A stretch of DNA of 64,000 nucleotides, taken from Elusimicrobiota bacterium (GTDB taxonomy: Bacteria > Elusimicrobiota > Elusimicrobia > UBA1565). The stretch lies in assembly GCA_043827405.1 (NCBI GenBank), contig JBDRPD010000012.1, positions 1 to 64,000 on the forward strand, in the 5' to 3' direction. The notes under the pieces are model-generated. The model searched no databases. It saw only the letters and a list, made by a program, of their open reading frames with translations, and was not told where the DNA came from. The translations under genes and the position numbers were made by a program. Within the stretch, counting starts at the first letter, position 1. Each line of letters opens with the position of its first letter. Below, in pieces: positions 1 through 64,000 of this stretch.

Positions 1-1
1 C

Positions 2-172
2 GACGCTTCCCTGGCTGAAGCGGAAAGGATTCATATCCTGAGAGTCCTCGCGGATGCCGAAGGCAATAAAACCAAGGCGGCCAAGATCCTCGAAGTCGAC
101 GTCAAGACCCTCTACAACAAGCTTAAGAAGTACGGCGTTGATCTGTCCGAGCAGGATTATTCCGCCTCCTGA
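2..172 (+). CDS. 3' end of a sigma54-dependent (NtrC/Fis-type HTH) transcriptional activator, partial
   Basis: Manual translation from position 2 gives DASLAEAERIHILRVLADAEGNKTKAAKILEVDVKTLYNKLKKYG, a typical Fis-family HTH. TGA stop at 170-172. Confidence 0.88.
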   Translation, partial: DASLAEAERIHILRVLADAEGNKTKAAKILEVDVKTLYNKLKKYGVDLSEQDYSAS

Positions 173-204
173 AACCCCTGCTGGTTCTATAAATTACCCT
201 GTTT

Positions 205-241
205 TTGGAATATTTACCTACCAACCAGGGAAATATTCCCT
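205..241. promoter_or_regulatory. Tandem dyad sites, candidate activator binding sites (UAS)
   Basis: AGGGAA-ATA-TTCCCT at 227-241 has perfect arms. The related TTGGAA-TAT-TTACCT lies 22 bp earlier at 205-219. A very AT-rich tract follows (~245-335). Confidence 0.5.
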
Positions 242-357
242 TGTTTATCGCTTAAATATGTAGGAAGTAAATGAATATGGTTAATGATTTGATATTTATG
301 CTTATTATTACTTATTTTTTTACATATTATCAGATCTGTACAAATTCTCCTCAATCC

Positions 358-373
358 TGGCAGTTTCGTTTCC
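358..373 (+). promoter_or_regulatory. Possible sigma54 -24/-12 promoter (imperfect)
   Basis: TGGCAGTTTCGTTTCC versus consensus TGGCACGNNNNTTGCW; the -12 GC is TC. It lies downstream of the dyads and next to an activator gene. Confidence 0.4.
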
Positions 374-571
374 ATTCATATTTTTGCGAGTTGGTCTCGC
401 AAAATTTATGACTGGTAAGGTATTCCAACATTCTCTCCTCCGAAGGTCTGCCTCGGATCGTGGTGTGACGATCCGTCCCGCTGGTTACGGGTACCAGTCA
501 ATTATTTCGTCGTATAGATGGAAGCAAGCCGGAAACAGTCTTAGAACGCCGTGTAAACGTGAGGGAAAAAA

Positions 572-1459
572 ATGAGATCTCTTGAGATGAAAGAGAAAAC
601 CGCCGCAATAGTGATCGGCATTGGAGCGCTGTGCGTAATGCTCACCGGAATCGGAGCGCGCTCGGCCGTCGCTGAAGGCGGTGCGGAGTATGTCGGGGCC
701 GAGACCTGTGTCGGATGCCACGACGCTAAAGGCGCTTCCTACAAGGATTCTTTGCATGGACGAAAGCTGCCTATCACCAAGAAGGTTACCTATGAGAAAT
801 CATGCGAAACCTGCCACGGCCCGGGCTCCAAGCATGTCGCCGCCGGCGGCGACAAGACGGACCCCGGCTTCAAGACCATCGGCAAGCCGAAATCCGAGGA
901 CTGCATGAAGTGCCACAAGGGCGGCGAGACCATGATGTGGGACATCAGTTCGCACGCGCAGGCGGATCTCTCCTGCAACACCTGCCACAGCGTCCACGAA
1001 GGCAAGGGCCGCAAGAACCTCAAGGCTTCCAGCACGGATTCCTGCCTCCAGTGCCATAAGAAGGTCGGGCTGGCGCTTGATATGCCGTCGCACCATCCGG
1101 TCAAGGAAGGCAAGGTCAGCTGCACCGACTGCCACAACCCGCATGGCGGACAGAACGGAAACCTAAGAGCGGAATCTGTCACCGAGACCTGCTACAAGTG
1201 TCATGCTGAAAAGGCGGGACCGTTCATTTATTCGCACCCGCCGGTACAGGAAGACTGCGGCATCTGCCACAAGCCGCATGGGGCGTCGCAGCAGAAGATG
1301 CTCAAGTGGTCGTCGCCGCGCATCTGCATGGCCTGCCACAACGGACACCACGAGGACAGCGGGGCGACCTGGGTCGCTAATATCCAGCGCCGCGGCGACT
1401 GCACCACGTGCCACCCGGAAATTCACGGGTCCGACCGCACCGCCATCTTCCACCCGTAG
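572..1459 (+). CDS. Periplasmic decaheme cytochrome c, DmsE/MtrA/MtoA/PioA family
   Basis: Signal peptide, 10 CxxCH motifs, family-typical SHHPVKEG, CHNPHG, GPFIYSHPPV and terminal CHPEIHGS segments. Confidence 0.93.
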   Translation: MRSLEMKEKTAAIVIGIGALCVMLTGIGARSAVAEGGAEYVGAETCVGCHDAKGASYKDSLHGRKLPITKKVTYEKSCETCHGPGSKHVAAGGDKTDPGFKTIGKPKSEDCMKCHKGGETMMWDISSHAQADLSCNTCHSVHEGKGRKNLKASSTDSCLQCHKKVGLALDMPSHHPVKEGKVSCTDCHNPHGGQNGNLRAESVTETCYKCHAEKAGPFIYSHPPVQEDCGICHKPHGASQQKMLKWSSPRICMACHNGHHEDSGATWVANIQRRGDCTTCHPEIHGSDRTAIFHP

Positions 1460-1532
1460 GCGATAACGGTTAGAGATTGAAATGAATCACGCGATCAAGA
1501 TGAAAAGAACGTGTACGCAAGAGGGAGGCGTC

Positions 1533-3602
1533 ATGACACGTAAGATAACAGCGATATTCGTAGGGGCGGCACTGCTCGCCCTGCCCTACGCCCAGCCGGC
1601 CGGTGCGGAGGTTACTGCGGGAGGAGAACTCGGCTACATCCATGTCGACGAGTTCGGCCCGCAGGGGCGGGTCCGGGCATTAGATGGACGCCAAGCGCTT
1701 ATTAGAGCGAATACGCGAACATCCACCGATTACGGCAATGAGACTGAACCGCGCGTGCGGCCCCAGTTCATTGAAGCCGACTTCTGGATGAAGTCGCATG
1801 ACGCCAATAAGCTGCTGGACCTTGGAGTCACGAACCTTAACAGCGGCAGCGAGAGCGCGTTTATCGACCTGAACCTGGGCCAAGCCTTCCGCCTAACCGG
1901 CGATCTGGACGTGCTGATCCGCCGCATGCCGCTGACCCACTGGGGCATGTACATCGACGGCGCCTACATCAACAACGTCGACCAAACGGTCGGCGCCGCC
2001 AACCGGCGGCACTATATCGTTTCCGGCGGCGAAGACCTGGGCGACGACCTGTTCGTCACGCGGGTACAGGCGCAGGCAAAGGCCCGCTATACTTTGCCGA
2101 CCTATCCCCTGCGCCTGAGCTTGGGGATGTGGAGAGAAGGGGAGCATGGGTCGGCGGTCGATGCCTTCGATCTCAACTGGGGCGGCGCCGGCACCTACAG
2201 CTACCACCGCTACAACCTGGACCGGTTCACGCGGCAGTATACCGCCGCGGTCGAGACCGATATAGGAGAGGGCACGGTGGAGTACAGCCACATGACGCGA
2301 AAGTTCGCCGAGAAGGGGCCGAATCTGGTGAATGATAACGAAACCGGCAACAAAGGCATCCTGCCCAACAGCCATGCGATGTACTTTCAGGATCATATCG
2401 CGAACCGCAATAAGGTCTCGTTTAGCTACCGTGTCGGACCGAAGTTCTCGGTGGCCGGCGGCGTGGCGAAGCTGAGCCGGCGCAACCCGTTCAATCACTA
2501 CGAGTTCAACGTCCACTCGGTGCATACGGGATTTGCCTATCGCCCTACCAAGACGCTGTCGTTTAGCGGGCGGATGTACGCGAGGGACGAAGCCACGATC
2601 GAGGACCTCAGCAGCGACCAGTACCTGGCCCTCGGCAACAAGTCGAACACCATGGACTTCCGGCGTTACAAGGGAGACTTCAAGATGCGCTATACCGGCA
2701 TCAAAAGCGTGGCAGTCACCGCTGGATACAAGCCCGAGCATATCAGCCGTGAGCATACGGACCTGTATACGCAAAGGTGGGGCACGACATACAGCTATAC
2801 TGATGGAACGTTCAACGACGCCAACAGATACGTCAACGATGTGGCGGGGAAGAACACCCTGCACCGGTTCAGCCTGGGGACGAAGGTCGACCTGCCGCTG
2901 GACGCGCAGTTGGACATCGGTCTAAAGCAGCTCATCGCCAACCGTTCCTCGTTCGTTTCAACGCCCAACAGAAGCAGCCGGGGCGACGCCACCCTGACCG
3001 CCCCTCTGGGCCAGCAGATGCAGCTGCTCGTCGGCGCGGGGCACCTCTACGAAAAGAACACCAAGGGCTATACCCGGTACAAGAGGAAAGAGTTCACGGC
3101 GCTCACCGGCTTCACCTGGACCGAGAAGGAAGGCCGCGGCTCCATGGGCATCAACTACCTGCTGGAGGACGGCCGCGACCTGTCGGACACCTTCTGGGGC
3201 GACGCTGCGGGAACCGGCAACGTTCACACGAGCGGCCGCCATGCGCCGTACCGCTACACGAACCGGACCGTATCGGGCAACGTCATGGTGAAGCTGCCGT
3301 GGGAGACGTCCGTCAACGGCAACGCCTCCTACACGCGGTCGCGCAGCGAGTGGAGCGTCGCGAACCAGTTCGACTATATGTTCAACGCCGCGCAGGGCGA
3401 GGAGCTGGTGCTCATCGACCCTTCGCTCGTCGAGATCACGCACTTCGGCCTGTCGATCGACCGCAAGTTCATGAAGAGCATGACGGCGCGGCTGCGCTAC
3501 GACTGGAACGGCTGGCAGAACAAACACGACAAGACCCTCAACGGCTCGGCGCAGATCATCAACCTGTCGCTGAGCGGAAAGTTCGGAGGGCCGAAGAGCT
3601 AG
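1533..3602 (+). CDS. Outer-membrane beta-barrel, MtrB/PioB-like porin partner of the decaheme cytochrome
   Basis: ATG at 1533 after GGGAGG. Signal peptide (..AQPAGA), ~690 aa of amphipathic Y/G/S/T-rich strands, directly downstream of the MtrA-like gene. Confidence 0.75.
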   Translation: MTRKITAIFVGAALLALPYAQPAGAEVTAGGELGYIHVDEFGPQGRVRALDGRQALIRANTRTSTDYGNETEPRVRPQFIEADFWMKSHDANKLLDLGVTNLNSGSESAFIDLNLGQAFRLTGDLDVLIRRMPLTHWGMYIDGAYINNVDQTVGAANRRHYIVSGGEDLGDDLFVTRVQAQAKARYTLPTYPLRLSLGMWREGEHGSAVDAFDLNWGGAGTYSYHRYNLDRFTRQYTAAVETDIGEGTVEYSHMTRKFAEKGPNLVNDNETGNKGILPNSHAMYFQDHIANRNKVSFSYRVGPKFSVAGGVAKLSRRNPFNHYEFNVHSVHTGFAYRPTKTLSFSGRMYARDEATIEDLSSDQYLALGNKSNTMDFRRYKGDFKMRYTGIKSVAVTAGYKPEHISREHTDLYTQRWGTTYSYTDGTFNDANRYVNDVAGKNTLHRFSLGTKVDLPLDAQLDIGLKQLIANRSSFVSTPNRSSRGDATLTAPLGQQMQLLVGAGHLYEKNTKGYTRYKRKEFTALTGFTWTEKEGRGSMGINYLLEDGRDLSDTFWGDAAGTGNVHTSGRHAPYRYTNRTVSGNVMVKLPWETSVNGNASYTRSRSEWSVANQFDYMFNAAQGEELVLIDPSLVEITHFGLSIDRKFMKSMTARLRYDWNGWQNKHDKTLNGSAQIINLSLSGKFGGPKS

Positions 3603-3632
3603 TTCTATAGGCAGCGAACCAGGCGCTGTGCC

Positions 3633-3680
3633 GCCGCCATCCGGGTGTGCGATATGCGCCCCGGGTGGCGGTTCGTTTTA
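3633..3680 (+). terminator. GC-rich hairpin after the porin gene (terminator or mRNA-stabilising stem)
   Basis: ccgccatccggg pairs with cccgggtggcgg (one G-U pair) and is followed by ttcgtttt. Confidence 0.5.
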
Positions 3681-3730
3681 GTAGGCTTTGTTGACGAGAT
3701 TGATCAACTGATCGATAACAGAGGACAGAC

Positions 3731-4177
3731 ATGAGAACCATCGCATGCGCAGTCGCCGTGTCGTTGTTGGGAGCCTTCTTCGCGCTGGATTTGGCGGCGC
3801 AGAAGGACGGCCCCGCCTACATCGGCGTCAAGAAGTGCAAGATGTGCCATATGAAGCAGTTCAAAACCTGGGAGAGTTCGAAGCACGCCAACAACTTCGC
3901 TGCGCTCCAGGGCGACGAGAAGAAGAACCCGGAATGCCTGAAGTGCCATACCACCGGCTTCGGCCAAGGCGGCTACGAGCTCGCCAAATCCGACGAGGAG
4001 AACAGCGCTTTCATCAACACCCAATGCGAGGCCTGCCACGGCCCGGGCGGCGACCACTTCAAGGCGCCCAAGGACCAGAAGAAGGCGACCATCCAGAAAG
4101 AGGTCAAGAACTGCTCCAACTGCCACAACCCGCACAAGAACTTCGGCGAGGAAGCCAAAGCGAAGCGGGGGGGATAA
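3731..4177 (+). CDS. Small periplasmic tetraheme cytochrome c (c554/c552-like)
   Basis: GAGGA RBS, signal peptide, motifs CKMCH, CLKCH, CEACH and CSNCH; YIGxxxC...W..SKHA...CEACHGPG pattern. Confidence 0.88.
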   Translation: MRTIACAVAVSLLGAFFALDLAAQKDGPAYIGVKKCKMCHMKQFKTWESSKHANNFAALQGDEKKNPECLKCHTTGFGQGGYELAKSDEENSAFINTQCEACHGPGGDHFKAPKDQKKATIQKEVKNCSNCHNPHKNFGEEAKAKRGG

Positions 4178-4206
4178 CCGGACCGGGCCCGTTGAGCCCG
4201 CCGAAA

Positions 4207-6075
4207 ATGAAGCCGATAAGGATCGCCGCGGCAGCACTAACGCTGTTGGTTATGGCGCTGGTACCCGTGCGTCTTGGCGCGCAGGAAAACGACGAATGCA
4301 TGGCCTGCCACAGCGAAGGGATGATGGGCGCCCGGCGCGTGAATATCAAGGCCTTCAAGGGCTCCATCCACGGCGAGCACCTCTGCGTCTCCTGCCATTC
4401 CGACCTCACCGACTTCCCGCACCCGGAAAAGCCCAAGCCGGTCGAGTGCAAGAGCTGCCACCGGGTGGAGGCCCAGATTTACCTAGACTCCGATCACGGC
4501 CGGGCGGCGGCGCGCGGGATGACGGAGGCCGCGGCCTGCAAGGACTGCCACGGCCACAGCCATACCCTGCTCAACTCGCGCCATCCCAAGTCCCCGGTCA
4601 ACCGCAAGAACATCCGCGACACCTGCGCCGCCTGCCACGGCAACCCCAAGCGCATGGAGAAAGCGCATCTTTCGATCCAGGACCCGCTGGACTCTTACGC
4701 CCATACCGTGCACGGGGAGGCGTTCAGCTCCGGGAAGGTCAACGCCGCCGTATGCACGGACTGCCACGGCTCGCATGACCTGCACGGCGCGGCCAACAGC
4801 ACGAGCCGCATCTTCTGGCGCCGGGTCCCCGAGACCTGCGGCCGCTGCCACGCCAATGTCCTGGCCGTATACAACAAGAGCATCCACGGCCGGGCCGCCA
4901 AAGCGGGAATTAAAGAGGCGCCGGTCTGCACCAGCTGCCACGGCGAGCATACCATCCGCGCCGCCAAGGATCCCGGAGCGTCGAGCTACGCCGGCCAGGT
5001 CACCGCGACCTGCACCGGCTGCCATGCCTCGGAGAAGCTCAACCGCAAATTCGGTCTCCCCATCGACCGTCTCAAGACCTATATGGACACCTATCACGGC
5101 CTGGCGCAGAAGCGCCAGGACCTGCACGTCGCCAACTGCGCCTCCTGCCACGGCTTTCACGATATCATGCCGCATACCGACCCCCAGTCGTCGATCCACC
5201 GGAGCAACCTCAGCCAGACCTGCGGCAAATGCCATCCCGGAGCGGGGATTCAGCTCGCGCGCGGCTATGTCCACGCCCCGCCCACCGAGCAGCACTGGTC
5301 GATATTCTGGGCCAAACGCTTTTACCTGCTGCTGATCCCTCTGGTCATCGGCGGCATGCTGCTGCACAACGGCCTCGATCTGCTGCGCAAGGCCCTGCGG
5401 CTGGCCCGCGGCCAGGAAACCATGGCGCCGCACACCGACCTGCGGCTGACCGTCAACGAGCGGCTGCAGCATTTGATCAACGGCGCCGCCTTCATCATCC
5501 TGGCCTATTCCGGCTTCGCGCTCAAGTACCCGGACGCCTGGTGGGCGCTGCCCCTGCGGTTCGCCGACGAGGACCTGCGGCGCATCATCCACCGCGCGGC
5601 GGCGGTTACCGTCGGCCTGCTCGGCATCTATCATACCGGCTACCTGCTGGGGACCAAGCGCGGACGAACCGTCCTCTTCGGCCTGCTGCCGCGCTGGCGC
5701 GACATCAGCGAGCCGTTCGCTCTGCTGGCCCATAATATCGGCTGGCGCTCCAATCCGCCGCACCTCGCAACGCCTTACAACTATATCGAGAAGTCGGAAT
5801 ACTGGGCGCTGGTCTGGGGCACCATAGTGATGATGGTAACGGGAACGGTACTGGCTTTCCCCGACCTGACCCTGCAGCACCTCCCCGCCTGGGCGCCCGA
5901 GCTCGCGACCATGATCCATTACTACGAGGCCGTGCTGGCTTGCCTGGCCATCGCGGTATGGCATTTTTACTGGGTGATATTCGATCCCGCCGTCTATCCC
6001 ATGAACTGGGCCTGGCTGGCGGGGTATGTCCGGCTGAAAGGGAAGAAGGACAAGACCAAAGGGCTGAAGGCATGA
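4207..6075 (+). CDS. Multiheme cytochrome c (11 CxxCH) fused to a diheme cytochrome b domain (CbcL/FdnI-like)
   Basis: Likely ATG at 4207 (MKPIRIAAAALTLL, a signal peptide). 11 CxxCH. C-terminal TM helices with four His (RLQH, IIHR, MIHYYE, VWHF) and YNYIEKSEYWA. Confidence 0.88.
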   Translation: MKPIRIAAAALTLLVMALVPVRLGAQENDECMACHSEGMMGARRVNIKAFKGSIHGEHLCVSCHSDLTDFPHPEKPKPVECKSCHRVEAQIYLDSDHGRAAARGMTEAAACKDCHGHSHTLLNSRHPKSPVNRKNIRDTCAACHGNPKRMEKAHLSIQDPLDSYAHTVHGEAFSSGKVNAAVCTDCHGSHDLHGAANSTSRIFWRRVPETCGRCHANVLAVYNKSIHGRAAKAGIKEAPVCTSCHGEHTIRAAKDPGASSYAGQVTATCTGCHASEKLNRKFGLPIDRLKTYMDTYHGLAQKRQDLHVANCASCHGFHDIMPHTDPQSSIHRSNLSQTCGKCHPGAGIQLARGYVHAPPTEQHWSIFWAKRFYLLLIPLVIGGMLLHNGLDLLRKALRLARGQETMAPHTDLRLTVNERLQHLINGAAFIILAYSGFALKYPDAWWALPLRFADEDLRRIIHRAAAVTVGLLGIYHTGYLLGTKRGRTVLFGLLPRWRDISEPFALLAHNIGWRSNPPHLATPYNYIEKSEYWALVWGTIVMMVTGTVLAFPDLTLQHLPAWAPELATMIHYYEAVLACLAIAVWHFYWVIFDPAVYPMNWAWLAGYVRLKGKKDKTKGLKA

Positions 6076-8837
6076 AGCTCCGGGCCGGACTGCTGGCGGG
6101 CGCGTTGTCGCTCTTGGCCGCCGCCGGACCGGCGTCATCGCGCGCGCAGGAATGCTTCGACTGCCACGGGGAAGCCGGATTCCAGACTGAGCGCGACGGC
6201 AAGCCGCTCTCCCTCCACGTCGACCAGAAGAAATTCGCGGCCTCGGTCCACCAGGGCCTCGCCTGCGTCTCCTGCCACGCCGACCTGGAAGGCAAGGAGA
6301 TTCCGCACGCCGAACGCCTGCGGCCGGTCGACTGCGGAGTCTGCCACGCCGAGCCCCAGAAGAAGTTCGCCGACAGCCTGCACGGCAAGGCCCTGGCGCG
6401 CGGCGACAAGCTTGCGCCGCGCTGCGCCAGCTGTCACGGCAAGCATGACATTCTGCCCGCCAAGCACCCCCAGTCGGCGGTGGCGCCGCTGCGCGTCCCC
6501 TATATCTGCGGCTCCTGCCACCAGGAAGGCGCCGCGGTGCAGAGCCAGCGCGAGATCCACCAGCACAATATCCTCCAGAACTACTCGCAGAGCATCCACG
6601 GCGAAGGCCTGATGCAGAAAGGGCTGAGCGTGAGCGCCACCTGCGCCTCCTGCCATTCGGCGCACCAAATCCTGCCGCATACCGATCCGCGCTCGACCAT
6701 CGCGCACGGCAACGTGGTCCGCACCTGCACCCAATGCCATGGCCAGATCGAGAACGTACACCGCAAGATCATCAAGGGCGAGCTGTGGCAGAAGGCGCCC
6801 GGCGTCATCCCGGTCTGCGTCGAATGCCACCAGCCGCATAAGGCGCGCAAGGTGTTCTATGACCAGGGCACGGCCGACAAGGACTGCCTGAGCTGCCATG
6901 CCCGTAAAAATATCCGTTCCGCCGACGGCCGCAGCCTGTTTGTCGACCAGAGCCACCTCGCGGGCTCGGCGCATGCCGGCAATGCCTGCGCCCAATGCCA
7001 TAAGGGGGTGACCCCGTCCAAGCAGCGGCCCTGCGAGAAGGTCGCCAAGAAGGTCGACTGCGCGGTGTGCCACAACGACCAGGTCGAGCGCTACCAAAAA
7101 AGCATCCATGGGACGCTGCAGGCGCAGGGCGACCAGAACGCCCCGTCCTGCGCCGAATGCCACGGTACGCACGGCATTGGGCGCAAAGCGGACCCGAACT
7201 CGGCGATCTTTCCGCTCAATGTCCCCAAGCTGTGCGGGAGCTGCCATCGCGAAGGCGAAAAAGCGGCCGTTCGCCGCCACAGCAAGGAGCGGGATATCCT
7301 AACGCACTACGCCGAAAGCATACACGGCAAGGGCCTGCTCAAGAGCGGGCTGGTCGTGACCGCCACCTGCAGCAACTGCCATACGGCGCATGGCGAGCTC
7401 CCGGCCGACCGGCCGGAATCCAGCGTCAACCAGAAGAACATCGCGCAGACCTGCGCCAAGTGCCATCACGGCGTCTACGAGCAGTTCACCGCCAGCGTGC
7501 ACTCCCCGCTGAAAACCGCGACGAGCAAGGAGCTTCCCGTATGCAGCTCCTGTCATTCGGCGCATACCATCGGCCGCACCGACCGGGACCAGTTCAAGCT
7601 GGAGATCACCGACCAGTGCGGCAAATGCCATAAAGACGAAACCAAGAGCTACTTCGAGACCTATCACGGCAAGGTCTCGCAGTTGGGCTATGCCAAAACC
7701 GCCAAGTGCCACGACTGCCACGGCGCGCACAATATCCTGGGCATCAACGAGCCGGATTCAACGCTCAGCCATCAGAACATCACCGATACCTGCCGCAAAT
7801 GCCATCCCGGAGCGACAAAAAAATTCGCGGGCTACCTCACCCACAGCACCCACCATGACCCGCACAAATACCCGCTGATCTTCTGGACCTTCTGGGCCAT
7901 GACCGCGCTTCTGATCGGGACCTTCCTCGCCTTCGGCCTCCATACCTTGCTGTGGCTGCCGCGCTCCCTGCAAATGCGGCGCGAGCATCCTCCCGAACCT
8001 TATGACGAAAAGAAAAAGCAGCTGCGACGCTTCTCGCCGCTGCAGCAGGTTCAGCATGTAGTAATGATCGTCAGCTTCCTCACCTTGACGCTCACCGGCA
8101 TGACCCTGAAATTCTCCTATGCCGGATGGGCTGTTGTCCTGGCGAAGTTTCTCGGCGGCTTCGAGGCCGCGGGCATACTGCACCGCTTCGCGGCGGTAAC
8201 CATGATCCTGCTTTTCGCCTCGCACCTATGGGACTTGGCGAGGAAAGTGCGCTCACACAAGGGAAGTTATACGTCGTTTCTGCTCGGCCCCAACTCCATG
8301 CTGCCGGCCTGGAAAGATCTCGGCGAAGTGATCGCCACGCTGAAGTGGTATCTGGGACTGGGACCGCGCCCCCGCTACGGCCGCTGGACCTATTGGGAGA
8401 AATTCGACTACTTCGCCGTATTCTGGGGCGTGACCATAATCGGCTCGACCGGGCTGGCCCTCTGGTTCCCGGAAGTCGTGACCATTCTACTGCCCGGCTG
8501 GATCATCAACGTGGCGACCATTATTCATTCCGATGAAGCCCTGCTCGCCTCCGGCTTCATATTTACCATTCACTTCTTCAACACCCACTTCCGCCCTGAG
8601 AAATTCCCGATGGACATAGTAGTCTTCACCGGCCGCATGCCGCTTGCGGAGTTCCAACGCGAGCGGCCGGAAGAGTATGAAGAGTTGGTCCGTGAAGGCA
8701 GGCTGGATGAGCGCCTGGCGAATCCGCTGCCGCTATGGGCGATCCGGGCCATCCGGGCTGGCGCCTGGACGGCTCTTGCCATCGGTACCGTCTCGGTATT
8801 GGCCATCATCTACGCGATGCTGTTCGCGTACCGATAA
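6072..8837 (+). CDS. Multiheme cytochrome c (19 CxxCH) fused to a diheme cytochrome b domain (CbcL-like)
   Basis: ATGA overlap at 6072-6075 and its own signal peptide. 19 CxxCH. Cytochrome b domain with QVQH, ILHR, IIHSDEA, TIHFF and RWTYWEKFDYFAVFWG. Confidence 0.9.
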   Translation: MKLRAGLLAGALSLLAAAGPASSRAQECFDCHGEAGFQTERDGKPLSLHVDQKKFAASVHQGLACVSCHADLEGKEIPHAERLRPVDCGVCHAEPQKKFADSLHGKALARGDKLAPRCASCHGKHDILPAKHPQSAVAPLRVPYICGSCHQEGAAVQSQREIHQHNILQNYSQSIHGEGLMQKGLSVSATCASCHSAHQILPHTDPRSTIAHGNVVRTCTQCHGQIENVHRKIIKGELWQKAPGVIPVCVECHQPHKARKVFYDQGTADKDCLSCHARKNIRSADGRSLFVDQSHLAGSAHAGNACAQCHKGVTPSKQRPCEKVAKKVDCAVCHNDQVERYQKSIHGTLQAQGDQNAPSCAECHGTHGIGRKADPNSAIFPLNVPKLCGSCHREGEKAAVRRHSKERDILTHYAESIHGKGLLKSGLVVTATCSNCHTAHGELPADRPESSVNQKNIAQTCAKCHHGVYEQFTASVHSPLKTATSKELPVCSSCHSAHTIGRTDRDQFKLEITDQCGKCHKDETKSYFETYHGKVSQLGYAKTAKCHDCHGAHNILGINEPDSTLSHQNITDTCRKCHPGATKKFAGYLTHSTHHDPHKYPLIFWTFWAMTALLIGTFLAFGLHTLLWLPRSLQMRREHPPEPYDEKKKQLRRFSPLQQVQHVVMIVSFLTLTLTGMTLKFSYAGWAVVLAKFLGGFEAAGILHRFAAVTMILLFASHLWDLARKVRSHKGSYTSFLLGPNSMLPAWKDLGEVIATLKWYLGLGPRPRYGRWTYWEKFDYFAVFWGVTIIGSTGLALWFPEVVTILLPGWIINVATIIHSDEALLASGFIFTIHFFNTHFRPEKFPMDIVVFTGRMPLAEFQRERPEEYEELVREGRLDERLANPLPLWAIRAIRAGAWTALAIGTVSVLAIIYAMLFAYR

Positions 8838-8852
8838 GCAGTATAATCTTCC

Positions 8853-9812
8853 ATGAAAAAAGGGACCCTCCTCGCCCTCGACGTCGGCGGAACTAAGATT
8901 TCCGGAGCGCTCGTCACCCGGCGCGGCCGCATCCTGGCGCGCGTCAAGGAACGCGTACCAAAAGGCGCCGGCCGCACGGCGTTGTTCGGCATCATGCGCG
9001 GCATCCTCAAGGGGCTGATCGCAAAAGCCCCGCGAGGCGCCAAGCCGCAAGCGATCGGCGCCGGCGTGCCGGGCATTGTCGACGCCGCCCGGGGCAGGAT
9101 TCTGATCGCGCCCAATATCGACCTTTCCGGCTTCCCGGTCGGGCCGCGGCTAAGCCGCGCCTTCGCGCTGCCGGCGGCGATAGGCAATGACGTAAACGTC
9201 GCCCTGCTCGGCGAGCAGTGGCTGGGCGCCGCCAAGGGCCGGCGCAACGTCATCGGACTCTTTCCCGGCACCGGCGTCGGGGGAGGAATTATCGTCAACG
9301 GCTCTTTGCTGACCGGCGCTCACGGCGCCGGCGCCGAACTGGGACACCTGGTGATGCTGCCCGGCGGACCGCGCTGCGGCTGCGGCAACCGGGGCTGCCT
9401 GGAGGCATTCGCCAGCCGGCGCGCCATCGAGCGCCGCATCCGCAAAGCGGTGAATGCGGGAGAGAAATCGGCGATCAAAAAGCTCAACAAGGGGACGCTC
9501 GACATTATCCGCAGCAAGGTGCTGAAAAAGGCGCTCAAGCGCAAGGACCGGGTGGCGACCCGAGCCGTCGGCGCCGCCGCGCTTGTTTTCGGCGACGCCT
9601 GCGTTTCCCTGCGCCACATCTTCGATCCCGAACTGTTCGTGTTCGGCGGCGGGCTGATCGAAGCCTGCGGCAAATTCATCCTGCCCATCGTCAGGAAGCG
9701 GCTGGACCGCGACCCCTTCTTCAAGTCCGTGGGCCGCTGCCCGGTGGTCCCCTCGGCGCTCGGCGACGACGCGGTAATCCTCGGCGCGGCGGCCTTGGCG
9801 AAAGAGCTGTAG
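8853..9812 (+). CDS. ROK family sugar kinase (glucokinase-like)
   Basis: LALDVGGTKI, GNDVN, GTGVGGG and ELGH...CGCGNRGCLE zinc motif. Confidence 0.92.
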   Translation: MKKGTLLALDVGGTKISGALVTRRGRILARVKERVPKGAGRTALFGIMRGILKGLIAKAPRGAKPQAIGAGVPGIVDAARGRILIAPNIDLSGFPVGPRLSRAFALPAAIGNDVNVALLGEQWLGAAKGRRNVIGLFPGTGVGGGIIVNGSLLTGAHGAGAELGHLVMLPGGPRCGCGNRGCLEAFASRRAIERRIRKAVNAGEKSAIKKLNKGTLDIIRSKVLKKALKRKDRVATRAVGAAALVFGDACVSLRHIFDPELFVFGGGLIEACGKFILPIVRKRLDRDPFFKSVGRCPVVPSALGDDAVILGAAALAKEL

Positions 9813-9817
9813 GAAGC

Positions 9818-11122
9818 TCAGCCTTTGAGCCAGGCGCAGAGCCGGTCGGCGGCGGCGACCGTCGGCCCGCAGCTGCGCTCAAGGAAGGATAAGGGGACCG
9901 GCTGGTCCTCGCGCAGCGACTCAACGCTCGCGATGGCCGCCCCGCCGTCAAAGTCGACATAGGCCAGGCGCAGCGTCAGCTCTTCGGGCGGGCGCCCAAA
10001 GTCGCTCCCCGGAAGGACGGCGACGCCGGTCTCCTCGAGGAGACGCGCGCACAGCTCGCGGCTCGTTCGGATACCGCGGCGCGCCAAAGGCTCCGCCAGC
10101 GGCGTGAGATCGGGGAACAAGTAAAACCCTCCCAGCGGCCTGACGACCTCGGCTCCGGCATCCTTGAGCCGATCCGCGATATGATTGCCGAGCGCCTTAA
10201 GCACCCTGCGGCAGCTGCCCAAATAACGCTCCAGCTCGGGGTCATCCGCGAAAGCGCGCACGGCGGCGAACTGGATGGGCGCGCTGGTCGAGGTATAGGT
10301 CTCGCTGGCGACGACGGCCATGGCGTCGAGCAGCCAGCGCAGGTTCGCCGGGAAAATAAAGAAGCCCAGACGCCAGCCGCCGGCGCCGCACCATTTGCTC
10401 AAGCCGCCGCTGAATATGGTCCCTTCCGGATACAGCGGCGCGATCGAACGGTGGTTGGCGAAAAAGTTCAGCTTGCCGTAAATCTCGTCGGACAACAGCA
10501 GCACATTATGCTCGCGGGCCGCCTCGGCGATAGCCTCCAGCTCGCCCGGGCCGTAGGTGCCGCCGCCGGGATTGGCCGGATAGTTGAGAATCAGCAGCCG
10601 GGGGCGTCCGGGATCTTCGGCGCACAAGGCCCGCAGATCGTCGGGCATGATCTTCCAGTTGTCCTCGCGCCGGGTCGGCAGCTTATGCGCCCGGCGTCCG
10701 ATAATGTTCGCCTGCGGCTCATAAGAGACCCATGAGGGCGTCGGCAGGACGAGGTCGCCGTTGTAGGCGAGCTGAAGGATGAACATCAGCTCCTTGGAGC
10801 CCGGTCCGATGATGACGTCCTCGGCGGTGCAGTCGATGCCGTAGACGCGGCGGTGATGCTCGGCAATTGCCGCGCGTAAACTGGGCAGGCCTTTGACCGG
10901 CAGGTAGTCCTTTTGAAAAGCGTTCTTCTTGAGCTCGTCAACGACGCTGGCGGGAACCGGAAAGGGCGACTGGCCAAGGCCCAGCATGAAGACTTCGCGT
11001 CCGGCGGCGCGCAGGTCGCGGCAGCGCTGCTGAATCGCGATGGTCGCTGAAGTTTTGGCCCCGCGCACGCGCGGGTTCAGGCTGCTCGGAAGAAACTGCG
11101 CGCGCGGCTTCGCCGCCGTCAT
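9818..11122 (-). CDS. PLP-dependent aminotransferase class I/II (aspartate aminotransferase-like)
   Basis: YPANPGG, SDEIY and GLSKWCGAGGWRLG PLP-lysine motif. Confidence 0.9.
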   Translation of the reverse strand: MTAAKPRAQFLPSSLNPRVRGAKTSATIAIQQRCRDLRAAGREVFMLGLGQSPFPVPASVVDELKKNAFQKDYLPVKGLPSLRAAIAEHHRRVYGIDCTAEDVIIGPGSKELMFILQLAYNGDLVLPTPSWVSYEPQANIIGRRAHKLPTRREDNWKIMPDDLRALCAEDPGRPRLLILNYPANPGGGTYGPGELEAIAEAAREHNVLLLSDEIYGKLNFFANHRSIAPLYPEGTIFSGGLSKWCGAGGWRLGFFIFPANLRWLLDAMAVVASETYTSTSAPIQFAAVRAFADDPELERYLGSCRRVLKALGNHIADRLKDAGAEVVRPLGGFYLFPDLTPLAEPLARRGIRTSRELCARLLEETGVAVLPGSDFGRPPEELTLRLAYVDFDGGAAIASVESLREDQPVPLSFLERSCGPTVAAADRLCAWLKG

Positions 11123-11766
11123 CTCAGCGCCTGCAGGAAAGGCTCGCGCAGCCTCTTGAGAAAGGTCGCGCGATGCAGGCCTGCTACCGGCCCGAGGCGC
11201 TCGAGCGCGGCGTAATGCGCGGCCGTGCCGTAGCCCTTATGCCGCGCCAGCTCGTAGCCGGGATGGCGTTTATCCAGGACTCCCATCCAGCGGTCGCGGA
11301 CGACCTTGGCGACGATGCTGGCGGAAGCGATGCACAGCGAGTACTTGTCGCCGGCGACCACCGCTTCCTGCCGCCCTTCCCATCCGGGGACGGCGCGGTT
11401 GCCGTCGACGAGAACGAGGAGGCCTCCGCGGGTCTGCCGGCAGCGTCTTAGCGCCCGCCGCATCGCCGCGAGGCTGGCCTGCAGGATATTGATGCGGTCG
11501 ACCTCATCGGGCAGCGCCCAGCCGACACCGACGGCGACGGCCGTCTGCCGGATTAGAGGGAAGAGCCGTTCACGTTTTACGGGAGAGAGCTTCTTCGAGT
11601 CGCGTACTTCAGAGAGTTCCGGCAGCGGACGCGCGGGGAGCAGAACCGCGGCGGCGACCACGGGACCGGCCAGCGGTCCCCGACCGGCCTCATCGACGCC
11701 AATCAGCCCGCCGCACCCTCGCCGGGCCCGGTAGGCGGCATCGAACTTCTCGAGCGTATTGGTCAG
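11119..11766 (-). CDS. rnhB: Ribonuclease HII (start probably non-canonical)
   Basis: GVDEAGRGPLAGPV lies in frame upstream of the tracked GTG. Also DSKKL, LVDGN, IASASIVAKV and HKGYGT. Confidence 0.92.
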   Translation of the reverse strand: MTNTLEKFDAAYRARRGCGGLIGVDEAGRGPLAGPVVAAAVLLPARPLPELSEVRDSKKLSPVKRERLFPLIRQTAVAVGVGWALPDEVDRINILQASLAAMRRALRRCRQTRGGLLVLVDGNRAVPGWEGRQEAVVAGDKYSLCIASASIVAKVVRDRWMGVLDKRHPGYELARHKGYGTAAHYAALERLGPVAGLHRATFLKRLREPFLQALR

Positions 11767-11768
11767 TG

Positions 11769-12224
11769 CTATGCTGCGGCGGCTTCAACCTTGGAAGCGC
11801 TGTCGTCTGCGGAGGGGGAAGCGGGCGTCTCCGCGGCGACGGGAATCATCTCTTCCTGCGGCTTTCCGGTCTCGGGGACATTGATCTTGACCTGCGTGCG
11901 CTCCCGGATGCGGGCGGCCTTGCCCTTGAGCTCGCGCAGATAATACAGCTTGGCGCGGCGTGCTTTGCCCGCTTTTATGATCTCGATCTTTTGAATGCGC
12001 GGGGACTGCAGAGGCAGGATGCGCTCGACGCCCACACCAAATGAAATCTTGCGGACGGTGAAGGATTCGGAAACACCCATGCCGCGGCGGCGGATGCATA
12101 CGCCCTCGAACGCCTGAATGCGCTCGCTGTCGCCTTCAACGACCTTGATGTGGACGCGGACGGTATCGCCCGGCCTGAAATTGGGGATTTTGCTCTCTGC
12201 CTTATTATCTATTTTAACTGCCAT
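11769..12224 (-). CDS. rplS: 50S ribosomal protein L19 with acidic C-terminal extension
   Basis: [23 protein letters not shown] and RRAKLYYLR. Confidence 0.97.
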
Positions 12225-12256
12225 AACTCACTCCCAAAATATATCGTAGACAGCAA

Positions 12257-12955
12257 TTATACCTTATTTTTCAGCCGTTCCGGACGCTTGCGGCGGGTCG
12301 CCCGCCGTGCGGCGGCACGGCGCCAAGCCGCGATCTTGGCATGATCACCCCCGAGCAGCACCTCCGGGGCTTTCCTGCCGCGCCACACGCGGGGACGCGT
12401 ATATTGCGGGTAGTCCAGGAGCTCGCTGGAAAAGCTCTCCTCCGCCGCCGCGTCCTCTCTGGCCAATGCGCCGGGGAGCAGCCTTGCCACCGCGTCCACC
12501 AGGACCATCGCCGGGAGCTCGCCGCCCGTCAAAACATAATCACCTATCGAGAGCTCCTCGTCCACGAAATCGAGCAGGCGCTCATCGAAGCCCTCGTAGT
12601 GCCCGCAGAGGAGAACCAGGTGCTTTTCGCCGGACAACCGGCGCGCGTCCGCCTGCTCGAAGCGGCGTCCCTGAGGCGAGAGCAGGATGACCTTGGCGCC
12701 CGGACGGCGCACCTTCCGCAGCGCGCGGTACAAGGGCTCCGCCATAAGCACCATTCCCGGGCCGCCGCCGAAAGGCCGGTCGTCGACGGTCTTGTGCCGG
12801 TCCGTCGCGAACTCGCGGGGGTTGGTGAACGCCAGCTCGAACAGCCCCTTATCGAGTGCGCGCCGGACGATGCTCAAGGACATCGGCCCGACGAACATCT
12901 CGGGAAAGAGCGTTACCACGTCTATCCGCAGTCGAGCCCCGCGCTTGCCGGCCAC
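12257..12955 (-). CDS. trmD: tRNA (guanine37-N1)-methyltransferase
   Basis: TLFPEMF, VDDRPFGGGPGM, CGHYEG and SIGDYVLTGGE. Confidence 0.97.
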   Translation of the reverse strand: MAGKRGARLRIDVVTLFPEMFVGPMSLSIVRRALDKGLFELAFTNPREFATDRHKTVDDRPFGGGPGMVLMAEPLYRALRKVRRPGAKVILLSPQGRRFEQADARRLSGEKHLVLLCGHYEGFDERLLDFVDEELSIGDYVLTGGELPAMVLVDAVARLLPGALAREDAAAEESFSSELLDYPQYTRPRVWRGRKAPEVLLGGDHAKIAAWRRAAARRATRRKRPERLKNKV

Positions 12956-12961
12956 GGCTTT

Positions 12962-13189
12962 TTAATCCAGATCCAGCAGCACCTTCCGGCGCGTTTTGGC
13001 TCCGGCGATACCGACGACGGAACGGATTGCCTTGATCACCTTGCCCTGCTTGCCGATGATCTTGCCCTTGTCTTCGTCGGCAACCGCGAGACTGATGCGG
13101 GTCAAGTCGCCGTCCTCGGTCGCTTGCGCCTCGACCTTATCGGGCTCATTAACCAGGCTCTTCGCCAGGTAAAGCGCCAACTCCCTCAT
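12962..13189 (-). CDS. khpA: KH-domain RNA-binding protein
   Basis: 75 aa with GKIIGKQG GxxG motif, immediately downstream of rpsP. Confidence 0.9.
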   Translation of the reverse strand: MRELALYLAKSLVNEPDKVEAQATEDGDLTRISLAVADEDKGKIIGKQGKVIKAIRSVVGIAGAKTRRKVLLDLD

Positions 13190-13581
13190 GCCTTCTCAGC
13201 GTCCGCCGCTTCTTCCTTCTTTTCCGGAGCCTTCTCAGCCTCCGCCGCTTCTTCCTTCTTTTCTGGAGTCTTCGCGGCCGCCTTTTCCTTGGCGATCAGC
13301 TTGCGCGACTTCTTGACCTTCTTGCGGCCTTCCTTGCCGCAGGCGATCGACTTCAGAAGCGCCGCCAGCGTCTCAGACGGCTTCGCGCCGGATTTGATCC
13401 AATGATCGTAGCGCTCCTGGTTGATTGTAACCTTGTCTTTGAGCTTCACGGCCCGGGGGTCGTAAGAGCCGAGAACCTCCAACGGCTTGCCCTGCGCGGC
13501 CTGCCGCCGGTCGATCGCGACCACCCGATAATACGGCATCTTATGCTTGCCGATCCGTTTAAGCCTGATTGCGACTGCCAT
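13186..13581 (-). CDS. rpsP: 30S ribosomal protein S16 with K/E/A-rich tail
   Basis: MAVAIRLKRIG, PYYRVV, LGSYDP and GAKPSET. The tail contains a duplicated PEKKEEAAxAEKA unit. Confidence 0.96.
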   Translation of the reverse strand: MAVAIRLKRIGKHKMPYYRVVAIDRRQAAQGKPLEVLGSYDPRAVKLKDKVTINQERYDHWIKSGAKPSETLAALLKSIACGKEGRKKVKKSRKLIAKEKAAAKTPEKKEEAAEAEKAPEKKEEAADAEKA

Positions 13582-13593
13582 ATGCGTCCTCCT

Positions 13594-14292
13594 CTAACTT
13601 CGTTTAAAAGCCTGCTGCGCCGCGCGGCGCAGATTTTTCAGCGCCGTCACGGGATTGCTCGCCTTGAAAACCGCGCTGCCCGCGACCAGCGAATCGGCGC
13701 CGGCCGCCGCCGCCGGCGCGACCGAGCTCTGATTGATGCCTCCGTCCACCTGGAGCCACACCTTGCGCCCCTTGCGGTCGATCGCCCGGCGAATCTTGCG
13801 AATCTTGGGCAGCATCTCCGTCATAAATCCTTGTCCGCCGAATCCGGGGGCGACGGTCATAACCAGCGCCAGATCGATGTCGTCGATATAAGGCAGCAGC
13901 GCCTCGGCCGGCGTCTTGGGCTTGATCGCGAGCCCCGCGCCGACACCCATCCGGCGCAGGCGGCGCAGCAGCGGCCGGGGACTGCGGCAGGCTTCGAGAT
14001 GGATGGTGACCCAGTCCGCACCGGCGCGCGCGAAAACCGGACCCATATCCCGCGGATTATCGACCATCAGATGCGCGTCGAGATAAACCCCGCGCCCCTT
14101 GCGGCGCAAGGCCCGGACAACATCCGGCCCGAAACTCAAATTGGGGACGAAATGCCCATCCATGACATCGACCGAAGCCCACCGGGCGCCGGCGGCGAGC
14201 AGCGGCTTGAGCGCGCGGCGCAGATCGGCGAAATCGGCGGCCAGCAGCGAGGGCACGATCTCAATACCGCCGTTGGGAGCGGGCCGCTTCAT
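13594..14292 (-). CDS. rpe: Ribulose-phosphate 3-epimerase
   Basis: PSLLAADF, DVMDGHFVPN, DAHLMV, PGFGGQ and QVDGGIN. ATG at 14292 overlaps the upstream stop. Confidence 0.95.
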   Translation of the reverse strand: MKRPAPNGGIEIVPSLLAADFADLRRALKPLLAAGARWASVDVMDGHFVPNLSFGPDVVRALRRKGRGVYLDAHLMVDNPRDMGPVFARAGADWVTIHLEACRSPRPLLRRLRRMGVGAGLAIKPKTPAEALLPYIDDIDLALVMTVAPGFGGQGFMTEMLPKIRKIRRAIDRKGRKVWLQVDGGINQSSVAPAAAAGADSLVAGSAVFKASNPVTALKNLRRAAQQAFKRS

Positions 14293-15257
14293 CACAGGTC
14301 CCGCTCCTCCACGAGGATATTGTTGAGGAAAATCTTGACGCGCGCGCGGCCCTCGGGCACCGACAGGTCGATCTTGCTGCCGGGCGACTTGATTCCGTTG
14401 AACAGCTCCCGCTCGCCGTGCTCGTCGACCAGCTTGATGCGCACCAGGCTCTCCGTGCTGCCCTGCGGAACCTGGTATTGGAACGCGACGGCGCCGGCCT
14501 TTTCCTTCGGTCCCCCGGGCTTGCCGCTGATCGTGACCATCAGGTGCGTGTCGTCGGAGACGATCGAATCCGCCGTCGGATCCTGCCCCAGGACCGTCCC
14601 ATAGGGGAACAGCGAGCTCTTGTCTTTTTCGATCGTCAGCTTGACGCCCTTCTCGGAGGTCCACTGCGACACCTCAACGACGTTCTTGCGCATAAAATCC
14701 GGCACCAGCCGGATATCGTCCGGGGGCTTGCCCGCCGAGACGACGACGTTGACCATCGAGTTCTGCTCCACGCTCGTTTCCGCTCGCGGGTCCTGCGAGA
14801 GCACCAGCCCCTTGTCCATGCGCAGAGAGTAGGACTCGGTCACTTCGCCGAGGGTCAGCTGGTTCTGCCGCAGCAGCATCTCGGCGTTGCGCATCGGCAG
14901 CCCCATAATGGCGGGGGCGAATACGGTGGCTCCGCCCTGGCTGACGACGACCCTTATCGCCTTCCCTTCCCGCACCTTGGTCCCCGCCGGGGGAAGCTGG
15001 CGCAGGATGGAGCCGATCGCCACCGTGTTATTGAATTCCGTTCCTTCTTTCATGATGGAGAGTTTCAGCGGCGCGATTAAATCCAGCGCGCCGGAGAGCG
15101 ATTTCCCCGTAAGATCGGGGGTCACCTGAATGCCGCGGGAGTGGACGATGCCTTCGAACCCCCACTGCAGCATGAAGATACCCAGGCCCAGAAGCACGCA
15201 GAGCGTGATCCCAATCTCCCAGATATAGAGCCTGCTTTTCTTAGCTGTCGTTGCCAC
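14292..15257 (-). CDS. Membrane-anchored PASTA-repeat protein without a kinase domain
   Basis: N-terminal TM helix and three PASTA-like repeats (PDLTGK..ILRQLPPAG; PAIMG..VLSQDPRAE; PDFM..VLGQDPTAD). Confidence 0.85.
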   Translation of the reverse strand: MATTAKKSRLYIWEIGITLCVLLGLGIFMLQWGFEGIVHSRGIQVTPDLTGKSLSGALDLIAPLKLSIMKEGTEFNNTVAIGSILRQLPPAGTKVREGKAIRVVVSQGGATVFAPAIMGLPMRNAEMLLRQNQLTLGEVTESYSLRMDKGLVLSQDPRAETSVEQNSMVNVVVSAGKPPDDIRLVPDFMRKNVVEVSQWTSEKGVKLTIEKDKSSLFPYGTVLGQDPTADSIVSDDTHLMVTISGKPGGPKEKAGAVAFQYQVPQGSTESLVRIKLVDEHGERELFNGIKSPGSKIDLSVPEGRARVKIFLNNILVEERDL

Positions 15258-15264
15258 AAATACC

Positions 15265-16215
15265 TTAGGCGGCCGCGCTCAGGAGATCGCCCTGCTGCAA
15301 ACGAATACCGTTTAGGAAATCTACTGCTTTTAGCGGCTTTTTTCCTTCTGGTTGGACTTCAGCGATCCAGCAGCGGCCGGCGGAGCATTGTATCAAAATA
15401 CCCTTCTCGTCGGCAACGCGGACTATGGTTCCGGGAACGCCGTCTCCGCCGTCCTCATCCGGCGTGGTCCGCAGCACCGTGAGGCGCAGCGGCGCGCTCC
15501 GGCCGGGCATGTTCAGCATAAGAAATGCCCGCGGCCCGCCGCGCAGCCCGCGGACCCGGTTGTGCATCTCCGGCGCGGAAAGGCCGAAGTCCAGACGCGC
15601 CTCCTTTTCGGTCAGCTTGGGCGCCAGCGTCACCGCATCCTCCTGCTTCTCGCGCCGGACCCGCCCGGCGGAGATATCGGCGAGCGCCGCGGCGAGTTCC
15701 CGGGCGCCCAGATCGATGAGCCGTTTAAACAGCGCCGGCGCGTCCTCGTCTGCGCCGACATCCAGCGCGGCGCGGCGCTGGACCGGCCCCGCGTCCATCT
15801 CTTTCACGATCCAGAACAGCGTTACGCCCGCCCGCTTGTCCCCGCGGATCAGCGTCCACTGGACCGGCGCCGCGCCCCGGTATTTCGGCAGCAGCGAGAA
15901 GTGCACATTCAGAAAGCCCAAGCGGGTCGAAGCGAGAAATTTCGGGCCGAAAAATCTGCCGTAAGCCACCACCACCGCGGCGTCCGCGCCGCAGGCCGCG
16001 ACCTCCTCGCGTATGGCGGACAGCTTCTCCGGCTGCAGCACCCGCAAGCCCAGCCGCTGGGCCGCCGCCTTGACCGGCGGGGGCTTAAGCCCAAGGCCGC
16101 GGCCGGCCGGTCGGTCGGGCTGGGTGACGACGAACGGCACCTCATGTCCGCCGCGCACGCAGGCTTCCAGGAAGGGCACGGCGACCGCCGGTGAACCAAA
16201 AAACAGCAGCTTCAC
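15265..16215 (-). CDS. fmt: Methionyl-tRNA formyltransferase
   Basis: GTG at 16215. VTQPDRPAGRG, VVAYG, NVHFSLLPKYRGAAP and MDAG. Confidence 0.96.
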   Translation of the reverse strand: MKLLFFGSPAVAVPFLEACVRGGHEVPFVVTQPDRPAGRGLGLKPPPVKAAAQRLGLRVLQPEKLSAIREEVAACGADAAVVVAYGRFFGPKFLASTRLGFLNVHFSLLPKYRGAAPVQWTLIRGDKRAGVTLFWIVKEMDAGPVQRRAALDVGADEDAPALFKRLIDLGARELAAALADISAGRVRREKQEDAVTLAPKLTEKEARLDFGLSAPEMHNRVRGLRGGPRAFLMLNMPGRSAPLRLTVLRTTPDEDGGDGVPGTIVRVADEKGILIQCSAGRCWIAEVQPEGKKPLKAVDFLNGIRLQQGDLLSAAA

Positions 16216-16219
16216 TATT

Positions 16220-16729
16220 CTAGTCCCAGTTCTTCTTAATGTCCTTAAGAATCGGAGCGATACGCAGGCGCTCCGTGAGGGGGAGATGGTTGATGAAGAG
16301 CTTGCCGTCGAGGTGATCCACCTCATGCTCGAAAGCGCGGGCCAGCAGCCCCGTACCGGTCCGCTCCCACGGCGCGCCGTGCTCGTCGAGCGCGCGCACC
16401 GTCACCTTGCGGTGGCGGCGGACCCTGGCGTAGAGCCCGGGAAGGGACAGGCAGCCCTCTTCCTCGACGATCTCACCTTCGCGCTTCACGATCACGGGAT
16501 TGATCAGCACCAGCGGGTCGGAATTGCCGTCCGGCTTGATATCGATAATGGCCAGCCGCAGCGACATGTCGATCTGCGGCGCCGCCAGCCCTACTCCTTT
16601 GACCCCGTACATCGTCTCCCACATATTCTTGAGGAGCGTCGGCAGATCGTCGCGCACCTGATCATAGACCACGGGCCTGGCCTTCCTCTTGAGCACGTCC
16701 TCGCCCTGCTTGGTAATCCTCAGCCTCAC
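16220..16729 (-). CDS. def: Peptide deformylase
   Basis: GVGLAAPQ, EGCLSLPG and HEVDHLDG. GTG at 16729 overlaps the upstream stop. Confidence 0.96.
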   Translation of the reverse strand: MRLRITKQGEDVLKRKARPVVYDQVRDDLPTLLKNMWETMYGVKGVGLAAPQIDMSLRLAIIDIKPDGNSDPLVLINPVIVKREGEIVEEEGCLSLPGLYARVRRHRKVTVRALDEHGAPWERTGTGLLARAFEHEVDHLDGKLFINHLPLTERLRIAPILKDIKKNWD

Positions 16730-18756
16730 ATCAGCTCCGCTTCCATGGACTTGCCTTCGGGCCACAGCACGCGTACGCGTACCGGCTGGTCGAACTTCTG
16801 CCCCAGCGCGCCCCAGGTCATCGCGATGCGCTCGATCTGAGTCTCCGCGCCGAGCCGGTAGGACCGGCCCAATACGACCTCCGACGCCCCCAGCGAATGC
16901 GCGGCCTGCGCCACGGCGTAGGCGGGGTCATCGGATACTACGAACATAGGCTTGACCGTCTTTCCGTACTTCTCGGCCAAAGTGATGACGTTGGTAAACA
17001 GCATCTCCTCCGCCGGACCCATGCCCATCTCCTGACCGTAGCTCCGCGGCGGCGCGGCTTTGGAATGCAGCACCACGACGTCCGTTTCTTCGGTGTCCGC
17101 ATCGTCGAGAACCTTCTCCAGCGGATAGAGGTTCGAAGGATTGCGCACGGCGACGAGGATGCGCCGCGGCTTATTAAGCTCCTTGGAGGCGTTGGCCAGC
17201 TCGCTCTCATGGCGCAGGTTCAGCTTCTCACGGGGCTCATCCTGAGCCTGACGCTTTTTCTCATTGAGCTTTTCGGAAAATTTGATCAGCAGATAGAACC
17301 CCAGCGAGAAGGCCCCGCCCCATATCGTGGCCAGCTTCTTGGTCACCAGGTTCAGGCTGCCGGCCATCAGCAGCACGGCGAGAACGGCGAAGAGGCCCAG
17401 GGGCAGCTCGATATCGCCCAGGCGCAGCGTCGGCGGCACACGCCAGCCTTCCTCTCCGCTGTCGTCGTCGCCGTTGGTCTGCCTGAAGCGCAGAACGGTG
17501 ACCGCCAGCGCCATAAAGACGAAGCTCCAGATGACTCCGAAAGCGTACGCCTCGCCCAGCACATAGACGTCGCCGCCGCAGAACAGGATGGTGATCACCT
17601 GCAGGATGACCAGCAGATTGATCATCCGGTGCGTCGTGCCGTAGCGCGGATGCAGTCCGCGGAACCAGTCCGCGAGCACCCCGTCCTCGGCGAGACGCGC
17701 CAGCACGCCGTTGGCGCCGACGATCGAGGTGTTCACCGCGCCGGCGAGGATCAGCACGCCCACGAGCACGATAAAGGCATGAAAAACCTGGCGCAGGATC
17801 AGCGGTCCGACCAATCCCTGGAGCGCGACCCCCGCGAGCAGGTTATCGATGTATTCGGCGCGCACCTCGCCCGGGATCAGCATCACGCCGAGAAACGCCG
17901 AGAAGGACGTCATGGTGGCGGCGAACAGGAAAATCACCACCGCCGCGCGCTTGAGGTTCTTGACTTTGGGGGCCTCCATCTCGCGGTAGACCTGAGCCAG
18001 CGTCTCGGCGCCCGTCATGCCGAGGAAGGAATGGCCGATAGCGATCATGACGCCGAGCCCCCCGACCGTCTTCACCCAATCGACATGCTCGAGCCAGCCG
18101 AGCCCATCCGGGGTGAAGACCGGCATCATCGGCGGCAGGACCACGTCGCGGACATAAAGCGAATAGCCGCCCCACAGGATCAGGAGCACGCCCATCACCG
18201 CGGTCAGCTTCATGATCTTGAGGGCCTTGTCCGATGATTCGCGGATGCCCTTGGTGTTCTGCCACCAGAAGTAGGCGGTCACGATGAGCGCGAAGACAAC
18301 CGAGAAGGATGCCGGATTCAGGCGCACAACCGCGCCGGAAGCGCCCAGCCAGGAGTTCAGCAGCCCGACGAGGTACTGGCCCGCCGCGACCGCGCTGATG
18401 GGGCCCGTCAGCACGAAGCCGAACATCAAGGTCGAGACCGAAATTTTCGCCAGCGAACCGCCCATCGCCTCCTTGACGACCCGGTAGACCCCGCCGCGCA
18501 CGAACTTGATGGACGCCTCGACGTACATCGCCAGCACGCAGCTGGAGAAGAGCATGACGGCCAGAATGAACCACGGCGCGGCCGGGCCAATCGCCTGCTC
18601 GACTATGCCGGCCACATAAAACATCGTTGAGGCCATATCGCACAGCACGATCGCCGCGGCGCGGGAGAAGGAGATGAAGGTCAGCATCGCCGTGGTCAAT
18701 ACCACGACTTCCGTAACCCGGCGGGAGGAGCGGCGCGGGACCGGATCGCTTGACAT
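16726..18756 (-). CDS. APC-family permease with C-terminal USP-like cytoplasmic domain
   Basis: About 12 TM segments, then RILVAVRNP...DVVVLH...ASEVVLGRS USP-like region. Confidence 0.82.
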   Translation of the reverse strand: MSSDPVPRRSSRRVTEVVVLTTAMLTFISFSRAAAIVLCDMASTMFYVAGIVEQAIGPAAPWFILAVMLFSSCVLAMYVEASIKFVRGGVYRVVKEAMGGSLAKISVSTLMFGFVLTGPISAVAAGQYLVGLLNSWLGASGAVVRLNPASFSVVFALIVTAYFWWQNTKGIRESSDKALKIMKLTAVMGVLLILWGGYSLYVRDVVLPPMMPVFTPDGLGWLEHVDWVKTVGGLGVMIAIGHSFLGMTGAETLAQVYREMEAPKVKNLKRAAVVIFLFAATMTSFSAFLGVMLIPGEVRAEYIDNLLAGVALQGLVGPLILRQVFHAFIVLVGVLILAGAVNTSIVGANGVLARLAEDGVLADWFRGLHPRYGTTHRMINLLVILQVITILFCGGDVYVLGEAYAFGVIWSFVFMALAVTVLRFRQTNGDDDSGEEGWRVPPTLRLGDIELPLGLFAVLAVLLMAGSLNLVTKKLATIWGGAFSLGFYLLIKFSEKLNEKKRQAQDEPREKLNLRHESELANASKELNKPRRILVAVRNPSNLYPLEKVLDDADTEETDVVVLHSKAAPPRSYGQEMGMGPAEEMLFTNVITLAEKYGKTVKPMFVVSDDPAYAVAQAAHSLGASEVVLGRSYRLGAETQIERIAMTWGALGQKFDQPVRVRVLWPEGKSMEAELM

Positions 18757-19310
18757 CAAACGACGGATTCTTTCACGGCAATCAGCCGGAGGACCTCGGC
18801 GCCGGACGCCGCATGCTGCAGCTGATCGATAAAGTCGGGCTGAAAGAGCGTCGACACGCCGCGCAGGAGATGCAGATGCTGGGTAAAGGACTCCTGCTTA
18901 TTAGGGGAGAAAAAAAGGAACATCGACCGAATGACCAGGTCCGTCTGGTTGGGATCAATCATGCCGCCGGGAACGATAGCGAAGATGGCGGCGATGTTCT
19001 TCAGCTCGTCCATGCGCGCATGCGGGACAGCGAGACCGGTATCCAATGTGGTGCTGATCCCCTGCTCGCGCTCCAGGACCTTCTTGAGAAAAGTCTCCGG
19101 TGCGCCGAGGCTGCGGCGCTCACACAAGCGCTTGACGAGCTGCCCGATCAGCTGCTCCTTGCTCAGCCCTTTCTCGGCGAAAACGATCAGGTCCTCGCTC
19201 AGCAGACGGCCGAGAGCCGGTCCTTTCCCCGAGCCGGAGCCCGCGGACTTGCGAAACCTATCGCCCGGCACGCCCTTGCTTTCTTTGCGGCCAAACCAGC
19301 CAAGTTCCAT
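18756..19310 (-). CDS. PTS EIIA domain protein (PtsN/fructose-mannitol type)
   Basis: EREQGISTTLDTGLAVPHAR phospho-His motif and the HLHLL segment. Confidence 0.88.
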   Translation of the reverse strand: MELGWFGRKESKGVPGDRFRKSAGSGSGKGPALGRLLSEDLIVFAEKGLSKEQLIGQLVKRLCERRSLGAPETFLKKVLEREQGISTTLDTGLAVPHARMDELKNIAAIFAIVPGGMIDPNQTDLVIRSMFLFFSPNKQESFTQHLHLLRGVSTLFQPDFIDQLQHAASGAEVLRLIAVKESVV

Positions 19311-19427
19311 ACGCGCGCACTATACAATATTTTCCATCCGTCGGATATGATTGGATGCGAATACGCCGCCTCCCGACCCCGGAATTGATTGACTAACGTT
19401 GTATTATTTATTAGCAATAAGCTAACA

Positions 19428-21005
19428 ATGCGCCGCCGACCCCTTGCCGGACAGTCGATCCTGCTTACCCGCCCCCGCGCGCAGTCCGCGCGCCTGGCCA
19501 AACTGCTGCGCTCCCAGGGCGCCCGCGTGCGAATCGCCCCGCTCATCAAAACCGCCGCGCCGCGCAGCTGGCGGCCCGCGGATCGCGCGCTGCGCCGCCT
19601 CGAGGCGTTCGACATCCTCATATTTACCAGCGCCAACGGCGTCGGCAGCTTCCTGTCCCGCGCCCGCGAGGTGCTCCGCCCCGCCGGGCTCGCGCGAGCT
19701 CTCGGCCGCCGCTCCCTGCGGGTGTACGCGATCGGACCCGCCACCGCGCGGGCGCTCGCCCAGCGCGGCATCCGCGGCGCCCGCATCCCCAACGAGCACG
19801 AGGGCGCCGCGCTGGCCCGCAGCATCCGGCAGGTTCGGGGACGCCGGGTTCTGCTGCCGCGGGCCGAAGTCGCGCGCGCCGACCTGCCGCGCATTCTCCG
19901 CGCGCTGGGCGCAAGCGTGACCGTCGCGCACTGCTACCGCACGGTTGCCGACCCCGCCGGCCGCCGGGCGGTCCAGGCGCTCCGCCGCGGGGGCGGCGTC
20001 GACTGGATCACCTTCACTTCCGCCTCCACGGTCGACCGCTTTTTCCAGGCGGCGGGACCGGCCGGCGCGCGCGCTCTCCTCGCGCGGGCGCGAGCCGCCT
20101 CCATCGGCCCCGTGACCACGGCGGCCCTCAAGCGCCGGGGAGCCGCGCCGGCCGTCGAAGCCGCCCCCTATACGGCCGAGGGTCTGGCGGCCGCGATCGC
20201 CGCCCGCAGCCGCAGCGTCCCGCTGCCGCCGCTGCGCAGCACGCTGCGCCGCGCCCTGCGGGAAGCGGGGGCTCTCGCGCGCCGGCACTACGGCCGCGTC
20301 AAGACGCGCTATAAAGGCCGAGCGAACCTCGTCACCCAGGCCGATCTCGAATGCGAGCAGCTGATTCTCGATATTATCCTCAAGCGGTTTCCGGATCACG
20401 ACTTTCTGGCCGAAGAGCGCCCCCCGCGCAAAAACGGCGCGGACTATCTCTGGGTCATCGACCCGATCGACGGAACGACCAACTACGCCCACGGCTACCC
20501 GGCCGGCTGCGTATCGATCGCTCTCGCCCGCCGGGGCGAAACGCTGCTCGGCGGCGTCTACGACTTCTATCGCGATGAGCTTTTCTTCGCGGAGAAAGGG
20601 CGCGGCGCCACGCTCAACGGGCGGCCCATTTCGGTAACGCGGACTCCAAGCCTGCGCACGGCGCTGCTGCTGACCGGCTTTCCCTACGACCGCGACAAGC
20701 GCGCGCGCTTCTATCTCGATATCTGCCGCACCTTTCTGCGCCAGGGCCACGGCCTGCGGCGCAGCGGCACCGCCGCGCTTGACCTCGCCTGGACCGCAGC
20801 CGGCCGCGTTGACGGCTACTGGGAGTTCAGGCTCAACCCCTGGGACGTGGCCGCCGGCGCGCTCCTCGTACGCGAAGCGGGGGGAAAGATCACCGATTTC
20901 ACCGACCGTCCGCTGCGCGACGCCGCCGGCGACGGCCCGACCACGCTCGCGACCAACGGCCGCATCCACGGTCAGATGCTGCGCATTCTAAGGGGGAAAA
21001 AGTAA
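19428..21005 (+). CDS. Fusion of uroporphyrinogen-III synthase (HemD) and inositol monophosphatase (SuhB-like)
   Basis: N-half: ILLTRP, IFTSANGV, AIGPAT, FTSASTV, SIGPVT. C-half: LAEE, WVIDPIDGTTNY, GTAALDL, WDVAAG. One uninterrupted ORF. Confidence 0.88.
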   Translation: MRRRPLAGQSILLTRPRAQSARLAKLLRSQGARVRIAPLIKTAAPRSWRPADRALRRLEAFDILIFTSANGVGSFLSRAREVLRPAGLARALGRRSLRVYAIGPATARALAQRGIRGARIPNEHEGAALARSIRQVRGRRVLLPRAEVARADLPRILRALGASVTVAHCYRTVADPAGRRAVQALRRGGGVDWITFTSASTVDRFFQAAGPAGARALLARARAASIGPVTTAALKRRGAAPAVEAAPYTAEGLAAAIAARSRSVPLPPLRSTLRRALREAGALARRHYGRVKTRYKGRANLVTQADLECEQLILDIILKRFPDHDFLAEERPPRKNGADYLWVIDPIDGTTNYAHGYPAGCVSIALARRGETLLGGVYDFYRDELFFAEKGRGATLNGRPISVTRTPSLRTALLLTGFPYDRDKRARFYLDICRTFLRQGHGLRRSGTAALDLAWTAAGRVDGYWEFRLNPWDVAAGALLVREAGGKITDFTDRPLRDAAGDGPTTLATNGRIHGQMLRILRGKK

Positions 21006-21007
21006 CC

Positions 21008-21352
21008 ATGCCCGATGAACCCGATTGTCCCGTTTGTCCCTACACTCCCATGGAGCAGGTCGATTCCGGCCAGGGCTTCGAAGTGGATGAATGCCCGCAC
21101 TGCGGCGGCCGCTGGTACGACGCCGGTGAACTCGAGCAGGTCGTCAAAAGCCCCGACAAGCTGCGCGCGTCGATGGAGGAAGGCCTTATCAAGCCTCGAC
21201 CGGGCGAAAGGATTTGTCCCACCTGCCGGGGGAAGCTCACCAATACCGGACTTATCAACCAGTTCCTGCGGGTGGATTTCTGCCATGTCTGCCGGGGTTT
21301 TTGGCTCGACAAGAATGAGATCGGCCTGGTCGACAAGCTGATCGACGCTTAA
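21008..21352 (+). CDS. Tandem zinc-ribbon (zf-TFIIB-like) protein
   Basis: CPVC..CPHCGGRWYDAGEL followed by CPTC..CHVCRGFWLDKNEI. Confidence 0.82.
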   Translation: MPDEPDCPVCPYTPMEQVDSGQGFEVDECPHCGGRWYDAGELEQVVKSPDKLRASMEEGLIKPRPGERICPTCRGKLTNTGLINQFLRVDFCHVCRGFWLDKNEIGLVDKLIDA

Positions 21353-21438
21353 CTCTCCCTAAAGACCCAGCACCTAAGGGCCTTCTGCCGGTCCGGATGG
21401 CCCATGTCCGTCGAACGCCGTCCTTCTACACTATAGGT

Positions 21439-22986
21439 ATGACGAGCCGACGCAGCCTAGCGCTCCTGCTGGCCGCCGTACTGGCCGGTCTCCCCGCCGC
21501 CGCCGCGGCGTCGAACTTCGCGGCCGCCGCCGCGAAAGGCACCACCGCGGCGGGACCGGCCGCGGCCGGCGCGGTCCCCGGCATCACCGGAGGGACCTCC
21601 GCCGTCCTCGACGGAGCGGTCCCATCTCTAGGCTCGATCACCTCGTCGCTCCCGGCCCTGAAAAAGCCGCCGGTCCTGCCGGCCGCGGATCAGCGGACCG
21701 CCAGAACCGCCCATTTCCTGCTGCGCGCACCGGAAACCGCCGCTGAGAACATACCGAAGTCCTCGCCGCAAACCGCGGCCGCGGCGGCCGAACAGGCCGC
21801 GGAGGTCCGCCCCGAAGCGGACGCCGGCGACACGGAAAACCACAGCGCGTTTTCCGGCCTATTCGACAATGCCTGGATTGGGAGCAAGGACGCCAATGAC
21901 CGCATGGGCAGAGATCCCGTACGCCTGCCCGGCGACCTCCTCAGCGACCGCCGCAAACTCGATTGGGTCTCGGTAATCCGGCCCACGCACCGCCCGGACA
22001 TTGTCGTCAAGCGGTTCTCATCCTCTCTCGGCTCAGGCAACGCGAAGCGGGCGGCGCAAAACGAGCTGATCTCGCGGCTGTTCATGACGGAGGAGCGCTT
22101 CCGGCCCTTCTTTGAACCCTTCCTCGGCATCGCCCCGGCTTTCGCCTACAACCCCTCCCGCCTGCCGCTGCTGCGGCCTTCCAGCCGGGCCGTAGTCGTA
22201 ATGCGCTCGGTGCCGGGGACGCCTCTGGGCCGCGTCCCGCATGAGGATTCCGCGAAAGCGATCCCGATCAAAACCATGCAGGCGCTCTTTCTCGCGGCCC
22301 AGGCTTTGGGTCTCAGCGACATGAATTGGCTGGGCGTTCTCGTCGACCAAACAGGCCGCTATCGCATTATCGACACCGAGCAGGCGCGGCGGCGCGCGGT
22401 GCCCAATCCATCGCTGATCGGAGCCTTCGATATGCCATGGGTGAGCGGAGAATTTCTCAACCGACCCGAAATGTTCGACGCCGTCGCGGCGTTTCGCGAA
22501 GTATTTGAGCGCCCCGACACCGATGACGTCTTGCGCCGCCTGCTGGCCAAGGCCGGGCTCGGCAAGAGCGATGCGCAACAGTACATCGGGCTGATCCGCG
22601 AGAACGTAAAGGACATGACCGCGGTATTAAAAAATGACATGACCGTCTCCAACAGGAGCTTCCTTGAGCGCGCCGCACAGGGAGGGCTGCAGGAAGCCGG
22701 CGCCGAGCTGCTCAGCGGCATCAACGAATCTCTGCATACGGCGCATGATCCCGGCCGCCGCCTAATCGCCATGACGCAGCGGGAGCTGATCCGTATGCTC
22801 AACCGCAGCCTCGGCGGTCCCGTATCGCGCTCTTTCCTGCTGGAGCCCGCGGAACTGGCGTTCCTGCTCACGCGGCAAACGGTCGGCGCAAGCCTGCAAG
22901 ACGCTTTCGTCCCCGGCACGATAAGAGACCGGCGGACCGCCCAAGCGATCGAAGATCTGGCGGCGGGGATTGCGCGGGCGCTTTAA
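21439..22986 (+). CDS. Secreted hypothetical protein with a possible atypical kinase-like domain
   Basis: Signal peptide, A/P-rich linker, then VVKRF...NELI...LSDMNWLGVLVD...RIIDTE. Confidence 0.6.
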   Translation: MTSRRSLALLLAAVLAGLPAAAAASNFAAAAAKGTTAAGPAAAGAVPGITGGTSAVLDGAVPSLGSITSSLPALKKPPVLPAADQRTARTAHFLLRAPETAAENIPKSSPQTAAAAAEQAAEVRPEADAGDTENHSAFSGLFDNAWIGSKDANDRMGRDPVRLPGDLLSDRRKLDWVSVIRPTHRPDIVVKRFSSSLGSGNAKRAAQNELISRLFMTEERFRPFFEPFLGIAPAFAYNPSRLPLLRPSSRAVVVMRSVPGTPLGRVPHEDSAKAIPIKTMQALFLAAQALGLSDMNWLGVLVDQTGRYRIIDTEQARRRAVPNPSLIGAFDMPWVSGEFLNRPEMFDAVAAFREVFERPDTDDVLRRLLAKAGLGKSDAQQYIGLIRENVKDMTAVLKNDMTVSNRSFLERAAQGGLQEAGAELLSGINESLHTAHDPGRRLIAMTQRELIRMLNRSLGGPVSRSFLLEPAELAFLLTRQTVGASLQDAFVPGTIRDRRTAQAIEDLAAGIARAL

Positions 22987-22988
22987 AG

Positions 22989-23969
22989 CTAGAAGGTATA
23001 GCCGATGGAGATGCGGTGCGTCATGCCCAGATCGCCGAGCGGCACCCAGGCATAGTCGATGCGCAGCGGACGCAGGCCGAAACCGAAGCCCGCGGTAAAG
23101 CCGGTCAGACCGTCGACGTCGCGCTCATTGCGCACATTGTAGCCGGCGCGGATGGATAAGAGCATCTCCTGGCCGAGCGGCTGAGCAAACTCCGCCCCCA
23201 TCGACGCATAGGGGCTCTCATCTACGGGCAGGTGCCCGTCGAGCGAGGTCTGCAGCCGCGGGCTGACATGCCACAGCGCGCCCAGCTGCAGTTTAAACGG
23301 CAGCGGATCAGCCACCGAACCCATACGGATCGGCGGGCCCAGATTGGTCAGGCTCAGGCCGATATCCATGGCGCCCTCGCCGACATCGGTAACGCGCTCC
23401 AGCTGCAGCCCGAGATCAAGAGCGAACGACGTGCCGGAGGCATCCGAGAGCTTCGAGCGGATCACCTTAAGCGTACTGCCGAGCCCGAGGCGCCCCAGCC
23501 GCCGCGCGTATGCGCCGGCCAAGGCGAAGTCATAGGGCTTAAACTCGCCGTCGGGATCGCCGAGCGGCGAATAGCCCCGGATGGCCGACTGCGAGAAAAA
23601 TATCAGCGAGGTGGCGAAAACGCCGCGCTCTTCGGAGAAGGGATGGGCATAGGCGAGAGTGCTGGCATAGGAGGTTTCCAGCAGATGGTTGTAGCTGAAG
23701 CTGAAGTCGTCAAGGCCGGCGGCCTGCATGCGCGCCAAACCGGCGGGGTTCCAGAATATCGCTTCGGAACCGTTGGCGCCCGCCGTGTACGCGGAGCCGA
23801 GCGCCATCACCCGCGCACTGGCCGGCAGCTTCAGGAAGACCGCGCCGGTCGTGCCGGCGGCCTTGTTCGAAAACGCGGAAGCCGGGAACACCTTGCCCGC
23901 CGCGCGTCCCGGGAATACGGCAGCGGTGAGTCCCAAACAGCAGACGAGGGCGGTGCGGCGCGCGGACAC
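22989..23969 (-). CDS. PorV/PorQ-like (UPF0164-type) outer-membrane barrel
   Basis: GTG at 23969, signal peptide, FLKLPASARVMALG, IFWNPAGL and C-terminal DYAWVPLGDLGMTHRISIGYTF. Confidence 0.85.
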   Translation of the reverse strand: MSARRTALVCCLGLTAAVFPGRAAGKVFPASAFSNKAAGTTGAVFLKLPASARVMALGSAYTAGANGSEAIFWNPAGLARMQAAGLDDFSFSYNHLLETSYASTLAYAHPFSEERGVFATSLIFFSQSAIRGYSPLGDPDGEFKPYDFALAGAYARRLGRLGLGSTLKVIRSKLSDASGTSFALDLGLQLERVTDVGEGAMDIGLSLTNLGPPIRMGSVADPLPFKLQLGALWHVSPRLQTSLDGHLPVDESPYASMGAEFAQPLGQEMLLSIRAGYNVRNERDVDGLTGFTAGFGFGLRPLRIDYAWVPLGDLGMTHRISIGYTF

Positions 23970-23973
23970 TTTG

Positions 23974-24996
23974 TCAGACGGGCCAGACCGGCCCCTTGCC
24001 GGTCGGCTTGAGGATATCGTCTTCCGGTGGTTCCGCCGGCTTCTTGTCCGGAGCCTTCGCCGCGGGGGCAGCGGGCTTCGTCTGCGACGCCGCGCCGCCG
24101 ACGCTCTCCAGCCGCATCTCCAGCGTGCTCGCGATATCATGCGCCGCCTGGTCCGCTATGTCGACGACGGGCTTGGCGACAGGCGCGGGCGCAGGCGCGG
24201 CCTTCGCCGGCGGATTCGGCTCATTGGCCATCGACAGCTCGATGCCCGGCTTGGGATCCAGGGAAGAAGCGCTCAGTTCTACGTCGATTACAGGAGCGGG
24301 TTTCGGCGCCGGAGCAGGAGCAGGTTTCGGCGCGGGAGCAGGAGCGGGCTTCGCCGCCGCGGGCGCCGGCGCCGGTTTCGGCGCGGGTGCGGGTGCGGGT
24401 TTCGGTGCGGGCTTAGGAGCCGGCGCTGGCGCCGGCTTGCTTACAGCTGCGGGCATCGGCTTCGGCGCGGGGTTAGCCCCGCTCGCTGCGCTTACGACTC
24501 CGCGCTCCGCGATCTTCTTGACGACTGCGAGCAGTTCCTTGAACTGCTTGTCATGTGATTGAGAGGCGCCCAGCATCTCGGTCCGCAAGTCATGCAGTTC
24601 TTTTTCGAAGTTCCCGATTTGCTGCTTGAGATTCTGCAGATAGACGATAGCCGGGCTGATGCCGCCGGTAGTCGTCGCGCCTTTATCTTCGGCCGGTTTT
24701 TTCGCGGGCTTCTCCGGCTCCGGATCCTTGGCCGCTTCTTTCCTCTCTACTACCGGCTCAACTTCCGCCGGCTTCTCATCTACCGCTTCGTCTTCCGGCT
24801 CCGGCTCTTCATCGACGACCTTGACCGGCTCGTCGGGAAACTCCTCCGGCTTGTCCGTCGGGGGAAGCACCATCGGCGGGTCGTAAACCGGAGCCTGCTT
24901 GAAGCGGGTTATTAGGAAGGGCAGGGCACCGCCGCTTAGCACGATACCCGCCACGCTGCCGATGAACTTCCAATCGGTAAAGAAATTGGTATCCAT
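23974..24996 (-). CDS. Hypothetical single-pass membrane protein with coiled coil and Pro/Ala/Lys repeats
   Basis: N-terminal TM helix, acidic region, coiled-coil-like LQNLKQQIGNFEKELHDLR, and PKPAPAPA repeats. Confidence 0.75.
   Translation of the reverse strand: MDTNFFTDWKFIGSVAGIVLSGGALPFLITRFKQAPVYDPPMVLPPTDKPEEFPDEPVKVVDEEPEPEDEAVDEKPAEVEPVVERKEAAKDPEPEKPAKKPAEDKGATTTGGISPAIVYLQNLKQQIGNFEKELHDLRTEMLGASQSHDKQFKELLAVVKKIAERGVVSAASGANPAPKPMPAAVSKPAPAPAPKPAPKPAPAPAPKPAPAPAAAKPAPAPAPKPAPAPAPKPAPVIDVELSASSLDPKPGIELSMANEPNPPAKAAPAPAPVAKPVVDIADQAAHDIASTLEMRLESVGGAASQTKPAAPAAKAPDKKPAEPPEDDILKPTGKGPVWPV
24290..24470 (-). repeat. Coding tandem repeat (PKPAPAPA-like units)
   Basis: Repeated ttcggcgc/ttcggtgc units on the + strand encoding KPAPAPAP. 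Confidence 0.75.
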
Positions 24997-25206
24997 TAGT
25001 AGTGAAGTGTATTGTAAAAAAAGTCATGTGTCAACACGCGAAAGAACGACTGCGAAAGGAGAGGGCCGCGACCGGAGGCTTAACCCCTAAAGTCTGGCAC
25101 CATGTAGAGGCAGGAAGACCTATGATCCGCATATTGAGCGTGATCAAGGCCTTCAATGCGGAATTTATTCTATGCTTTAAGCACTTAAGTTTGGCACTTG
25201 GGCACA

Positions 25207-25235
25207 TTGACCGCTTGCCGGTCATTTGCTAGGAT
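25207..25235 (+). promoter_or_regulatory. Sigma70-type promoter upstream of the PKS
   Basis: TTGACC-N17-TAGGAT with an extended -10 TG. Confidence 0.5.
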
Positions 25236-25349
25236 TTGGCGCCTTCAACGGACCGCTTAACGCAGCAGACTGCTTTCGCCGTTCATGTATTAATTTCTTC
25301 TATAATTCACTTTAAGCAGCCGGCACAGAATCAGAGGAATCCCGCATAT

Positions 25350-33883
<8,534 letters not shown>

Positions 33884-33887
<4 letters not shown>

Positions 33888-34594
33888 AAAAGCCCTACCG
33901 CTACGAGCTCTGCTCGCCGCAGGAAGCGGACAAACTCATGCGCCGCGTCGAGAAGAACGGCGCCGAGAACGTGCTGAGCTACGCGGAAAGCGATATCGTC
34001 CGCAGCTTCAAGTCCGAGAAGCGCCGCCGCGACTGGCTCGCGGGACGCCTCGCGGCGAAGCGCCTGCTGCGCACCGGCTTCCTAATGAAAGGGAACCGCC
34101 TGTCCCTGCCGGAGATTGAGATACTCAACCACCCGGACGGGGCGCCCTATATCCGTTTGCCCGGGGTCAAGGAATACCGGGAACAGCCCCTCTCGATCAC
34201 CCATGCCGGCAACGGCCCCATCGGCGGAGCGGCCACCGCGGAAAAGGATACGCTCATCGGCATCGATATCGAAACCAACGAGCCCCGCGACCGCTCATTC
34301 CTGGAATTGATGGCGCATCCCAGCGAGCGCGACCAGAAGTTCCACGACGATTCGGCCGAGCAGACGCGCATCTGGACCCTGAAGGAAAGCGTTTCCAAGC
34401 TGCTCGGAACCGGATTTTCCGTCGGCTTCTGGGAGATTCGTTTCCCGGTAAACGGCACGCGCCGCCTCGAGCTGCACGGCGGCGCGTACGAGAGCTGGGA
34501 ACGCCTCGGCAAGCCCGTCATCCGCTTCGACTCCTTCGCGCGAGACGCGCACATTATGAGCATCGCCTATACCGCAGGAGACTCCCATGCCTGA
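33884..34594 (+). CDS. 4'-phosphopantetheinyl transferase (Sfp-like)
   Basis: ATGA overlap with the PKS stop. WLAGRLAAK, GAP, SITH, GIDIE and WTLKES. Confidence 0.88.
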
Positions 34595-36179
34595 GATTAG
34601 ATCCGTTCGCAAGCGCAAACACCGCGCGACGCCCGCCAACCTCAAGGAAATGCGCCAAGTCATGGAGAAGGCCCTGGCGGGGGGAGATCCCTCCCGGGTC
34701 AAGGCGCAGAAGGCCAAGGGCAAGCTCACCGCCCGCGAACGCATCCTGTACCTGCTCGACGAAGACTCTTTCCAGGAGACGGACCTCCTCATTAAAACGC
34801 GCAGCCACGACTACAATCTGCAGGACAAGGATATCCCGGGCGACGGCTGCATCACGGGCTTTGGACGCATCGGCGGGCGCGGGGTATGCGTCTTCTCGCA
34901 GGACTTCACCATCCTCGGCGGCTCGCTGGGCCTAGCGCATGCCAAGAAGATCTGCAAGATCATGGACCTCGCCTACGACAACCGGGTGCCGCTCGTCGGC
35001 CTGCTCGATTCCGGCGGCGCGCGCATTCAAGAAGGCGTCGACTCGCTCGACGGCTACGCCGAGATTTTCTACCGCAACGTAAAATGCTCCGGCGTGATCC
35101 CGCAGATCTCGGTCATCCTCGGTCCCTGCGCCGGCGGCGCCGTCTACTCGCCCGCGCTGACCGACTTCGTCTTCATGGTCGAGGGCATCTCGAACATGTA
35201 CGTGACGGGACCCGCCGTGGTCAAAGCCGCGACCGGCGAGGACGTCTCGTTCGAGGAGCTGGGCGGAGGCCGGACGCACTCCGAGATATCCGGCAACTGC
35301 CACGTCCTCGCCAACTCCGAGCCCGACTGCTTCCGCAAGGTGCGCGAGCTCCTGTCCTACCTGCCGCAGAACCGCGACGAGAAACCGCCGCGCGTCGCCA
35401 ACCCCGATCCGGTGCGCCGCATGACGCCGATCCTGGAAGCCATGTGCGAAGTGGACCCGCGCAAGCCCTACCGCATCACCCACGTCATTTGGCAGGTCGC
35501 CGACGAGCACAAGTTCCTCGAGATCATGCATGACTTCGCCAAGAACCTCGTCATCGGCTTCATGCGCCTGGGCGGCGACGTCGTGGGCGTGGTCGCCAAC
35601 AATCCGCAGGTCAAGGCGGGCGCGCTCGACATCGACGCCTCGGACAAAGCGGCGCGTTTCATCCGCTTCCTCAACGCCTTCAATATCCCGATCGTAACCT
35701 TGGTCGACGTCCCCGGCTATTGGCCCGGCGTCGAGCAGGAGCACGGCGGCATCATCCGTCACGGCGCCAAAATCCTGCACGCCTACGCCGAAGCGACGGT
35801 GCCGAAGATCGCGGTCGTCCTGCGCAAGGCCTACGGCGGCGCCTATATCGCCATGAGCTCCAAGTACCTGGGCTCCGACTTCAACTTCTCGCTGCCCAGC
35901 GCCGAGATCGCGGTGATGGGGCCGCGCGGCGCCATCGACATATTGGAGAAAAGACGGATTTTGGCCGCCGCCCCGGAGGACCGGGAGAGGATCCAGGCGG
36001 AGCTCACCGCGGAGTACAAGCAGAAGTTCGCCTCGCCCTACCAGACGGCCTCAACCGGCTCGGTCGACGAGGTAATCGAGCCGTCGCAGATCCGCTACAA
36101 GGTGATCCGCGCCCTGCGCTTCCTGCGCGACAAGAGGAAGCCCGGCCAGCACGTCAACCGCGGCAATATCCCGCTGTAA
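34587..36179 (+). CDS. Acyl-CoA carboxylase carboxyltransferase (beta) subunit, PccB/AccD-like
   Basis: GKLTARERI, DSGGARIQEG, GPCAGGAVYSPA, DVPGY, RKAYGGAY and terminal GNIPL. Confidence 0.94.
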   Translation: MPEIRSVRKRKHRATPANLKEMRQVMEKALAGGDPSRVKAQKAKGKLTARERILYLLDEDSFQETDLLIKTRSHDYNLQDKDIPGDGCITGFGRIGGRGVCVFSQDFTILGGSLGLAHAKKICKIMDLAYDNRVPLVGLLDSGGARIQEGVDSLDGYAEIFYRNVKCSGVIPQISVILGPCAGGAVYSPALTDFVFMVEGISNMYVTGPAVVKAATGEDVSFEELGGGRTHSEISGNCHVLANSEPDCFRKVRELLSYLPQNRDEKPPRVANPDPVRRMTPILEAMCEVDPRKPYRITHVIWQVADEHKFLEIMHDFAKNLVIGFMRLGGDVVGVVANNPQVKAGALDIDASDKAARFIRFLNAFNIPIVTLVDVPGYWPGVEQEHGGIIRHGAKILHAYAEATVPKIAVVLRKAYGGAYIAMSSKYLGSDFNFSLPSAEIAVMGPRGAIDILEKRRILAAAPEDRERIQAELTAEYKQKFASPYQTASTGSVDEVIEPSQIRYKVIRALRFLRDKRKPGQHVNRGNIPL

Positions 36180-36181
36180 GG

Positions 36182-37930
36182 CTAGTCGCCCGACCAGGGG
36201 TTGAAGCCGCCGCCGCGAACCGGCGCCTCGGCGCACAGCCGCCGGTACTCTTCGAGCTGCGCCTTGGTGGCGCCGCGCTGCACCAGCGACGCATAGGTCA
36301 TGCCGTAGTGCATGTTGTACTCGGTCGAGGACCAGGGACGGCCCTTGTAGGAAGCGACCGACTGCGCGGCGCTCTTGATCACGTCGTCGGATAGCGTGCC
36401 CACGGCGACGGCGCTTTTGACCATGCCCAAGGCTTCGAGCGCGGGCGCGACGTCCTTGCCCAGCGCGCCTTCCGGCACCGCCAAAATGTAGGTCCGGCTG
36501 CCGAGATCCTCGAGCACCGTCAAGCCGCGCTCGCGCAGCAGGTCGGCGATCTGATCCTCGCCGACCGCGGACTCAATGATGCCGCCGACGATGACGGTAT
36601 CCGCGAACTGCAGGACGATCCGCCGCTCATCCGGCGCTGCCGCGAGTACGGGGGAAGCGTACAGGACCAGAGCGGAATCGGTCAGCGCCGCCGCGCCGCC
36701 GCCGACGCGATAGATGCCGTCGCGGTCCACTTCGAGGACCGTCAGGCCCTGCGCGCGAAGGGCCGCTCCGATCTCCTGCTCGGTGACTTCGACTTCTACC
36801 GCGATCTCGAATTCGACGACACGAGTCTTCTTAAAAACAACGTGAAACTGGTTCTCCTCCGGGATCTCGACTGTCGCCGGCGTGGCGTAGTGCACGATGC
36901 CCAGACCGGACATCTCCTTGGCGACGGCCTCGGCTTCAGCTTTGCCGGTCACCGCTACTTTATACATACCCTTGCCCAGACGGCTGAGCAGACGCAGGCC
37001 GTTCTCTTCGAGATATTCGGCGATGTCGCGCTCGGTGACTTCCTTCACGAAGTGGATTCCTTCGGGAGTGCTCCCGATGACCTTGCTGTTAAAGCGTATG
37101 GTCAGCTGCTGCTCGACCGGAGGCATCGGCGCCGGCAGGCGGCGCAGCGCCGGCTTGGGATCGTCGCGGCCGATGGTCGCCCGGAAGGAGCCGAGATGCG
37201 TCGGGCCCTGCGTCCAGTCGACGACGAAGCGCACGCCGCCGCGCGTCTCCTCGATCTCACGCACCGTGAGAACTGGAGCGACCGGTCCCAGCAGGTTTAC
37301 GCCCATGCGGCCGAGCTCGCGAAACCAGCCCGCCTTGCGGCGCGTGAGGCTTTCCCGAAACATTTCCTGATGCTCCGCGGAGATGCCCTTGGCAAAGGAG
37401 ACCTCATTTACCGCCGCCTTCTTGCGCGCCGGCACATTGGACCACTTCTCCGCTGATGGCACGACATTCGCGGCCTGCTTCTTGGCGCCGTCGAAGTACA
37501 GCTGGATGCTTTCGGGATAGGCCGAGATCTTGTTGAGCGCGGCGCGCACACCTTGCGGTTTGGCCTGCATGCCCGTCGGCGACGCGACGGTATTGCCGGG
37601 CAGGACCTTCGCGCCGGGTACATGGCGCAGCACCGTACTCGGTCCGGATACAGTAACCGCGGCATTGAACTTCACGCTGGGCAGTACCGGCGACTTAAAC
37701 TGCAGGCTGCTCATGCCCGGTAAAGAGCTGCCCAAAGAAAACGTCTGCATGCCGCCGAGCTGCGGATTGACGGCACTGCGCAGCAGCGCTCCGGCGCCCA
37801 CCGCGGCCGGCACCGCGCCGATAGGAGAGGCGGCCTTGCCGACGGAGGCGGCGATTCCTCCCTGCGCCTGAGCGGACGCCGCGACGAGAGATGATGCGGC
37901 AATTAGGGAAAGCAGTTTAGAGAAATTCAT
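36182..37930 (-). CDS. Secreted hypothetical protein with three internal alpha/beta repeats
   Basis: Signal peptide, low-complexity N-region, and three repeats of the form xxxxF...IaxxLxxxGLxxL...Y. Confidence 0.7.
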   Translation of the reverse strand: MNFSKLLSLIAASSLVAASAQAQGGIAASVGKAASPIGAVPAAVGAGALLRSAVNPQLGGMQTFSLGSSLPGMSSLQFKSPVLPSVKFNAAVTVSGPSTVLRHVPGAKVLPGNTVASPTGMQAKPQGVRAALNKISAYPESIQLYFDGAKKQAANVVPSAEKWSNVPARKKAAVNEVSFAKGISAEHQEMFRESLTRRKAGWFRELGRMGVNLLGPVAPVLTVREIEETRGGVRFVVDWTQGPTHLGSFRATIGRDDPKPALRRLPAPMPPVEQQLTIRFNSKVIGSTPEGIHFVKEVTERDIAEYLEENGLRLLSRLGKGMYKVAVTGKAEAEAVAKEMSGLGIVHYATPATVEIPEENQFHVVFKKTRVVEFEIAVEVEVTEQEIGAALRAQGLTVLEVDRDGIYRVGGGAAALTDSALVLYASPVLAAAPDERRIVLQFADTVIVGGIIESAVGEDQIADLLRERGLTVLEDLGSRTYILAVPEGALGKDVAPALEALGMVKSAVAVGTLSDDVIKSAAQSVASYKGRPWSSTEYNMHYGMTYASLVQRGATKAQLEEYRRLCAEAPVRGGGFNPWSGD

Positions 37931-38017
37931 AAGGATATTTTATCGCCTCGGGGCGGCGCCGTTATAGGCCGGACGGGGACTCTTCCCGCCTCCTTATGGC
38001 CTAGAGATTACTGGGTC

Positions 38018-39535
38018 CTAAATCCCGTAGGCGAGGACGTCGCGGGCGCCGTCGAGCAGCCGGCGGCGAATGGCGAGAAATGCCGGCGCGCTTAAGGATT
38101 CGATGGGATTGAGCTCGTCGGTGAGCGGCGGACCCGCGGCCTCCGCCGCGGGCAGATAGCTGTCGCGGACCGCCGCATAGTAGCGCGCGAGCGCCGGACG
38201 GGCGAGCGCCGGATCGCGCCGGAATACCAGCGGCTGGCGCGACGCGGTGAATATCAAGTTGACATACTCTGTCTGGTAGTCGAGATCCCGGTTGGCCGCC
38301 AGTACGCGGACATGCGGAAAGACGCGGCGCAAAGTTCGCTCGACGGCCCGCCGCAGCTCGCCCTGCGGTCCATGAGCGTAGCCGATAATATTGACCGCCA
38401 GAACGCCGTCCGCCGTGAGCCGCTCGGCGGCGGCGGCGAAAGCCTCGAGGCTGAACAGGTGGTATGGATGCTGGTCGCCGTTGAAGGCGTCGAGCACGAT
38501 GAAGTCGTAGGACTCCGCACCGTGCATCAGCCAGCGCCGGCCGTCGCCGATCTTGGTCCGGCCGCTCGGGCGAAAGCCGAACCAGCGCCGCGCGACCCGC
38601 TCCATCGCCGGATCGACTTCCACGACGTCGGTGACGATTCCGTAGTGAGCGCGAAATCGATGGACCAAAGCGCCGCCGCCCAAGCCCACCAACAGGGCCC
38701 GCCTGGCCTCCGGACGCAGGAATGCCGTAAGTTCCAGCGCCGAAATATAGTCCGAAGTACTGTCCAGGGTGTCGAGATCGACGACGGTATTGGCGATTCC
38801 GTTCACGTAAAGATAGCGCCGCCCCCAGCTCGCGCGGTCGACGACCAGGATATCGCCGTAGAAGCTCAGCGCGCGAGCGCGCAGTTTGCCGTCCGCAACC
38901 GTCTCCGGAGCGCATAGCCGTCCCGCGCCGGCGGCGGCCAACAGGAGGACCGCTCCCAGACCGCCCGCCCTTTCACGCCATATACACCAGGCCGCCGGCA
39001 GCGCCAGCAGAACCGCCAGCCCCGTGAGCACGGCGCTCGTGGGTACGCGCGGGATAAGATAGAAGCCCGTTGCCAGCGCGCCGAGGACGCTGCCCCCAGT
39101 CGAGACCGCGGAGATCGCGCCGACCTCGCGCCCGAGCCGGCGGAGCGCCTTGGTCCGCAGGCGAATACAGAGCGGGCCGACGCAGCCCAGCGCCGCCAGC
39201 GGCGGACCGAACAGCAGCCCCGCCGCCGCCAGCGCGCCCGCCCGCACCCCGAAGCCCGAAACCGCCGCGAGCGCCGGCCGCTGGAGCACGGGCAGCAGAA
39301 ACAGCCAGCAGGAAGCTCCTCCGAGAACGAGCCCCAGCGCGAGCAGCGGGCGCGGCCGGTCGGCCAGCACGCCGCCCGCGGCGTAGCCCGCGGCCAAAGC
39401 GGCCAGAGTTACCGTAATCAGCGCCGACCAGACATATACCGTGGCGCCGAAATACGGCGCGATGACGCGGGTGCCCAGCAATTCGATAACCAGCACGGCC
39501 GCGCCCGAGAGAAATACGAGCGGATAGTAGATCAT
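38018..39535 (-). CDS. Fused membrane domain / spermidine synthase-like SAM-binding protein
   Basis: Seven N-terminal TMs (SGAAVLVIELLGTR..PYFG), then LLVGLGGG, VEVDP, GDGR and YDFIVLDAF. Confidence 0.88.
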   Translation of the reverse strand: MIYYPLVFLSGAAVLVIELLGTRVIAPYFGATVYVWSALITVTLAALAAGYAAGGVLADRPRPLLALGLVLGGASCWLFLLPVLQRPALAAVSGFGVRAGALAAAGLLFGPPLAALGCVGPLCIRLRTKALRRLGREVGAISAVSTGGSVLGALATGFYLIPRVPTSAVLTGLAVLLALPAAWCIWRERAGGLGAVLLLAAAGAGRLCAPETVADGKLRARALSFYGDILVVDRASWGRRYLYVNGIANTVVDLDTLDSTSDYISALELTAFLRPEARRALLVGLGGGALVHRFRAHYGIVTDVVEVDPAMERVARRWFGFRPSGRTKIGDGRRWLMHGAESYDFIVLDAFNGDQHPYHLFSLEAFAAAAERLTADGVLAVNIIGYAHGPQGELRRAVERTLRRVFPHVRVLAANRDLDYQTEYVNLIFTASRQPLVFRRDPALARPALARYYAAVRDSYLPAAEAAGPPLTDELNPIESLSAPAFLAIRRRLLDGARDVLAYGI

Positions 39536-39539
39536 CGGA

Positions 39540-40079
39540 TCAATCGGCGAACTTGAGCACCTGGCCCTGCCGCAGCCCGTAGCGCTTGGCCGCTCCCGCA
39601 GGGAGCTCCAGCACGTAGCGGCCGAAGCCGCTGCGATAGGCGATCAGGTGGTCCGGCGTGTCCTTTTGGGACCGGGGGACATTGGGATGAATGACGGTAA
39701 TCTTCTTGCCGCGAGACAAAAAGACCATGTCCAGCTCGACGAAAGTATTCTTCATCCAGAAGCTGAGCTTCCGTTGGCGGCCAAAATAGAAGAGCATCCC
39801 CGCGTCCGGGGCCAGCGACTCGCGAAACATCAGCCCCCGCTCGCGGGACTGCGGCGTGCGGGCGGTCTCCACCTTGAGCTGCCGTCCGTCCGGCAGGGTC
39901 AGCGTTGTCTTCCCGTAGAGGTCCGGCGGCGCCTCCTGCGGCGGCAGCGGAATCTCCGGCGGCGGCGGACCCCCCAGGCGAATCTCTGCGGGCGCCACCG
40001 GCTCGCCGGCCGCGGGGACCTCTTGCGCGCGGCAGGCCGCCAGAACCAGGACCAGCGCCAGCGGCACGCCCCACCTCAT
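39540..40079 (-). CDS. DUF192-family lipoprotein
   Basis: Lipobox LAAC, RERGLMFR, GMLF, FWMKNT and YVLELPAG. Confidence 0.88.
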   Translation of the reverse strand: MRWGVPLALVLVLAACRAQEVPAAGEPVAPAEIRLGGPPPPEIPLPPQEAPPDLYGKTTLTLPDGRQLKVETARTPQSRERGLMFRESLAPDAGMLFYFGRQRKLSFWMKNTFVELDMVFLSRGKKITVIHPNVPRSQKDTPDHLIAYRSGFGRYVLELPAGAAKRYGLRQGQVLKFAD

Positions 40080-40561
40080 GGCGAGCGCGGCACCGGAGCG
40101 CCGCGTACCCGCGCGACTTCCTCCGCCCGCTTTTCGACTTCGCGCCGCTTGGCGACCGCGCGCTCATACAGCGAATCAAAATCGACGCCGAACTCCTGCG
40201 CCAAGTCGCGCAGCCGCATCTTCTTGTCATGGCGTGCGTCGACGTAGTCAAAGGATTTGCCGGCGGCTTCGGCCAGCAGGATCATCTGAATCAGCTCGAA
40301 ACGGTAGCGCTTGCGGTGCAGCAGCCGCGCGATTTCCACATGCGGCGCGTCCGTCGAGATGCCGACCGCCGCCCAGGTCGCCGAGCTGAAGGACAGGCTG
40401 ATCGCCAAAGTGGTCGGCGTGGGCTGGGGCTTGGGCGGGTCCTTCTTCCGCTCGCCGAAAAAGGACACGGGCGCCTCTTCGGCCGGCGCCGCGGGCTGCG
40501 CCGCCGCGTCCGCGGCGGCGGCGCATAGGCAAACCAGCGCCGGGATCAGGAATCGAGCCAT
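40076..40561 (-). CDS. Secreted hypothetical protein
   Basis: Signal peptide; overlaps both neighbouring genes in operon fashion. Confidence 0.65.
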   Translation of the reverse strand: MARFLIPALVCLCAAAADAAAQPAAPAEEAPVSFFGERKKDPPKPQPTPTTLAISLSFSSATWAAVGISTDAPHVEIARLLHRKRYRFELIQMILLAEAAGKSFDYVDARHDKKMRLRDLAQEFGVDFDSLYERAVAKRREVEKRAEEVARVRGAPVPRSP

Positions 40562-40983
40562 AGCGTGACCGGGCCGTCGTTGATGATATCCACTTCCATT
40601 TTGGCGCCGAACTCGCCGGTTTTCACGGCGACGCCCAAAGACGCCAGCTCCGCGGCAAAGGCGGCGTAGAGCGGCTCGGCCCGTTCCGGCGGCATCGAGC
40701 CGGTGAAATCCGGACGCCGTCCCTTGCGGCAGTCCCCGTAGAGCGTAAACTGGCTGACCACGAGCGCGCCGCCTCCGATATCGAGCACGGAGCGGTCGAA
40801 CTTTCCCTGCTCGTTGGGGAAGATGCGCAGGTTCGCCGCCTTGGCGGCCATCCTGCGGGCGAGCGCCTCATTATCGTCCGGTCCGACGCCGACAAACACG
40901 CATAGACCGCGCTCGATCGCACGCGGCTCGCCGCCGTTCACGCGGACCGCCGCCCGGCTCACACGCTGTATCAGCAGTCTCAT
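40546..40983 (-). CDS. dtd: D-aminoacyl-tRNA deacylase
   Basis: MRLLIQRV, LRIF, VSQFTL, FGAKM and NDGPVT. Confidence 0.95.
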   Translation of the reverse strand: MRLLIQRVSRAAVRVNGGEPRAIERGLCVFVGVGPDDNEALARRMAAKAANLRIFPNEQGKFDRSVLDIGGGALVVSQFTLYGDCRKGRRPDFTGSMPPERAEPLYAAFAAELASLGVAVKTGEFGAKMEVDIINDGPVTLWLDS

Positions 40984-41060
40984 AGCTTCATCTATTGAAC
41001 GCTGGTCGATTTTAGTATACTTCATAAATATCGGTAAAATTCCCCAATAGGATAACTTCC

Positions 41061-41294
41061 ATGGTGACAGGACTTGTGCTTATCCGGCTGATGTCCGGCA
41101 AAGAGAAAGACGCTCTCGCGAAGATCAAAGGGACGCGCGGCGTCGCCCACGTGTCCGCGGTGTTTGGCCGCTGGGATCTCGTGCTCGATATGGAGACCGA
41201 CGATCTCGCCAGCCTTTCGAACATCATCGTAGAGGATATCCGCTCGATACCCGGCGTCCTGTCCACGGAGTCGCTGGTCACCACCGCCATCTAG
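41061..41294 (+). CDS. Stand-alone Lrp/AsnC ligand-binding (RAM) domain protein
   Basis: 77 aa, VFGRWDLV and IRSIPGVLSTES, no HTH. Confidence 0.85.
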   Translation: MVTGLVLIRLMSGKEKDALAKIKGTRGVAHVSAVFGRWDLVLDMETDDLASLSNIIVEDIRSIPGVLSTESLVTTAI

Positions 41295-41310
41295 CTCCGG
41301 CCCGCAGCGG

Positions 41311-42320
41311 ATGCCTGAGCCCCTCCTCTCCATACGGAACCTGCAGACGCGGTTCCTTATGGAAGAGTACACCGTTCGCGCCGTGGACGGCCTGAGCTAC
41401 GACCTCCGTGCGGGCGAGACGCTCGCCATCGTCGGCGAGTCCGGCAGCGGCAAAAGCGTGCACGCCCTGTCGATCCTGCAGCTCCTGCCGCGCCCGCCGG
41501 CCGAAATCGCCGGCGGCGAGATTCTCTACCGGGGCCGCGACCTGCTGCGGCTCGACGAGAACGAAGTGCGCAAGCTGCGCGGCAACCACATCGCGATGAT
41601 TTTCCAGGAGCCGATGACGTCGCTCAATCCTGTGCTGCCGATCGGCGAGCAGATCGCCGAAGCGGTGCGGCTGCACCAAGGGAAGACGCCGGAGGCGGCC
41701 CAGGAGCGGGCGATCGAGCTGCTGCAAAAGGTCGGAATCCCGGCGCCCGCCAAGCGCATCCACGACTACCCGCACCAGTTTTCGGGCGGCATGCGCCAGC
41801 GCGTCATGATCGCAATCGCCCTGTCCTGCGACCCGGACATCCTCATCGCCGATGAGCCCACCACGGCGCTCGACGTCACGATCCAGGCGCAGATTCTGGA
41901 GCTCATGAAAGAGCTCCAGCAGGAGCTGCGGATGGCGCTCGTCCTCATCACCCATAATATCGGCGTGGTCGCCGGCATGGCGGACCACGCGGTAGTCATG
42001 TATGCCGGGCGCGCCGTCGAAAAAGCCCGCGTCGAGGAGATATTCGCCTCGCCGCAGCACCCCTACACCCGCGCGCTGCTGCAGTCGGTGCCGTCGATCT
42101 TCACCCGCAAAGACCGTCTCGCAACCATCCAGGGCCAGCCGCCGGACCTGTCCCTGCCGAGCACCGGCTGCCCGTTCGCGCCGCGCTGCCCGCAGGTCCA
42201 GGAGCGCTGCCGGACCGCAGACCCTCCCGAGTTCATGCTCAAGGGCGAGCGCATGAGCAACTGCTGGATCGCCGAGGACGCCGCCGAGAGCGAACGTCCG
42301 CGCCGCCGAGCCGCCGCCGT

Positions 42321-42324
<4 letters not shown>
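41311..42324 (+). CDS. Oligopeptide/dipeptide ABC ATPase (OppD/DppD-like)
   Basis: [24 protein letters not shown] and C-terminal GCPFAPRC. Confidence 0.94.
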
Positions 42325-43334
<1,010 letters not shown>

Positions 43335-43365
43335 ACGGAAAAAGTTGTAACATAGCCCTCCGCTC

Positions 43366-44352
43366 ATGCCGCAGAAAATCCTCGAGGTCGAGAACCTCAC
43401 GACGGAATTCCATGTAGAGGAAGGAGTCGCCCGCGCCGTTGACGGGGTCTCCTTCGATCTGACGGCGGGGGAAACTCTGGGCATCGTCGGCGAGTCGGGC
43501 TCGGGTAAATCCGTCACCTCGCTGTCTCTAATGCGTCTGGTTCCGGACCCGCCGGGACGGATCCTGCCCGGCTCGCGGATCATGATCGACGGGCAGTCGA
43601 TCATGGAACTCTCCGAGCGGAAGATGCAGAAAATCCGCGGCACGGAAATCGCCATGATCTTCCAGGACCCGATGACGGCGCTGAACCCCGTCTTTACCAT
43701 AGGCAGCCAGCTCTCCGAGGTGCTGATGCGCCACCAGGACCTGGACGCTCGGGCGGCCCAGCGGCGTTCGGTCGAGCTCCTGGAGATGGTCGGCATCCCG
43801 GCGCCCGACAAGCGGGTCCATGAGTATCCGCACCAGCTCTCCGGCGGCATGCGCCAGCGGGCGATGATCGCTATGGCGCTCTCCTGCAACCCCAAGATTC
43901 TGCTCGCCGACGAACCGACCACCGCGCTCGACGTCACGATCCAGGCGCAGATTCTGGAGCTCATCAACCAGCTGCAGCGGAAAATCCGCATGGCCACGAT
44001 CCTGATCACGCATGACCTGGCGGTGGTGGCCGAAACCTGCGACCGGGTGATCGTTATGTACTGCGGCCGGATCGTGGAGGAAGCCGGCGTCTATGAACTC
44101 TTCGCCGCGCCCCGCCACCCCTACACCCGCGGGCTTATCGATTCCATCCCGCGCATCGACGAGCCGGAGGGGGAAGAGCCCCGGGAGCTCAATGCCATCC
44201 CCGGCATCGTCCCGGATATCCACAGCCTGCCTCCCGGCTGCCGCTTCTCCGATCGCTGCTTCAAGGCGCAGGATAAATGCCGCGGCGAAAACCCCGAGCT
44301 CGCATCCGACAAGGAGAGCGGACGCCGCGTCGCCTGCCACTTCCCGCTATGA
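43366..44352 (+). CDS. Second OppD/DppD-like ABC ATPase
   Basis: [16 protein letters not shown] and DEPTTALD. Confidence 0.94.
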   Translation: MPQKILEVENLTTEFHVEEGVARAVDGVSFDLTAGETLGIVGESGSGKSVTSLSLMRLVPDPPGRILPGSRIMIDGQSIMELSERKMQKIRGTEIAMIFQDPMTALNPVFTIGSQLSEVLMRHQDLDARAAQRRSVELLEMVGIPAPDKRVHEYPHQLSGGMRQRAMIAMALSCNPKILLADEPTTALDVTIQAQILELINQLQRKIRMATILITHDLAVVAETCDRVIVMYCGRIVEEAGVYELFAAPRHPYTRGLIDSIPRIDEPEGEEPRELNAIPGIVPDIHSLPPGCRFSDRCFKAQDKCRGENPELASDKESGRRVACHFPL

Positions 44353-45332
44353 GCGCTCTGCTTGAGGTGCAGAATATCAAGAAGCACTTCCCGATACTCG
44401 GCGGCGTCTTCCGCCGGGTGGTGGGACACGTCTATGCGGTGGACGGCGTCTCCTTCGCCCTGCGCCAGGGCGAAACTTTGGGCCTGGTGGGGGAATCCGG
44501 CTGCGGCAAGTCCACGCTCGGCCGCACCATCATCCGTCTCTACGACGTAACGGACGGCCGCCTGGTCTTCGACGGACGCGATATCTCCCACACCAAAAGC
44601 CGGGAGCTCATGCCGGTGCGGCGTGAGATGTCGATGATCTTCCAGGACCCCTATGCGAGTCTCAATCCGCGCATGACCGTCTCCGACATCATCCAGGCGC
44701 CGCTGCGGGTACACCGCGTCGGCACTCCCGCCGAGCGCCGGGAGAAGGTCGCCCACCTGCTCGACGTCGTCGGCCTGCGCTCCAAGATGGCCAACCGCTA
44801 CCCGCACGAGTTCTCGGGCGGGCAGCGCCAGCGCATCGGCAGCGCCCGCGCCCTCATCCTCCATCCCAAGCTGGTCATCGCCGATGAGCCGGTCTCGGCG
44901 CTTGACGTCTCGATCCAGGCCCAGGTCATCAACCTCATGGCCCGGCTCAAAGAGGAGTTCAAGCTCACCTATATTTTCATCGCCCATGACCTGTCCGTGG
45001 TCAAGCATATCAGCACCGCGGTGGCGGTGATGTATCTGGGCCACATCGTGGAGAAGACGGCGGCCAAGACTTTGTATGCCGGGCCGAAGCACCCCTATAC
45101 CCAGGCGCTGATCGCCTCCATTCCGATCGCCGATCCGCGCAAGCGCGCCAAGAAGCAAAGCCTGCAGGGCGATATCCCGAGCCCGATCAAGCCGCCGCCC
45201 GGCTGCGTCTTCCATACCCGCTGCCCGCTGGCCGAGGAGCGCTGCCGCCGGGAAGTCCCGGCGCTGCGCGATCTGGGAAGGAAGGACGGCGAGCACCTGG
45301 TCGCCTGCCATCTCGCGAGAGGAGAGCGATGA
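44349..45332 (+). CDS. Second OppF/DppF-like ABC ATPase
   Basis: ATG at 44349 (ATGA overlap). [16 protein letters not shown] and DEPVSALD. Confidence 0.94.
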
Positions 45333-47122
45333 AGCGCAGCATCGCCGCCGCGCTCGCGCTGCTGCTGGCCGCCTGCTCGCAAGGCGGCGCTCCCAAGCCC
45401 GGAGAAAAGGTGCTGGAGATCGGCGCCGTGGCCGTGGCGGGCTCATCGGATCCCAACAACCTGAACTCGATGTACGACCTGGACTTGGCCAACCTGGTCT
45501 ACGATACCCTCTACGAGTACGAGTACCTGGTCCGCCCCTATAAGCTCAAGCCGGCCATGGCGGAGGGCATGCCGCAAATTTCCAAGGACGGGCTGACCTA
45601 TACCATCAAGCTTAAAAAGGGCCTGTTCTACGCCGACGACAAATGCTTTGCCGAGCGCGGGGGCCGGGGCCGCGAGGCCGTGGTCGGAGACTTCATCTTC
45701 AACCTCAAGCGCAAAGCGGACGCCGGCTCCCGCTCCACGAACTGGTGGCTGGTCAACAGCCGCATCGCGGGTTTAAACGAGCTGCGCCAGAAATACCAAG
45801 GCCGGGACTTCGACTATGACGCCGAGGTCGAAGGTCTCAAGGCGCTCGACGACCACACGCTGCAGATCACGCTGACCAAGCCTTTCCCGCAGATTATGTG
45901 GATTCTGGCCATGGCCGGCATGGCCCTCTACCCGCCCGAATGCGCGCGCTTCTACGGCCAGGACTTCGCCAACCATCCGGTGGGGACCGGTCCCTTCCGC
46001 ATGGTGGAGTGGCAGAAGAACGCCCGCTACATCCTGACGCGCAACGAGAAATACCGCGAAGACCTCTACCCGGCGAAGGGCGAAGAAGAAGACAAGGCGG
46101 CGGGACGGCTCGCCGACGCCGGCAAGCGCCTGCCCTTCGCCGACCGCCTCATCGTCCATGAGTTCAGTCAGTCCCAGCCCTACTGGCTGCAGTTCCGCGC
46201 CGGCAAGTTCGCCTTCAGCCGCGTCCCCGGCGAAGCCTCGGAGGAAGTTTTCCGCATCGAGAAGCGCGTCGGCAACCGCCGCGTCTGGCAGCGCGGCGCA
46301 GGCGGGCACCGGGTGCTTACCGAAAAGTTCGCGGCCAAGAACGCTTACTACCCGCTGCCGCTGATCGATTTCGTGTACCGCGGCTTTAACTATGAAGACC
46401 CGGTCATCGGGGGCGAGAAGGGAAGGAAGGTGCGCCAGGCCCTGCAGCTGGCCCACGACATCGGAGAGAACAACGACCTGTTCTACAACGGGCTCAACAA
46501 GATATACGCCGGCATCATCCCGCCGGGGGTCTACGACTTCGATCCGCGAGTAAAGAGCCCGTATCACGGCCCCGACATCAAGCGCGCCAAGGAGCTGCTG
46601 GCCGAAGCGGGCTACCCCGGCGGCGCCGGGCTCGAGCCGCTCAAGCTCTGCGGCGGCGAAAGCGCCGCCTCGATGAACATCGCCACCCATTTTATCGGCG
46701 CCGCCAAGAAGCTCGGGGTCAAGGTCATCTACGACGCCAGCCGCTTCGCCGAGCTGTCCAAAAAGATCAAGGAGCGCCGCTGCCAGATGATGGGTCTGGC
46801 CTGGGGCGCCGACTGGCCCGACGCGCAAAACTTCATCCAGCTCATGTACGGCCCCAATAAATCGCCCGGCTCCAACGGCACCAACTACGACAACCCGGTC
46901 GTCAACCGCCTCTACGAAAGAGCGGCCGTCATGCCCGAGGGTCCCGAGCGGCACAAGATCTTTCAAGAGATCAACCGCATCGTGATCGAAGACGTGCCGT
47001 TTACAGGATCGATGGCGCGCACCCGCGACTACCTCATACCGCACGGGACGCTGAATTTCAAGCCGGAAGAGATGATCCACAACCACGCGAAGTACATACG
47101 GCTTAAGAAATGGGACGAATAA
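45329..47122 (+). CDS. ABC substrate-binding lipoprotein, family 5 (OppA-like)
   Basis: Lipobox LAAC, ISKDGLTYTIKLKKG, PVGTGPF and WGADWPD. Confidence 0.9.
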   Translation: MKRSIAAALALLLAACSQGGAPKPGEKVLEIGAVAVAGSSDPNNLNSMYDLDLANLVYDTLYEYEYLVRPYKLKPAMAEGMPQISKDGLTYTIKLKKGLFYADDKCFAERGGRGREAVVGDFIFNLKRKADAGSRSTNWWLVNSRIAGLNELRQKYQGRDFDYDAEVEGLKALDDHTLQITLTKPFPQIMWILAMAGMALYPPECARFYGQDFANHPVGTGPFRMVEWQKNARYILTRNEKYREDLYPAKGEEEDKAAGRLADAGKRLPFADRLIVHEFSQSQPYWLQFRAGKFAFSRVPGEASEEVFRIEKRVGNRRVWQRGAGGHRVLTEKFAAKNAYYPLPLIDFVYRGFNYEDPVIGGEKGRKVRQALQLAHDIGENNDLFYNGLNKIYAGIIPPGVYDFDPRVKSPYHGPDIKRAKELLAEAGYPGGAGLEPLKLCGGESAASMNIATHFIGAAKKLGVKVIYDASRFAELSKKIKERRCQMMGLAWGADWPDAQNFIQLMYGPNKSPGSNGTNYDNPVVNRLYERAAVMPEGPERHKIFQEINRIVIEDVPFTGSMARTRDYLIPHGTLNFKPEEMIHNHAKYIRLKKWDE

Positions 47123-47249
47123 CGGATATTGCTAAATGTTTCGCCCAGCTTCGCTGGGCGATTGCGCTCGGTTTTGCTGCGCAAAACACGAGCGCTCAAG
47201 AAGTCCTTGACCGCAATCCGCAAGCAGCGCGCGAAGCGCGCAAAATACG

Positions 47250-48203
47250 ATGCTGACCTATATCGCCCGGCGCATGCTCACCATGATCCCGACCTTGTTC
47301 GGGGTATCGGTGCTCGTATTTCTCATCTACCACGTAGTGGGCGACGACCCGGTTTACCTGTATCTGGGCAAGAACGCGACTTTAGCCGATATCGAGGCCA
47401 TGCGCCACGCCATGGGGCTCGACCTGCCGCTGTGGAAGCAGTACCTGGTCGGCATGAAGGAGCTGCTCACTTTGGACCTCGGCTTCTCGATGTCGTCGCA
47501 GCAGAAGATCTCCGACATGTTCATCGAGGGCGTCGGGCCGTCGATCGCGCTCACCATGCCGGCCTTGGTGCTCTATTCGGGCGTCTCGATCATCCTCGGC
47601 CTGGTCTGCGCCTACTGGCGGGGGACTATGGTCGACAAGATGATCATTGTCGGCGCGACGATCGGCATGGCGATCTCTTATGTCGCCGTCATGATCTTCG
47701 GCCAATACCTGCTGGGGTACCTGCCGACCGAGCACGGCTTCAGGCTCTTCGAGATCACCGGCTATGAGCGCGGCATTCCGCGCTGCCTCAAGTACATCGT
47801 CCTGCCCAACCTGATCTCGGTGTTCGTGGCCCTCGGCTACAATACGCGTTTTTTCCGCTCGGTCGCGGTCGAGGAAATGAGCAAAGACTATATCCGCACC
47901 GCCAAGGCCTACGGCGCGGGAACGCGCACCATCCTCTTTAAGCATGTGCTCAAGAACATCCTGCTGCCCATCATCGCCCGCGACGTGGTGACCTTGCCTT
48001 TTCTCATTACGGGCTCATTCCTGCTGGAATCGTTCTTTTCCATCCCCGGCCTGGGATTCAAGCTGCTGCACGCGATCCAGAGCGCCGATTTCAAGGTCAT
48101 CAAAACCTTCACCATGCTGATCGCTTTGCTGGTCGTGATCACCAACACCCTGGCGGACATCCTAAGCAGTCTCGCGGACCCGCGGGTCAAACTGGAATCG
48201 TAG
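47250..48203 (+). CDS. ABC permease (OppB-like)
   Basis: MLTYIARR, DYIRTAKAYG, KHVLKN and ADPRV. Confidence 0.92.
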   Translation: MLTYIARRMLTMIPTLFGVSVLVFLIYHVVGDDPVYLYLGKNATLADIEAMRHAMGLDLPLWKQYLVGMKELLTLDLGFSMSSQQKISDMFIEGVGPSIALTMPALVLYSGVSIILGLVCAYWRGTMVDKMIIVGATIGMAISYVAVMIFGQYLLGYLPTEHGFRLFEITGYERGIPRCLKYIVLPNLISVFVALGYNTRFFRSVAVEEMSKDYIRTAKAYGAGTRTILFKHVLKNILLPIIARDVVTLPFLITGSFLLESFFSIPGLGFKLLHAIQSADFKVIKTFTMLIALLVVITNTLADILSSLADPRVKLES

Positions 48204-49142
48204 ATGGCCGATAAAGAAGAACCGGAATTCGGCGAATCGCTGACGCGGAAATCGCTGCGCAAGTTCCGACGCGACAAGTTCGGTCTGGCCGGGCTGGCCA
48301 TGGTGCTCCTCTACGCCCTGATCGCGCTCGGAGTCAAGTTCGGCGGCTTCTGCACTTTGGACACCTGCACCACCGTGGTCGGCCCCCAGCACGTGCAGCC
48401 CGGCCAGGTCTATGAGTGGCCGGCCGAGGAGTTCGACGATCCCGCGATCACGCCGGTCATGGTCGAGCGGCGCTCGATCTTCGGCACCGACATCCAGGGC
48501 TATGACGTCTTCTGCCGCCTGATCTACAGCGTCAAGCAGGCCTTCGCCATCGGCATTCTGGTGTCTTTTTTCTCGGTCATGATCGGAGTGACTTTGGGTT
48601 CGCTGGCCGGCTTCTTCCCGGGGCCGCTCGACGATATCCTGCTGTGGCTTTATACCTCGATCTGCTCGGTGCCCTTCATCCTGTGGATCATCTCGATCTC
48701 CTACGCCTTCGGCAAAGGATTCGGGGGCGTGGTGATCGCCTTATCGTGTACGTTCTGGGTGGGGTCATTCTTTACCACCCGGGCCGAGGTGCGCAAGCTC
48801 CGCGAGATGGAATACGTGCTGGCCTCGCGTTCTTTCGGCATGCCGCGGCGGCGCATAATCTTCAACGACATCATCCCCAACCTGACGCACCTGATCTTCA
48901 TCTTCATGTCTTTGAACTTCGTCGCCGCCATCAAGAACGAGGTCATCCTGTCGTTTCTGGGACTCGGCATAGCCGGTGAGCCCTCATGGGGGCTGATGAT
49001 CTCCAATGCCCGGCTCGATCTGCTGGCCGGAAAATGGTGGGAGGTGACGGGAGCCACCATCCTGCTGTTTATCCTGGTGATGGCCTTCAACCTTTTCACC
49101 GACGCCCTGCAGGACGCCTTCGATCCGAAGAAGGTGGGGTAA
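48204..49142 (+). CDS. ABC permease (OppC-like)
   Basis: FGTDIQGYD, EYVLASRSFG, LSFLGLG..PSWG and DALQDAFDPK. Confidence 0.92.
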   Translation: MADKEEPEFGESLTRKSLRKFRRDKFGLAGLAMVLLYALIALGVKFGGFCTLDTCTTVVGPQHVQPGQVYEWPAEEFDDPAITPVMVERRSIFGTDIQGYDVFCRLIYSVKQAFAIGILVSFFSVMIGVTLGSLAGFFPGPLDDILLWLYTSICSVPFILWIISISYAFGKGFGGVVIALSCTFWVGSFFTTRAEVRKLREMEYVLASRSFGMPRRRIIFNDIIPNLTHLIFIFMSLNFVAAIKNEVILSFLGLGIAGEPSWGLMISNARLDLLAGKWWEVTGATILLFILVMAFNLFTDALQDAFDPKKVG

Positions 49143-49143
49143 G

Positions 49144-49419
49144 CTACTTCTTGTCGGTCAGGTAGGACCGCAGCTCGGGATAATCCTTCGCCGGCTTCCA
49201 GTCGTCCCGGCTCATTGACTCGTAGGGCGCGATCCTTGACTCCGGTCGAAAGAACGTCAGCTCGGCGAGCCCCGCGGCGTTATAGGGCCCATAGGCCTTC
49301 TTCTTCGTGCGGTGGAATATCCAGTAGAGCTTTCCTTTTTTCATGGCCTTGCGGTCCAGGCGCCCCGCCTCGCGCAGAATATGCGGCAGGATCGAATTGA
49401 GCACTTTCTTGTCGACCAC
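49144..49419 (-). CDS. Small GYF_2 (DUF4339)-like domain protein
   Basis: YWI...YGPY...L...W.PA..YPEL pattern. The start could instead be ATG at 49344. Confidence 0.55.
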   Translation of the reverse strand: MVDKKVLNSILPHILREAGRLDRKAMKKGKLYWIFHRTKKKAYGPYNAAGLAELTFFRPESRIAPYESMSRDDWKPAKDYPELRSYLTDKK

Positions 49420-50033
49420 GCAGTTAATTTACACAAGCCGACCGGCCGCGTCAACTGCGCACCTCATCCTCATAGCGATAGTAGCCTGACATAAGGTCGT
49501 ACTGGAGTCCCCTTGCGGGTTTTTGCCCCGCACTATACGCGCTTCGATCTGTCCTACGGGATCGTGTCTGAACTGGGCCCGGGCCCAGTTGATTTTGCCG
49601 GAATTATCAAAACTTTTTTCGCAAAATTTTCAACGGTGCGAAGTACTCGCACTGCATGCGGAAATCCCGACGTCAGCCACGCCGACGCCGCAACGTTCGG
49701 CTTCGCGATAAGGACTTCATATTCGCGCTTTGAGCGCGAGTCTACGTCCTAACGACAGGCAATACGCCCTCTGGATCGACGGCAGCGGGACAAAAGAGCG
49801 CCGCCGCACCCTGGCAGGTGGCGGCGGCGGGGACGATTCACGGAGGGGTGGAATCGGCCGCTGAACTCTAATAGCTTAACCGGGAAACTCCGCCGTCCCA
49901 GTGCCCTACGTCCCATCACGCGAGGGCATTGGACCCGCGCCGGAAATAGGCCGAAATCCCTACCACACCTTTCGCAAAAAGCCTAAATTTGTATGATCTT
50001 TGTGTCGTAAAAAGCTATCCCAAGGAGCAAGGC

Positions 50034-51815
50034 ATGGTCCGCAAGCACTGGCTGATCCCCGCGGTTATTTCGATATTTCTCATCGCCTGCAGCAAGACCG
50101 ACGATCAGGGCCGCAAGATCATCAAGTCCAAGGACAAGTCCACCTATGTCCATGCCACCATCTCCGACATCGACAGCCTCGATCCCGCCTGGTCCTACGA
50201 CACGGCGAGCCACGCCATCATCGCCAACATCTACGAGTTCCTCTTTAACTACAAAGGAGAGAGCATCTCCGAGCTCGAGCCCGTGATCTCTGAAAAGATC
50301 CCGTCGCGCGAGAACGGACTCATCTCCGAAGACGGGCAGACCTATACCTTCCCGATCCGCAAAGGCGTCAAGTTCCACCTCGGCGGCGAAGTCACGCCCG
50401 ACGACGTGCGCTACTCGCTGATGCGCTTTATGCTCTACGACCGCGCCGGCGGCCCGTCCGAGCTGCTGCTCCAGCCGCTCACCGGCCTGGCCAGCACCCG
50501 AGACAGCAAGGGAGCGATCATCCGCGACGCCTACGACAAGGTCGCCGACGCGGTACAGGTGCGGGGCCAAGATGTCGTCATCCGGCTGCACAAGCCGTTC
50601 TCGCCGATCCTGATGGTCCTGGCAGGCTGGGCGCCGATCGTGGACAAGGAATGGGTCGTCGAGCATGGCGGCTGGGACGGGCGCAAGGTCACCTGGGAAA
50701 AGTTCAACGATCCCAACAAGATCGACTCCTACCTCTATGACCACGAGAACGGCACCGGGCCTTTCATGCTGGAGCGCTGGGACAAGCGCGGCAAGGAGAT
50801 TATGCTGACGCGCTTCGACGAATACTGGCTGGGCAAAGCCAAGCTCAAGACCGCCAAGTTTAAGGGCATCGACGAGTTCCAGACCCGCAAGCTGATGCTG
50901 GCGGCGGGCGACGCGGACTCGATCGTGGCCGACTACATCCATCAGCCGCTGCTGCGCAACATCGACGGGGTGGAGATCATCGACGACCTGCCGCGCATCG
51001 ACATGAGCCCCGCCATGTTCTTCGTCTTCAAGATCAACACCCAGGGCAATCCCTACGTCGGCTCCGGCAAGCTCGACGGCCGCGGCATCCCGGCGGACTT
51101 CTTTAACGACAAAAATCTGCGTCTGGGCGTCGCCCACTCATTCGACTACGAGGGCTTCATTCGCGACGTCAACCGCGGCAAAGGCGAGCGCGCCACCAGC
51201 TTCATCCCCAAGGGGCTCCTCGGCCACAACCCTGATCAGCCCGTCTACCCCTACGATCTGGAAAAGGCCGAAGAATACTTCAAGAAAGCCTGGGGGGGGG
51301 AGGTGTGGAAGAACGGCTTCAAGTTCACGCTGGCCTACAACCAAGGCAACCAGTCGCGCCAGGTCATGGCCACCATGCTCAAACGGGCGGTGGAGACGCT
51401 GAACCCGAAGTTCAAGATCGACACCCAGGTGCTGCAGTGGTCGACCTACCTCGACAGCAAGAACAAATCAAAGCTTCCGATGTTCATCCTCGGCTGGGCG
51501 CCGGACTATCCGGACCCGCACAACTTCGCCTTCCCCTACATGCACTCGCAGGGCAACTACCCGCGCCTGCAGGGCTACAAAAACCCGAAGGCGGACGAGC
51601 TGGTGACGGCGGCGATGACCGAGATCGACCCGGCCAAGCGCGAGGCGATGTACCATGAGCTGCAGAAGATCGCTCACGAAGACATCACGACGATCTTCGT
51701 GCTCACTACGGTGCGCTTCCGCACGCAGCGGACCTGGGTAAAGGGATTCACCTATAATCCGATCTACCCGGATTCGCCGTACAACTGCCCGCTCTATTAC
51801 CTGAGCAAGAACTAG
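50034..51815 (+). CDS. ABC substrate-binding lipoprotein, family 5 (OppA/DppA-like)
   Basis: ATG at 50034 after AGGAG, lipobox LIAC, SLDPA, GTGPF and WAPDYPDP. Confidence 0.92.
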   Translation: MVRKHWLIPAVISIFLIACSKTDDQGRKIIKSKDKSTYVHATISDIDSLDPAWSYDTASHAIIANIYEFLFNYKGESISELEPVISEKIPSRENGLISEDGQTYTFPIRKGVKFHLGGEVTPDDVRYSLMRFMLYDRAGGPSELLLQPLTGLASTRDSKGAIIRDAYDKVADAVQVRGQDVVIRLHKPFSPILMVLAGWAPIVDKEWVVEHGGWDGRKVTWEKFNDPNKIDSYLYDHENGTGPFMLERWDKRGKEIMLTRFDEYWLGKAKLKTAKFKGIDEFQTRKLMLAAGDADSIVADYIHQPLLRNIDGVEIIDDLPRIDMSPAMFFVFKINTQGNPYVGSGKLDGRGIPADFFNDKNLRLGVAHSFDYEGFIRDVNRGKGERATSFIPKGLLGHNPDQPVYPYDLEKAEEYFKKAWGGEVWKNGFKFTLAYNQGNQSRQVMATMLKRAVETLNPKFKIDTQVLQWSTYLDSKNKSKLPMFILGWAPDYPDPHNFAFPYMHSQGNYPRLQGYKNPKADELVTAAMTEIDPAKREAMYHELQKIAHEDITTIFVLTTVRFRTQRTWVKGFTYNPIYPDSPYNCPLYYLSKN

Positions 51816-51822
51816 GAAGGGG

Positions 51823-52848
51823 ATGGCCAAGTTCGTCCTCCGCCGACTGATGTTCCTGCCCGCCGTCCTCTTCGGCGTGACCTTGCTGCTGTTCGGCCTG
51901 TTCCACACCTTGTCGCCCGAGATGCGGGCCTCGCTCTACATCAAGGACCCGCGGCAGCTCGACGACATCGACCGGGTGATCCAGAAGTACGGCCTCAAGG
52001 ACTCGTTCCATAAGCAGTATGGACGCTGGATCAAGAACGTGACGCGGGGGGACCTCGGCTATTCGGAAACCGCGAAGATGCCGGTAACCCAGGCGATCCG
52101 GCAGTTCTTTCCGGCGACGATCGAGCTCGCGGTCTCCGCCTTCATCCCCATCATGATTATCGGCATCTGGCTGGGAACGGTATCCGCCGTACGGCGGGAC
52201 CAATGGATCGACCATCTGTCGCGCTTCTTCTCGATCACCGGCTATTCCCTGCCCTCGTTCGTCCTCGGCCTGATCCTGCTGATGCTGTTCTACGGGCTGT
52301 TCCCCTTATTCCCGCCCGAACGCTATTCTATGGCGAGCGATCCGATCATCCATAGCCCGGGCTTTCGCGAGCTGACGGGGATGCTGCTGATCGACTCGCT
52401 GCTCAATCTCAAGTTCTCCGTCTTCTTCGACGCCATGCGCCACCTCGTCCTGCCGGCGACGACACTGACCTACATCTCGATGGCTCTCATTGTCCGCATC
52501 ACGCGCTCCTCCATGCTCGAGGAGCTTTCCAAGGACTATGTGCGCACCGCTCGCTCCAAAGGGCTGGCCGAGTCGGTCATCATCCGCAAGCACGCGCGGC
52601 GCAACGCCTGGATTCCCGTCATCACCATCTCCTCGATCCTGTTTGTCGGGCTGCTGCGCGGGGTCATCATCACCGAGACCGTATTCGCTTTCCCCGGCGT
52701 CGGGCGCTGGGTCGCCCAAGCGGCGCTGCAGCTGGACATCCCCGGCGTCATGGGAGTGGCGCTGCTCACCTCGACCCTGTTTGTGCTGGGCAACCTCGCC
52801 GCCGACGTGCTCTATGCCGTCGCCGACCCCCGGATACGCTTCAAATGA
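51823..52848 (+). CDS. ABC permease (OppB/DppB-like)
   Basis: GDLGYS, PATIEL, DYVRTARSKGL and ADPRIR. Confidence 0.93.
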   Translation: MAKFVLRRLMFLPAVLFGVTLLLFGLFHTLSPEMRASLYIKDPRQLDDIDRVIQKYGLKDSFHKQYGRWIKNVTRGDLGYSETAKMPVTQAIRQFFPATIELAVSAFIPIMIIGIWLGTVSAVRRDQWIDHLSRFFSITGYSLPSFVLGLILLMLFYGLFPLFPPERYSMASDPIIHSPGFRELTGMLLIDSLLNLKFSVFFDAMRHLVLPATTLTYISMALIVRITRSSMLEELSKDYVRTARSKGLAESVIIRKHARRNAWIPVITISSILFVGLLRGVIITETVFAFPGVGRWVAQAALQLDIPGVMGVALLTSTLFVLGNLAADVLYAVADPRIRFK

Positions 52849-52891
52849 CGGTGCCAGGTGTTAACTTTCTCTCCAACACCATGGGTGATCA

Positions 52892-53800
52892 ATGATGAGA
52901 AAGTTAACACCTGGCACCGCGTTTTTTCTCGAGATCTGGAAGCGGCTGCGGGGCAAACCCCTGAGCCTGGTCGGCCTGGGCCTGATCTCCTTTTTCACGC
53001 TGGTCGCGATCGCGGCGCCGCTGCTGGCGCCGCCGGAGAAGAACACGCGCGACGTCTACCTGATCCCGCAGTCGGGCTACAGCCCGGATCCGGTGCGGCC
53101 GTCGCGCGAGCACATCTTCGGGACCACCGAGCAGCAGTACGACCTATACTACGGCATCGTCTGGGGCACCCGCACGGCCTTCAAGGTCGGCGTGGCCGTC
53201 GTCGCGATTTCCCTGACGGCGGGGATTCTGCTCGGCGGCATCGCCGGCTTCTACGGCGGCTGGGTCGACGAGATACTTATGCGGCTGACCGACATCGTCA
53301 TGGCCGTACCGGGGATCGTGCTGGCGGTGGTAATCGTCACGGTGGCGGGGCCGGGGCTGATGAACGTGCTGTTCGCCATCGCCGCCGTCTCCTGGCCGGC
53401 GTATGCCCGCCTGGTCCGCGGCGATGTTCTCTCGGTCAAGGAGCGCGAGTTCGTCCTGGCGGCGCGCGCGCTGGGCGCCACCGACTCCCGGATTCTGTTC
53501 CGCCATATCCTGCCCAACTCGATTTACCCGGTCCTTGTCGTCGCCTCGCTGGACATCGGCGCCGTCGTGATCACGGCGGCGGCCCTCAGCTTCCTCGGGC
53601 TCGGCGCGCCGATCGGCTACGCCGACTGGGGACAGCTAATCTCGCTTTCCCGCAACTGGATTCTCGGCTCCGCCGGCAACCCGCTCGCCTACTGGCATAC
53701 GGTCGTCCTTCCCGGCGGCTCGATCTTCCTATTCGTGCTCGGCTGGAACTTTCTCGGAGACGCCTTCCGCGACATCCTCGACCCGAGGCAGAAAACATGA
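52892..53800 (+). CDS. ABC permease (OppC/DppC-like)
   Basis: HIFGT, EFVLAARALGA, RHILPN, LSFLGLG and GDAFRDILDPR. Confidence 0.93.
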   Translation: MMRKLTPGTAFFLEIWKRLRGKPLSLVGLGLISFFTLVAIAAPLLAPPEKNTRDVYLIPQSGYSPDPVRPSREHIFGTTEQQYDLYYGIVWGTRTAFKVGVAVVAISLTAGILLGGIAGFYGGWVDEILMRLTDIVMAVPGIVLAVVIVTVAGPGLMNVLFAIAAVSWPAYARLVRGDVLSVKEREFVLAARALGATDSRILFRHILPNSIYPVLVVASLDIGAVVITAAALSFLGLGAPIGYADWGQLISLSRNWILGSAGNPLAYWHTVVLPGGSIFLFVLGWNFLGDAFRDILDPRQKT

Positions 53801-55362
53801 CCACGCGAGACACCCTTAACACCCTACTCAGCGCCTCCGCATCGAAGTACCCTAAACGCACCGCGCTCGTACTCGTTAATGATAACGGCGAAGAGACGGT
53901 CCTGACCTACCGGGACCTGCAGCGCAAGGTGCGCCAAGCCGCCGCCGCCTTCCAATCGCGCGGGATCAAAAAAGGCGATACGGTCGCGATCATCCACCGC
54001 AACGACCCCGCCTTCGTCGTCGCGTATTTCGGCCTCGCGCGGCTGGGGGCCGTCGCCGTGCCGATCAACTACATGGTCAAAAAGGCGGCAGAGCTGCGCT
54101 TCATGCTCGAGCACTGCGAGGCCAAGGGAGTGCTTACCCAGCAGGAGTTTCTGCGCGGCATCATGGAGGCGAAAAAGGATCTCCCCGGACTCCGCGGAGT
54201 ATGGTCCAGCGACGGCGGCGAGCAGACCGAGGACTTCTGGGAGTTTATCGCCGCCCAGAAGCCGCTGGAAGCCGGCGAAGGCGTGCTTCCCGAGGACGTG
54301 GCCGCCGTGCTGTATACGTCGGGGACCACCGGCGTGCCTAAAGGCGTCATGCTGACCCATGCCAACCTGGTCTCCAATGCCGACGCCTCGATAACCGCGA
54401 TGCGCCTGCGCGAGAACGAGGTCGCGCTGACGGTCCTGCCGATGTTCCATACCTTCGCCTGGACCGCCTGCGTCCTCATTCCCCTCCGGCTCGGCGTCAA
54501 GAACGTGGTCATCCCGTCGCTCACTCCGCCCAAGCCCTGGCTGAAAGCCATGGGCCGCCACCGCGTCACGATCTTTGCCGCCGTGCCGCAGCTCTACGCC
54601 GTGCTCGCAAGACAGGCCTGCGGACTCAAAGGGCTGCTGCTCAAGTACTGGTTTTTCCGCAAGGTGCGCATCGCGGTATCGGGCGCGGCGCCGCTGTCGA
54701 AGCAGACGCTCGAGGAGTTTCGCGCCGGCTTCGGCATGAGCATCATCGAAGGCTACGGCCTGACCGAGACCTCGCCGGTCGCGACCATCAACCCGCTCGA
54801 GGATCCGCGCGCGGAGAGCGTCGGGCTTCCCATCGACGGAGTGCAGGTGCGCATCGTCGACGAAGGGGGGAAGACCCTGCCGGAAGGCGGTGAAGGGGAA
54901 ATCCAGATCCGCGGCAGCAATATCATGAAGGGCTACCTGAAGAACCCCGAAGCGACCCGCGAAGCGATCGACGCCGACGGCTGGTTCAAAACCGGCGACG
55001 TGGGAGCGCTCGAGCAAGGCTACCTCTACATCCGCGACCGCATCAAGGACATGATCATCGTAAAGGGCCTCAAGGTCTTCTCGGCGCAGGTCGAGGCCGT
55101 CATGCTGCGCCACCCCGATGTCCAGGAGGCCGCGGTCATCGGCATCCCGGGCGATTCCGGCGACGAGACCATCAAGGGCTACGTCGTACTGCGCGCCGGC
55201 GCCGCCGCCGGCAAATCCGAGATTCTGAGCTTCTGCCGCGAGAACCTCGACCCCTACAAGCGCCCGCGCGACATCGACATTCTCGACGAACTGCCCAAGA
55301 ACGCCCTGCAGAAAACCCTCAAGCGGGTCCTGCGCGAACAAGAGAAAGCAAAAAAGACCTGA
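53797..55362 (+). CDS. Long-chain fatty acid-CoA ligase (AMP-binding enzyme)
   Basis: ATG at 53797 (ATGA overlap). YTSGTTGVPKG, EGYGLTE, TGDVG and DRIKDMI. Confidence 0.92.
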   Translation: MTTRDTLNTLLSASASKYPKRTALVLVNDNGEETVLTYRDLQRKVRQAAAAFQSRGIKKGDTVAIIHRNDPAFVVAYFGLARLGAVAVPINYMVKKAAELRFMLEHCEAKGVLTQQEFLRGIMEAKKDLPGLRGVWSSDGGEQTEDFWEFIAAQKPLEAGEGVLPEDVAAVLYTSGTTGVPKGVMLTHANLVSNADASITAMRLRENEVALTVLPMFHTFAWTACVLIPLRLGVKNVVIPSLTPPKPWLKAMGRHRVTIFAAVPQLYAVLARQACGLKGLLLKYWFFRKVRIAVSGAAPLSKQTLEEFRAGFGMSIIEGYGLTETSPVATINPLEDPRAESVGLPIDGVQVRIVDEGGKTLPEGGEGEIQIRGSNIMKGYLKNPEATREAIDADGWFKTGDVGALEQGYLYIRDRIKDMIIVKGLKVFSAQVEAVMLRHPDVQEAAVIGIPGDSGDETIKGYVVLRAGAAAGKSEILSFCRENLDPYKRPRDIDILDELPKNALQKTLKRVLREQEKAKKT

Positions 55363-56867
55363 TGCTGGATACGCTGCGCACCCACCCTGTTATCCGCCTG
55401 ATCGAAGAAGAAGCCGGCCGGCTCGGACGGCCGGTTTACATGGTCGGCGGTCTGCTGCGGGACGCGCTGCTGCGGACGCCCGACAAGAAACCGTTCGATT
55501 TCGACATCGCCGTAGACGGCCCCGCCAAACGGTTCGCCGGCAGCCTCGCCAAGCGCCTCGGCGCGACGAGCTTCGTTCTCCACGAGGCGACCCAAATCCA
55601 CCGCATCGCCCTCAAGGCCAAGGGCGCCTTGGCGGCGCAGATCGACGTGGCGGCGCTGCAAGGACGCACCATTGAAGAAGATCTCGGGCGCCGGGATTTT
55701 ACGCTCAACGCCATCGCCTGCCGGCTGCCGCTGGCCTCCGGCGGGCTGATCGACCCGCATAACGGCCGCCGCGACCTGCAGCAAAAAATCCTGCGCGCGA
55801 CCAGCCCGCAGGTCTTCCCCGATGACTCGATCCGGATGCTGCGCGCCTTCCGCATCGCCGCGGCGCTCGGACTGACGATCGACCAGCCCACTCTCGCCGC
55901 GATCAAGAAGCACCGCGCCGGAATCAGCCGCTGCGCCGGCGAAAGAATCCACATGGAGCTCATGGGCGTCCTGTCGGCGCCCGACGCCGCCGTCTGGATC
56001 GCGCGCATGGATGAAACGCGCCTGCTGACGGCGGTATTTCCCGAACTCGAGGCCGCGCGCACCTGCGCCAAGGTCTACTACGGGGCGGGCGGAGTGCTTA
56101 AGCATACGCTCGAAGTGATGGCGCGCATGGATTTTCTCCTGTCCCACCTCGACGAGGTCTTCCCCGATCTGGCCGCGCCCATCCGCGCGCAGACCGCGAC
56201 GCTTTTCGACGACGGCCGGCGTCACGGCGCCCTGCTGCGCCTGGCGGCGCTGGTGCATGACGTCGCCAAGCCGGAATGCGCCGAGCAAATCGAGGGGCGG
56301 CTGCGCTTCTTCGAGCACGAGGCGCGCGGCGCCCAAAGAGCCGACGGCATCCTGCGGCGCCTGCGCTTTTCCGCCAAAGAGCGCGAGATGACGCTCGCCC
56401 TCATCCGTCACCATCTGCGGCCGGGCAACCTGGCGGCCAACCAGGCCATATCGGACAAGGCGGTGTTCCGCTTTTTCCGCGACCTGGGCGACTTCGGGGT
56501 CAGCCTGCTGCTGCTGTGCTGGGCGGATCATGCCAGCTACCTGGACGCCGCGACCCTCAAAAAGAACCTCGCCCGGGCGCGCAAGCCCCCGCGGGCGAAT
56601 GCCGCGCGGGGCCGCTTGTCGGCGGATGCGCAGAAAACGATCTATCACCTCCAGGTCGTCACCTACCTGCTGGACCGTTTCATCACCCGCCCGGACGTGA
56701 CCCGTCCCAAGCGCCTGCTCTCGGGCAAAGACATCATGCGGCATTTCAAGCTCGAGGAAGGCCCCAAAGTCGGGGAAATACTCAAAGCTCTCGACGAGGC
56801 CCAGGCCGAGGGTCGCGTGCGCAGCCGCGCCGAAGCCTTGCGCTTCGTGCGCTTCAACTTCCTTTAG
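55362..56867 (+). CDS. Class II tRNA nucleotidyltransferase with HD domain (probably CC-adding type)
   Basis: VGGLLRD, DFD, RRDFTLNA, DDSIRMLR and HDVAKP. Confidence 0.88.
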   Translation: MLDTLRTHPVIRLIEEEAGRLGRPVYMVGGLLRDALLRTPDKKPFDFDIAVDGPAKRFAGSLAKRLGATSFVLHEATQIHRIALKAKGALAAQIDVAALQGRTIEEDLGRRDFTLNAIACRLPLASGGLIDPHNGRRDLQQKILRATSPQVFPDDSIRMLRAFRIAAALGLTIDQPTLAAIKKHRAGISRCAGERIHMELMGVLSAPDAAVWIARMDETRLLTAVFPELEAARTCAKVYYGAGGVLKHTLEVMARMDFLLSHLDEVFPDLAAPIRAQTATLFDDGRRHGALLRLAALVHDVAKPECAEQIEGRLRFFEHEARGAQRADGILRRLRFSAKEREMTLALIRHHLRPGNLAANQAISDKAVFRFFRDLGDFGVSLLLLCWADHASYLDAATLKKNLARARKPPRANAARGRLSADAQKTIYHLQVVTYLLDRFITRPDVTRPKRLLSGKDIMRHFKLEEGPKVGEILKALDEAQAEGRVRSRAEALRFVRFNFL

Positions 56868-56939
56868 GACCCGCCGCGCATTTAACAATACGTTAATGGA
56901 ACAAAGGGCTTTCGGCTGTTATACTGGCGTTGAGGCTTC

Positions 56940-59900
56940 ATGATATCAGCCGCCAGACTACTTTGCCTCGCCGCACTCGTTTTATCCGCGCTTCCGGCGC
57001 ACGGCGACGACAGCTCACCTATCCTTTCTCAGGTGCAGTATACCGACTGCCTGGGCAATTTCCTGTCGGGTTCGGTAGCCCTCTCGACCGCCCGCACCAA
57101 TGTCCGCGTGCTGGTGCAGGACAGCGGCGGCGGCCTGGCCTTCGCCAACTATCCGAGCACCGGAGGCATCGCCCAGGGCGGGACCTCGGGCATCGGTCTC
57201 AGCGCCAACGTGCTGGTGCTCCACCTTGACGATGATTTCCCCGGGGCGCACGACGACAAGTTCGACGACAGCTCCGGTCACGGCAACAACTCGGTCGGGG
57301 GCAACGGCACGGCAGAGGTAACCTCCCCCAACAGCGTCAACGCCGCCTTCGGCCAAGCGCGAACCTTCAGCGGCAGCAACCATATCCGCATTCCCGCCGC
57401 CGCGACGCTCGACTTCGGCGGACTGTTCACATTTCAAGCCTGGATCCGGCCGACCGCCGCCGGCGCTATGCCGATTCTCGAATACAATGACGGCGCCGCA
57501 GACGACGGCCTGCAGTTATGGGTCGGCAATTCGACGCCTACCGCGACCAACTCCCTGTACGCGCTCTTCGTCACCACCACCGGCATCGAGCATCACGTGG
57601 AATCGCCGACGGGAGTCGTCGAACAGGGCGCTGCGGCCAAGTGGCAGCATGTCGCCCTGACCTATAACGGCAGCGTCGGCAGCCTGTATCACAACGGCGT
57701 GCTGGTGGCCTCCAAGACCATCGGCAATGTCCCGCTGAAAACCAACCGGGACCTTTACATCGGCCGGCGTGTCTCGTCGGGCAAGAACTTCACCGGCGAC
57801 ATGGATGAGATCGTCGTCACCAGCCGCTCTTTGTCGGGGACCGCCATCGCCAACGCCTACCATGGCGGCTATATGGACCTGGAGGCTTTCGGCCAGCCGG
57901 CACGGCGGGTACTGCTTTCCACCGGCGCCAATTCCAACTACGGCTCGGGAAGCCCGACGGTTACCCCGCTTACCGGCGACATCCAGGGCCGGACCTCGAT
58001 CACCACGGTCACGCTCACCGGCGTGGACCTCTCCACCGGATCGACCAATGACATGACGCTGGCCTTCCGCGACATCAGCGGCGCCAGTTCGCGGCTGCAG
58101 CAAACCTCGATCGGCGTTAATGTCAACCCGCCGTCGCCCCCGCAATCACTGGTCGGCACGCCCGATTCCACATTGACCGACCGCATCTCTTGGTCCTGGG
58201 CCGCGTCCGACCGCATCTGCCTACGCCAGGTCAATCCCGACCTTCCCGGTCTCTACCGCATCAAGGACGCCTACGATCACAGCACCTTGCCCACCGGAGA
58301 CAACCTGGCCGGACCGCCCACTCCGTTCGTCGAATCCGGCCTTAACACCAATACGATCTACGGCCGCAAAGCCGCGGCCTTCGACGCCTACGGCGAGAGC
58401 GACCTCACCCCGACCACCTCGGTCTACACGCAAGCCGCGGTCCCCAACAGTCAAACGCTTATCAGCGTCAGCACCGGGAGCATGATCGTCGACTGGGGGG
58501 AAAACGGCAATCCCCTCTATACGCGCTACGAAGTCTCGCTGTGGAACTCCGACTACACCATCGCCAGTTCGACGCCGATCTATATCGCCGACAACCATAC
58601 GGACTCCTCGGCGACCCTCACCGGGCTGACGGCGACGACGACCCAGTACATCCGGGTCCGGGCCAAGAATGGCCGCAGCACCGACAACCTCGGACAGTCT
58701 TTTTCCGGCTTTCTCTCGACCGCCATCCCGACCTTGCCCGGCAAGCCCTCGGGACTGACCGCGACCATCGACAGCGCCACCGAGATCACCTGGTCCTGGC
58801 CGGCGCAGCCGACGGCGCGCAGCTACCGTCTGCTGCGCCACCCCGACAACTTTGTGTTCGCGCACATCACCGGCCTAAGCTTCCAGGTCGGCGGAATCGC
58901 GGTAAACACCGAGGTACAAGCCAAGCTGCAAGCCGTCAACGGCTCCGGCGACGGCCTCATAGGTGATCCGATCGAAGCCTACACCAACACCTGGCCGCCG
59001 ACCGGCACGGCCGCATCCAACGTCTCCACCGGCTCGGTGACGATAGCGTGGAACGCCAACAACAATCCATCCTACACGGTTTACCAGGTATTCAAGGCCA
59101 CCGATAACGGCTTTGCCGGGACGGTGGAATCCAAGACCGCGACGCAGACGACCTTGGGCTTTTCCAGTCTGCTGCCCGGAACGACCTATTACTTCCGGGT
59201 GCGCTCCAAAAGCTCCAACGGAACCGCCTCCGCCTACGACACGACGGTATGGGCCGTAACCGACGTGATCGAGCCGATCTCGCAGGCGGCGACGCCCGCT
59301 ACGCCCTACGCTATCGCCCCCGGCGCCGTCGCCGTCTACCATTTCGACGAAAGCACGGGCACGATCGTCATCGACTCTTCGTCCTACAGCAACGACGGCG
59401 TCCTCACCTGCTCCTTCGTCAACTGCTCGACACCGACCTATACGGCGGGCCGCAACGGCTTCGGCACCGCGGTGGACTTCTCCGGCATCCAGAACACCTA
59501 CTGCGGCGTCCCCGACGCCGCCAGCCTGAACACGAGCGGCCACTTGTCGCTGGAGGCCTGGATCAAGCCGGACACCACGCTGCAGACCCCGGGGGCGACC
59601 ATAGTGGCCAAGGGCAGCGGTTCCTTCGAGGCCTATGGACTCGATCTGCAGAGCGGCAAGGCGCGCTTCTTCATCCGCGACAACACCCCGGTAACGCCCG
59701 AGTTCCACTCCGTCAGCTCTACCCAGAACATCCTGGCGGGCCGCTGGACGCATCTCATCGGCGTATACCAGGAGAAGGCCGCGCCGACACTCAGCATCTA
59801 TATCGACGGCATGCTGTCGAACGCCGCGGGAGTGACGCTTGACGGCGGCGCCACCGCCCGCCTAACCAACAGCCATCCCCTCTCCATCGGCAGCCGCAAG

Positions 59901-60809
59901 TCCGGCGCCACCAACTACGACCTCGCCTTCCAGGGACTGATCGACGAGGTCCATGTCGTGACCGCCGAACTGACCGCGTCTTCCGCCGCGACGAACTACC
60001 AGTCGGGGAGCGCCAGCACCATCACCATGCCGTCGCCCAACAATGGCGTCAGCCTCATCATTCCGCCCGACGCCTTCGGCGGCGATACCACCATCTCGGT
60101 CTCCTCGGATCCCATCGATAATCCGATCCGCGCCGACGCCCAGCATGTGATCAGCAGCCTCGCCACACCGCCGCAGAACTTCACGCTCGTGCCGGGAACC
60201 CTGATCGAGGTCGTCCCCAGCCAGTCCGGCGTCGCAATCCCGGCAGGCACGCTCCTCGCCTCTTCGGTTACGCTCGCTATCGCCTACCCGGACCAGGACT
60301 CGAACGCCCTGGTCGACGGGACGAGTCCGTCCCTGCCGGCGCGCACGCTCAAGATGTACCGGCTCCATGATGCGGTTGCCGGACGATGGGACCTCCTGCC
60401 GTCCTTCGTAGATCAGGACAACAAGCGGGTCGTCGCGCTGACCAACCATTTCTCGGTCTTCGCGCTGTTCGGTCCGTCGGGGATCGAACTCGACACCAAC
60501 AGCGTGACTATTTACCCCATCCCGTGGAAGCCGGGGAGCGGCGGACGCTTCGATAACGCGACCCACCACCTCGACTTGGCGCGCCAAGGACTGGCGTTCG
60601 GAAATCTCACGGAAGAAGGCACGATCGCGATCTTCACCCTGTCGGGAGAGCGCGTCGTGACGCTCTCCTATTCCGGCACCGACGCCGGAACCTTTATTTG
60701 GGACGGCACGAACACCGCCGGGCGCAAAGTAGCCAGCGGCGTATATTTCGCCCATATACGCCCCCTTCCCGGAGCTGAAGTACTGTTGAAATTCGCGGTG
60801 GAAAGATGA
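56940..60809 (+). CDS. Large secreted LamG/fibronectin-III protein with C-terminal FlgD-Ig/T9SS-CTD-like domain
   Basis: Signal peptide, two LamG-like domains (AWIRP..WQHVA..FTGDMDE; AWIKP..WTHLI..FQGLIDE), FN3-like repeats, NHFSVFA, and terminal YPIP..IFTLSGERV..WDG..VASGVYF. Confidence 0.85.
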   Translation: MISAARLLCLAALVLSALPAHGDDSSPILSQVQYTDCLGNFLSGSVALSTARTNVRVLVQDSGGGLAFANYPSTGGIAQGGTSGIGLSANVLVLHLDDDFPGAHDDKFDDSSGHGNNSVGGNGTAEVTSPNSVNAAFGQARTFSGSNHIRIPAAATLDFGGLFTFQAWIRPTAAGAMPILEYNDGAADDGLQLWVGNSTPTATNSLYALFVTTTGIEHHVESPTGVVEQGAAAKWQHVALTYNGSVGSLYHNGVLVASKTIGNVPLKTNRDLYIGRRVSSGKNFTGDMDEIVVTSRSLSGTAIANAYHGGYMDLEAFGQPARRVLLSTGANSNYGSGSPTVTPLTGDIQGRTSITTVTLTGVDLSTGSTNDMTLAFRDISGASSRLQQTSIGVNVNPPSPPQSLVGTPDSTLTDRISWSWAASDRICLRQVNPDLPGLYRIKDAYDHSTLPTGDNLAGPPTPFVESGLNTNTIYGRKAAAFDAYGESDLTPTTSVYTQAAVPNSQTLISVSTGSMIVDWGENGNPLYTRYEVSLWNSDYTIASSTPIYIADNHTDSSATLTGLTATTTQYIRVRAKNGRSTDNLGQSFSGFLSTAIPTLPGKPSGLTATIDSATEITWSWPAQPTARSYRLLRHPDNFVFAHITGLSFQVGGIAVNTEVQAKLQAVNGSGDGLIGDPIEAYTNTWPPTGTAASNVSTGSVTIAWNANNNPSYTVYQVFKATDNGFAGTVESKTATQTTLGFSSLLPGTTYYFRVRSKSSNGTASAYDTTVWAVTDVIEPISQAATPATPYAIAPGAVAVYHFDESTGTIVIDSSSYSNDGVLTCSFVNCSTPTYTAGRNGFGTAVDFSGIQNTYCGVPDAASLNTSGHLSLEAWIKPDTTLQTPGATIVAKGSGSFEAYGLDLQSGKARFFIRDNTPVTPEFHSVSSTQNILAGRWTHLIGVYQEKAAPTLSIYIDGMLSNAAGVTLDGGATARLTNSHPLSIGSRKSGATNYDLAFQGLIDEVHVVTAELTASSAATNYQSGSASTITMPSPNNGVSLIIPPDAFGGDTTISVSSDPIDNPIRADAQHVISSLATPPQNFTLVPGTLIEVVPSQSGVAIPAGTLLASSVTLAIAYPDQDSNALVDGTSPSLPARTLKMYRLHDAVAGRWDLLPSFVDQDNKRVVALTNHFSVFALFGPSGIELDTNSVTIYPIPWKPGSGGRFDNATHHLDLARQGLAFGNLTEEGTIAIFTLSGERVVTLSYSGTDAGTFIWDGTNTAGRKVASGVYFAHIRPLPGAEVLLKFAVER

Positions 60810-61780
60810 TCCGGCTGCTTCCCTTGCTCCTGCTTCTCCTCCTGCCGCCGCCGGCGGCGGGGACTGGTTTTTCCAAGAGCAACGCCGGCACCTCCGGCGG
60901 CGAGTTTCTGAAATTCGGGGCCGATGCCCGCGGCGTCGCCATGGGAGGCGAGGTTTCCGCGGCGAGCGAGGACGCCGCCGCCATCTACTGGAACCCCGCC
61001 GGCTTGGCGCGTCTCACGCAGCGGCATGGGACCTTTACCGGAGGGATTCTATACCAGGATGTAAAATACGGCTTTGCCGCATATGCCCATCCCATCAAAC
61101 CGCTGATCCCCACACGCCGGCGCGAGATACGGCCGAGCGTGCGCGGCACCCTCGCCGTGGCGGGGCTTTATTTGAACGCCGGCACGTTGAAAGCGAGGGA
61201 TAACCAGGGTGAAGATACCGACGGCTCGTTCACCCCGCGCGATGCGGCTTTCATCGCCGGCTGGGGCGCCAGTTTCAGCGAGTCGATCGACATCGGGCTG
61301 ACGCTCAAATATATAGACTCGCGCATCCAGGCGGTGGCCCGCACCGGCACGATGGACCTCGGCGCGCGCTACAACGGCCAGTTCTTCGACTGGCCCTATA
61401 TCTTCGCGCTCAACGCCCGCAATGTCGGCGGGCAGCTGCGCTTTCGCCAACAGGCGGACCCGCTGCCGACGAGCTTCCGCGTCGGGCAGTCCCTGCGCCT
61501 GACCGAACTCTGGCTGCTGTCATTGGACGTTGTGATGCCGCGCGACAACAATATCTATGCCGCGGCGGGAACGGAGGTTCGCATCCCGGTCGACGAACGC
61601 TTCGAGACGTTTATCCGGGGCGGCTGGTCGGGGCGGACCAATAGCGGCGCCCTGGAGGGCATGGCGGGATTTTCCTTCGGACTCGGTCTCGGCTACCGCA
61701 GCTTCGTCTTCGACTATGCCTGGCTGCCCTACGGCGTCCTCGGCCATACCCAGCGGCTCACTCTCGCCTACCGTTTTTAG
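60806..61780 (+). CDS. PorV/PorQ-like (UPF0164-type) outer-membrane barrel
   Basis: FLKFGADARGVAMG, IYWNPAGL and C-terminal DYAWLPYGVLGHTQRLTLAYRF. ATGA overlap with the upstream gene. Confidence 0.87.
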   Translation: MIRLLPLLLLLLLPPPAAGTGFSKSNAGTSGGEFLKFGADARGVAMGGEVSAASEDAAAIYWNPAGLARLTQRHGTFTGGILYQDVKYGFAAYAHPIKPLIPTRRREIRPSVRGTLAVAGLYLNAGTLKARDNQGEDTDGSFTPRDAAFIAGWGASFSESIDIGLTLKYIDSRIQAVARTGTMDLGARYNGQFFDWPYIFALNARNVGGQLRFRQQADPLPTSFRVGQSLRLTELWLLSLDVVMPRDNNIYAAAGTEVRIPVDERFETFIRGGWSGRTNSGALEGMAGFSFGLGLGYRSFVFDYAWLPYGVLGHTQRLTLAYRF

Positions 61781-63063
61781 CAGACGACGGGATGGCCGAC
61801 CGCGGCCTGCGGCGAATCGCCGGCGGCGTGCTTCTTGATCACGTCCGCCCGGCTTTCCGACCGGCGCAGCATCAGGAGCACGGGCACGCACAGCAGCGCG
61901 ATGAAGCCTCCGACAACGTAGCCGAAATCGAGGGAATGCCGCTTCGCCACCCCGCCCAGGAGGCAGTGGCCGGCCGCCTCGGCACCGCCGGAGACAAAAG
62001 AGTCGAAAGAAGCCACCGTCGCGCGGAACTCCGCCGGCGCCGCCGCGTGGAGATAGGCCTGCTTTACCGGAGCATAAACGCCCAGCGCCGCCATGGCGAG
62101 CAAGTAGTAGGCCAGCGCGGCGCCAAAGCCGCCCGCCGCACCCACGCCGACCGCGGCGATGCCGAAAACCGCGGCCGCGCACAGCAGCAGCGTCGTACGC
62201 CGGCCGCACCAGCTCTCGCAGCGCCGGACCGCGGCATTGCCCGCCATCACCGCCGTCGCAACGGCGGCGGCGATCAGGCTGGCGATCCACGGCGCGCTAC
62301 CCGCCAGCATCCCCAGGAAATAGGGCTGCCAGGCGCGATAGCCCCAAGCGAGAAAAGCCGCCTGCAATGCGGAAGCCGCGAGCAGCCAGCGCAGTTGCTT
62401 GTCCTGCCAGCCGAAAAAGAGCGCCGCCCGCATGGCCTTTCGCACCTCGGCGGGAAAATCAGCGGCGGCGGCCGTCTTCGGGGTAAAGCCGATATCCCGC
62501 ATCCGCCCCCAGGCGAAATAAGCCGCCGCCGCCAAGACTGCCGTGCGCACGAGGTACGGCAGCGCAAGATGCAGCGAACCGAGCAGCCCGCCGGTGACGA
62601 GCCCGGCGAGCAGTCCAGCTCCGGAGTAGACCGACGCCTGCGCGAACACGTACTCCAGAGGATGAGGGTCGCCGGACTCCCGCAGCGCGTCGACGGCCCA
62701 GGCCTCCAGCGTCCCGGACAAGCAGGCGGCACCCAGACCAAGAAGGAGGGACACGACAGTGAACGCGAAAACGCCGCCATGCGCCAGCCCGACGAGCGCA
62801 TAGAGCAGCGTCCCCGCCGCCAGCACCGCGAGCGCGAAGAGCAGACAGCGGCGGCGCCCCCAAACATCGGCGGCCGCGCCGGCCGGGATCTCCGCCAAGG
62901 CGGCGGCGGCGGCGAAAGCGGCGTAGACAAAAAACAGACCGAATAGGCCGAGTCCGGACCGCAAGAGGAACAGGGTATTGACGCCCCACACCAAAGAGAG
63001 GGCGAACGTGACCCATCCCGTCAAACGGCAGAACGTGTCCAGGATTTCGTCGGCTTTGGACGT
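61777..63063 (-). CDS. MFS transporter (start uncertain: ACG at 63063 or TTG at 63024)
   Basis: About 12 TMs, EIPAGAAADVWGRR motif A, SGTLEAW and RATVASF. Confidence 0.87.
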   Translation of the reverse strand, partial: TSKADEILDTFCRLTGWVTFALSLVWGVNTLFLLRSGLGLFGLFFVYAAFAAAAALAEIPAGAAADVWGRRRCLLFALAVLAAGTLLYALVGLAHGGVFAFTVVSLLLGLGAACLSGTLEAWAVDALRESGDPHPLEYVFAQASVYSGAGLLAGLVTGGLLGSLHLALPYLVRTAVLAAAAYFAWGRMRDIGFTPKTAAAADFPAEVRKAMRAALFFGWQDKQLRWLLAASALQAAFLAWGYRAWQPYFLGMLAGSAPWIASLIAAAVATAVMAGNAAVRRCESWCGRRTTLLLCAAAVFGIAAVGVGAAGGFGAALAYYLLAMAALGVYAPVKQAYLHAAAPAEFRATVASFDSFVSGGAEAAGHCLLGGVAKRHSLDFGYVVGGFIALLCVPVLLMLRRSESRADVIKKHAAGDSPQAAVGHPVVC

Positions 63064-63064
63064 G

Positions 63065-63538
63065 TTAGGAACTCCCTGCCGCCCGCGCCAAGCGGCGCAG
63101 TCCGCCGCTCAGGCAAACGGCGGCGGCGGCGAGCAGCGCCCCCGTCGCCCAGCCCCCGACGGTAAACCGCAGAACGGCGAAGTAGTACAAGACAAGATTC
63201 CCCAGGCACAGCAGACCGAAAAAGAAGCGGCGGCGCCGGCGTTCGCGAATCTCGGGGACGCGTCCCGAGACGATCCAGGTCCAAGCCAGCACGAGCACGG
63301 CCGTTAAGGCGCTCCCGCCGGCGAAGAGCAGCCCGGCGATGAGCACCTCGCCGGAACTGAAGCTGGTCAGCAGCATGGCGGGGGACTTAAGACTGATGAG
63401 CGCGGCCGGCAGGACCAGTACGGTCACCGGCGCGGCGAGAAGCAGGGCCCAAAATCTCCGGGTTTTCGCGAAAACCTTTATTTTTTCGCAAGCGCCGGCC
63501 TTTTTGGGCATATCCGTCATCGTCAAGATTCTATGCAA
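63065..63538 (-). CDS. Hypothetical membrane protein (~4 TM)
   Basis: Four hydrophobic segments; the start is uncertain among several in-frame ATGs. Confidence 0.6.
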
Positions 63539-63602
63539 AATCCCGACGAATTACAATCATCGCCAATTATCTATAATACGCACGATCCCAAGGAGGAACA
63601 CC

Positions 63603-64000
63603 ATGCCCAAAGCAATCATGAAGACGAACAAGGGAGTCATCCATCTTGAGCTGTTCGACAAGGACGCCCCTGGAACCGTAAAGAACTTCATCGACCTATC
63701 CAAGAAAGGATTCTACAACGGACTTAAGTTCCACCGCGTCATCGATAATTTCATGATCCAGGGAGGCTGCCCGCACGGAACCGGAACCGGCGGCCCCGGC
63801 TATGAGATCAAGTGCGAGATCAACAAGCAGAAGCACACGCCGGGCACGCTCTCGATGGCGCATGCCGGCAAGGACACCGGCGGCAGCCAGTTCTTCATCA
63901 CCCATACCGCCACCCCGCACCTTGACGGAGTGCATACCGTCTTCGGCCGCACGACGGATATGGACGTGGTCAACGCCATAGTAAAGGGCGACGTCATGGA
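63603..64000 (+). CDS. Cyclophilin-type peptidyl-prolyl isomerase, truncated by the window end
   Basis: AGGAGG RBS. Manual translation gives [35 protein letters not shown] and [10 protein letters not shown]. Confidence 0.95.

Follow-up and report, generated by a model that had tools for sequence, protein, structure and literature searches.

A porin and multiheme cytochrome gene cluster in an Elusimicrobiota bacterium as a candidate electron conduit across the cell envelope

Do five adjacent genes of an Elusimicrobiota bacterium encode a route for electrons across the cell envelope and, if so, in which direction would it run? We analyzed a stretch of 64,000 nucleotides (the window; contig JBDRPD010000012.1, positions 1 to 64,000), in which positions 572 to 8837 carry five plus-strand ORFs with 10, 0, 4, 11, and 19 CxxCH motifs, respectively (Table 1). 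The total of 44 c-heme motifs in five co-oriented genes agrees with the preliminary description of the locus; in 2000 shuffles of each of the five proteins, at most 1 to 3 motifs per protein arose by chance. The locus very probably encodes a cross-envelope electron conduit, whichever way it runs, and the membrane-to-surface reading given earlier is supported overall. The explanation that we favor, with a probability of about 0.55, is an MtrAB/MtoAB-type conduit that runs outward, from quinol to mainly soluble extracellular acceptors.

Table 1. Features of the cluster and its upstream region (genes begin at their likely starts)
Feature	Description	Position	Strand	Basis
Upstream	Intergenic region, probable promoter region	173..571	.	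AT-rich
Gene A	MtrA/DmsE/MtoA-type decaheme cytochrome c, 295 aa	572..1459	+	10 CxxCH, TIGR03508, 6r2q_A
Gene B	Divergent MtrB-like outer-membrane beta-barrel (predicted), 689 aa, no heme motif	1533..3602	+	AlphaFold2, Foldseek
Gene C	Small c554-like tetraheme cytochrome, 148 aa, predicted periplasmic carrier	3731..4177	+	4 CxxCH, PF13435
Gene D	11-heme c domain + FdnI/b561-type diheme-b membrane domain, 622 aa	4207..6075	+	PF01292
Gene E	19-heme c domain + six-helix cytochrome-b domain, 921 aa	6072..8837	+	TIGR01583

Organization of the cluster and the proteins it encodes

The large predicted beta-barrel gene B adjoins the decaheme gene A, 73 nt downstream; the further gaps are 128 nt (B-C), 29 nt (C-D), and -4 nt (D-E), the start of gene E overlapping the stop of gene D, and a ROK-family gene begins 15 nt downstream of gene E. 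All five frames are intact, with a GC3 of 0.77 to 0.87 across the genes. The word operon, where applied to this locus, denotes the arrangement of the genes. The database gene call for gene A is 5 aa shorter than the start at 572. For gene D, the start at 3745 given by the ORF finder adds a 154-codon upstream extension that overlaps gene C in another frame, and 4207 was preferred. Reads of one DNA run, possibly the source sample itself, covered all 30 bins of positions 1 to 12500 with no indels listed; of two RNA runs, one yielded two small partial pieces and the second nothing, and they carry no weight either way. The GC content is 0.43 over positions 1 to 570 versus 0.62 in the genes. The upstream region contains one sigma-70-like site (positions 289 to 318, plus strand), a motif found at chance frequency, and a scan with consensus motifs detected no FNR or CRP box. 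A sigma-54-like candidate with 1 mismatch, at 358, was rejected, as it recurs in only 1 of 18 upstream regions of relatives. Recent horizontal transfer is not indicated, either by the tetranucleotide distance (86th percentile of 443 windows) or by the tree, in which D and E cluster with same-family and Elusimicrobiota homologues.

Gene A, with a hydrophobic signal-like stretch at its N terminus, scored 229.9 bits against TIGR03508, above the cut-off of 192.2, as expected for the MtrA-type decaheme protein proposed previously, and it matched MtrA of Shewanella baltica (6r2q_A) with an E value of 7.3e-45. The porin behaved differently in the HMM searches that had been suggested, in that gene B matched neither Pfam nor the MtrB model TIGR03509. 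PF11854 gave weak matches in 6 of the 14 porin family members (best, 1.1e-5), the family profile found no match among PDB sequences, and homologues, none of which emerged from a word search, were found instead in the genomes of relatives. An AlphaFold2 model from a 14-row alignment (pLDDT 70) contained 26 long strands by manual count; prediction from the single sequence gave no usable fold (pLDDT 27). The top Foldseek match of the model was MtrB (6r2q_B; E value, 1e-16; TM, 0.59), VIA gave MtrB a Z score of 23.4 (rmsd of 4.5 over 552 residues) versus 15.9 for the next match, and comparison with Atlas PF11854 clusters gave a TM of 0.80. Gene B is therefore predicted to form a plug-less 26-strand barrel of the MtrB fold, MtrB being the best match by a clear margin, in line with the large barrel on which the original proposal depended. 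It represents a divergent porin subfamily beyond detection by MtrB HMMs, and because this subfamily escapes these models, screens based on them would undercount the module. Gene B ends five residues past the terminal Phe, in which all 13 aligned homologues differ from it; this speaks against the favored explanation.

Gene C matched PF13435 (6.6e-13) and Atlas c554-family clusters (0.97) and has a signal-like N terminus. Genes D and E conform to the two CbcL-type c/b fusions of the preliminary description, each combining a multiheme c domain and an FdnI-type cytochrome b domain with four conserved histidines. (i) Gene D matched PF01292 (4.2e-10); H422, H462, H571, and H586 are invariant in the alignment, and the family profile matched FdnI (1kqf_C; E value, 3.8e-7) with the four histidines aligned. 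Gene D lacks the sixth, C-terminal helix, which in a crude hydropathy test was missing from all 53 D-type proteins. We therefore class gene D as a paralogue resembling CbcL and not as an orthologue. (ii) Gene E matched TIGR01583 (6.7e-9), and histidines 662, 704, 819, and 834 align with the four b-heme histidines of D; its membrane profile found no match in the PDB. The heme domain consists of a duplicated 8-heme block followed by 3 hemes, and 19 hemes are present in 65 of 65 full-length homologues. There are six hydrophobic segments, with the C-terminal helix found in 81 of 83 E-type proteins. Judged by these features, gene E is a long-form member of the CbcL/MtrH/MtoC family. (iii) D and E form separate clades in the tree and are two old paralogues, a 5-helix/11-heme and a 6-helix/19-heme form, that stand side by side in 35 of 80 loci spread over seven phylum-level groups. 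Across 31 such tandem pairs, the distances of D track those of E (rho, 0.78; 0/5000 permutations), a correlation that we did not count as evidence of binding because shared ancestry explains it. We do not claim as barrels three putative porins that adjoin D-E pairs in Bacteroidota, since neither Pfam nor NCBIfam yielded a match for them.

Host and distribution among relatives

The host, a groundwater Elusimicrobiota bacterium, was placed by RpoB; the markers initially named, S16 (by identity) and L19 (in a plasmid search), had failed to do so. Its lineage is, as had been remarked, not a model metal respirer. The module is common in the order of the host: a decaheme match was present in 24 of 40 relatives (25 of 41 genomes searched), and phylum-wide the figure is 24 of 301 genomes. 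A number of observations in the relatives favor the outward reading. A long gene directly follows the decaheme gene in 20 of 20 loci. By BLAST, 13 of these genes are homologues of B; of the remaining 7, the 3 that were run against TIGR03509 scored 179 to 219 bits, below the cut-off of 240. D or E shares the fetched locus with the decaheme pair in 10 of 20 relatives, and D-type genes, present in 17 of 40 relatives, all fall within the 24 that bear the decaheme (0 of 16 without it), although these kin are not independent. Other observations count against it. In the synteny survey suggested earlier, the exact five-gene order was found in 0 of 20 relatives' loci, and a decaheme occurs in only 2 of 80 E loci, the C-D-E block being mostly without a nearby MtrA-type gene. 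Furthermore, no recognized menaquinone pathway was detected in the 98% complete host genome, where MqnC, MqnA/D, and MenD had no match and MenB remained below the cut-off. A host UbiD was rejected as a ubiquinone marker; it adjoins UbiX, AcnX, and a GHMP kinase. On the favorable side again, relatives' loci that lack D and E often have NapC-like inner-membrane cytochromes or small c7 triheme carriers flanking the pair, neighbors in the relatives' loci include genes for heme synthesis, ResB/CcsA maturation, and Crp-type regulators, and the host itself encodes CcsB-type maturation genes.

Direction of electron flow

In the outward conduit that we favor, D and E, each through its two b hemes, would oxidize membrane quinol and charge their own periplasmic c-heme chains. 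The tetraheme protein C, or the long arm of E, would then hand electrons to the decaheme A, which would sit inside barrel B with its last heme exposed outside. This reading draws on the match of A and B to the MtrAB structure, by sequence for A and by predicted fold for B. Two studies describe CbcL as a low-yield quinol oxidase of FdnI-like geometry (10.1101/2022.08.31.506072) whose electrons pass to a small cytochrome of the periplasm (PMC13591261). By analogy with this Geobacter protein, little energy would be conserved in the quinol-oxidizing step, and the paralogues D and E would either operate in different ranges of potential or act together as a pair. The acceptors would be mainly soluble, such as Fe(III) chelates and humic quinones, because no MtrC was found: the cluster contains no MtrC/OmcA, and TIGR03507 (0 of 1 genome) and PF22113 (0 of 41 at 1e-12) gave no match, in searches with no MtrC-positive control that a divergent surface cytochrome could escape. 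With no MtrC-like surface cytochrome found, the earlier word "complete" is uncertain. MtrAB without MtrC reduced soluble but not insoluble Fe(III) (PMC7198977). Gene neighborhood is no proof of partnership, since MtoD of Sideroxydans bound neither MtoA nor ImoA (PMC13390432).

The direction of electron flow cannot be read from the sequence, because no feature was found that separates CbcL/MtrH from MtoC (Zhong & Shi 2018, PMC6295460). The main rival, which we regard as rather doubtful, is an inward, Mto-style conduit, in which electrons supplied by Fe(II), by reduced humics, or by partner cells would pass through A and B and reduce quinone at D and E; the FdnI geometry would take cytoplasmic protons, conserve energy, and supply O2, nitrate, or sulfate respiration. 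The gene layout resembles mtoA-mtoB-mtoC, the lack of a detected MtrC/OmcA fits this reading, and the D profile aligns with FdnI, an enzyme working inward. The host moreover encodes a heme-copper oxidase, an alternative-complex-III-like cluster, a NapA-like enzyme, and DsrAB, DsrC, DsrM/K/J, QmoC, AprA, and Hmc/Tmc. However, dsrA occurs in only 2 of the 41 genomes that include 25 with the decaheme, so that the module is not accounted for by sulfate reduction; on established thermodynamics, Fe(II) is a poor donor for a low-potential quinone; and CbcL, the sole family member known to have been tested, works outward. Counting against the outward reading, an MtrC-less layout is also typical of uptake (Mto) systems, and the host has sinks in O2, nitrate, and sulfate.

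It is unlikely that the locus joins two cassettes, with A-B as a conduit and C-D-E mainly linking the quinone pool to periplasmic enzymes or storing charge without need to feed A. The largest gap does fall between B and C, the C-D-E order recurs in other phyla without an MtrA-type gene (10 of 80 loci, in which the gene C homologue directly precedes the D-E pair), and 7 of 24 decaheme-bearing relatives lack a D match; but D was never found without the decaheme among the 40 relatives (17 of 17), D or E has repeatedly been re-linked to the A-B pair in varying orders, and outside Elusimicrobiota the D-E pair often lies among further multiheme genes. A bolder and quite improbable proposal is that D and E are subunits of one ancient two-armed quinone oxidoreductase, in tandem in at least seven phylum-level groups, whose 19-heme arm with its duplicated 8-heme block would span the periplasm and dock on the MtrA-type wire without a shuttle. 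The wire would run inward in this host, with its sulfate-reduction gene set and no recognizable menaquinone pathway, conserving energy from minerals or partner cells via an undescribed quinone. We consider it very unlikely that A-B serves a surface-bound terminal enzyme, as DmsEF does for DMSO reductase, or that the extended C terminus leaves the porin poorly assembled. TIGR03508 is the DmsE family, molybdoenzymes are encoded elsewhere in the genome, and B has its five extra residues; however, no molybdopterin/DMSO-reductase-family enzyme was found in the cluster or among 62 selected neighbor proteins of relatives' loci, and the intact frames and normal GC3 argue against a defective porin.

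Comparison with known systems

If functional, the locus would add extracellular electron transfer to free-living Elusimicrobiota, for which the available part of a phylum survey gives O2 and nitrogen respiration and has neither the word "iron" nor the word "extracellular" (10.1101/765248). Our literature search found no paper on such a locus in Elusimicrobiota, although others of this type may already be noted in supplementary data of genome surveys. The locus introduces no new principle; what sets it apart is chiefly the host and the presence of two different inner-membrane cytochromes. As a compact cluster, it would be a convenient unit for studying the role of the second, five-helix CbcL paralogue and the determinants of direction in MtrC-less conduits.

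The preliminary description had presented the joining of a porin-cytochrome pair to CbcL-type proteins as a new hybrid. This combination is already published: mtoC/mtrH, homologues of CbcL, share a gene cluster with mtoAB/mtrAB in Gallionella capsiferriformans, Dechloromonas aromatica, and Rhodoferax ferrireducens, as well as in 7 other species (Zhong & Shi 2018, PMC6295460). The type of arrangement had thus been described, with the same function rather than another one, and the locus is a variant of a design from iron-cycling Proteobacteria, distinguished by its Elusimicrobiota lineage, a divergent porin subfamily, the lack of a detected MtrC, and the two paralogues D and E. The Mto clusters of G. 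capsiferriformans ES-2 and D. aromatica RCB (mtoA, mtoB, mtoC, mtoD; PMC6295460) share the decaheme, an MtrB-type porin, a small periplasmic cytochrome, and a CbcL-family fusion, and MtrC is not listed there either. They have one 9-heme MtoC and a monoheme MtoD, whereas the Elusimicrobiota cluster has two fusions, a c554-like tetraheme protein, and a porin below MtrB HMM detection. The Mtr cluster of R. ferrireducens (mtrABC, cymA, mtrH), an Fe(III) reducer, likewise combines MtrAB and a CbcL homologue but includes MtrC and CymA; our cluster has no CymA, and the genome has no MtrC match.

The label "Shewanella/Gallionellaceae-type" is not especially apt for the A-B pair, whose closest named relatives are from Elusimicrobia. 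The best-scoring NCBIfam model for gene A is NF041028 (Geobacter GSU2203; 250 bits, cut-off 325), exceeding its own TIGR03508 score, and gene B reached 28 bits against NF041027 (GSU2204; cut-off 350), with weak GSU2204 matches in 13 of 14 porins; both thus remain below the curated cut-offs, and, as a further difference, gene B has no CxxCH. The MtrAB complex of S. baltica (6R2Q) is the best match by sequence and fold, sharing the 10-heme cytochrome and the predicted 26-strand barrel, yet barrel identity is approximately 10% and no MtrC was found here. Shewanella MtrB carries CXXC, whereas the gene B protein is devoid of cysteine. DmsEFAB shares the TIGR03508 family, but its DMSO-reductase-family genes have no adjacent counterpart in our cluster. 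CbcL (GSU0274, Geobacter sulfurreducens) resembles D and E in the fusion of a periplasmic multiheme domain to an FdnI/HydC-type diheme-b domain; it has 9 hemes and six helices, whereas gene D has 11 hemes, is without the sixth helix, and belongs to a clade apart from that of gene E. The CbcL/MtrH/MtoC family has an N-terminal domain with 3 to 23 CxxCH (Zhong & Shi 2018, PMC6295460), a range that includes D and E, each with four invariant b-heme histidines. Judged by motif and helix positions only, none of the 138 rows of Table S2 of PMC6295460 is a clear D-type entry. The same study catalogued six-helix forms of 19 hemes and 900 to 950 aa, two of them from Elusimicrobia, and the motif positions of gene E match the 19-heme entries of that table.

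Organization of the locus and its outer-membrane pair

The five-gene multiheme locus of the preliminary description is real and well-formed: the motif counts of its proteins (see the table) compare with at most 1 to 3 CxxCH motifs in shuffled A to E proteins. It lies in the first 64,000 nt of contig C12, which belongs to a host genome of 4.33 Mb that is 98% complete. The intergenic distances are 73 (A-B), 128 (B-C), 29 (C-D), and -4 nt (D-E). Upstream of A are a spacer of high AT content and a regulator's Fis-type tail, and a ROK-family gene starts 15 nt past E. Housekeeping genes, including those for L19 and S16, follow the ROK gene, and a 2883-codon ORF is present further along the window.

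Features of the A-E locus, the remaining window (contig C12), and other contigs of the host genome
Feature	Contig	Position	Strand	CxxCH motifs
Gene A (decaheme)	C12	572-1459	+	10
Gene B (putative porin)	C12	1533-3602	+	0
Gene C (tetraheme)	C12	3731-4177	+	4
Gene D (c/b fusion)	C12	4207-6075	+	11
Gene E (c/b fusion)	C12	6072-8837	+	19
ROK-family gene	C12	8853-9812	+	
Housekeeping genes	C12	9818-14664	-	
Long ORF	C12	25236-33887	+	
Candidate carrier cluster (L163)	C3	100584-106000		
Sulfate-reduction-type set (L157, L147, L140)	C105	~36100-86000		
Ten tandem frames	C53	31882-63154		4 each
Similar gene	C108	46811-49870		
Similar gene	C53	89158-91332		
GHMP kinase row (L161)	C54	99437-102964		

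Of the two outer-membrane assignments, HMM searches recovered that of A, which scores over the TIGR03508 cut-off and also matches MtrA of S. baltica, and not that of B, which had no match in Pfam or TIGR03509 and no homologue in a word search; its porin subfamily is HMM-invisible. The structure of B was predicted with AlphaFold2 from an alignment with 13 homologues from relatives, giving a model (pLDDT 70) with, by our count, 26 long strands. MtrB 6r2q_B was the top match of this model in Foldseek (E value 1e-16; runner-up, 1e-8) and in VIA (Z 23.4, rmsd 4.5, 552 residues; runner-up, 15.9), and Atlas likewise places B near the MtrB/PioB clusters. According to the available text of PMC7198977, MtrB is a 26-strand barrel sheathing MtrA. 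The predicted strand number and the MtrB match thus argue against the possibility, raised beforehand, that B is not a large barrel.

Inner-membrane proteins and assembly of the locus

D and E share 31% identity over 616 columns and four invariant membrane histidines, which the D-family profile aligns with those of FdnI. Their heme motifs are spaced as 8+3 in D and 8+8+3 in E, and E has six hydrophobic segments. The last C-terminal helix was seen in 0 of 53 D-type versus 81 of 83 E-type proteins by a crude hydropathy scan that detected only three of the five inferred helices of D. In a membrane-domain tree of 137 rows, labeled by similarity except for one unlabeled row, a single branch (support, 99) separates both types. 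D and E are old paralogues rather than the product of a local duplication.

The available text of Zhong and Shi (2018; PMC6295460) describes the CbcL/MtrH/MtoC family with 3 to 23 hemes in 15 phyla and lists two members from Elusimicrobia (907 and 929 amino acids). In three species that it names, and in seven others, it reports clusters holding mtoC/mtrH together with mtoAB/mtrAB. E corresponds to the long form catalogued there; D, predicted to work like CbcL, fails the six-helix test and is filed as a paralogue. Baker et al. (PMC8805035), in the portion available, place mtoC and mtoD beside mtrCAB in Betaproteobacteria. In view of these published clusters, what had been proposed as a hybrid of a porin-cytochrome pair and CbcL-type proteins is the known Mto/MtrH design. 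The locus type is not described in the available parts of PMC12133095, 10.64898/2026.05.27.727921, 10.1101/765248, and PMC12740246. What makes the locus of value is its lineage, a porin subfamily that HMMs miss, and the pairing of D and E, which is unexplained.

Among 40 same-order relatives, A was matched in 24 and the D membrane domain in 17, all within these 24. Phylum-wide, TIGR03508 matches at 1e-30 were obtained in 24 of 301 genomes, with none in the two largest families (0 of 88 and 0 of 89). We took 20 loci around the best decaheme matches, from 19 genomes. A long gene lies directly 3' of the decaheme in all 20, D or E is present in 10 and both in 3, and the gene order of the window recurs in none. 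Other decaheme loci carry NapC-like tetrahemes, 13-heme NrfH-like proteins, c7 trihemes, or dihemes, the partners of the A-B pair thus being interchangeable. One locus (L035, G024:C168) contains two tandem pairs of decaheme and long gene, followed by a 9-heme D-type gene.

Neighborhoods of E were surveyed in the best 80 of 590 confirmed GTDB loci, in which all 65 full-length copies of E have 19 hemes. In these 80, a D-type gene is in tandem with E in 35, on the opposite strand in 13, and absent despite adequate flanks in 20, the remaining 12 being too incomplete to judge. Tandem D-E occurs, among the loci listed, in Elusimicrobiota, Acidobacteriota, Bacteroidota, Ignavibacteria, Gemmatimonadota, Eisenbacteria, and Firestonebacteria. 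The order C-D-E recurs in 10 of the 80 and an MtrA-type gene is found in only 2; the window locus is thus mosaic, combining an A-B module with a C-D-E module. Large cytochrome islands surround D-E in L054, L056, and L072 (Bacteroidota/Ignavibacteria), with genes of 31 to 35, 14, and 11 hemes, a cytochrome b6-like gene, and a six-heme NrfH-like gene of about 500 amino acids. In L050, L098, L103, and L107 (Ignavibacteria/Chitinophagales), the heme and membrane parts of the E homologue are encoded by two different genes, the first of them with 19 hemes.

Direction of electron flow

We favor electron flow outward to soluble acceptors, with a probability of about 0.55. Quinol would reduce the b hemes of D and E, from which electrons may pass to their c-heme arms, then to C, to A inside B, and outside. 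The available texts report that a small periplasmic cytochrome accepts electrons from CbcL (PMC13591261) and that MtrAB on its own reduces Fe(III) in soluble form but not in insoluble form (PMC7198977). A search run without a positive control found no MtrC or OmcA in the host genome. Electron uptake in the inward direction is distinctly less probable. Outward running through the FdnI-like geometry of CbcL entails cytoplasmic-side proton release and a low yield (10.1101/2022.08.31.506072, available part); with this geometry, inward running would conserve energy. No standard menaquinone pathway was found in the host genome, despite many quinone-linked complexes, which leaves every quinol-based mechanism with a real gap. 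On contig C3, three radical-SAM genes cluster with those for a polyprenyl synthase and a MenA-like UbiA transferase, and this cluster is a candidate source of a prenylated carrier of unconventional type.

That A-B and C-D-E are only loosely linked cassettes is unlikely. Gene neighborhood can mislead: Sideroxydans MtoD bound none of its neighbors (PMC13390432, available text). Least probable is that A-B serves a surface enzyme or that the porin is impaired. B extends five residues beyond the Phe that ends all 13 aligned homologues (window 3585-3602), a covering contig from the DNA run has identical letters there, and an insertion of about 22 residues lies near the N terminus.

Host identity and gene content

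In an RpoB tree of 10 rows, the host falls in a group (98/98) that contains a named Elusimicrobia MAG together with same-order and same-class relatives, a second Elusimicrobia MAG being sister (100/99). Elusimicrobia supply the nearest named homologues of both A and D, and the one strong DNA match comes from a metagenome of groundwater that may be the source sample. The genome encodes CcsB-type heme attachment, a heme-copper oxidase, an alternative-complex-III-like cluster, and a NapA-like enzyme.

Contig C105, of somewhat atypical composition (rank 46 of 58), carries a sulfate-reduction-type set: QmoC with two HdrA-like genes, DsrA, DsrB, a DsrL-like gene, DsrC, DsrM/K/J, AprA, HmcABC, and TmcB/C/D-like genes. 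An 82-amino-acid ORF after dsrB, named by no model, is DsrD by position only. Of 41 genomes searched, dsrA was found in the host and in relative G003, which also bears the closest copy of the conduit. Dsr genes were noted in Elusimicrobia in PMC10504309; the main text of PMC10591310 does not mention them.

Ten tandem frames of about 1020 amino acids lie on C53, and a single one, when scored, came out as a MauG/MbnH-like di-heme enzyme; of two similar genes, that on C53 adjoins an arsenite-oxidase-like molybdoenzyme. On C54, a GHMP kinase, a UbiX-type flavoprotein, UbiD, and aconitase X are encoded in a row, an arrangement resembling the archaeal-type modified mevalonate pathway.
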